Origin: Geosiphon pyriformis uo1
Lineage: Eukaryota > Fungi > Glomeromycota
Assembly (NCBI GenBank): GCA_016748015.1
Contig: JAAOMT010000270.1
Location: forward strand, 1-52,465
DNA: 52,465 nucleotides
Direction: 5' to 3'
Positions within the stretch are counted from its first letter, which is position 1. Every line of letters begins with the position of its first letter. Shown in pieces: positions 1 to 52,465 of this stretch. The position numbers and the translations under genes were made by a program. The notes below the pieces were generated by a model, which did no database searches, had not been told where the DNA came from, and saw only the letters and a program-made list of their open reading frames with translations.

Positions 1-557
1 GCACGCACAGAGGTATAACAATTAATGTCATTGACCGTAAGTGGAAGCAGACATTCGGAAGAACGAGTGCACGCACAGAGGTATAACAATTCATGTTATT
101 GACCGTAAGTGGAAGCAGACATTCGGAAGAACGAGTGCACGCACAGAGGTATAACAATTAATGTCATTGACCGTAAGTGGAAGCAGACATTCGGAAGAAC
201 GAGTGCACGCACAGAGGTATAACAATTCATGTTATTGACCGTAAGTGGAAGCAGACATTCGGAAGAACGAGTGCACGCACAGAGGTATAACAATTAATGT
301 CATTGACCGTAAGTGGAAGCAGACATTCGGAAGAACGAGTGCACGCACAGAGGTATAACAATTCATGTCATTGACCGTAAGTGGAAGCAGACATTCGGAA
401 GAATGGGTGCACGCACAGAGGTATAACAATTCATGTCATTGACCGTAAGTGAAAGCAGACATTCGGAAGAACGGGTGCACGCACAGAGGTATAACAATTC
501 ATGTCAGTGACCGTAAGTGAAAACAGACATTCAACAGAATGGGTGCATGCACAGAGG
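1..557. repeat. 68-bp tandem repeat array (left end, ~8.2 units, truncated by window start)
   Basis: Unit GCACGCACAGAGGTATAACAATT(C/A)ATGT(C/T)ATTGACCGTAAGTGGAAGCAGACATTCGGAAGAACGAGT repeats with 68-bp period; last unit degenerate; ends ...CACAGAGG at 557. Confidence 0.98.
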
Positions 558-770
558 TTAGAGAACACCACACTTGGCGATATAAAGGAGTTGGAAACCC
601 CGTGCTTGGTTGAGTTTCTTCGGTTAAGGTTGGGGTTCTTTCCGGTAAAGGATGCCCCCCTCCCTCACCCAACACTTAGAGCTAGAAGAGATACGTCAAC
701 ACCCTTACCTGGATTGTTCTATCAACTAGAGGTTTTAACCTTGGAGACCTGCTGCGATTATCAGTATGAC
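558..770 (-). pseudogene. Degenerate, internally deleted 28S (LSU) rRNA domain IV fragments
   Basis: Matches to recalled reverse-complement fungal LSU in colinear order: 558-591 weak (~TTAGATGACGAGGCATTTGGCTACCTTAAGAGAGT); 598-621 CCCCGTGCTTGGTTGAGTTTCTTC (~CCCGCGCTTGGTTGAATTTCTTC); 667-682 ACCCAACACTTAGAGC; 702-770 ...TTCTATCAACTAGAGG...CCTTGGAGACCTGCTGCG.TTATCAGTA.GAC. Confidence 0.85.
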
Positions 771-880
771 TGGTGAGTCGTTAGTTGTACTGGTTATAGC
801 TGTTGTGTTTGTGAGTTAGTGGACGTCGGTAATTCGTCGCCGATAAAGATAAGAGTAATCGCATATAGGATAAAATTTTG

Positions 881-925
881 CTTAAAGGCAGAGAACACCT
901 CTTTATATATGTTACTGCCTCTAAG
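881..925. promoter_or_regulatory. Imperfect inverted repeat enclosing a minus-strand TATA-like motif
   Basis: CTTAAAGGCAG (881-891) pairs 10/11 with CTGCCTCTAAG (915-925); CTTTATATAT at 901-910 reads ATATATAAAG on the minus strand. Confidence 0.3.
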
Positions 926-3900
926 TTTATCAAAAATTATGCGTTTATTTTTCACGTGAAAATGCTAAAACGCGAAAACATGAATCCAAGAATACAAGGG
1001 TGGGGTTAACTAAACCTTTTTAGTAAAATTGATTTAAAGATAGCCTCCTGAGTTTTTAATATGTAGTCATTAAAAACAAAGCGTCACTTTTTGAAACCTT
1101 GTAATCAGTTGAGTACTTTCTGGAAATTTTTTATAATATTACGCGGATCCTCATGACTAATATAATATTAAGCAGATCCTCATGATTCATTTTTTTTTGA
1201 CTCGGCTATCCTAAAATGGCTAAATACAATCAGTATGGGAAATCAAATTCACATCCCCCTTAAAACCGTGGGACCCATATCTCTTATGCGAAAATTAAAA
1301 CACTAGACTCAATAATGTAAATTGTCACAGTATAAAGAACATGGTGTTCATATTTCATAGCCGAAAGCGCCTCCAAACATTATGGCAAATTACTCGAGTC
1401 CAATGTCCCCCTTTCTTTTTGATCGTCCATTGAAACAGACCTTTATTTCGTTATACGAATACCCCTGTTTTTTAAAGCGTAAATTTCATATTTTTTTTCA
1501 TCCTAAATTCTTTAATCAGCTTATCTATCAAACATCTAGACTATCAATTTTTTGAATTAATTGCGTCATTTAGTTATTCATTTATTTACTTAATAAAATT
1601 GAAAGAAGCTCTTATTTAAATAATAAACTATTATCATACTTTTGTATAGAAAATCTATTTCTGAACATACAATAGATTGTAATCTTACATTCCAATGTAA
1701 ATTTGCAATGACTAAAACACATCATAAGAAACAAGTCAAATTATAAAAATTAAATATCAAAAGATTCTTTTTCCTGAAAAAACCTTTTCACACAATTCCG
1801 ACAAGGGCCTAATGAAAAATATTTTACACAAGGAAATATCGTTCCATATGATTCCAAAGTTGACACAGCTGGAATTGCGATATTACCGTGGCCCAATTGA
1901 GAATCTTTGAAAGTTATGATTGTTGTTATACTTCACACTACTATTTAGTCATCCAGAACTTAAATGGTACTTAAACAAGCCCGGAATGCTCTTTCTGAAT
2001 ACATTAATTATAAAAATTTGATCGAAAATATGTAATTACTGCAAAAAGAAGCACAACAAAATAGTGTTTTTTTGTATAAAATTAATAAATACCTTGATTA
2101 ATTTATGAATAAATAAAAAACGTGATTTAAAATATATCTGCATATTTTCTATAAATACTAAAAAAAAATTTAAAAATTGTATATCAAAGACCAAATTTTC
2201 AAATAATATTGATTTGGTTTATTAGTTAATCAAAAAATGAATCTTTAAAACAATAAAATAAGTTAGATAATAAAAAAAGAAAAAAAGAGTTTTGAATTAA
2301 ATATTGTGAATTACTCAATAAAAGAAATCAATTTCAAACAACAAAGAAAATTAAATTATAAATAGTTTTTATTAATTTTAAGCTGATTATATTTATTAAT
2401 TAAAATTTGGAATATTAAGAAAGAGATTTGGAAATTTTATGCTATGTCAATTATATTTTTCTAAAAAAGTTTAAACAATTCAGTCAATAATCAAGTCAAC
2501 AATTTATTTTTAAAATAAAATATTATCCTGTATAATTAACATATAATAGCTGAATAGAAAAATTAACTATAACACTATTATTGTTAGCAAATCTAAGGAG
2601 TTTGATAAAAAATTTGATTTTTTAATAAAACTTAACGTGTAAAATATTCTAAAAATATATTATCCTGCAAAATTATTTTCAACAAATAATAATAGACAAC
2701 TTTCAAATTCAAAGAATTATTTTTTTTCCATATAATTTTCGGTGATAACATTCTCTTTATCGAAAGTAAAGTATTGCATTGTTTATTTTTAAAAGAATAA
2801 TAAACAGGATCCTAAAATCAAGAAACTTCATTAATTTCGACAAAGATATTTTTTTATAAAACAAAATCTTTAAACAAATAGATTGAGATAGGCATTTTAT
2901 AAGAGCCTTGCTCGGTTTTTTTTATTTCTTAAATATTTCTTGCACTTTAGCGGGAAATTTAATTAAAATTTTTTTCCAGAGAGAAACTACTTTTTCACAT
3001 CCAATCTAAAACCTAAAACCTTACATCTTACATCTCTCATACAAGCCCTCTTTGAGGCAATATATTTCAGAGAAGATAGAAATCAAATTTCTGCAATTAC
3101 TTTTTTTTTAATTTGTATATTGTTAAAATTAATTTGATAAGTAAAAACCTGTTTTTATAATTTCTTAAATAAATAATTGCTGGAAATAATTGATATTTGT
3201 TATTAGATTTTAAAAGCATTAAAATTATAACAGCTGTATTATTTTTTGTTAAAAATAATAACCGTTTTTTCTATTTTCAGATTTTTTTGGAAAAATTAAC
3301 AACTGAATTTTGAAATTAATTGTATTTATTGAATTGTTCACATATTAATTAATTTTACATTGTTTTTAGTTTCTCGTTTATCTGTTATCTATTTGGACCA
3401 AAAATTAGCATAAAATTATTCTTATTATCTTATTATTTATATTAATTATTTTTGTCCTTTATTTTATCAATAACTCAATTTGTAGTAATTTACATATGCA
3501 ACTAAATTTTATAATTAAGTCATGTATTATTTCAAACTATATAAAAATAAATATCTAAAAAAATTTGTCAAAAATTTTGCAAAAAATAATACTCAAAAAG
3601 TGCATTTTATAATAGTTAAGAAGTTTAGATGGTTAAAATGAATACAATTTACTAATACAAATCCCATTTATTTAAAAATAAAATCAACAAAAATATTTTT
3701 TCGATATTTTTATTACACTTTAAATTAATAACTCTTAAACTAACTAATACTAATGCAGTTAAAACTAGTTTAATTTAAATTTCTTAAGCTTATAATAAAT
3801 TTTCAATAATTATATTAAGATAATTAATTAAAACAAAACTTTGAGGTTTTGTGTTTAGTTTGGCCAAAAATTTCTTAATTTAAACCAAAAATAAAATTGG

Positions 3901-6599
3901 TAATTTTGAGCAAAAGAAAAAATGACTAAAAGATTTTTTTGCTTCAATAGCATACTTGAAAAAGATTGTGATTTTATTTGTATATTCAAAATCAATATTT
4001 TTGACTTTAATATTAATTTTTTTATTTAAGCTTGATTACAAGTTTAGTTTAATTATTGCAACAAATGGTAATTTTGAAACCAAATTTTGTAATTAGTTGT
4101 AATTTTAAAATCATTAATTAGTTTTCGAAATATTTAGTTCAAATTTGACATTAATGAAATAAGTTTTTTCCCAAAATTTGCGTTTTTAAAGCACTTAATT
4201 TCAATTTTTTGCATTCGATTAGAGTAAAATTAGAGTTGTTTTAACTTGTGAATGGAACTTGGGATGAATTTTAAATTTTTAAACAATTTTTAGTCGAAAA
4301 ATTTTTTGAATACATATATTATGATAGATAATTTTAATAATATTGGACATTATATAAAATAAAACAGTTTTCACAAAAAATTAATTCAGGCAAAATATTG
4401 TTTTTGTTTTTTGTTAAACAAAATTGTTGATAATATTTGTGAAATTTATGTAAAAATTTAATATACTGTAAATAACAACTATATATTTTCTGTTTTTCTC
4501 TGTTTAAACAAATTTGTTTGATCAAAAATTAAATAGATATTTTGTAAAAAATAAAATTTGTTCACTAATAAAATATCAAGTTTTTTATGTTACTTTATCT
4601 TTTTGTGACTCTAAAATACAGGAAACAAAATAGTAGACTCTAAAACATAGCCTGAAAATTGAAAAAAAATCATAGAACTGATGTTAAGCAAGTTGGAATT
4701 TTAGTCATTAACATATTTTGCTTGAAATCCGAGCAAGATTCTAATTTCTGTAAAGATGAGTCTAGGCTTTGTTGATAAAGGATTAAAATTCAATGTTTTG
4801 TTATTTAAAGGATAAAATTTTTACCTGAATGTGTTTGATAGCCTATTTTTTTGTGCATAAATTCAAAATGGAAATTGAAATTCGAAACTTTACTATTTTC
4901 CCATTACTACTTGGTAATAGTAAAATTGAGAATTATGCTGTTTACATTATTCAAAAACTAGAATTTGATGAAAACAGTTGAAATTACAGCAAATATCCAA
5001 CCAATATTGGAAAATGGTTTTTCATTAAATATAAATCTGATAGCTTATTGCTAAATACAAAAAAAAGATCAATCTAACGGATGACTAATAATAGATTATC
5101 TTTCAAAAATTATCAGTCACATGAATTAGAGAAAATTGGTAAAATTAAAATATTGTAACATAGGGATGAAATGTAAAAATTAGATAATATTTTTTTAACA
5201 CCAAAAACCAAGTTTTTTAGCCAACCATTCAGTAAAAACCATGCTAGCAACAGCAACTAAATGAAATATATACAACAAATTTTTAGTTAATTTCTAAGGT
5301 TAATGTTTAAGAACAATAAATGGATCTAAATATCTCTATTTTTACAAATCTCTTATTGTATTTAAAAAGATTTTTTGTAATACTGATTATGTTAGCAATA
5401 TTTTACCGAATAGAATTGGCTATTTTTATAGCTCTTTTGAATACTTTTTCATTCATTTTTGGGTGGGTGGATTCTAAATTAATATAAAAGTATTTTGGCA
5501 AGGAATAATATAAAATTACTTTTCGAATTTATTGTAATGTTTTACAATGTTATTATGTTATAGAATGATAAACTAATATGTTAGTTAAAGGTGTTTTAAA
5601 CTTATTCTATTTTAAACATGATCATTTATAAAAAGATATAACTATTTTTTCAATACAATTTTAATAAAATATTTTTCGAATTTTTGAACAAGAGGAATAA
5701 TCAATTAGATAATTTTCTTGTGTGTAACTTTAAATTTAATTAAAACATTTTTAAAAAGCTTATCTAATTCCGAAAAATTATTTTACCACTATATTATTAT
5801 TTTGTTTTTGAATCCTAATAAGTTAAAAAAATTGTGCCAGAGACCATTAAATTTCAATTGTTGATTTTTTTCAAATATATACACATAAATTAGAAAATCA
5901 ACTATTTTTTCTAAAGAATCTAGGCACATAAGAATATTATCATATTGCTTCTATCCCCTGGTATTAGTTGGAACAAATATTATCTAGAAATTTCAACATA
6001 AATAGCAGAAAATATAAGAACAGTATCAATGAAGTTTTTATAACATTTGAATTTATTATTTAATTGAAAACTAATCTTAGATTCTTGTATCTTATGTTTA
6101 AAAAAAGGCATGAAAATATCTTATATTTGAAATCAAAAATTTCTCTCTTAATAGCCCTTATTTTTATTGAAGTTATTTTATCCTAATTAAAAATTCTTTA
6201 TTACTTTGATCATGATTAAAATGAAACCTAATTTTTTTTAAATTTTTTTTTCCTTTTATTATTTCTAGTCCAAGTATTTTACATGTTCAAACAAAGCCTA
6301 TTTATGAAGATTTGGCAGCCAATAATCTCGAACAAAATGCCATTCTAGTTATTTATTCTTTTAAGCTAAATACTGAATTAACAAAAGAATTGAACATTAA
6401 TAATGATTGGATTTTAAACAAACGACCTAACTAATTAACTCATGCATATTTTATTTTTAAAAATCTTGTACACCTTTAGTATCATTAAATTCTTATGTTT
6501 ATCAAATATAGCAGATAAAATTAAAAGTTATCTGATACATTTAATTTGAGAATGCAATTTTCAAATATAATTATTAATTTTGAAAATTTTCTCAATTCA

Positions 6600-8410
6600 G
6601 AAAACTCTCTTATCAGAAATGAGATGAAACTTGTGGCATTTAATTTAGGTGAATGGTACATCAAATTTAAAAAAATTAAAATCTATTGTGAAATAATTCA
6701 AGAAAAGTTTGAAATTTAGAAAATTATGCATTAATGATGAAAGCTATAATCTGTATTTTTAAACCAACCTTAGTTTCTGGTTCAGTTTTAACATTATCCG
6801 AAAAACGTATTTTTGATTCTACTTTAGATCCAGGTTTAGTCTCCTTTAAAAAAACTAAAAAAGTTAGTAACGTAATTTTTAAATTAATAAAAAAATAATA
6901 ATAAATTAAAATATTTTTATTATTATATAGAAAAAAAGTAATACTAAGAATGAAAGTGAAAATTATGAGTCAGATGAAAGCGATATTAAAAAAATTAATA
7001 TCGAACAAGATAACGAAGAAATCAAAACACTTCTACAGGTAAAGTATTTTAATATTTGATATTATATTTCTATATAATAAATATTAATTATATTTTAAAT
7101 TTTTAGAATGAAAAAATAATACAAAAAAATTATTTGAAATCTTGAAAGAATATCAACAAAAAGAAAAAACTCAGGAAAAAACCTTAATATCATTAATAAT
7201 TCATAATGGTATTATTGATATTTCTAATGGAGAAATAAAAAAAAATTAATTTAAATTTTGAACTTGAACAAAATTATTGGTTAAGTGATATACTCAAAAG
7301 ACAAGTATGGAATCAAATGGACAAATTTCAACAATATATTGATCAATTTACTGAAGCAACGAGTAATTGAAGCCAAATTCTCACTCTTGTTTGCAAATCA
7401 TTTATAAGTGAGAGATTTGATATCACTTTTATGAAGATCATGATATAGCTCAACAAATTTTTATTCATTGATATGTATTATATATATATTTATTTTTTAA
7501 ATTATTTTTAATTCGTTTTTAACTTATGTTTAATTTATTTTTTTAGTTCAGTTCGATTAGAAGCTTCCAGAGCCTATGAAGCAGAGTATTATAATTTGGA
7601 GTATATGTTTGCGATTGATATGATTATCTATATGATAACACGTTTATTTCGTATGCATATAGATCTTTTGGATATTGGATGGTAATTTTAAAATTTAAAA
7701 TTTAAATTAATGTTTATTTATTTATTTATATTTTATTCAGGATTGAGTTAATGACATTAAATACAAGAAAACACAAATTTGATGAAATATTAAAATTAAT
7801 AAAAACAAAAAAAATAATTAAGTAATTATTCTGTTTGAATTTTCTAAAGAAAAAAAAACAACAGCAAGAAAAGAAAAAGAAGATTCTATTAAATTATCTA
7901 GAAATGCGATGAAAATTTTAAAGACCATTCCTAAAGAACAAGCAAAAAATTATTTGATACAATTAGTTAGTAAGTATTAAAATTTTATTAATCAAATAAT
8001 CAAATAATAATATTTTTACTTACATTTATATATTTTTTGATTATAGATGGCTATATTAATATCAAATACTTAATCCGACTACTTCCATCAATTTACTTAC
8101 TTGATGAATTTCTTTCTATAAAGTTACCGGTTTGTTTTGAAAATTTTGAAACATTTACTAAAGATATAATTCAATTGATGAATTTTGAGGTAAGTATTAA
8201 TAAGTATTAATATTTATAATGTTTCACTATTAAAAAAAATTACCTTTAATATATAGGCTGAAGTACTCTTAACTGCCAAAAGGATGAATAAAAATTTATG
8301 AACAATGATCATATAAATGTTTTTCCAGTTCAACTCACTTCAACAAAACAAACTAAAGTATAAGCAAGAAGAAAAAGAATATTCAGAATTACCAACGCCT
8401 TCTAGATAAG
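6600..8410 (+). pseudogene. Multi-exon pseudogene, putative PD-(D/E)xK/restriction-endonuclease-like (CRN-type) domain family
   Basis: GT..AG introns at ~7039-7106, 7682-7740, 7970-8046, 8190-8256 separate coding-like blocks (VRLEASRAYEAEYYNLEYMFAIDMIIYMITRLF; IELMTLNTRKHKFD; LFEFSKEKKTTARKEKEDSIKLSRNAMKIL) with stops/frameshifts. Family call from recalled motif pattern; boundaries approximate. Confidence 0.45.
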
Positions 8411-10713
8411 AGTTTTAGTTAAGACCACTTTCATATATATTTTTTTAATAAAAAAATAATTGGTTAAAAAATGAAAATAAAATTGGATGCTGATTTAGAA
8501 TAAGATTTTTGAAGTTGATCTGTGGTCAATGTATCTTCTAAAGAATTGATATAACTTTTTTATAAAGGGAATCTTTAAAATTTTTTAATTTAATCGGGAG
8601 ATTATTAATTTACTTCAATTATTAATATTTGAACAGATTAAATTTATTATTTGTGTAAAATAAAAACCATTTTTGTTTTATAAATTTTTAAAATTGATTA
8701 TTAATTATTAATAACTTTATCATTTTTTACAATAATTTTTTGATTAATGCTATAAGTTTCTTTCAATAATAAATTATGCCCCCATGTTTTAATTTTTTTA
8801 ATTGAACGTTTTTTTTTAAGTATGATTCTTTAAAAAATATGTTTTGCAAATGTTTTAGGCAATATTATGCTTCATAATACAGGAACTAAATTAATGATGC
8901 AATTGTAAAAAAATGTTCATAAAAATATTTAATTAAAAATATTTCTTCTTTTTATAAAGAGCAAATCTATATAATTATTCTCAATAATCACAAGCTATAA
9001 TGCTTTAGACTTTTGGTGTGTATTAGGTGTCCAGAATGTTTTTATTTTATTTTATAAGTATTATGTGATGCTAAAACACATATAACTGATATCTTTAAAC
9101 ATTTCACGACTACAATAATCTTCACATTCTTATGACCAAATTTTTTGGCTGTTATAATGCCTTTTTGTGAAATAGTAAGATTTTTTGCATGACCTATTTT
9201 CTGGTAAAATATAGTAAAGAACTGTTTTTATTAATCTCTTATATACAAAAATTTACATGTTTTTGAATCAAAATCAATTAATTTATTCTTGATGCACAAA
9301 AATAAAAAATAAAAAATGACTTAACTAGATATTAGAATCGCCGATTCACAAAGAATTAAACCGAGATAGATGATCCAATAGATCAAAAAAGAGTCAAGAA
9401 CATTATTCAAAGAAAACATAAAATATATATATTGATATACCATTTTTTTATTATTCGTCATCAATATATTTCAATATTTATTCGTCGTTACTTGTTTCAG
9501 CCTCATACTTAACAATCAACGTTTTTTTTTGCAGTTACTGGTAAAGCATAATATAGTTTTTTTGATATAATTGAAATAGTAAATTCATGACATTCATTCA
9601 ATATACTGTACACAAGTCTTTAAATATATTATAATATCTTTAACTTTAAAAGATTGTCTTTGGTCCATCTACCATATTTCTGTTGATTAAATCAATTTTT
9701 TTCATTTTAAATTTATTTCATTGTTCTTTTGTACAGATGCTATGAGTTCCATATTGTTTAATTCTGGTTGGATTAAGCGAATTAAAGATAAGTCCATATT
9801 ACAAAGATATTTTCTTGCAATGAAGGAATTTTTACAGATGGAGGAAAAATTTTGAACGAATCATTATCTGTTGACTCAAGTGAATTTCCTCAACAACCTT
9901 TGATTTCTCATTTTTTTGTCCTATTCAACGAAAAAAAGATTTAAATGAAAACTTCAATGAATTAAACAGCATTACATTTAATCATTTATACTATCACTTT
10001 ATTTTTGTAACAATTCTTGAGTCGATATTGATTTAAAAAGTGAACTAGGCAATCACATTTTATTTTTTATTTTAATTTTAATCATATAAGCTAGTTTTCA
10101 CCTAAATGAATGATATTTCCAAGAAAATTAGTTTTTTCACTTTAGCTAACTAAAATATTTTTACTGAAAATTATTTAGTCAGGGACATTTTAAGAGGTTC
10201 AATAAATTAAATTCAAACATTATGGATCAACATTTTTTGAAAATATTTTAAGTGCAATCAAAGATCATAAATAATCTGAAAAATGGCAAATATTATATGA
10301 CTTTGTTTCGATGGTTTTCTACTATTTATGTTTGGGAAGAGAAAAAGCTGGAATATCATACACTACAATTAAGGAAATTTGAAAGTCCAAAAACCATATC
10401 TATATCTATATCAACAGAATCAAAAATGAATGATTTTGATTATGGATGACAAATTAGAGACATCTAAATATCGACTCATTTTTAGGATGACTTATTTTGG
10501 TAATTTTTAGATGTACATTATCAAAAAATTCTTTATGAACTTTCATAAAAATTTTTCACCCCCCGCGTTTTAGTTTTAGAAAAAATATTTATTGTTACAA
10601 TAATTAGAGAAAATTTTTTTATTAAGTTTCTCCGCAATCACTTTATTAAGAGGTTTTTTAAATCTTGCTTTTTTAAACGGAGGTTTTCTAAACTAAACAA
10701 AATAAAGCAAAAT

Positions 10714-10743
10714 AAAACAAAACAAAACAAAACAAAACAAAAC
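10714..10743. repeat. (AAAAC)n microsatellite
   Basis: About six AAAAC units upstream of the lipase gene. Confidence 0.9.
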
Positions 10744-10882
10744 GAGCTTTAAAAATTTTTATGTAGCAGCTGAAAGCTATAAATTTGCAGGATTTTTTGA
10801 TAAAGAACTTGTTTCATTCAATTTAAAACTAACGAAACAAACAACCACTTTAAAAAAAAAACTTTTTAATCAGTTATTCACA

Positions 10883-11126
10883 ATGCTTAATGATAATATC
10901 TATCAAAGAAAGCAACAAACTAAAAATCACTTTCAAAAATTTAATCAGCAAAATATCTTTTTATCATTTTTCATTATTTTTTTCTTGGATTTAATTACAT
11001 ATACAAACCCTATATCCATCACAAGTACTTCTAAAAGGAATAATGATATATTTAGATCATTTCCTTGGAATGATAATAATAATTTGAACTTTGATCCTTT
11101 TTCCCTATCTAGTAATGCTTTTTTAG

Positions 11127-11179
<53 letters not shown>

Positions 11180-12531
11180 TATAATTATAATTATAACCAA
11201 AAAACTAACATATTAGATGGAATACCTTCACAAGAGATAGATGACTTGGAGCTTTTGCCATCTATAACTAATAATGAGTTATTAGATAATTTACAAGGAT
11301 TCTCAGTGGAAACACCAGCAAATAATCCCGATTCACCAATTCAAGAGAATATAAGTCTTCAACTAGCTTCAGATAATTTCTTCGACAATACAAGTCTTTT
11401 ATCAAGTCAAAATATTGAAAATGATGAAACCCTATTTGTTAAAGCTGGCTCAAATCAAGGAATTAAGCAAAAAATTACTGATTTAGAGAGTAATAACATC
11501 GAGTTGTATGGATTCTCTGCACGAACTCTTTATTGTGGTTTAATTTTGCCCACCCAACATGTTATATATTCTTCCAATGAAATTCGAGGTACATGGATTG
11601 AATATTAAAATTTTTCAAGTCTTTTAACTAATATATGTATTAATTGAAATGGTTATTCTTTAGTCATGGTAGAAAAAAATGACGTAATCCCTGAAATAAT
11701 TATTAGTTTTCGTGGTAACACACCAACGACTAATATCATTAGTGATATCACTCTAACTAAATATCCTTATGATCAATCTTCAAAAGTTCATCAAGGATTT
11801 TTTAAGATTTTTCAAAAAAATGAAAAAGCATTGATTAATAAGGTGGTAAAGATGATAAGAAAGAATTCAGATTTATCTTTAACTATGGCTGGCTTTGATT
11901 CGGGTGGTGGTATGTAAAAATTTTTCAAAAAGAGGGAGAAAGTATTTTTATCTTAACTACTCTTTGATTGAATAATAGAAGGCGAAATAACTTTTTTAAA
12001 TTTCTTTGTATAACTTGCTTCTTATTTAGTATATGCAATATTTACAGCTTTAGCTATAAAATTTCAAGGCGGTTCACTTCAAACCAAAGATATTAAACTG
12101 TACACATATGGACAACCTCGTATCGGTGATAAAGCTTTTGCACAGCTTGTGACAAAAAAACTAATTGTAAAACGAGTTATTTATGACAACGACCTTATTC
12201 CACATAAACCTCAAAAAGCTCAAGGATATCTAAATTTTGACACAGAGTATTGGGTTAAATCTCTTGGATCTGGTAAATTTCAGACTTTTCAATGTGAAGG
12301 TATAAAAGACCAATCTGGAAAATATTTAGATGAAAATCCGGTAAGTTTTTAAGTAAATGAGGAAATAATCATTTGAATATCTTCTAATTTGATAAAGGCC
12401 AATAAAAATATCAGTATTAATCGAATTTATTATTTTAGCAATGTTCAAATTCTGTGCCTCCACAAAAATTCTCATTGACAACACATGCAGATACATCTTG
12501 GGGTTTAAAATTTGACAGTTGTAAACAATAA
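10883..12531 (+). CDS. Class-3 lipase-family (alpha/beta hydrolase) protein, probably secreted, atypical nucleophile elbow; 4 exons
   Basis: Exons 10883-11588, 11664-11909, 12030-12340, 12439-12531 joined in frame by GT-AG introns. Motifs IIISFRG, VHQGF, AGFDSGG, LYTYGQPRIGD, NDLIPHKP, EYW, CSNS, TTH. N-terminal hydrophobic segment, then Asn-rich region with an (AAT)n tract at ~11129-11179. Confidence 0.9.
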
Positions 12532-12884
12532 ATTTTTATTTTATAATCCCTTTAAATTTATTAATACATTTAACTTTATCAAATCAATCATGTGAATTCT
12601 TAAATTTACCTATACCAAGACATTTTACAAAAGATGTAGCTTTTTTAAAATATAATATTTTCAGATAAAGTGTGATTGTTGTTGGTTGCCTGGTTAATTC
12701 AAAGAGTTAAAACTCGTTTAATGATTGAATATTTTGATGAATTTTTTTTAGCACAAAGTTGTTGTTGTATAATTGTTGAAGAATTAACTGATTATTTTTT
12801 ATATTTGGATTTTTTGTTGTCAGATTTTTAAAAGGGATCAGCTGAAGTAAAATGACTTTTTTGTGTTTGTTTTGAGGATTCAGA

Positions 12885-12925
<41 letters not shown>
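12885..12925. repeat. (ATT)n microsatellite
   Basis: Perfect ATT run. Confidence 0.95.
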
Positions 12926-14012
12926 GCTACGTATTACATTAAATTTTGTGCAATAAAGTCAAAAAGTTTCAAAACTCAATAGGATCACAGCGCAACAGCT
13001 TGTGAAAGTATGCAGTATAGGTTTAACAGGACTAAGAAATTATCCAAAGAAAAATGATAAAAACTTTTTTTTTGACTCCAAACGTTCCCAGAATTTTCAT
13101 GAAATTTGGTAATCACTGCTCATTTTCAGAATAATCAAGAACAATATTAGAAACTTTGAACTAAAAAATAAGAATTACTTTTAAACTTTATTTGGATATT
13201 ATTTAAAATTATTAAGATATTTAAAATTAGATTATTAAAATATAAATTTATATAAATTTATACAAATGACCTAATTAAGAGAGTGTGAATTGAATTTTAA
13301 CGTTTCATTTTATTAGTCAAAAAATATATAAAAAAATATATATATTTATTTTCGGTTTATACAAAAATTTTTTTGATTTAATTTAGTTAAAAATATGAAA
13401 ATTCAATAAATTCTCTATATTCGTTCTGAAAAAATTTTCTAATAAATAGTTAAGATAATAGGTTTCTATGTTTGACAATATGTTTTAATATATATGTCAA
13501 AACAAGTGTTGAAATCTCATTTTATCAATTATAAATTTTTAAATTAACAATCTAAAGTATTAAGGTTTTTGAAATTTCCAAAGACACTTTTACTAATTAA
13601 ATCAAATTTATTTAAAAAAAAAAAAAAAACCATTTTTTTTTAATCTTTCGTTAACATTTTTTAAAAATAAAAAAACTTTAAAAAGTAAATAAATATAGAA
13701 TTTATAAATATTATAATAAAAGTGAATAAAAAAATTAATCTCAAAAAAGAGTAAACTAAAGAACAAGATATAATTTATTTAATAAAATCAATGAATTATA
13801 AAATGAATAATAAAATCAATTATTTTAATTTCACTACTACTTTCTTCAATGTAATTTTTTTTAATGATATTTTTTCTTTGAGCTTTAAATTTAAATTAAA
13901 AGGAGTTCATAATTTGTCCGAATTCCAAACTTTCGATTCAGTTTATTCTTTATTTATTTGATCTTTTATCGGGTTTGAGAATGTTTGTGAAACTGTTTAA
14001 TTCAAAATTTTG

Positions 14013-14069
14013 TACATACACACACACACATATACATACACATACATACACATACACATACACACACAC
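14013..14069. repeat. Compound (CA)n/(TACA)n microsatellite
   Basis: Directly visible. Confidence 0.9.
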
Positions 14070-14797
14070 GTATATCAATTAAACACAATGGCTAATCTTT
14101 ATTCAGAATAAAGAATTCCCAAATATTTAGATTTAAAGGTTAAACAAGTATTCCACTTTTAATGGGAGAAAGACACCTTAAAAGTTAATTAATGTATAAT
14201 GCATAAGTTTTAATTCAATTGATTCATAAAGAGAACACGAATACTGTTTTTTAAAAAGGTAAACTTTTAACCTTCAAGACTATTAAATTCTAGTAAGCGT
14301 TAATGATGACTATTCTTGTTAATTAATACTCACTTATTAACGGTGCTCTTATTACCTACTATTGTTTTGGTATAACATATCTAATTTTTTTTTAAAAAAA
14401 AACAAAGGTTCCCCAGGCTCAACCCTATTAACTATACCTATAATCGATAATAACCATCAACTTTTGAAAGATAACTCACTTGGATTGTGATTATTGACCA
14501 TGAAATTGCTAAAAATCTTGTTAGGCGTATAAAATTAATTTAGATTTATATTTATTGATTCAAAATATAATAAGATTGTTAAAAGAACGCATACTAAAAT
14601 TTCAAATTTCAAAGTTTTGTAAAAATATATGACAGAGATCTAACTTTTAAAAAAGAGTACCAAAAAACTGAAAAGAATATTAATTATTATGACGTGTAAA
14701 CTTAAGATAATCTTTCGCGCATTTATATAATGAAAAAAATTGTTTAAAGGTTGAAATTGGGACCTATTATTATGATTTAAATTTTTAAAATGGAAAA

Positions 14798-14862
14798 CAT
14801 CATCATCATCATCATCATCATCATTATCACTATCATAATAACAGATTGAAAAATTCCGATAT

Positions 14863-14925
<63 letters not shown>
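14798..14925. repeat. (CAT)n and long (ATT)n microsatellites downstream of the 7-TM gene
   Basis: (CAT)n ~14798-14823; (ATT)n ~14864-14925 abutting the stop codon. Confidence 0.9.
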
Positions 14926-15884
14926 GTTCTTAAAGTCAATTCGTTCTATCATACCAGTGCTAAGAACGCCTCGTTCTAGAGCGAGACCATTGGCTGATCT
15001 ACGATAAATAATAATTTGTATGAGCCATTCAACAAAATTCTCGTAAGGTGGTACCGCTAAAGCTAGCGAAAATGAACTCCTTAGAATTACATCTAGAGTA
15101 TCGGTAAGATATTCAAAACGAGAAGGATTATTATCACTAATTAGAATACAAAATAAATAGAAAACTAAATAAAAAAGGGATACTAAAAGTAAGTTTGCCA
15201 TATACCAAGTAGCAATAGCAATATTTTGCGGATTTATACTAGGTTTTTCAGGGGTATTTCTTGCTAAAGGATTCATGTGTTGATAAAATATCGGTTTAAA
15301 TGTGTAAATATAAGTGAAAAAAATGGTAACCATTCCAAGAAATCGATATGTGTATACTTTTAGAAAGATATTTTGCTTAAATTTTTTGGTGAATACCAAT
15401 ACAGTAAATACGATATTTAAAATGTTAAAGAAGAAGATGAAAAATATGCTTATTTTGAAAATGATTGTATTCCAGTTGTCTTTTGAATAAAATTTTCGAC
15501 CCATTTGAAGAACCAAGATTGATATAGTTGTTGTGTAGATAGCGTCAATGATACCTGTTGTAGATATTCTTAATTTATATATTTTAAAATCGTCACTTCT
15601 TTGTCGATTTATAACTCCTACTACCATTGAAAGACATAGAAAACAATTTGCCATAAAACTAGATATATTTTCAAAAATAAAATAAAATAAAATAAAATAA
15701 AAAAATAAGCAAATAATTTTATTAAAAATTTTAAAAAGAGTTTAAAACTTTATTTGACACATTACCAGGCTATCCTTAACTTTGTATAATTTCGAATGCA
15801 ATGATAACCTATTGTCAACGTAAATACAGGTGTAAAAAATAATCCAAGCGCATGAACAGCAACTTGGTCAGATTTTGGTTCCAT
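14923..15884 (-). CDS. Seven-transmembrane (GPCR-like topology) hypothetical protein, ~284 aa, 2 exons
   Basis: Exon 1 15884-15766 (MEPKSDQVAVHALGLFFTPVFTLTIGYHCIRNYTKLRIA), intron GTAATG...CTAG 15765-15659, exon 2 15658-14923 in frame with the 243-aa ORF; seven hydrophobic segments by eye. Confidence 0.8.
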
Positions 15885-16347
15885 TTCACATATATATTGG
15901 AGGGGGGAGAGAAGATAATCAAAGAATGTATGAAAATTCAAGAAGTTTTTAAATGTAAAAAATGAAGGAATAACTGATGGTTTTTTAAGGGAGAAAATTC
16001 TTAAAAATTATTTTTGTGCAAAAAAAAAACTTCAATAGAAACAAGTATTTTGTGCAAATTTTTTACACAAAAATTTTAAAAACTGCAATAATTAAGACTT
16101 TAATCTTATGATGATGATAATGATGATTATATATGGTGTTTCACAGAAAATCGATCACAAAAAAAATATTTTTAAGAGTTATACACAAAAAGGGGCGGGT
16201 GGTCTACTTTTCTTAATTTTATTTAAATAATTAGAATTTTTTCACTTTCTTTCGTCGGCGTTATATTTCTTTTTGATCAATTTTGGACAAAAGATTTTGT
16301 GACTAATTTAAGGGTAAATATACATGCAAGAAATTATATATGGAAAG

Positions 16348-16353
<6 letters not shown>

Positions 16354-16386
<33 letters not shown>
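16354..16386. repeat. (TA)n microsatellite
   Basis: Directly visible. Confidence 0.95.
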
Positions 16387-16388
<2 letters not shown>

Positions 16389-16846
16389 CATCTTTACAAC
16401 TTTAGTGTGCCCTAATGATAATATATATAATAAATTCTAAATGCCTTCTGAAATTTACTCGAAAAGTTCCCGTATTTCATATGTTTTACAAAAAGATATA
16501 TTCGACCCGGTAATATGCTGTGCGAGAAGAATTTAAAGAAAAAGCGATTTTCATAAATTAGTGTAAAATTCAATTAAAAATTCGGACAATTAAAGAACAC
16601 GTGGGTGATCTTTTAAATGAAAAAATATGATTTAAACTAACACATGTGTCTGAATCTAAATCAGTCTAAAATCTGCAAGAAATTTGATTTCAGAAATTTA
16701 TCCTAAAAAATTTTTTGTAGAAATCTGAAATTATTAATTAAGTAAAGAATCTTTCCAATATAATTGTAAACTTTTTGTCAAATCCTTTGAACAATATTAA
16801 TGTTTTGTTCAACTCCAGAGATCAGAATTGTTTACGAAATCATTTA

Positions 16847-16880
<34 letters not shown>

Positions 16881-16883
16881 GTA
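16847..16883. repeat. (TA)n(TATG)n microsatellite
   Basis: Directly visible. Confidence 0.9.
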
Positions 16884-17351
16884 TTACCAACGGATTAATT
16901 TTTTGATTTAATCCGATATTTAATGATGTAGTACAGAAAAATCAAACTAACTATATTTATTTTTATAGAATAAAAATAAAAATTAATTATATATATATAT
17001 ATATTTTAATAATATATAAATTTAAGTGCATGATTACCATTGACTGAATTAGTTTGAAAGGAAAAAATGATTTAAAGTTTTTAAATTAATACATTTATAA
17101 AATGTATCCAAATCAAGTTTATATTTTAATTTTCATTTATTCAAGATATTTTTGTGCTTCAATTTTTTATGTTTTTAAATCATCTCTCAATACATTTCAA
17201 AAGCAGTGATTATGCTCTTATTCACAAATTTTTCTGAACTAATCGTTTAGACGAAAAAACAATGATACAATGGGAAAGTCGTTTGGTGTTTTTGTATACT
17301 ATAACTACTTAAATTATTAATACTTAAACATGTTTAATCAATAATGGTTCA

Positions 17352-17375
17352 AGGGAAAGGGAAAGGGAAAGGGAA
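17352..17375. repeat. (AGGGAA)4 microsatellite
   Basis: Directly visible. Confidence 0.85.
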
Positions 17376-17894
17376 AAAAACTAATACAAACGGAAAACAG
17401 TGTCAAAAGGAAGTAGAAAAAAGATTTTAGCATCAAATATTACACACTTGCCTGCAAGCACGCTTTTTAATAAATTAATAAAGCTGTCCATTTTAACATA
17501 ATCAAGGATATCTATTGTGTTGACACTCTTCATACTGGTTACAATCATGAGCATATGGATGAGAGTGTTTATTCATAAGACTGTGTGATTCGCTACAAAT
17601 CAATCCCACTAAATGGATTTGCAATATTATACATAAAATCACCAAAAAAACGTTTCCAATTGTCTTATTGTATTTTAACCAACAATAATAAAACGGTTAG
17701 AAAACAATTTAAGCTTCGCGTGATGCATAAAAAACACACCATAATATTGAAATTTTTTTTGTAATAAACAGAAAAGGCACTTTTAACATTTTATTATTGT
17801 TAGCTCTTGATTTTTCTTCAGATGTTTCGATTGAAAAATGAAAATTTTATGCATTATTTGATTTATTAGAAAATATTAAATAAAACGTTGTTTT

Positions 17895-17922
17895 TGTTGT
17901 TGTTGTTGTTGTTGTTGTTGTT
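17895..17922. repeat. (TTG)n microsatellite
   Basis: Directly visible. Confidence 0.9.
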
Positions 17923-20900
17923 TCAATTTCAAATTGATTAGGCTAATATAAATCAATAACTCTAAATTCATGCATACATGCTAATATTTAGATTAGGTCA
18001 TAATCAATCAATCAGATGGCTGGCATCTTGTACAAAAGATTTTACAACAAGAAATATGGTTTCAAAATTTCAAAAGCAAGTTAAGTTTACTATCCTGCTT
18101 TTAAACAAACCATCCCATCCAAAATTAAATATTTTAAATTCATCATATATTATGCATTTGGATATTCTTGCCTTTGTAAGCTAATTACATTTTAATTTAC
18201 ATTATTTTACTTATAAATTTGTTCCTGTTATTTCAAGAAAAATCAAAGAATTCTAAATTATAGAGCACTTCTACAAAGAAAAATTTTTATATGATAATAT
18301 AAACTCAAAAAATTTTGTTTAATTCATGACAGTTAAGAAACTCTGCAGGTCTTAGTAATGAAGAAGTTGATTGAAAAAAAAAGCATAAACTCTTGAATAT
18401 TTAACTTTGTAACGTGGTGCATTTTCAAAAAAAAATTACTTTGAACCAATTTCGGAATGGTTGATTATATCCACGTGTTTATTGTAACTAAGGCAATTAA
18501 ATATTGATTTTAATTAAAAAATTTTTTTTTTGAAGTCTCTATTAAGGAAGCAGTAATATTATTACATAGGCTAAACAAATATTTAAACCATCATATTTAT
18601 TTATTTGACAGATTTTTTCATGCTCAAAAGGTTTTAATAATATTCGGATAAAAGAGCATTGTTTTAATTATTTGAAATTTTTTAGATATATTTAAGTAAT
18701 TCAATCCTATTATGATCTTCTATCTGACAAGACAAATGTACCATAGTATATAATTAATCTAACTATAAACTTATAACGCCAAATTAAAAAATAAATATAA
18801 AGTTATTAAAATTGCGTTCATTATGCGGCAAGTAATTATCAATCGCCATATATACATGTGTAAATGATTACACAGTAATTGATAATCGCTAGCTTTAATG
18901 TTTTCTCTTGACAATTCTGAATAAATGTTGTTGTTGTGTTATATACAGAGATAAATCACTTTTTATTTGTGAGAATACTATAAAATTATTTTCAGGAAGA
19001 ATTGGAATTATTACAGCTTTTAACTTTTATATACACAAAAACATCAATTATATATTAAGAGCAGAAGAAGATTCAAGTTCAACAAAACAGAATTTCTTTA
19101 AAGAACTTCATTAATGACATAGAAAAAGCGATTATTATTAAAATTCTTTTCTATATTTATTAATCAATTATTTATCTAGACATATCTTTTTAGACAAGTT
19201 CAACTTTATTGTATTGTTAATTTTTAGATAGAAAGATTTCGAGATTTTAAATCTTAAAAGTAAAATTAAACAAATAATGATAAAGCATTCATATATTCTC
19301 TTGGTGGGGCAAATTTTTAGCTAGCTAATTATTATATGAGAAATAAAAAAATTTTTAATTGTCTTTGATTAGAAAAAAGATTTTTAGGCAATAAAATTAA
19401 AAATACCATTGGTTAATACCAAAAATTTACTCTGAACATTAAAAAAAACTACTTCAACAGAAGCTATTTATCGTTTCTATTTTTGAAATACGGCAAGTTT
19501 CCAAGAATTAGTGTCAGATTGATTTGAGTTTCATATTTAAAAATGACCAAATATGAATTTGTGGTTCGTTGATTAATGATTTTTCAATCGAATAAAATTG
19601 TCCTTTTGAGAATATCCAAGATGAATTCAAAAGAATATTTATTTATTTTTAAACATAGAAAAGAATTTTCTGTCGATGTTAGATTACTCCTAACCTTATT
19701 TAAGTCATAATTCAATACTATTAATTGGATGACTTGATATTTAAGATTTTCAAATCTGTGTGTTTTAGGGTCATTAGGGTAGAGTCGTTGAAAAATGATT
19801 TTTACCAAACTCGCTACGTATGTTAAAGAATTTTAATTTAATTTTTTTAAAAAAGATTTTCATGAAAATATGATGAATTTGAAAAAAAATTCTCAATAAT
19901 GTAAATTTTGTGTAAATAATAAAAAATCAATTGCCCAATAAACCATTTTGTAATTAATTTTAATATATGCACAACAAAAAAAATATATAATATGATATAA
20001 TAAATAAAAATGTGGCATATATTTAAAATATAATTTTTTTTGTTATATTATGAAATATAAATTTCGAATTTTTATATTATTAGTAAATACACAATTTATG
20101 AAATTTATTTAATGAATAATATTTAGTTTTGAAATCTGTTTCAAAATAAATTTTCAGTAATAATATTCGGATTATTATGGTTGTTGTGGTAAATATGTAT
20201 TTGGAGACCGATAAATTTAAAGTTAATATTGAATGATAACACATTAATTTAATAATGAGAAGGATTCCATTTTATTATACAAATTAATGAGTTAAAATTT
20301 TTTAAAATGGTATCAAAAACTTTATTCAAAAAATCGTTTTGATCAAAATAGAAGAATTTTATTAAAAGGTAAAAAAATAAAAATGAAAATGCTGTTTATA
20401 AGTTAATTTCGCCTATCGATTGTCAAGTTTATTTTTTGTCACAGACTGCATATATTAAAAATGTCATACCCAATTTCCCTATAACAATAATAATAATAAT
20501 AATAATAAATTCCTACATAATGAATTCTGTAAAATCCAATATCTTAAAAATGATCTGATGATGCTTGGCATATTGGAAAACAAATATTTTTCTAGACCTC
20601 TAACCACTTTGAAAAATTTGAAATTGGACTATTAGAAATTTCTCATTTTTAGTAGAATACCAAAATTTCAAGCATAAATTAGAAGTCTTTTTCACAGCCA
20701 CTCGGAATAACAATTAAAATCCAATTATATGTTCTTAATTTTTTCAAACAAGAAAAATTTTAAGTTTGTTATTTGCTCATTAATTTCAAATCCGAGATAA
20801 CAAATTTAAATTAATACTATTACTAATAATGTTTCAGTTTGGGGCAACGGAACAATAAAGTGACCCTCATTTAGAATCCAAAAATTTTACTTTTTTTTTT

Positions 20901-21488
20901 TTTTTTTTACCTTGAAGCAATTAATTTACATAGTAATATCTTGCTTTAAAATATTTTCTTTTTAATAAAAGCAATTCTGACACTTTATCTCTTTTTCGTG
21001 TAAAAAAATATAAAGAATTTCCTAATTTACCAATGATAAAATTAAAAGAACAAAATTACTATATATGTCTATGATTAACATTCCGGAATACAGGCTTCTG
21101 AATATTCAGCCGAAAAATTAAGTTGGGGCTTGAATTCATTTATTCTGAGATGGAAAATATTTTCTCACTCTGTAGATCTTTGATGATCTCACTATATTTA
21201 ATTTTTTCTGCATTTCGACATTCCTATTCCCATTGATACAAAAAAAATTAAAAATTTTTCTAATTTTAAAATTGAGCATAAATTTTAGTTTTTTTGAATT
21301 TGGTTCATTCATTTTTGATTAAAATACCGATGATGCATATAGATAAATGTATATTATTTTAAAAAAAAACTTAAAAAAAAAGGTTAAAAAAATGGGTAAT
21401 TGATCCGTGAATTTAGAAGTTTTCAATGAATTAGTACATATATAATTCTATTTAAAAGCCTCAACTAAAATTTTGACTTATAGAAGTA

Positions 21489-21523
21489 ATTTAACAAGAG
21501 CCACACTCTGGCTCTTGTTAAAT
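21489..21523. repeat. Perfect 15-bp inverted repeat with 5-nt loop
   Basis: ATTTAACAAGAGCCA-CACTC-TGGCTCTTGTTAAAT; extends imperfectly to ~21473-21539. Confidence 0.9.
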
Positions 21524-21695
21524 ATTTCTTGTGGTCAATAAAAAAATTTCTCGATGATAGGTTTAATATTTGAAAAGAAGAAAAATAATCTTATATAAGT
21601 TCGTTGCAATTTCTTTTCATTGAAAAAAATAATAAATCCTGAATTTAGCTTAAAATTTGTAATTTCTAATCTCATTATTAATTCAAGGAAAAAAA

Positions 21696-22280
21696 ATGAT
21701 TCCTAAAAATTTCTTCTGGAAATTTACTTTTTTATTTCTTATTGGACTATCTAAAATCTTTTCAACTGCGGGTAGTTAGTTTTTTTTATATCATACTAAT
21801 CTGCTTAAAAACACACATTTTTATTTATTGATTATCTACTCTTATTATTAAAACCGTAATTAGGAAACGCGTGTACGGATTGTAAAGGCAACAAAAATAT
21901 TACTACAGGTATTCCATTTAATATGATAACCTATGGTATCAGTAAACTTAGACCCCTTAATTCAAAATATTTTTAAATTCTCAGTTAATGGATTTCCTAC
22001 CGATTTTAAGAGTAGCACCTCTATCAGCATCACATCTACCACTGCCATCACTACCGCTCCTACTTCTATTTATACTGCTACTTGGACCCCGATTCCACAA
22101 AGACCTTTTTATTGTACCCTAAATTGTGTCCGAGGAAAACACTGTGAAATAGTCGGCTATCAGCAGCTATGCGTAAACAATAACCCATATCCATATGATG
22201 AACCAAAGCCAAAGCCATTTTGTGCTGATTATGAGTGCTTTGAACCGCATCCCTCACCTCAAACATTTCATGGACTTTAA
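21696..22280 (+). CDS. Small secreted cysteine-rich protein, 138 aa, 3 exons (candidate effector/cell-surface protein)
   Basis: Exons 21696-21771, 21864-21908, 21985-22280 (417 nt, in frame, GT-AG). Signal-like MIPKNFFWKFTFLFLIGLSKIFSTA, CTDC, Ser/Thr-rich linker, CTLNCVRGKHCEIVGYQQLC, CADYEC; 8 Cys. Confidence 0.8.
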
Positions 22281-24949
22281 TGTATCATTGGTTTGTCGAA
22301 TATGTATTTTGAGTTTTTTTTTTACGTAAATATCAAAATCCTTTATGAACCGAGATATTTTTGGATATTGCTTTTCAAATGTAATTTTTTTATCTTTTCA
22401 ATTTTCCGCACAATTTTAAATATATACCATGAGAACCATTTCGTTTATTTAACAAAAATAACTTTTTACAAATTTTTTTAATATTTTTCTACAAAAAAGA
22501 AAAACTTGTTTGTGAAAAAATGAGTGTAAAAAGCCCCTCCAATTTATTAATTTCAGGTGATAACCTTTTTCAGCCAGTCAATTGTTTATAATAAAAACCT
22601 TCAAAGGTTTTTTGCAGTGGAAACACTGCATTAATTAATTAGTAAAAATATGATCACATATTCTTCGAATTTTTATAATCAAGATGAAAAAGCCCAATAT
22701 ATGTAAAATTCTTACTTATAATAAATACGCACTTAGACCTTATGACACAGTGCAAACTTCAGGAAAATACAACTTCTATTTGGATTAACTGAACAATTTT
22801 ATCAAGGGCAAATGGAATTAATAGTTGGTTTTTGAGATTTAGATAATCATTTGTCTTTTATTATCATCGAAATTGATCTTTGTTAAACAATTTGTCACTT
22901 TGATTATTCTTTTTCCACTTATTTTTATTGAAATTTTCTTCACTACTAATAACCTATTAATACATTACTATGAGTGCAAAATATTCAAAATAATAAGAAT
23001 TAAATGCTTCTTTTGCTGTTAAATTTTTTAAAATTTGGCAATTATATATATTTTTTTGAAATTCAAAACCGAAAATTTCTTTTTATCCAAGCTGTATGTT
23101 GATTTATCTAATCGTTGCACAGTAATGAATTTCTACTCTAATCATTAAGCTATACTTTTAATTTGTCAAGAGGAATTTATGCATATAAATCAAGAGAAAA
23201 TTGTCAAGTGAAAACAGATATCCATTTCACTGTCAAAATTTGAACTTTACAATTCTTTCAACCAATAAGTTTATAATACTAACCACCTGATAGCAAGCTT
23301 GAACAATTTTTTTTTACAGATTTTATTTTTTTTATAGAAAATGGCTGTATTCACTTAGTTTTATTGTCAAATTGACTTCAATATATAAGAAACTTAAAAA
23401 TGTAATTGATATGAGATTTTTGGATAATTATTATAAACCAAAATTTATTATCTTTTTTGAGTTATTACAAACTTGGCCAATGTGAGTTGATAAAAATTTT
23501 TCTTCAACATCTTCAAGAATTTATGTTTTACTTTAAATCTAGGAATCTATTATTGAAAAAATTATGCTCTCTAGTTGTAGTGTTACTTTATTTATTGCAA
23601 AATTTATATTCAATTTTTTATGTCATTTCAGTATAAAACTCATTCTTATTTCTAAACCAATTAGTAAAATTCTGATAATATCTGCTAATTTTCTAATTCA
23701 CATGAATAAAAACACAATAATTATTTATACTGTAAACAACTATGCAGTATTAATAAGTAATATTCTTCTTGCTACAATAAATTTTTACTAACTTAAAAAC
23801 AACAAAAAAATAGATTTAATTAGTATATTAAACATTTTAATAGACAATTTTAAATATTATTTGAAGTACTAATTCAAAGTTTTTATTTTTTAATAGATTT
23901 TAAAAAAGATAGAACAAAATTTAATAAAAAATTTTAACACTTATTGTAAAACATAATAAAAAAGAAAATATAATATGAAAATGCTTTTATAAAACTAATT
24001 TGGGTTTTTTGATTTTAATAAAAAAATATTAAATCAGTTTGAATATATTAAATTATAATAAAACTAATCATTTCTAAGAATTCAATACAAACTTATTCAT
24101 TAATATGATAAAATAATGCTTTAATTTCTATTATTTAAGATAACAAAACTTAAATAATTCAAAAATATGAAATAATTCTTTAAGATATTTATACAAATTG
24201 AATAATCAAAAAAACCCAATTAGTTATAAAATATTAACTAAATAAAAGTTAATAAAAAATCAATTAGTGTTTTATAATCTTTTTTGTCTAATATATTAAT
24301 AATAAAATTTTTTTAGTGTTAAACAAATTAAAATACAAAAATACAATTTTCTAATAAAAATATTTATTAAATTATAATTTCAAGTTTTTAATATTTAATA
24401 AATCTAAAATAAATATACGGTTATATTATTTTTATTATTAATTTTTTAATACATTAGCAATTGTAATTTTAAACCTATTTATAATAATTAAAAAATTTTT
24501 ACATATTGATTTGTTTTTTGTTAAAAGATTTATTTTGCTAAATTTATATAATTTATTATTATTATTTTATTTGCTATTTAATAAATTGTTACTTTGATTT
24601 ATAATAATATAATTTAAGATATAATTCAATAAAATTTAAGTTAAACAATTTAATTTTGTATTTTTTAAATTCGAAATTAAAAAATTGTTTATTTTTAATG
24701 TATTATTAACTATTTTAAAACTTAAAAAAATATAATCTTTAATAAACAAAAAACATTTTTAATAATATTAGTTACAATAAAATAATTTTTGTTTTGGTTA
24801 AAATTTTGATTTTGTTTATATATATATTTTTTTATTTTTTTTTTTTTATTTAATTATTATATTAATTTTTTATTAAGTTTAATATATTAAATTTTTTTAT
24901 TGTTTTTTGTGTAAATAAACTTGATTAATTAAGTATTTTTCTATTTTTT

Positions 24950-25220
24950 AGATAATAAATTTGTTCAATTGTTTAAATTTAATATCTAAATTAGATAATT
25001 TATTTATTAATAGATTAAATATTTAAGTGTAATTAACTTTTTGTTTTCTCAATTCATAAATTCTAGCCAATATAATGGTTTTTTATAAATTATTGAAAAT
25101 TATAAACATAAATAATTTCTTAATAAACTAATTTAATAATCTAATAATACTATTTAAATTTCAAAAAAGCTGTCTTAAATATAGTAAAATTGGTGAATTT
25201 TGTGGCTTAATTTTGATATC
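24950..25220 (-). mobile_element. Possible Ty3/gypsy-type gag (capsid) relic
   Basis: Minus-strand fragments KPQ..TNFTIFKTAFL, NSIIRLLN*F, QLNKFI resemble recalled fungal gag pattern F..FK.AFL..F....I.RL...LNQFI.GL; heavily decayed. Confidence 0.35.
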
Positions 25221-27505
25221 ATAAATTTGTTATGTTTCAAAGAAAAAATAAAATTGCTTATATTAATTTAATGCCATTTTAATAACAATGGTTTTTTCAA
25301 TTACTAATAATGAGAATATTAATATAATTGAAATTAAATTTTCTAATACTAATTTGAAGCAATATAATTTAAAACAATTAATTTTAAAATTTGAATAACA
25401 ATAAAATTTAAAATCAAGTTTTTTTTATGTTTTTTTTGATTAGTAATTTTTTTTAAATAATTTTTTTTTAATTATTAATTAATTTAATATTAATAGTAAT
25501 TATGATAATAAAATTAACATAAATAATCTTGTTTTGAATTTTTTAAAAAAAGTTTTATATTTTTTAAGAAGTTTTTATTTTCCAAATTCTTTTGAAATAA
25601 ATAATATAAATTTTTGAGTTTAATAATATTATCAAAAGTTTTAATCATTTTTGTGATGTTGTTAATGTTGTTTTGCTGTCAATTTTATTGTTAATAAAAC
25701 TAGTAAATTCTAGATAAACTAATTTATTTTCGAAGTATTTTTTTATATTTTGAATTATTATTGTTGTTGAATTTATAATAAAATAGCCAATTCTGTGTGA
25801 ATTACTTTGTATTGTTACTTTGCGATAAAATTTAATTTTTTTACAGAAATTTTCATCTGTAAGCTTCTTAATAATATATAATTATTTTGCTGTAAAAGTC
25901 AAAAAGTCTCAATTATAAATTATCCAATAATATTAGAAAAATAATTAAAATAAAAAAAAATGCAGAGGAAATTGTTTTTGGTCTAAACCTAAAATTAACT
26001 AAGTAATTACTAAAATTAGTAGCTAAGCAATTTTAGAATATTAGTTAAAATTTTAAATTTTAAACAGCAATACTTTTAAAAAAAGTTTGGATTTCAAAGT
26101 AAATTTTATTTAATTGCTTTTTTGTAACTAAATTGATTATTTTGAGCTAATATAATTTCTAAGAAAATTAGTTCTAGTTAAAATATTTTTTTTGAAAAAA
26201 AAAGTTCTTTATTTATACAACTTATTATAATACTATTCTATAATTTTGTATTTTTGCTAATATTTTGATAAATTAAAAATATATTTTGATAAACTACAAG
26301 TTGTTTTTATAAACTATTAAATATTTTAGTAAACTGTTAAATATTTCGTCGAATGTAATTTTATTTAAATAATAGTTAGTATTGTTTTTATATTTTTAAA
26401 GATAATAAAAAGTTTTTTTTGCATATTTTTCTAGTTTTTAATAAATTTTATAATGATTAATGTAAAATTATATGTCTATTAATAATTGGTATATTGTCAA
26501 AATTTTTTGAAAAATTTTTTTTGTAAATTTTGGGACTTTTTTGGCTTTTAAGAAATATTAAATTTGTTTATTAATGTAAAAATTAAGTTTTGATTTAGCT
26601 AAAAAACAGTTGTTTGTTAATTCCAAATTTTTTAAATAATATTTGTATTTTGATTTTGTCACTTTTGTTAATTATTAATAATAGTAATTATTTTTTGTAA
26701 ATTATATCTTACAAAAAACACTAAGTATTAGAAATAATTTTTTGAGTTATGTTTTATAATTCAATACGATAATTTTTTAATATATTTTGAAGGTTTTAAT
26801 AGATCCAAAGATTTTAGCTTTGAATTTTTTATATAAAATACAAAGATTCATAATTTAGTAACTAATAATACTTGGTATCTTATTTTTTAACATAAAAGCT
26901 GATTTATTTTAATGTTTTTTACTTATTTAGTAAATATTTAACTTTTAATAAGTTAAAATATGTTTATATTTTTATCCTTTACTAAATAACTTTAATATTA
27001 TAATCTTAGTATTTATTCTTTAATCAATTAGTTTATTAATAAAATAATACAATAAATAAAAAATCAATTAGTCAAATAAAAATTAATATTTTATTAATAA
27101 TTATAATTAAGAGTTATTAATTTAATATAATAATATTTATAAAGTAATGTTTTTAGTATTTTTTGTTTTACAAACCAGGATAAATAAAATAAATATTTAA
27201 TAAAATAAATAAAATTTATGAAGTTTTGTTTAGTTTAATTAATAAGTTTATTTAATTATTGAGTTGTAATTTTAAGTTTTAAATTATTTAAAAAATTAGA
27301 ATTTAAGCTAAATTAAATGTTTTTTTATTACTATTATATATATAAAATTTTAGTAATACAAAATATTCTGGTATTTTTATATTTTTTTGGTATTTCTAAA
27401 ATTTTTAGCACTTTTAATATTCTTAAATATTTTTGTGCATTTTTGAAATTTTTGGTATTATGTTATTTTTTTAGTTATATACTTAATTGGCTAATATATT
27501 ATATT

Positions 27506-27643
27506 ATTATGATTAAATCTTCTACTTTTTAATTTGTATTTATTTACTTATTAATAATTAGTTATATGTATTAGTTACTAATATCATTAATTAACCATTT
27601 TATTTTTAAACTAGTCGTTAATGTAACTATTAACTTGATTAAT
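27506..27643 (+). repeat. ~137-bp dispersed direct repeat, copy 1 (copy 2 at 33207-33343)
   Basis: ATTATGATTAAATCTTCTACTTTTTA...TAGTTATATGTATTAG...TATTAACTTGATTAAT aligns with ATTATGGTTGAAACTTTTACTTTTTA...TAGTCATATGTATTAG...TATTGACTTGATTAAT. Confidence 0.75.
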
Positions 27644-27730
27644 AATTTAATTATTAACTTAATCATTAATCTAATCATTGACTTGATTATTGACCAAATT
27701 ATTGCTATAATTATTGACTTGATTATTAAT
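27627..27730. repeat. Degenerate 12-bp minisatellite (consensus TTATTGACTTGA)
   Basis: Eight or more consecutive 12-bp units. Confidence 0.75.
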
Positions 27731-29819
27731 TCTTTTTTAAGAGTATATAAGCAAAAACTTTTAAAAGCAAAAAAAAGTATTTACACTCGAATTACATTCA
27801 AATTAATACTATAATATTAACTTTTTTATTTGACTTTTACTATTTCTTTTTTTTTTCTTTTTTTGATTGTATAATTGTTAGTTTTTACAAAGTATATTGA
27901 ATAAATGTTTACTAAAAAGTACAATTAATTCCTGATATTGAATTTTAAGAGTGTTGACATAAAGCATAGAATTATATTAGTGTATTATCTTTTGTTGACA
28001 GTATAGACTATTTTTTTATCTTTAAACTTTCTTGTTACTTTTTGAAAAGAATAACGACTAAGATATTTATAAAACTAATTTTGCACATTAAATTTTTACT
28101 AATTCAATTCACTTATTTAAGTTGAATTACTTTTTTTATTATATTATTGTTATACAATATTGTTTTTCTTTGCTATCTATTAGCTTATTAATTCGATTAT
28201 AATAATATAAAAATTATTACAATAATTTTTCAAATACATTATAGAATTAATTTTTAATAATTTATTAGCTTATCAAAAAAGCAAAAAAATTGCCAAACTT
28301 TATTGATTGTAATTAAGTAACTTAAAAAAAACTAAATATTATCTTAACCAACTTTTGTTATTTAACCAATAAAATTAATGTTTTAATATTTTTGTTTTTT
28401 ATAAAAAACTTAACCATATCATTAAAATTTTTAATTTATTAAAAACTTTTAGAAATTAACAAAAATTTTAAAAATTATTATTATATAAAAACATTAAAAT
28501 TTTTTTATTTTATTTATATTATTTTAAATATTAAAATTTAGACTATTTAGCTTTTGATTACAAGATATTTTTATTTTTTTCTTAAGGTTTTTAGTCTTAT
28601 TAAATTAATACAAATTTTATATTAAAGCTATTGTTTTTTTGCTCTTTTTTATTATTATTATTATTATTAATTCTGTTATTGGCTTTAAGTTGGTTTTTTT
28701 AAAATTTAAGCTATCTAAATTGGTTTTATTAATTAAATCTGTTATTAAATTTATTAGTGTTTTGGTTTTTTGTGTTATAAAATTAATTAATGTTTCTTTT
28801 TTTGAATATTAAAATAAAAAAATTGCACAATTAAAAAAAATTTTGGTATTATTAAAAGAGTTATTAATAATTTAAGCAAAGAATAATAAATTTAATATAA
28901 AATATAATGTAAATAATAATAATGCTATATTTAACATAAAAAACTCAAAATATTTTGTAAATAAAATTTTTTTAGTAAAGTTTTAAACTTCTAATATCAA
29001 ATTAAATACATATATAATTGTTATATAATTAACTAATTTAATTTTAATGATAATTTTTGGTTATTATGCAAAATATGACTGTTTTAAGTAACTTTGCTTT
29101 TATAACTTTAATGTAATTTAGTTTAAACTGAACTTATATTTGATTAAATATAAAAATATATAAGTTTTATTTTTTTTAAAACTTATTTTATGATTATATT
29201 ATAATAAATAATAATTAAATTTCATATATTAATTAAAAAAATAGATACAGTACAGAACAAAATAATTTAACACTAAAAATAATTTTTAAAAAATTACTAC
29301 TAATTATTCAATTTTATCAAACAAAAAATATATTTTCATCAAAATATTTTTCTTTAACATAGGTATAATTTGGCTAGAATAATTTTTGAAAATAATTATC
29401 CAATTAAAAGTTTTAGTAATTTAAAGTTACTTTTTTTTTAAGTTTATTTTAATTTGGCTGAACAAGTAAAATAATTTTGATTGACTAAATTTTAATTCAC
29501 ATAATAGTTAATTATATGTTTATAATTAAAATGTATTTCTTAATTTACTTGAATTTTTAAAATAATATTAAAAAACAAACATGTATTTTAACTAGAAAAA
29601 AGTGCTTTTAATACTCAGCAATTTTTACAAAAAAACCTATTAGCACAATTTATAATTGAGCTGAATAGCATAAAAAACATTGAAATATTGAAAATAATAT
29701 TGATATTAGTAATATTTAATTTTTAGAAGAAGTATTAATAAATAAATCAGAAGTAAAAATTATTAATTTTAAATTCAAGCAAATAATAAGTCAAAAACAA
29801 CCATTTGTTTATACAAACA

Positions 29820-32330
29820 ATTCTGAAAGATCATATTGATAAAAACAGACCAAAAACAGACAAACTATTATAAAAACAATTTGTATTACCAATTTTTTTT
29901 CAAAATTGCAAAAAATAATAATAATAATAATGAAGATAAAGATAAAGATATAGATGATAATAAAAATAATAAAAATAATGAAAATGAAGATAAAAATAAA
30001 AATAAAAATGAAGATGATTAGAAAGAAAATATTAAAAACACAATTGAAAAAATTAATAAATAACAAAAAACCAAAAAAAGTTGAACTAGTGCAATATCAA
30101 TCTGTTATTTGGTATTTGTATCTTTTAAAAAATAGAGAAAAAAATAAGATTTTAGTAAACAATTGCAACAATTTATAAAAAAGACAAATATCGTGTTCAA
30201 TATATAAAAAAATAGGCAACAATATGCTTAGAAAATAATAATTATTTTGTACTAATATTATTATTATAGATAAAACATTATTTCAATATTTTCAAGAAAA
30301 ACACTTATTTAAATCTCTGTTTTATGATGAAATTGTATTTATATATATGACAGCTTATTTTCGATCAACAAAATTTAAATTAAATCCTTACCTAGTAAAA
30401 CAATATCTTGAGAAAAAATTTTTTTAACCTTAGATTCAACATGCTACAAACAATTAGTATTCGGACAGCATAAAAATAGATGTATTATTTTAGTTGTTTA
30501 TACAAGTGATATTAAAAAAATTTATATTAATAGTTATAAGCATTCTGATATAATTATATATCAAAATTAATATTTAAGACAAATTTCTAAGTTAAAACTA
30601 TTGATGCCCAAATAGCTTGATAAAAAATATATAATAAAAATACTGCTTGACTTGCATTCAAATCAAAAATCACATATTTTAATAATATATGATGAATTAA
30701 TATTTTTTACTTATAATAAAATATATGCTTTCTGGAGACCATATAGAGAACAACTATTAAGAAAAAAAGGTATGAATACAGACTTAAATATTAGTAAATT
30801 TTTGACAGAAAAAATTAAGTAGTTAAAAGATAATAAAAAAAAAACACAAATAATTATAGCATTGAATACAAATCATAATAAGTATTAGTATAGTAAAAAA
30901 CTGTTAGTTTAAGTATATAAATCAATTACTATCTTTGAAAAAACACACTTGAAAGCTATTAAAATATAGGTGTTTAATAATTCAATAATTTATACAGCAA
31001 TAGTATCAAATTTATTAAATACAAAAAAATAAATATATATCCTAAAGATTAATAGCCAAAAATATACTCTAATATATAAAATGATCACATTTTTATCAGC
31101 CAAAATTTGAAATATTAATTAGCACAAAATTATCTCTATAATTCTTATTAATTAACATATATTATTTTTCAAATTTATTATTATTATCTTATCAAATTAT
31201 TCAAATTATTATTCAATTAATAATCTAATTTATATAAAACACAAATGTAACCAAATTATAATGATTAGATTATATAATACACTAAACTATATAACAGTCA
31301 AAATTCGCCAAAATAACTTGTAATTTAACAAAATATATTTTTAATTCACCAAAAAATTAGAAAAAAAAAGTATTAAATCATAAAATAGTACTATAACTAA
31401 TTGTATAAAAGAAAAACATTTTTCTTTAAAAAAATATATCTTCTACTAGATATCTTTTTTTATATTTTCTTTATTTTTTTATATTATTAAGTGGTTTACA
31501 GTCAAAATTTTTTATAAAAGAGTTAACTTTTACTGTAAAGTAACTACACATTATTTTAAAAAGCTTATATATGAAAATTTTTTATAAAAAAATTAACATT
31601 TACTGCAAAGTAACTATACTAATAATTGGCAGAAAATTGGTTATTTCATTATAAGTCCAATAGTATACACAGTCTAAAATATAGAGAAATACTTTAGAAA
31701 AAAAATTAGCTTATTGAAAATTTAACAGTTTTTATTAGCAGCAGAATTAACAGCAAAATAGCATTAACAACATTAAAAAATAAGTAAAAAAATCTTCAGT
31801 AACAATGTTTAAAATATGGTTTTTCTTCTTGATTATTCAAAAGAAAAATTATGAGACTAAGTAAAAGATAAAAGTTATTTTGCGAAAACAGAGATTATGG
31901 CAAAAAAGATTTGTGACAAACTGTTAAAGATATAAGAACAAAAAAGAAAATAATATTGAAATGGTAAAATGTTGTGTTTATTGAATATTGGCTAATTAAT
32001 CAGATTTTTAAGTACAACAAAGATTAATACAAGAAGAATTGGAAAAAAAGGACACAAAGTAATTTTTTATCTCAAGTTCTATTAGAAACTTAATTATATA
32101 AAAATGTATTAAGATACCGTAAAAACATATACATAACAAATTTGTAATTATTTCTGAATTGGCCTATATTATATTGTTCTTAAAGTTTTAGATTCAATTT
32201 TTAATAAAGCATATTTATGCATATATTAGACTGAGTTTTTGGTAGATAGATACATATTTAAATAGACTAACTGAAACAGCAGCTAAATATACTGTTTGCA
32301 AATAAAAGAGGTTGTTGAAATGTTTCTTAA
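29820..32330 (+). mobile_element. Decayed IS630/Tc1/mariner-type DDE transposase (fungal, possibly Sagan-like), split by an insertion at ~31092-31805
   Basis: Translated remnants KKIYINSYKHSDII (~KDIY.DGHER.DV), HILIIYDELIFF (~HILVTHDESTF), EQLLRKKG, IFEKTH, VFNNS (~FDNS); after the gap LANQSDF, GHKVIFYLKFY.ELNYIKMY* (~GHK.IFYPKFHCELN.IEMYWG), VLDSI, AAKYTV. Many stops. Confidence 0.8.
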
Positions 32331-33206
32331 CTAAAAAGTTAATAATACACAGCATATTGCTCATTATATTATTTTTGAAATATAGCCTTTATGTTTGTTT
32401 CACTTAGTATATACATATTATAACATGTTTCGTTTCTAACATAGAAGATGAATTAAAAAAGTCTTATTCTGCCACACTATTTTTATAACTTATCTTAAGA
32501 GACTATCCAAGTACTTATTTTGTTTTTGTTATTTTAGTTTTACTCTTCGAAAATCAAAATTTGGAAAAAAATTTATATTGTTGTACAGTTATATAATAAA
32601 TTTTATTGAAAGATCAAAATATCACATACTTATGCAAAATTTTGAAATTTGGCTATTTATATAAAGGAAGTATTAAGTTATGTTGTCTTGCATTGTATAT
32701 ATATTATTTTTTTAAAACTTTAAAACATAAAAAAATAAAAAAATATTAAATTTTTAAACAAAATTGCAATTATTTATAATTATTTTGAAAACTATATAAG
32801 CTTTATATATTTTTAAATTTTTAAGTTTTAACAAAATAATACAATTTTATATAAAAAAATTAGTTTTTATTTTATTTTAAACTTTTTATTTAAACAGATT
32901 TTTAATATTAATTAATATTTTATTACTAGTTAAAAGAAACAATTTTTATTTTGCAAAAATATTTAATATTAAAATATATTTTATATAATATGTTTAAATG
33001 TCCCAAGAATTTTAAATATGACAAAAAAAACCAAAACACTTGTACAAAAGTTTGGTCTTTTAAACTCAAAATTAATATTACCACAGTTATTATACATTTT
33101 ATTAGCCAAAAATTTTAGCAAATTAGCTAGCTTCAAAATAGAAACTTCACAACTTTTTTTAAATAATTTTATTTTGCTAGAGTTCAATTCTTTTGGAGGA
33201 GATAAT

Positions 33207-33343
33207 ATTATGGTTGAAACTTTTACTTTTTAGTTATTATTTATTATTTAGTCAGAGCTAGTCATATGTATTAGACACTAATTTTATTATTTAGCCACTC
33301 TATTTTAGAATTAGTTATTGATATAATTATTGACTTGATTAAT
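33207..33343 (+). repeat. ~137-bp dispersed direct repeat, copy 2
   Basis: See copy 1 at 27506-27643. Confidence 0.75.
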
Positions 33344-33419
33344 GTATTTCTTGTTTAATAAATTTTTTGTGTTAATTATAAACCAGGTCTTCAAAATCAG
33401 CAACTGAAAACTCGATTTC

Positions 33420-33840
33420 TCCTTGCAATTCATTCCAAAAGATATTAAACTTTTTGACTATAAACAATTTAATAGCATCGAAAAAGTTGGAAAGAGTGAA
33501 TTGGGAAAATTTAGTGCCAAGTTGATAAGAGGTAGTAATTTGCAATTTGAATTGAAATATTTAAAACAACCGGTGAAAAGTTATATATCTAAGTTGACAA
33601 ATTTTATTAAAATATAGTGTATATTATCAGTTACAAAGTATATTTATTATAGAAAATAACTCTTAAAATAACTTTGATTTATAAAAATGCAATTTTTAAT
33701 GTTTTGAAATTTTTGGTGTCACAAAAACCTTGGGAAAGATAGTTTTAAAGTCGATATATAAAACACATTTTTGGATTTCAATTTTAATATCGAAGTAAGT
33801 TCTCAAATTGCAATAGATTGAAATATATACATGCTGAATT
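33420..33840 (+). pseudogene. Protein kinase (TKL-type) N-lobe remnant
   Basis: DIKLFDYKQFNSIEKVGKSELG (decayed Gly loop), FELKYL, NVLKFF/GVTK, QIA..LKYIHA; frameshifts and stops. Confidence 0.6.
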
Positions 33841-36800
33841 TAAGTTAAAGTAAGCAAATAGGAAGAGTTTAGGTAGTATTTATACAATCTTTATAAATTA
33901 TTAATTAATTAATATAATGCCGTTATATTTTTCTCTTGCTTTCGCGAATAAATTTTCAAAAAATATTAACTTGTTTATTTTACAACTATTTAAGAATGGG
34001 AAAATATTTTTGAGAAATAAAAGTTTTTGTTTTTACAATATTTTTATTAATGTTTTCTATCAAATTAAATTTCATAAACTTAGAATTTTTATTATGTTTA
34101 AGTTTGGTTTGCAATAGTTTTTCGCTCATAATTTTATACTGCCAGTTCATCATAAATTTTTATTATTCAACTCGCATAGGAATAATTTTAATTAAGCGAA
34201 TTTTGGTGATTATCAACATATTAATTGATAAATTTTATTCACAAGAAATAAATTTATAAAAGGTTTTATATTTTATTGTTTTACTGAGCAAAAAATTTAA
34301 TAAATAAAACCGTTTAACGTAAAAATATAAATTCTATTTATTAGGTTTTAGTCCCATATTGTAATATTTTCTTAATGAAATTAATTATATTCATATATCA
34401 TTCAAGAGAAAATTATTACTCAAATCTCTAACTCAAAATGGTGGCCATAAACCCTTGGAAGAATTTTACAATGAGTTGCAAATAGTATCATTAATTTTTA
34501 TTCCTCTAAAGATATTAATGGCTGAAATGAATAAAAATGTCAACCATATTCTTCAATATCTTTTTGCTATTTTTAATCTGAAATAGAAAGTAGAGTTTAA
34601 GTTTTGATTAGCGATAAAAAGACCAAAGTTAATTAAAATTAACATAATTAAAATAATTATTCGGATGAATTTATAAATATTAATAATTGGTTTACTTAAT
34701 CAATAATATTGAATCAACAAGTAAAATATTAAAGATTTTAATGTAAAATAAATCTCTTTAAACTATTCTGCAACAATATCTTTATAAATTTGTTGCTACT
34801 TCTTTTTCTTGTTCTTCCCTCTCCAAACTAGTTTTTCTTTACAATTCATTTTACCATAATAAAATAAACTAATTACAATAATTCTAATTTTTATGCACAT
34901 TTTTTCAACTAAATAATTTAAAAAATTACACATTATAAATTTTCAATTAATTCGTAGATCCGATTATTAATACAATTAATTTCAAGATGCTTAAACTTTA
35001 TCAAGAATTTCTAAACTTTTAAAAATATAATCTATTTTAAAACACAGTAATATTAATTTTAACATATTTTAAATTAAATTAAGACTGCATATTGTATTAA
35101 TATATTTTGTTTTTTAATAAATAATCATAAATTTATAATTTTATTATAATACTACATTTTCTACTAACACATATTATTATAATATAAAAATACTATAATT
35201 TCATTTTTCTTAAACAATATTAGTTTTGAAAATATGGTTTAATTTATTTAAAATAAAATAAAATTTAATTCGCAAAATTAATTTATTTTAAGTGAAAGAT
35301 TTTAAATTAAAAATTATCTAAAAACTTTTTTATTATTAACAAATGAGTTTATTTCAAAAACAACATAATATAAATATTTTTAAGTCTTTAAATTTTTTTA
35401 AAAATACATATAACGAAATTTATAAAATCTAATTTTTCGAATATGGAAATGGACATGATATAACAGGGAAATAGTTGTAATTAGTGTATCACATAAAAGA
35501 GTTTCTATAAATTTAGATGATAATTGTACAGGAGTTTCAGCTAATTGTAGATGAGAATATCTATGAATATTAGCTTTATCTCTAATAAGAACATTCGGAT
35601 GTAAAATATTCCCTGCTATTTGCACTCCAATCATTTCAAATTAATTTTTATTTGGTTTAAGAACTTAACAAACATAAAACATATCATCATTGATTTTTAA
35701 GTTCCTTCATTTAACAAGTTTGCAAATTCGGAATTGAAGATTGTATTAATTTAATGTCCTCGAAAAAGGATAAAAGTTCTTTTACAATGCTTGAAATTTT
35801 CTCTTCAAATTCTTTCAAGTTCCATTGTGAATAAGTTTTTGGGATAATATATTCTGGTAATCATGACCAATGAAATTTGATGCGAATTCTTGATATACTT
35901 TTTCAACTTTTGATGTAAGAATAGACTTCTTTTGCCGAATGGGTTTCTAATTAGAACATCAATAAAATGTTATGTTGCATATGTTCTAAAAAAAACCAAA
36001 TAAAGTCTTAAAGAGTAGTTTTCACATGTATATCATTACTAATAATTACATACCACAAAATGTCTTTTTACATTTGCTGGTAATCTTTCTATAAGTTCTG
36101 AATTGTTATTTGTAATTTGACTTGCTAAGAGATTTTTCCTGGCTAATTTTTTGAATAGGTATAATATTCACGGTGGAATAAAAATGCTGACACATGCAAT
36201 ATATAACACATGATTTCACATGCGCTAATAATCATGAGACAACATTTCCATGCGATAGAATTCGTTCACAATAATCCATTTGATTATATCTAGATCTTTA
36301 AACGATAATAAGAAGAAGAAGTAAAATGTTCTGCAAATATTTCCCCTTCCCAATTCTTTTATTATTCGTTGTCTGTTACTCTATTTTATTTCACAACGAA
36401 AAATATTTGTTTATGCTATTTATTTCCTTCCCTAATCAGGAAACTAATTAAAAAATAAATTATATTCCTGTTTGCTTGAACGTTCTCCATTAGTGGTGAG
36501 GGTCTTTTTGCTATTTTCCTTACAAATAAATCAGCTTTTACATCACTTTTACTGATTTGGAAAATATTTATGCTCTTATAAACAATTGGGTGGGGATTTA
36601 AATTCTAGCCCAATTGAAAAAGCAATTTCAATGAAAATAATAAAGAATTTCATTTCTGATTTCGATTAGTTTGAGAAAAGTTTGATTTTAACATTTATAA
36701 TTTTATTTTGTTCCTCTATGTCCACGTCAGAAATCTTAGTTTTTAAGATTGTTTCCACCATCAATGAAATGAACAACGGTAACCAACCCACCCGCCCAAT

Positions 36801-38164
36801 CAATTATTCAAAAGAATTTGAGGGGGGGGGGGGGAAATAGGCAAAAGAACAGCAAGAGTTGCTGTACAAGACAATATCAAATTAAAGCTCAGATTGGTAG
36901 CCTTTGTGATTTTATAAAGAAAAAATGTGCACAATTAGCATTTTATACTAAAAGATAAAATATGTTAGATATAATGTTTATTCTCAAAAGCAGCCATAAC
37001 TTTTTGTTCAAGTTCTTTTGTAGTATCGCGGTGAGCTGGAAAATATTGCCTTATAAATTTTCTCAACAAATTATGAATTATTATACTCTATATCATATTC
37101 ATTGTAAATAATATTTGGCAAGATAATTAATTTCAACTTTTAAATTTTCAAGAATATATAAAGAATCAAGATTTCTTTTTTTTAATCGGTATTTTTTTCC
37201 CAATGAACTTGGTTTTTTCAGTGTTCCAATATCCGAAAAAGCTAAAAAATCTTGTGGGGGTAATATAATTAATCTCATCAGCAAAAATGAATATTCAGAT
37301 ATTCTTTTAATTAAATGAGAAATTCATGCTTGATCAAATCAAATCAAATCAAATATTCTAATATAATTATTTTCAACTAGATCATTATTATCGAAATAAT
37401 TTTATCTATTATATTATAATATTTTTGACGAAGCCTTTTGTGAGCTCAATAATTCTAAAATTTTATTCTATTACTTGACTTTACAGTGCCTTGATTTGGT
37501 TCCGTATTCATCAACCACATGTTGACCGATTTAAAACCAAAAAAAAACAAATAATCTCAAATTTAGTTAATTTTCTATTTCGAATTTAATTTTTTTTATT
37601 AAAGTATTCTCCAAAAAAAATTTTAATCATACATTATATTTCCTTCAAATCAAATTGAGCATCATTTATATTAGCATTTAAGAAATCAAAAACCAAATCT
37701 AATGTCGAGATTAAAACTAGCCATAAAACCGTTATAACAGAAAGGTTTCAAATCAGTTTCTATGCTCTTAACTTGTAACAAGTGAAATTTCTTACTTTTT
37801 CACAATCATAAAATTTTACTTTGATTTATTTTGTCCATAAATTTAGGCTTAATCATACTATTTTTTGATTCTAACATTTACTTATAATTTCTAAAAACCC
37901 ATACTAAAAAATCTATAACGATGATAAAATTATCTTAAGTAACCAATTTATTTGAAAAATTTGTCTATTCGAACAAAAACTAATATTTTAAAAATAGAAA
38001 CTTAGTTATTCAAACTTACTTTTTTAACAACATAATATCGGTCACCTGTCGATCAATTAATTGTATAAAAATCAGTGCTGATTTGAATTTATGCAAATGC
38101 TTTTCTCTCTCTAAAGGCTGCAGATTGAAATATCAATATTTCAAAAGCTTCTTATATTTTACCA

Positions 38165-39383
38165 ATGTCACCCCAACGATACTTTCAAGCTCTATCTAAT
38201 GATTTCGGCAATTCATTTAACAATGAGAAGTTCTCTGATGTTAAAATTATAGTTGGCGAAGCACCCAATATCAGAACTTTTCATGCTTATTCTAGAGAAT
38301 ATTATTGATTCCCTTGAAGAATATTTGATTGAGCATCATGCAAAAGAGCTAGAAAAAAATTTCGCCACTTTGCAAAAAACTTCATTTATGCATGATTCTT
38401 TCAAAAAATTACAAGAATTCTGCACCGAAATAGCTGTTAACAATCCAGCTATTGTCTTCAATTCCCAAGATTTCACCTCCCTCAGTGAAAATGCTCTTTC
38501 CTCAATTTTAACCCGGGATGACCTGAATATAGAAGAATCTGAAATATGGGAAAAGATTGTAGAATGGGGAGTTGCTAAATTGGATAACAATATTCAGACG
38601 AAAAAAGTTCTTTACTGGACAGATGAAAACTTTAACGCCTTTAAGGAATCCATTGAAAGGCTTCTACCTTTAATCCGCTTCTTTAACATATCTTCAGTTG
38701 ACTTCTATCACAAAGTAAAACCATTTGCGAGAATCTTACCTGGAACTTTTTATGAAGATCTTTTACATCATTATCTCGTACCGGGTAGTCATCAAAAGTC
38801 TGTAGACGCTCAGCCATTACGTCGTCCTCGATCAAATATTGATTCAAAGCTTCTTCAATCGCATAATATGAAACAGCTAGATCATTGGATTCAAAGCAAA
38901 GATACAAATATTCCTTTTGAAAATCAACTTGGAAATGATTTTAAATTGTTACTTCGAGGCACTCGAGACGGATTCACTCCAGCCGATTTTCATCGATTAT
39001 GTGATAATAAAGGAGCAACAGTAAGCGTAATAAAAGTGAAAGGAACTGGTCAGCTAATTGGCGGCTATAACCCACAATATTGGCACTCTCGGGATGAACG
39101 ATTAGATGGAGAAGGAAGTTTTATTTTTTCCCTTGGAGATGGCAAAGCTGGAAATGCTAAACTTAGTAAATTTGTTGGGGAAGTTGGACCTTATGGTGCG
39201 CCAAATTATGGACCCTGGTTTGGATGGGGCTGTATGCGATTAAGTGGCCATGATTTTAAAAATAATCCAGGGTCTATACGTAGAGCGACACAATATGAGC
39301 ATTCTATAATGCCTGGATCAGAAAATCAAACGGTAGAATTTTTTGTCGAAGAGTATGAAGTTTTTCAAATCATAAAAAGATAA
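38165..39383 (+). pseudogene. BTB-BACK-TLDc protein with BTB core deleted and frameshift (downstream BACK+TLDc frame open)
   Basis: ATG 38165 gives MSPQRYFQALSNDF...FSDVKIIVGEAPNIRTFHAYS then stop at 38306-38308. A different frame carries BACK (DDLNIEESEIWEKIVEWG, LPLIRF) and TLDc (FKLLLRGTRDGF, FHRLCDNKGAT, LIGGYNP, SFIFSL, YGPWFG, EEYEVF) to TAA 39383. Confidence 0.85.
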
Positions 39384-40202
39384 ATTTGCTTTTATTTACA
39401 TTTTCTAAAGCTTATGCTACCTAGATCATAAATTTTTAATGGCAGATTATTTTATTTTATTACTCCCACCATAAAGTTAAAAGAATAACACATTTCTATC
39501 TTAAATCAAAAATACTTTAAAAATTATAAGTTGAAATAATAATAATAACCTTTCAAATTTAGGTTTTATCACAGGCCAAAACCATAAAAGGCTTTTTATC
39601 TAAAGAGCATGAGAAATTTAACTTTCAAGTACATATTTGTGTTTCTCTTACCAATTAAATTTTAAATTTTAAATATTTCCTATGCGCTTTAATATAAAAT
39701 ACTTTAATAAGTATTCAATAAAAAAAATTTGAGAGCTCAAAAAAAGTAAAATTTTCTTCGTAATCTCAATTTTGCATTTTTAAAAAATAAAATTTCTTGA
39801 ATCAAAATTTCACTGATAATAGTAGTGACCAAAACCAATGTGACAAAAATAATTGCAATAAAAGCTATTAAATGTTCAATTCATTTTGAAACTTAAAATA
39901 ATTATAATTATATTCAAAAATATATACATTCCATACTTTTCCTATAAAATAATAATATTGCAACAATAGCAATTTCAATTGAATAAAATATTTATTCTTC
40001 CCAAAAATTAAATATTGAAGATTAATTCATGCTCACTCATGTTTAATTTGGACCCGAAGGCCTCATATAAAAAACTAGTATATATTAAATATTTAAAAAA
40101 TTCGTCCACTATTACTTTCTGCGAGACTGTAAGAAACTCGCATGTTTATCAAAATTAAAAACCCTTAAATTAAAATTTGCTTTAAAAGATTTAATTTTAA
40201 AG

Positions 40203-41614
40203 CTACCAATCAATCATTATTCCAAAGTATGGTCCTGTATGTATAAAATCACATTTATTGACTGGCCAGCATTGCATTCCTTTAAAAATTAAAAGTTTAT
40301 AAAAAATAACAACAATAACAACAATGATAATATAATAATAATAATAATTATAATAATAATAAACAAAGACTACCTCATTTTCTCCAGACATACCCCCATC
40401 TAGAGATAAGTTTAGGGGAAATATTTTAAGCTGTTGACCCATACTCAAATCCTCTACACTCATAGAATAAATTTTTTTGAATATATACTTCTGGTTCGCA
40501 TTCACATGATGGCGAAATCCAATACTCTGTCTCTGAATTTTCCCAAAGATCATTATTATTAACCTCACGCAGTTAAAATAGGTGAGTCGTACAACATCTA
40601 ATAGTTTGTTAACCAGTCGAGCAAATCCACCAAAGGTAATAACCGGGTTTTGATTTCATTTGTATTAGAATATGAATGACTAGATAAATAAATTCTCCAA
40701 TAAAGTGCGGCGATTGTTGCATATACTATTAAATTTTTCTAGTAAAAATAAATGTTATTTGTTTGCATTCTATAATTTTTTATTAAAAACATACCACCAC
40801 CAATTGCATGTCCAGTAAATAGAATCTCCTTAATTTCTGTGCCCAAATCTATGTGAGCATAATATTCTGATACATCCAAGTCTATTACATCAATAAGTCT
40901 ATTGATTACAATGTCTTTAATTTCAAAAACGTCTTTTTACCAATCTTTGTTGACCTTAATTAAGTCATTGTGTTCAAAAATTCACGACTTTAAATGTTAT
41001 TAGCTTAGTTCTTCGAGTTGCCTATTCATATTTTGTCAACAAAAGTACTTTGATTAATGAAATTGAATATTTAAGATTTGAGTTTCTGATCGCATTAGAG
41101 ATTATGGATGATGAAAAATAAAAAATTTTATAATTTCTCGTCTCTAAAATTTACAATCACTATCGAGTGCCTACGATGCACATTAATTTTAAACCAAGTA
41201 TTCAAAGTTTTTCAAATTTAATAAGAATCAAAACCTTTTAAACCCTCACTAGAATTCAATTTCCAAGCCCTTATATCGTTTGAAACGTAGCCTGATGTAT
41301 AATATTTTGCTGTTAATAATCTATCCCAAAACATCTCGTTCATTTCAGGATCTATCAATCGTTTTCGTGGTTGATTTACTGCACGATTTTTATAATGTTT
41401 GATTCATATTTTGATTTAGAGTTGCCAGCTCTAAGCTTTTTAAAACCAGAAATTATAAATTGGTGCTTTTAAGGACTGGGGGGGGGGGGGTTGAATATGA
41501 TTAAATTTTCCGACATATTGAGAAACTTTGATATAATAAAATTGAAAGAAAAAATAAGACAATAGTCAGTAATAAATTATTATTATTATTATTATTATTA
41601 AATATTTTGGGCAT
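40203..41614 (-). pseudogene. Class-3 lipase-family pseudogene (secreted type)
   Basis: Signal-like start MPKIFNN..LLLTIVLFFLSILLYQSFS then stop; ILFTGHAIGG (40796-40813) followed by GTATGT donor; VYATIAAL; VITFG; ENE|intron|ECNAGQ; IHTGPYFG; multiple frameshifts. Confidence 0.8.
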
Positions 41615-42699
41615 TTTTTAAATACATGTCTCAAATCCACGTGCCTATAATCCCAAGAATAAAAGTTTACCTTCAAAACTTTGATGTTTTTATATAAAAC
41701 ATGAAATGTGTGATCTGTGAATGTTTTTTACTAGATATTTACATACAAAACAAAATTTAAAGGATGATACTTTTTATCATAAAAGAATATTTAAATGGTG
41801 ATACTATTTACTGCAAACAAGATTTAAAACATTTATGCATTTTCCTCACTTACAATATTTAGGTTGATAATATTTATTGCATGTGCATTTCTTAACTTTT
41901 TTTCAAGTAATCTTGTAGTAAATAGTGACTTATAAACCCCTAAAAATTGTTTTGCCAATCTTTCTCAACCAAAATCAAAGTTATGAGATTTTTGTTACCC
42001 TTATAATATATAATAAACGATTTGCTCGATTCTTCTATACTCTATATCAACTTCAAAATAATATAAAAAAAGTAATTAAATTAGATCTAAGCTGTATTTA
42101 CTTTTGAAATAAATAAAATTGCCGTTAGAAATGTGACCAAAAACAACAAAATCGTATTAAAATTGTGCATATGTGTTTAAATTAAAAGAATTTTAATAAG
42201 AACATCTTATGAAGCTGTAAAAATGGTTGTATTTAAACATAATAAAATTAATTAAATTAGATTGCAACTTGGCAAAAAGTAAAAATTAGATAGGCTAATT
42301 TGGAAAAAACCAAGTTGGTTACTAACTAGTGGTTATTTCTGATTAAAAAAAACCATGCAAATAACCAGGGCTGTAAATTACAAAAAAAATAAGACAATAA
42401 AAATCAATACTTACCAATTTCCCATAAAAAAGGACTACTGTTCTTAATTTATAAAAATATTTAAAATTAATTGGTAAGAAAACATGGGCTATTAATCAAA
42501 CTCAAGCGAGAGCTATAATTCCTGTAAAAGTGATACACTTTTTCTTAGTCTCTTATTAAAAATAATTTTCGATGGTGCATTTAGCAATCACCAATCAAAG
42601 TATGACAAGCATGTAAATAAGCGAATAAAGTAAGCGTCTATTCTCAGAACTTTCTACCATTTCAGGTTTCTTCAAGTCCTAGCTTTTTCGGGAATGTGG

Positions 42700-43310
42700 A
42701 ATCCTTATTTATTAGCAAGACAAACATCCTTCTTTACTCATACAAAATATTCTTCAACTTTATCAATAGAAAACGCAGATTCACCTCTGGACTGGCTTGA
42801 AGTAACATTGATTGTCATAAAAGAAAATTTGGCCATATTCTCAGCTAGTGAATATTCAAAGTTGCTAATTTGGTGAAAATATATCTTGGACACAATCAGA
42901 AAACACCTAAAGACTTATTCAATTGCTTGAATGATCAAAGTTCAAAGCATTTGATAGATAGTTGGCTTTTCTTTAGAACATGGGATTGAAACTATTCCTA
43001 ATTTAACAAAAACCGTTTTAGAATTTCAGTAAGCAGCGAATACAGAAGATGCTTTTGGACAATACTTCTTAAGACGTTGTTATTATAATAGAATCAGTAC
43101 TTCACAAAGATTGAGGAAAAGCATTTAAATTCTATTTAAAAACAGCAGAAGCAGGAGATACGAATGCACAATTGAATCTTGGTCTTTGTTATCAGAATGG
43201 ATGGGAAACAACAAAAATATGGCAAAAGCATTGAAACTTTATTTAAAAGCAGCAAAGGCAGGAAATAAAATTGCTCAATACAATCTTAAACTTTGTTTTC
43301 ATAGTGAATC
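42700..43310 (+). pseudogene. Sel1-repeat (SLR) protein remnant
   Basis: GFSLEHGIET, AFGQYFL, KAFKFYLKTAEAGDTNAQLNLGLCYQNGW, KALKLYLKAAKAGNKIAQYNL; stops and frameshifts; ends abruptly in AT-rich DNA. 5' boundary approximate. Confidence 0.8.
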
Positions 43311-46300
43311 GTATTAAGATTCTTTTATTTGTTATAATTTTTTTCCTTTCAATTACATTATTAACTATTAATAAATTAATTTTTCAGCTAATTGTTCTTT
43401 TAATTACATCATTATTTTATGACTTAATTATTCTTTTAATCTCTCTTAGTTTAAATTTTTATTTATTTTCTTTTTTTAATCATTACTATATTTTATATTA
43501 TCGGTTGCAATATAGATTATTTTCAGTATTATAAGTTTAATTCTGTCTTATGTTAAATTTTATCACATTATGCTAATTTTTCAACTGCTATTTTCAAATT
43601 TGTTGTTTTTAAATTCAAAAATTATACAATTATTAAAATAATTCAAAAATATAAAAGAATTTGGGCTTTATTTTTATTTGAAATTTATGCGAATTTAATG
43701 TGGGCTAAAACAAGTTAAAAAATAAATTATTAATTTTATGTTTTTTAAAACTTTTGAGATTCCTGATAAAGTTTAATTAAATTAAACAATCAAACTGACA
43801 AATTAATTTAAAATTTATAACTATTTAGATTTTATAGATTACTAAATTGAAAAAGAGTACATAAACAATTATAGCTATTGTAATTAGTTTATTTTATAAC
43901 ACTTTTTGAGAAATAATATTTATTTGGAATAAAATACTAGAATTGTAACAAATTATATTAAATAATTGAATAACTAAGAATTCACTTTTTGTTCTACTTA
44001 ATAATAAAAATAATAACTATCCTCATATAGTTTTTTATTTCCATGAGAAGGCTTATACATTGACAGATTAATTGATTTAAATAGCATGAAATATTATAGT
44101 AAAATGAAAGTGCCAAAAAATATTTATTTGAAAAGAAAGAAAGTTATAATAATTGTCAAAAAATAATCATTGCAGAATAGTAATAAACTTTTTAATGAGA
44201 TATGTATAATCTTATGTTACATAAAAATATTCAAAATTCTACTCATTGATTTGATACATTAGAGATTGCATAGGCTATAGTTATGGATTTTATAGAATTT
44301 ATTATGTTAATATGGCTTATTGCTCTGTATTCAAGTGTTAAAGCATTTTGTGTAATTTCACATATTGGTGATATACAATAATTATTATTATTTTATTTTA
44401 GTTTTCCCATACTAAGCAGAAAAGTTTATTAATAACCACTGAATTTTTTGTTTTGTTTGTTTTGGGTTTTTCTTTAAACTAACTTCGAATGCTTTACTCG
44501 TCATCTTTGCATCATTAATTATTTAATCAAGTTTGGTTATTGATCAAATTTAAATCGCATTTACAATTGGCAGATATCTGATAAATTTTTCAAAGAGCGA
44601 AAACAAAAATAATATATTAATGACACTTTTAAATATTATAAATATAATTTTTATTGAATTTAAATACTTACAAGTTAAAATTTTGATATCAAAAAAGTTT
44701 TTATTTTTCTTATAAAATTAAGTATCTTTTACTGACATAACATTATTATCTCTCTTAAAATGAATGTAAAGAGCACCAATAACCATTAATTATCATAAAT
44801 ATTTAAAATTTAACTGTATAATTTTATATCTTTTATTCAAAGCTATTTAATCTTAATACTTTGGCTTCAATTATTAGTAATGGAAACCGAAAAATTTAAC
44901 TAAAAAAGATAATGAAAGAAAATTAAAGATTTAAAATATCAAATATTTTTCAACAGAAATCTAGCTTTTATTTTCAATATTATATTACTTGAAACTTTTG
45001 CTTATGCAAAATATTATTAAAATTATAAATCTGAATTGTTCATCAGTGTAATCAATTGTTGCAATTCAAGACTGAATTTTATATTTTGCACATTTAATTT
45101 CATTCAAAATCTTTTGGTGGAGATTTCATATTTCATAAATCCATCTGATATTATTAATATAATAGGACCATTCGGTTTTATGAATTATTATTGAAATGTT
45201 CAATTTATTAGATTGTAATTTTATAGTTTAAATGTAATTATTTAAATATTATCCAATGTGAAAAATTATTTTAAAGACTCAAATAAATTTTCTGAGAATA
45301 TGAGAGAAATATTAGCAATCTAAATAAAACTATATTTTTTAAAAATAATAATAATTGTTTATTATGAAGAGGATTATGCTCTCTTTGAATTGAGTTCGCT
45401 AAAGACTATGTTAAAAAAATCATCATTATTCTCTGTTGACTATTTAGGGTTTATATTTGATATAAGAAGGTAATATAACAATTAGTTAATAAAAGGCAAA
45501 ATTACTGGACTTCTAAGAAGAGCTAGCAATAAAATAATTTTTGCTTCCAAATCTATTACAACCAGTGCATATAATAACTTTAGAATTTACTCAGGATTTA
45601 ATTATTTAGTATGGCATGTTTTATTTAAGATTTATTTTTATTCTAACTATTGCTAACAGAACAATTATTTGGTCATTAAATTTAGATAGCTACTAACTAG
45701 TCAAATTTCTAAAGTGTAACTTGATTATGGTACATCAGATTAATTTAAGTTAGATCATAAAAAGAATAATGGAAAAAATCTTTAAATTTTCATTATATCA
45801 GTGTCATGAGAATTCCGCTTTTATATATCTAAGATAACTTTCAAACCAGATTCCAAGTTTTGCAGCTCACAGTCCCGACAGTTATAGCTGGTTTATGTGC
45901 TCATCTCAAGTGTTTGTTTAAAAAAAAAGTATTAAATTTTTCGAGCCGTGAATATGAGGTTTGGATGGGTGTTTTTCCAGCAACAATCATCGATATAATT
46001 TCCTTTTTTTAAAAAAATGAATTTTGGGTTTTGATCTATACTATTATCCTTTTTTCGATCACAAGTGTTTTTTAAAAGAAACCTGAGATTCTTTAGTTGT
46101 TATCTTATACAATTAATTCCTATTTGAGAGTTTATTGTTTACCAAGTGAACAAAATAAGTTTTATTGAAATTTGGAAATTATCCCAAGATTGTTATTGTG
46201 AATTTTCCGAACTTTGTTTTATAATGATATTATTTTAGATGTTGACTAAATTAGAATGTAAGTTAGCAACATTCGGAATAAAAAAAATTGTATCCAATAA

Positions 46301-49179
46301 ATATCCAATTACCGGATCTGCAAATCAGTAATTCAAAAGTGAAGGGAATCTTAAAAAATAACTTTAAAAAAGTTTACAACCCTTCATAAATTAGTATTAC
46401 AATTTTATGGTTAAATATTATATGTTATCTTTCAATATAGAAATCATCTTCTGGTACTACCTATCAATATCCTACCTCATTTCATTTAATAATTGGGTAA
46501 GAAACTATATTTTCTAGTGAAAATAATATTTAAATCACAGGATGAAGGAAAATCCGCTACCAAATTTATCAAATAACTATTTCATCATAAACTAATGTCT
46601 TGAATGTTTTCTCGTCTCGACCTAGCAAGATAAATCTGAACAGATCACTATTTTGAATGTGAGGAATTTAAATTTTTTTTTGCAATTTTATATATATACT
46701 TTTGTTGATTGGGTTTCCTAATTTTAATCTGAAATTTCGAAGGAGCTTAAAGTATCGAATAAGTTCATAATAGATCCTTTGAACATTTCGATTTCGAATT
46801 AATGCCATTTCCATGAAATTTCTCTCTAATTTTTTTTTCTTTTTTCAATTTTACTTTATCGACAAAAATTTTATTCTCAAAGGAACAGCAATGTAATCCA
46901 AAATATTTGGCCTTGGGGTACAAATTTTTTTATAATTTTGTTTAAAAATCTTACTTTTGACAAAAGAATCACAGAATTTGAATATGAGAACTAAGGTAAT
47001 TGATCTCGCGAGTTATTCTGTTAATTGAATTATAAAACTCGTATTTCTCTACCCAATAATTGAGATAAAATATTTTTTCGATTACTTGAAGAATAACTTG
47101 TTTGCTTTATTTGTAAAATAAATGGGGCATTAAAAAGTTGCAATTATTAAAATTAGATATAAAGATAAAAGCTTGGAATATTAGTTTTATATGTTGTCAT
47201 ATTATTTCTTCTGAGATATTGATTTTACAATATCAATTTTTTTACACAATATTGATTCTGTACAATTGACAACATTTTTTTTGTTTAAATCAAAGAAGAA
47301 GCAAAATACATTTGATTAAAAGCTAAAGTTTAAATTATGTTTATTTATCACAACAAATAAGATTGAGCTATTCTTAAAGTTGGAAATAATAATTTTTAAA
47401 TTTGGTAAAACCTCTTGAAGTTCTCTCAATCCACAAAAATGTATTGAATACAAAAGCTTTTTCAATCCGTTATGTTTTAATCATAAATAAAATTTATTGT
47501 AAAAAAAAACTTATGTATTGAACTTAATAAAAAGATTAAAAGGTTATTTGGGAAAAATGAAAAGAAAAATTATGCTTAAAAATTTATCTGCGGATAATGA
47601 GGGTTTTTGCTTAAAAAGTTTAATTTAATTTCTAAAAACATATTTTTAATCAAGAGGAAATGTAAGTTAAAAACTAATCATAGGGCTATCGGAATTTGAA
47701 AATGTAAAATTTATATGATATAAATCAAGGATAATAAAATTTTTGATATCGTATTACTATAATTTTCCAAAAGATAGTTAAACTAGCAATATTTTACCCT
47801 AATAAAAAAGATTTTTAAGTAATATGAAAATACTCGTTCCAATAATGCAAAATATATTTTTAGCTGAGCAATTCACAACTTTTTCTAATTTGATTTAATA
47901 TACAAATTTTCACACATCATTTTAATACATATCGTGAGTTAAAGTCTGAACACTATTATAGTCAGAGAGCCTGGAATTTTTTAAATAAACTGTCCAAACA
48001 CAGCCAACAGTTTTTGTGTATAATTTTTCTTATATACAATTTTCACTCCTTAATTTCAATTATCTATACTCGTGGTTATGAACTTGATCATATTCAATTG
48101 TTTAATTGTTTTACTTGAGTAAAATAGGCTCTGGTGAATATCGAACGAATTATTCGCCTATGCAAGTATACGGATAACCTTATTTAAAACAAATTCAAAC
48201 CTAGTGTCTCTACTCCAAAGCAGTCTCAAGAAAAATGGCTTTGCGTAAAGAAATCCATCTTATTTTTTGAGGTTTCAAAGGTGAAGAATTTCACTCTTAG
48301 AAAATTTATGTAAAATACTATACTGAATATATTACTGTTTAAAAGTCGCCTTTGAGGCCTATAGTCTGTTGCATATAACTTTTGTGCTTACACTAAAATT
48401 TTTGTTGAAATTGTTATTGCATTTTTATAATTTTGGAATTTTGGAAAAATAATTGTTGAAAATTTTGACATATATTTCAGTAATTATTTTTTTTAAAAAA
48501 TAAAACAACTATGTTTTATCTCTTTAAACAGCTGCTTTATGCAAAGATTTTAATGGGATTTTTTAGAATTAAAAAATTTAACAAATTTTTCTTATGCGAG
48601 TAGTTTCATCTTGTTTCTAAAAAACTGAAAATTCATTTCTTTACTTAACCAAATATTATTTGAAACATCCTTTTTTCAAAATGCTAATGCTGATTGTATT
48701 GGCGAATTTACTACAGTGTTGTTGCTAAAATCTAAAAAATTTATCACTTGAATGTCAAAATTACCTGATACTTCAATTTGTTTTGTTGTTAGCAAATCTT
48801 TTGCAGAGTTTCTTATTTCTGAAGATTTTTAAGGTTTATAAGCTTTTTTTTGAAAGTTTTGTAAAAAGACTATTTTAAAACTACTCCAATGTATTAAAAA
48901 TAAATTTTCGAAGTTTTGATATTAGATTATTTCTAAATAAAGCATTTTTAATATTACAAACAAAATAATTTAATTTCTAAAAAACAATTATAAAAAAATT
49001 AATTTGGATTTAAAAATAAAGACAGTATATTAATTCAACAGAGCTAATGGCTAATTGATTTTGAGACTATTAATTTTAATTAAAGAGAAATTAATTGTAA
49101 AAAAATTTTAGTTTTTGTTAATTATAATATCACAGTTGAAAATCTAGTTATAGATTTGACTATTTGTTTTTTTATTAAC

Positions 49180-50460
49180 CATATGAGCAAAACCCTCGAA
49201 ATTGTAGAAAAAAAATCAAATATCACCAATAATTATAATTTATATATTTTTTTATCTTTAGATTAAACCCAACTATAAAGTTAAATTCAAGTAGAATTAT
49301 TAGAAAAGTGTCGTTCAACACTCGAGTAAATTTATCACATGAAAGTGATTATGATTATGATTATGATGGCTATTGGAACCGATCGAAATCATTTGAAAAA
49401 CATCATAAAAGCAACACATCATCTAAAAAATGTTTACTCTGATCGGATAATCTGTTTATGGGAAAATTGAAAAAAATCACTCTTTTCGCTAATGAAGCAT
49501 CTTGTTTAAATCTGGTCAACGATCAAGACGTTATAAAAATTGACTGTTGAATTTATGATATTAGCATCTTACATTATATACTATATGATTAATTCCCCAA
49601 AATTTCTTTTTTCTAAAATTCAAATCTCAATCGTCTATCTTAGCGAAAATAACAAATATACGTAAAAACCAAATTTTCTTGGTCCAGATTCGTGACAAAG
49701 AGTTAGATTTAGAAGTTACCTCAGAAAAATGACTCCAAACGCGATACAAAAGTATAAATGATCTGATGATCGATAAAAATTTTTCCCTTAAATTTCAACT
49801 TGGGTGGACAGAGTTAAGGCGTCAAATTGACCATAGATGAAAAGGAATTCCGCCAGCACATAATTTGAGTTTTGTTGGACATGGCCTTGGTGGTGGTACA
49901 TAAATATTTATATTTTGATCGAATCTCTTGACAAGACCCATCTAATTGACATTAATTTTTAGTGTTTACTGTACTTGGAGCTTTCGAACTCTTGACAATA
50001 AAAGCGGCTGAATTATCTCAGATTAAAGTTTACACATATGGTGAACCTCGATTCGGAAACTACCAATTCGCTCATAAGCTAAATTCCTCTAAGAATCTAA
50101 AAATATATTATAATAATTTTATACCCAAGTATCCAAAGAGTTATCAGAAAGCATAATATTTACACCATGGACAGGAGCTTGGATATCGTCAAAAGATTGT
50201 GGCTGTGCTACTACCGATAATAATAATGGGGATGATTTCAACATTTATTTATGCTCAGGCCCCAAATCCACGAGAGGGATAAAGTTGAAAAGCCAAATAA
50301 GTTGTTATAGAATTAAAATTTAGTTTTTAATCTGAACAATTCTTTAACAATTATTAACCATTTTTTATATATTTAGAAATGCATCGAATGAAGAAGCTTT
50401 CGCATCACAATGTCCTCTTATGGTAACAATCAATAATTCTTAAATGGCCATTTTTTTTAC
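49180..50460 (+). pseudogene. Class-3 lipase-family pseudogene
   Basis: LSFVGHGLGG (49877-49894), intron 49896-49962, VFTVLGA...KVYTYGEPRFGN, YLHHGQE, DCGC, IYLCSG; stops/frameshifts; outer boundaries approximate. Confidence 0.8.
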
Positions 50461-51308
50461 TATTAAAAATAATGACACTAAAATTAAATTTAATCCCGAT
50501 AATTAAATTTTTCTAGAAAATATTTATTTAGATATATTGTCTATTTAACTAAATCTAAGGCTTCACTATTTTTAAATAAAAAGGTTTAAAACTTGAAGTA
50601 ATTAAAATTTTATTTTGGCCTTGCTTACATTGAAAAATTATTTCAGCGTGGATTTAATTGAGGCAAATTAAAATAAAATTATCAAATCCCAATAAAATTT
50701 GTTTTTCAATTTAAAATTCTAGTTTTAATTAAAAATAAATACTCACATTTTCTCATTTAAAGCTTATGGACATAAAAATATTTCCAAATTAATACTGACC
50801 ATAAAATATTTTATTCATGCTGATCAAATTAATATATTTCGATAGCAAGGGCAGAGAGTTTTCGTTTTACACGGTGAAAAAGTATATTAAGCATGTTCAA
50901 TATTACCTATTTTAATATTTAAATCCGTACTTGTGTAAAAAAGATCTCAAGAATATTTGATCAGCGGTTTAAAAATAAGTTATTATTGCTTGGACTTATG
51001 CTAATATTAGCAATTCTTAAAGTTATTACCGAACTATTATCATTTAAAAATACTTATATTAATTACAATTATTTATTATACATTAGGTTTTTTAAATATT
51101 TTATATCGATCATTTCAAATTTCTGAATTAGATTTCAATAGGCTTAAACAATAAACAGTAAATAACAAGAGATTATCAGAATTGGCAACGGGTGAACAAT
51201 TTTGCCATTGTAAAAACCCTTCCCTGATAACTTTGTTATATACTGATATAAGTTTTATACCTATATAGACTAGATGGATATAGAAAAGATAATTGACAAA
51301 AATGACCA

Positions 51309-51422
51309 CCCCCTCCCGCTCTTCACTCCTGTAAGAAATCTTAAACTACAACTACTCCCTCCCGCTTTTCACTCTTGTAAGAATTCTTAAACTACCCCCC
51401 TCCCACTCTTTATTCTTGGAAG
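51309..51422. repeat. Short tandem array (~3 copies of CCCTCCCGCTCTTCACTCCTGTAAGAAATCTTAAACTAC-like unit)
   Basis: Three diverging copies starting CCCTCCC. Confidence 0.8.
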
Positions 51423-51524
51423 GCATAAATAACAGACTAACATTATCAATTCCTCACCACGTAACCCTAAAATTTAATTCAGTTATTTGATGATCGATTG
51501 TTCATGATTTTCTATTCCGTATTC

Positions 51525-51895
51525 ATTGGCTATTTGAACGTTGAATTGCGAATTACTAGTGGGTGATGGTTATTTGAATGTTGAAATCGCGCATTTTTGG
51601 TGGCCAGTGGTTATTCGAATGTTGAGTTGCGAATTATTGGTAGGTGGTTATATTTGAATGTTGAAGTCGTGCATTTTTGATGGCCGGTGGTTATTCGAAT
51701 GTTGAGTTGCGAATTATTGATGGCTGGTGGTCATTCGAATGTTGAGTTGCGAATTATTGATGGCCGGTGGTTATTCGAATGTTGAGTTGCGAAATATTGA
51801 TGGCCGGTGGCTATTCGAATGTTGAGTTGCGAATTATTGTTGGCCGGTGGCTATTCGAATATTTAGTTGTGAATTATTGGTGGGTGGTGGTTATC
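51525..51895. repeat. 40-bp tandem repeat array (~9 units)
   Basis: Unit TGGCCGGTGGTTATTCGAATGTTGAGTTGCGAATTATTGA; anchor recurs at 51601, 51681, 51721, 51761, 51801, 51841, 51881. Confidence 0.95.
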
Positions 51896-51908
51896 CGTCA
51901 ATTGTTGG

Positions 51909-52033
51909 TGTCAAACTAGAGTCAAGATCAATAGAGTCTTCTTTTCCCGCCGATTTTGCCAAGCCCGTTCCCTTGGCTGTGGTTTCACTAGATAGTAGAT
52001 AGGAAGAGTTTAACCCATGATGCACATCAATAA
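51909..52033 (-). pseudogene. 28S (LSU) rRNA fragment (domain IV/V boundary), degenerate
   Basis: TGTCAAACTAGAGTCAAGATCAATAGAGTCTTCTTTTCCCGCCGATTTTGCCAAGCCCGTTCCCTTGGCTGTGGTTTCACTAGATAGTAGATAGG closely matches recalled reverse-complement fungal LSU (about 9 mismatches per 100 nt), followed by degenerate TTAACCCATGATGCACATCAATAA (~TTAATCCATTCATGCGCGTCACTAA). Confidence 0.92.
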
Positions 52034-52465
52034 CCGTAAGTGGAAGCAGACATTCGGCAGAACGGGTGCACGCACAGAGGTATAACAATTCATGTCATTG
52101 ACCGTAAGTGGAAGCAGACATTCGGAAGAACGAGTGCACGCACAGAGGTATAACAATTCATGTCATTGACCGTAAGTGGAAGCAGACATTCGGAAGAACG
52201 AGTGCACGCACAGAGGTATAACAATTCATGTCATTGACCGTAAGTGGAAGCAGACATTCGGAAGAACGAGTGCACGCACAGAGGTATAACAATTAATGTC
52301 ATTGACCGTAAGTGGAAGCAGACATTCGGAAGAATGGGTGCACGCACAGAGGTATAACAATTCATGTCATTGACCGTAAGTGGAAGCAGACATTCGGAAG
52401 AATGGGTGCACGCACAGAGGTATAACAATTCATGTCATTGACCGTAAGTGGAAGCAGACATTCGG
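52034..52465. repeat. 68-bp tandem repeat array (right end, ~6.3 units, truncated by window end)
   Basis: Same unit and orientation as 1-557; begins CCGTAAGTGG at 52034. Confidence 0.98.

Follow-up and report, generated by a model that had tools for sequence, protein, structure and literature searches.

A 68-bp minisatellite within an rRNA gene relic points to a lineage-specific dispersed repeat family in Geosiphon pyriformis

Introduction

What kind of element places a 68-bp tandem array between two fragments of a large-subunit (LSU) rRNA gene, and how did it come to lie there? The question is raised by a stretch of DNA from the glomeromycotan fungus Geosiphon pyriformis (hereafter the window), which comprises an entire contig, C366 (52,465 bp; GC content 13-37%), of a 128.3-Mb assembly in 792 contigs. 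Glomeromycotan rDNA is unusual in that it is dispersed, not tandem, and the LSU zone concerned is the classic insertion stretch of R2, whose 28S target is TTAAGG/TAGCC, of I-PpoI/L1925 and of L1949 introns. A first-pass annotation had described the locus as an rDNA-derived element with an amplified insertion at this mobile-element hotspot. Our analysis bore out the rDNA origin and the location but not the mobile-element cause, and the reading as a hotspot insertion is unproven and rather unlikely.

Results

The array lies exactly between adjacent positions of an LSU relic

Searches of the whole window against Rfam at gathering thresholds returned zero matches, and a tRNA search of the window found none. 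At a permissive threshold, cmscan matched the minus strand of positions 51893-52033 to positions ~2310-2411 of the LSU_rRNA_eukarya model; the match was weak overall (15 bits, E 1.2) and contained a near-perfect 70-nt core. The genome holds two full-length LSU genes (C633:698261-701929 and C659:1039955-1043623), and we mapped the relic against the former, at locus L056. Positions 51909-52009 were identical to it at 93 of 101 sites (92%), and after a 10-nt deletion positions 52010-52033 matched at 19 of 24, extending the alignment to L056 5403, where the relic sequence ends in ...GTCACTAA. Positions 51909-52033 thus correspond to L056 5268-5403, with antisense LSU on the plus strand.

At the other end of the contig, position 558 (TTAGA...) equals L056 5404, the base directly after L056 5403, so that zero rRNA bases were lost between the two sides. 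The stretch from 558 to 591 is diverged from L056 but colinear; positions 598-620 matched at 21 of 23, a score reached by none of 300 shuffles; and 647-773 aligned as patchy pieces, the last of which (698-773, 65/76) ends at L056 5933. On this side, 530 nt of LSU (L056 5404-5933) are compressed into 216 nt with their order kept. Moreover, the relic carries the own-lineage GGCAAAATC LSU variant. According to Tandem Repeats Finder (TRF), the stretches 1-558 (8.2 copies, 95% matches) and 52033-52465 (6.4 copies, 98% matches) are built from one 68-bp unit. TRF, cmscan and the L056 alignment therefore agree with the borders of array and LSU fragments given by the first-pass annotation, and the alignment to the organism's own rDNA confirms its proposal that the flanks are rDNA-derived, adjacent and colinear.

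The module consists of the following parts:

51895-52033, minus strand: LSU-left relic, from cmscan and the L056 alignment.
52034-52465, unstranded: 68-bp minisatellite, left-hand part, 6.4 units, with the first-position unit at its start, cut by the contig end.
1-557, unstranded: 68-bp minisatellite, right-hand part, 8.2 units, cut by the contig start, ending with a last-type unit.
558-776, minus strand (the rRNA sense strand): LSU-right relic, colinear with L056 5404-5933, with large deletions.

By our own count from L1925, the junction corresponds to E. coli position 1953/1954, in the loop of helix 71 (H71). The motif CTCTCTTAAGGTAGC (the I-PpoI/R2 target) lies just past the junction in the intact gene and the R2 cleavage point is 23 nt away, in line with the earlier estimate of ~20-25 nt. 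Both of the intact LSU genes (2/2) are continuous at this site and carry no insert.

Outside 51909-52033 and 558-773, low-stringency BLAST of the window against rDNA gave only AT-rich noise. A decayed rDNA unit spanning the entire repeat was therefore rejected. No other rRNA similarity was found near the module in Rfam scans of the window ends and six full copies, which at E 10 returned only the LSU patch and chance matches. The array itself is foreign to rDNA, as had been supposed: the 68-bp unit, like the 40-bp and 46-bp units described below, reached no higher score against the rDNA locus than shuffled sequences did. A 21-nt spacer of the unit showed marginal similarity to the adjacent LSU tail (P about 0.035-0.04), and the remaining 47-nt insert had no match in the rDNA locus or in JGI metagenomes. 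Exact-pattern scans of JGI metagenomes for the array unit and for the 150-nt core described below gave 0 matches.

The module is part of a kilobase-sized family with at least 40 copies

Left flank, array and right flank each served as a genome query, and each yielded 40 scored matches (57-63 first-look candidates). On many contigs, LSU-left, array and LSU-right recurred in one fixed order and orientation, in at least 40 places overall. The locus is thus no local event; it belongs to a kilobase-scale, non-coding family. That one array is bordered by both junctions was confirmed by 13 complete copies on other contigs in which left flank, array and right flank are contiguous. The same junctions and the same internal LSU deletions were present in 13 of 13 readable complete copies, and because all copies share them, the chimera must have arisen once. 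The relic has the attributes of a dispersed rDNA pseudogene, being colinear with the organism's own rRNA (93/101, 21/23 and 65/76 in order), non-functional, multicopy and located outside rDNA units.

Homology between copies extends well beyond the module, leftward to 47083 in three copies and rightward to ~4491 in at least five. The duplicated segment is 2.5 to ~9.4 kb long. Its subfamilies form a mosaic in which indels are frequent; two candidate element ends, at 50804 and 1278, were rejected as indel or subfamily breakpoints. The segment around the module comprises the following features:

47083-51306, unstranded: left arm, long form; three copies begin at 47083.
49239-50320, plus strand: class-3 lipase pseudogene in the left arm, its frame broken into short pieces.
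51307-51422, unstranded: 46-bp tandem repeat, 2.7 copies by TRF.
51527-51894, unstranded: 40-bp tandem repeat, 9.2 copies by TRF, varying in copy number among family members and without LSU similarity.
777-1107, unstranded: non-rDNA right flank, in which the window is 53-95 bp shorter than other copies.
1108-4491, unstranded: AT-rich right arm, with 58-90% identity among copies and many indels; several copies end at ~4487-4496.

Neither arm contains an ORF of at least 70 aa, and no transposon or carrier genes were found in the segment, where Pfam returned only Lipase_3 (49956-50153, E 6.6e-7; the orthologous piece in the C563 copy reached 1.4e-12). No direct or inverted repeats (LTR or terminal inverted repeat) were found between the two arms, and Helitron-like ends were not seen at 47083 or 4491. 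Likewise, no target-site duplication, terminal inverted repeat, poly(A) or other termini were found at the module or the segment, in a comparison of copies other than the longest ones (C644, C627, C357, C707 and C31).

Further lipase sequences occur in the window and elsewhere. A second Lipase_3 fragment lies in the middle of the window (12014-12349, plus strand) and has no DNA similarity to the left-arm lipase, and a third paralogue (34% amino acid identity), which may be intact, is located upstream of the C667 copy (L053:1475-2213). The association of lipases with the repeat may be a matter of chance within a large gene family. In the C563 copy, a 180-aa ORF (L049:7246-7785, minus strand) splits the right arm between the equivalents of window positions 2005 and 2087; its sequence looks, on visual inspection, like a FAR1/MULE-type domain, and it had zero Pfam matches at E 0.1. 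Short-read contigs of run X2 contain joints between LSU-left and the end of LSU-right with 5-13 nt in between (equivalents of L043 4671-5140). Neither the array nor the invariant core is present across these joints, and both may be missing from some family copies or variants.

Array growth is confined to middle units

With head-to-tail units in the 10-100 bp class and a varying copy number, the array is a minisatellite by definition. In the 13 complete copies it measures 180-319 bp, that is, n x 68 plus ~47 nt, corresponding to 2.7, 3.7 or 4.7 units. The units differ by position. The first is diverged and is 71 nt long in one subfamily; the last is partial and characteristic (...GTGAAAACAGAC...GCATGCACAGAGG); and between them stand one to three middle units per complete copy, to which copy-number change is confined. 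Because these unit types are positionally conserved, the sequences place an array of about three units in the common ancestor, before the family spread, and later changes are gains or losses of middle units. As a separate observation, every 68-bp unit (e.g. 52034-52101) contains GTAAGT followed 36 nt on by CACAG, and the NCBI gene model P0002, an ab initio prediction only, shows apparent splicing between 68-bp units.

Both ends of C366 fall inside the array, and the combined length is at least 14.6 units. The middle units at the 5' end alternate between two variants, forming a 136-bp higher order. A private variant, GAACGAGT, is found at both ends of the window, in eight middle units altogether, and only once among all other loci compared; similarly, TTAATG occurs four times in the window, again at both contig ends, and 0 times in all other loci compared. 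Judged by these shared variants, and by the first-position and last-type units standing at the proper outer ends, positions 1-557 and 52034-52465 look like two halves of a single array that has expanded to at least 14.6 units. One array at both contig ends requires either a tandem duplication of 52 kb, with two sister arrays 52 kb apart, or a circular molecule, and either geometry would fit C366.

Between its two ends, C366 carries a 376-aa ORF with BACK (E 1e-8) and TLDc (E 6e-11) domains (38253-39380, plus strand), an ordinary nuclear gene; genes of the BACK/TLDc type are expanded in these fungi. The middle of the window (24-30 kb) has a GC content of 13-15%. Here, 25249-26306 and, further on, 31311-32037 have a diverged repeat in common with L056 2331-3422, immediately downstream of the intact C633 LSU gene (identity 60-72%, E 1e-42 to 1e-56). 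Elsewhere in the genome, partial LSU copies exist beyond the two full-length genes at C751:5110-6131 and at C659:998745-1001628; the latter consists of four colinear pieces, has the look of a decaying rDNA unit and lies ~40 kb from an intact unit.

A 150-nt stretch beside the array is nearly invariant

We computed nucleotide diversity (pi) over 14 copies and compared each region with the core at 558-707 by Fisher's test:

558-707 (core): pi 0.011, 8 of 150 sites segregating.
51895-52033 (LSU-left): pi 0.051, 27 of 139 segregating, p 2.5e-4.
708-776: pi 0.073, 19 of 69 segregating, p 1.1e-5.
777-1107: pi 0.069, 73 of 307 segregating, p 2.3e-7.
1108-1257: pi 0.17, 85 of 144 segregating, p 3.9e-25.
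51045-51526: pi 0.28, 435 of 472 segregating, p 1.7e-93.
51527-51894: pi 0.28, 281 of 333 segregating, p 1.9e-66.
1258-1627: pi 0.35, 305 of 326 segregating, p 1.2e-86.

Pairwise BLAST of copy L045 against the window illustrated the same pattern, with 97.7% identity over 558-771 and 73.7% over 767-1627. The core is the part most conserved among copies, yet it is the part most diverged from true LSU, and a neutral pseudogene model alone does not explain this combination.

The core is covered by a reading frame that extends from the final array unit across the relic:

501-776, plus strand: 91-aa ORF, probably no gene.

Its only matches were Geosiphon pyriformis predictions named 'hypothetical protein G9A89_...', located at other copies of the family, and Pfam returned zero matches. 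The frame differs between copies after about residue 75, and one copy has a 17-nt deletion. These points argue against a protein-coding gene, and because the frame is not kept, any constraint on 558-707 would act on DNA or RNA, not on protein.

In one alternative reading the module is a maintained functional unit, in which the 68-bp repeats and the invariant core would provide the promoter and first exon of a non-coding transcript that is multicopy and spliced. The low diversity of the core holds across subfamilies whose flanks differ by at least 25%, a TATAAA at 581-586 is invariant among copies, and every copy has a GTGAGT after the relic. However, neither strand of 558-776 folds better than shuffles (z +1.2 and +1.0), and gene conversion between GC-rich tracts could yield the same pattern; we consider a maintained unit unlikely, though the most probable of the alternatives. 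The evolutionary form of this idea, that a 28S fragment was turned into a new multicopy transcription unit with 68-bp upstream repeats and an edited, TATAAA-bearing 150 nt as putative promoter and first exon of a spliced non-coding RNA, kept by selection at dozens of loci, is likewise doubtful on the sequences at hand. The near-invariance of the core may reflect either selection, for example on a promoter or first exon from which the family is transcribed, or gene conversion among the copies.

Mobile-element readings lack the expected signatures

If the array were the remnant of an rDNA-specific mobile element (an R-type non-LTR retrotransposon, a Pokey-like transposon or a group I intron), the element would once have sat in the H71 loop of a working 28S gene, and the gene copy so interrupted would later have decayed and dispersed. 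The clean junction without loss of rRNA bases fits this scenario, as does the site, 23 nt from that of R2 and, by our own count from L1925, the I-PpoI/Tetrahymena intron site (PMC3679873), 2-4 nt from L1949/L1951; moreover, L1949 introns can expand by direct-repeat arrays (PMC3679873). Against it, the position equals no described site exactly: the junction lies 23 nt downstream of the R2 motif in the organism's own LSU, and both intact genes are free of the insert, which differs from the residence of group I introns in functional rRNA genes. No reverse transcriptase, endonuclease, R2 3'UTR or ribozyme was detected among ORFs, in Pfam or in Rfam at E 10, and Intron_gpI was absent from cmscan results at E <= 10 (window ends and six full copies). 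What is inserted is a 47-nt unit plus repeats, the minimal insert being only ~47 nt, with no coding remnant, target-site duplication, terminal inverted repeat or poly(A). We therefore regard a mobile-element remnant as improbable.

Still less probable, in our assessment, is that the LSU-array-LSU module is a small SINE-like or MITE-like mobile unit with a 28S-derived body that inserted repeatedly. Transposable elements with rDNA pieces are known, namely SINE28 (28S pieces) and Pokey (IGS-derived 200-bp repeats) (PMC10946416), and the module is conserved far above its surroundings. However, homology continues for kilobases on both sides and conservation fades gradually, without sharp ends; the module has no ends of its own of the kind seen in SINE28, nor a poly(A) or LINE-type tail, target-site duplications or terminal inverted repeats; and in none of 21 loci was the 540-bp module bordered by target-site duplications and unrelated sequence.

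An assembly artefact, such as a chimeric join of rDNA and satellite reads, might be suspected because C366 stops inside the array at both ends and several other copies lie at contig ends, but it is scarcely credible given identical junctions deep inside large contigs (C673 at 603 kb, C771 at 301 kb and C643 at 193 kb) and the presence of the module and its junctions, highly repeated, in DNA contigs of runs from two independent studies.

Discussion

Collectively, these findings make it probable that the locus belongs to a non-coding dispersed repeat family, specific to the Geosiphon pyriformis lineage, that formed around one ancient rDNA pseudogene fragment. Within the known class of rDNA-derived dispersed repeats, it would be a new, species- or lineage-specific case.

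The course of events may be pictured as follows. About 660 nt of the organism's own LSU gene (domain IV, including helix 71) were copied out of rDNA; the copy has lost internal segments and has non-rDNA sequence exactly in the H71 loop. The original insert would have been a filler of ~47 nt, perhaps from break repair, and tandem duplication of this insert together with ~21 adjacent nt could have produced the 68-bp unit, the number of which was probably altered by unequal exchange or replication slippage. The single chimera was multiplied to at least 40 places within a segment of 2.5 to ~9.4 kb, presumably by segmental duplication or with a carrier element and not by transposition of the module itself. 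The 150 nt near the array may have been held constant by selection or by gene conversion between copies, and growth of the C366 array to at least 14.6 units would have broken the assembly at both contig ends.

The family shares features with several known systems and differs from each. Like SINE28 and Pokey, it combines an rRNA-gene fragment inside multicopy, dispersed non-rDNA sequence with internal tandem repeats; unlike in them, no SINE/LINE tail, transposase, terminal inverted repeats or target-site duplications were found, its unit is kilobases long and non-coding, and its array lies inside the rRNA fragment, not beside it. With rDNA pseudogenes or orphons it has in common an origin from the organism's own LSU, a loss of function by deletions and a location away from intact rRNA genes, whereas its decay is uneven, one part being 92% LSU-like and its neighbour barely recognisable but near-invariant in 14 copies. 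The insertion occupies the same LSU domain IV stretch as R2, other site-specific insertions and the L1925/L1949/L1951 introns, and it is equally clean, with no target bases lost; in contrast to R2 and L1949/L1951, the junction is at 1953/1954, 23 nt from the R2 site, and bears no ribozyme or protein signature, and unlike the targets of R2 and group I introns, the functional rRNA genes here are uninterrupted. Finally, the array resembles ordinary minisatellites in its head-to-tail 68-bp units (2.7 to 4.7 copies, up to at least 14.6), in edge units more diverged than middle ones and in the higher order of the expanded array, but what sets it apart is its inheritance as one array by 40 or more paralogous loci, at each of which it is framed by the same rRNA-derived sequence.

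The main consequence is for annotation: masking should treat these loci as a single repeat family, they should not be recorded as rRNA genes or R-element insertions, and the 'hypothetical proteins' now predicted at them should not be taken as such. Two points deserve the attention of specialists: the near-identity of 150 nt amid a drift of 5-35%, and the expanded array, by which C366 seems to close on itself. Should the core prove to work as a promoter or exon, the family would clearly exemplify how a fragment of an rRNA gene can gain a new function.
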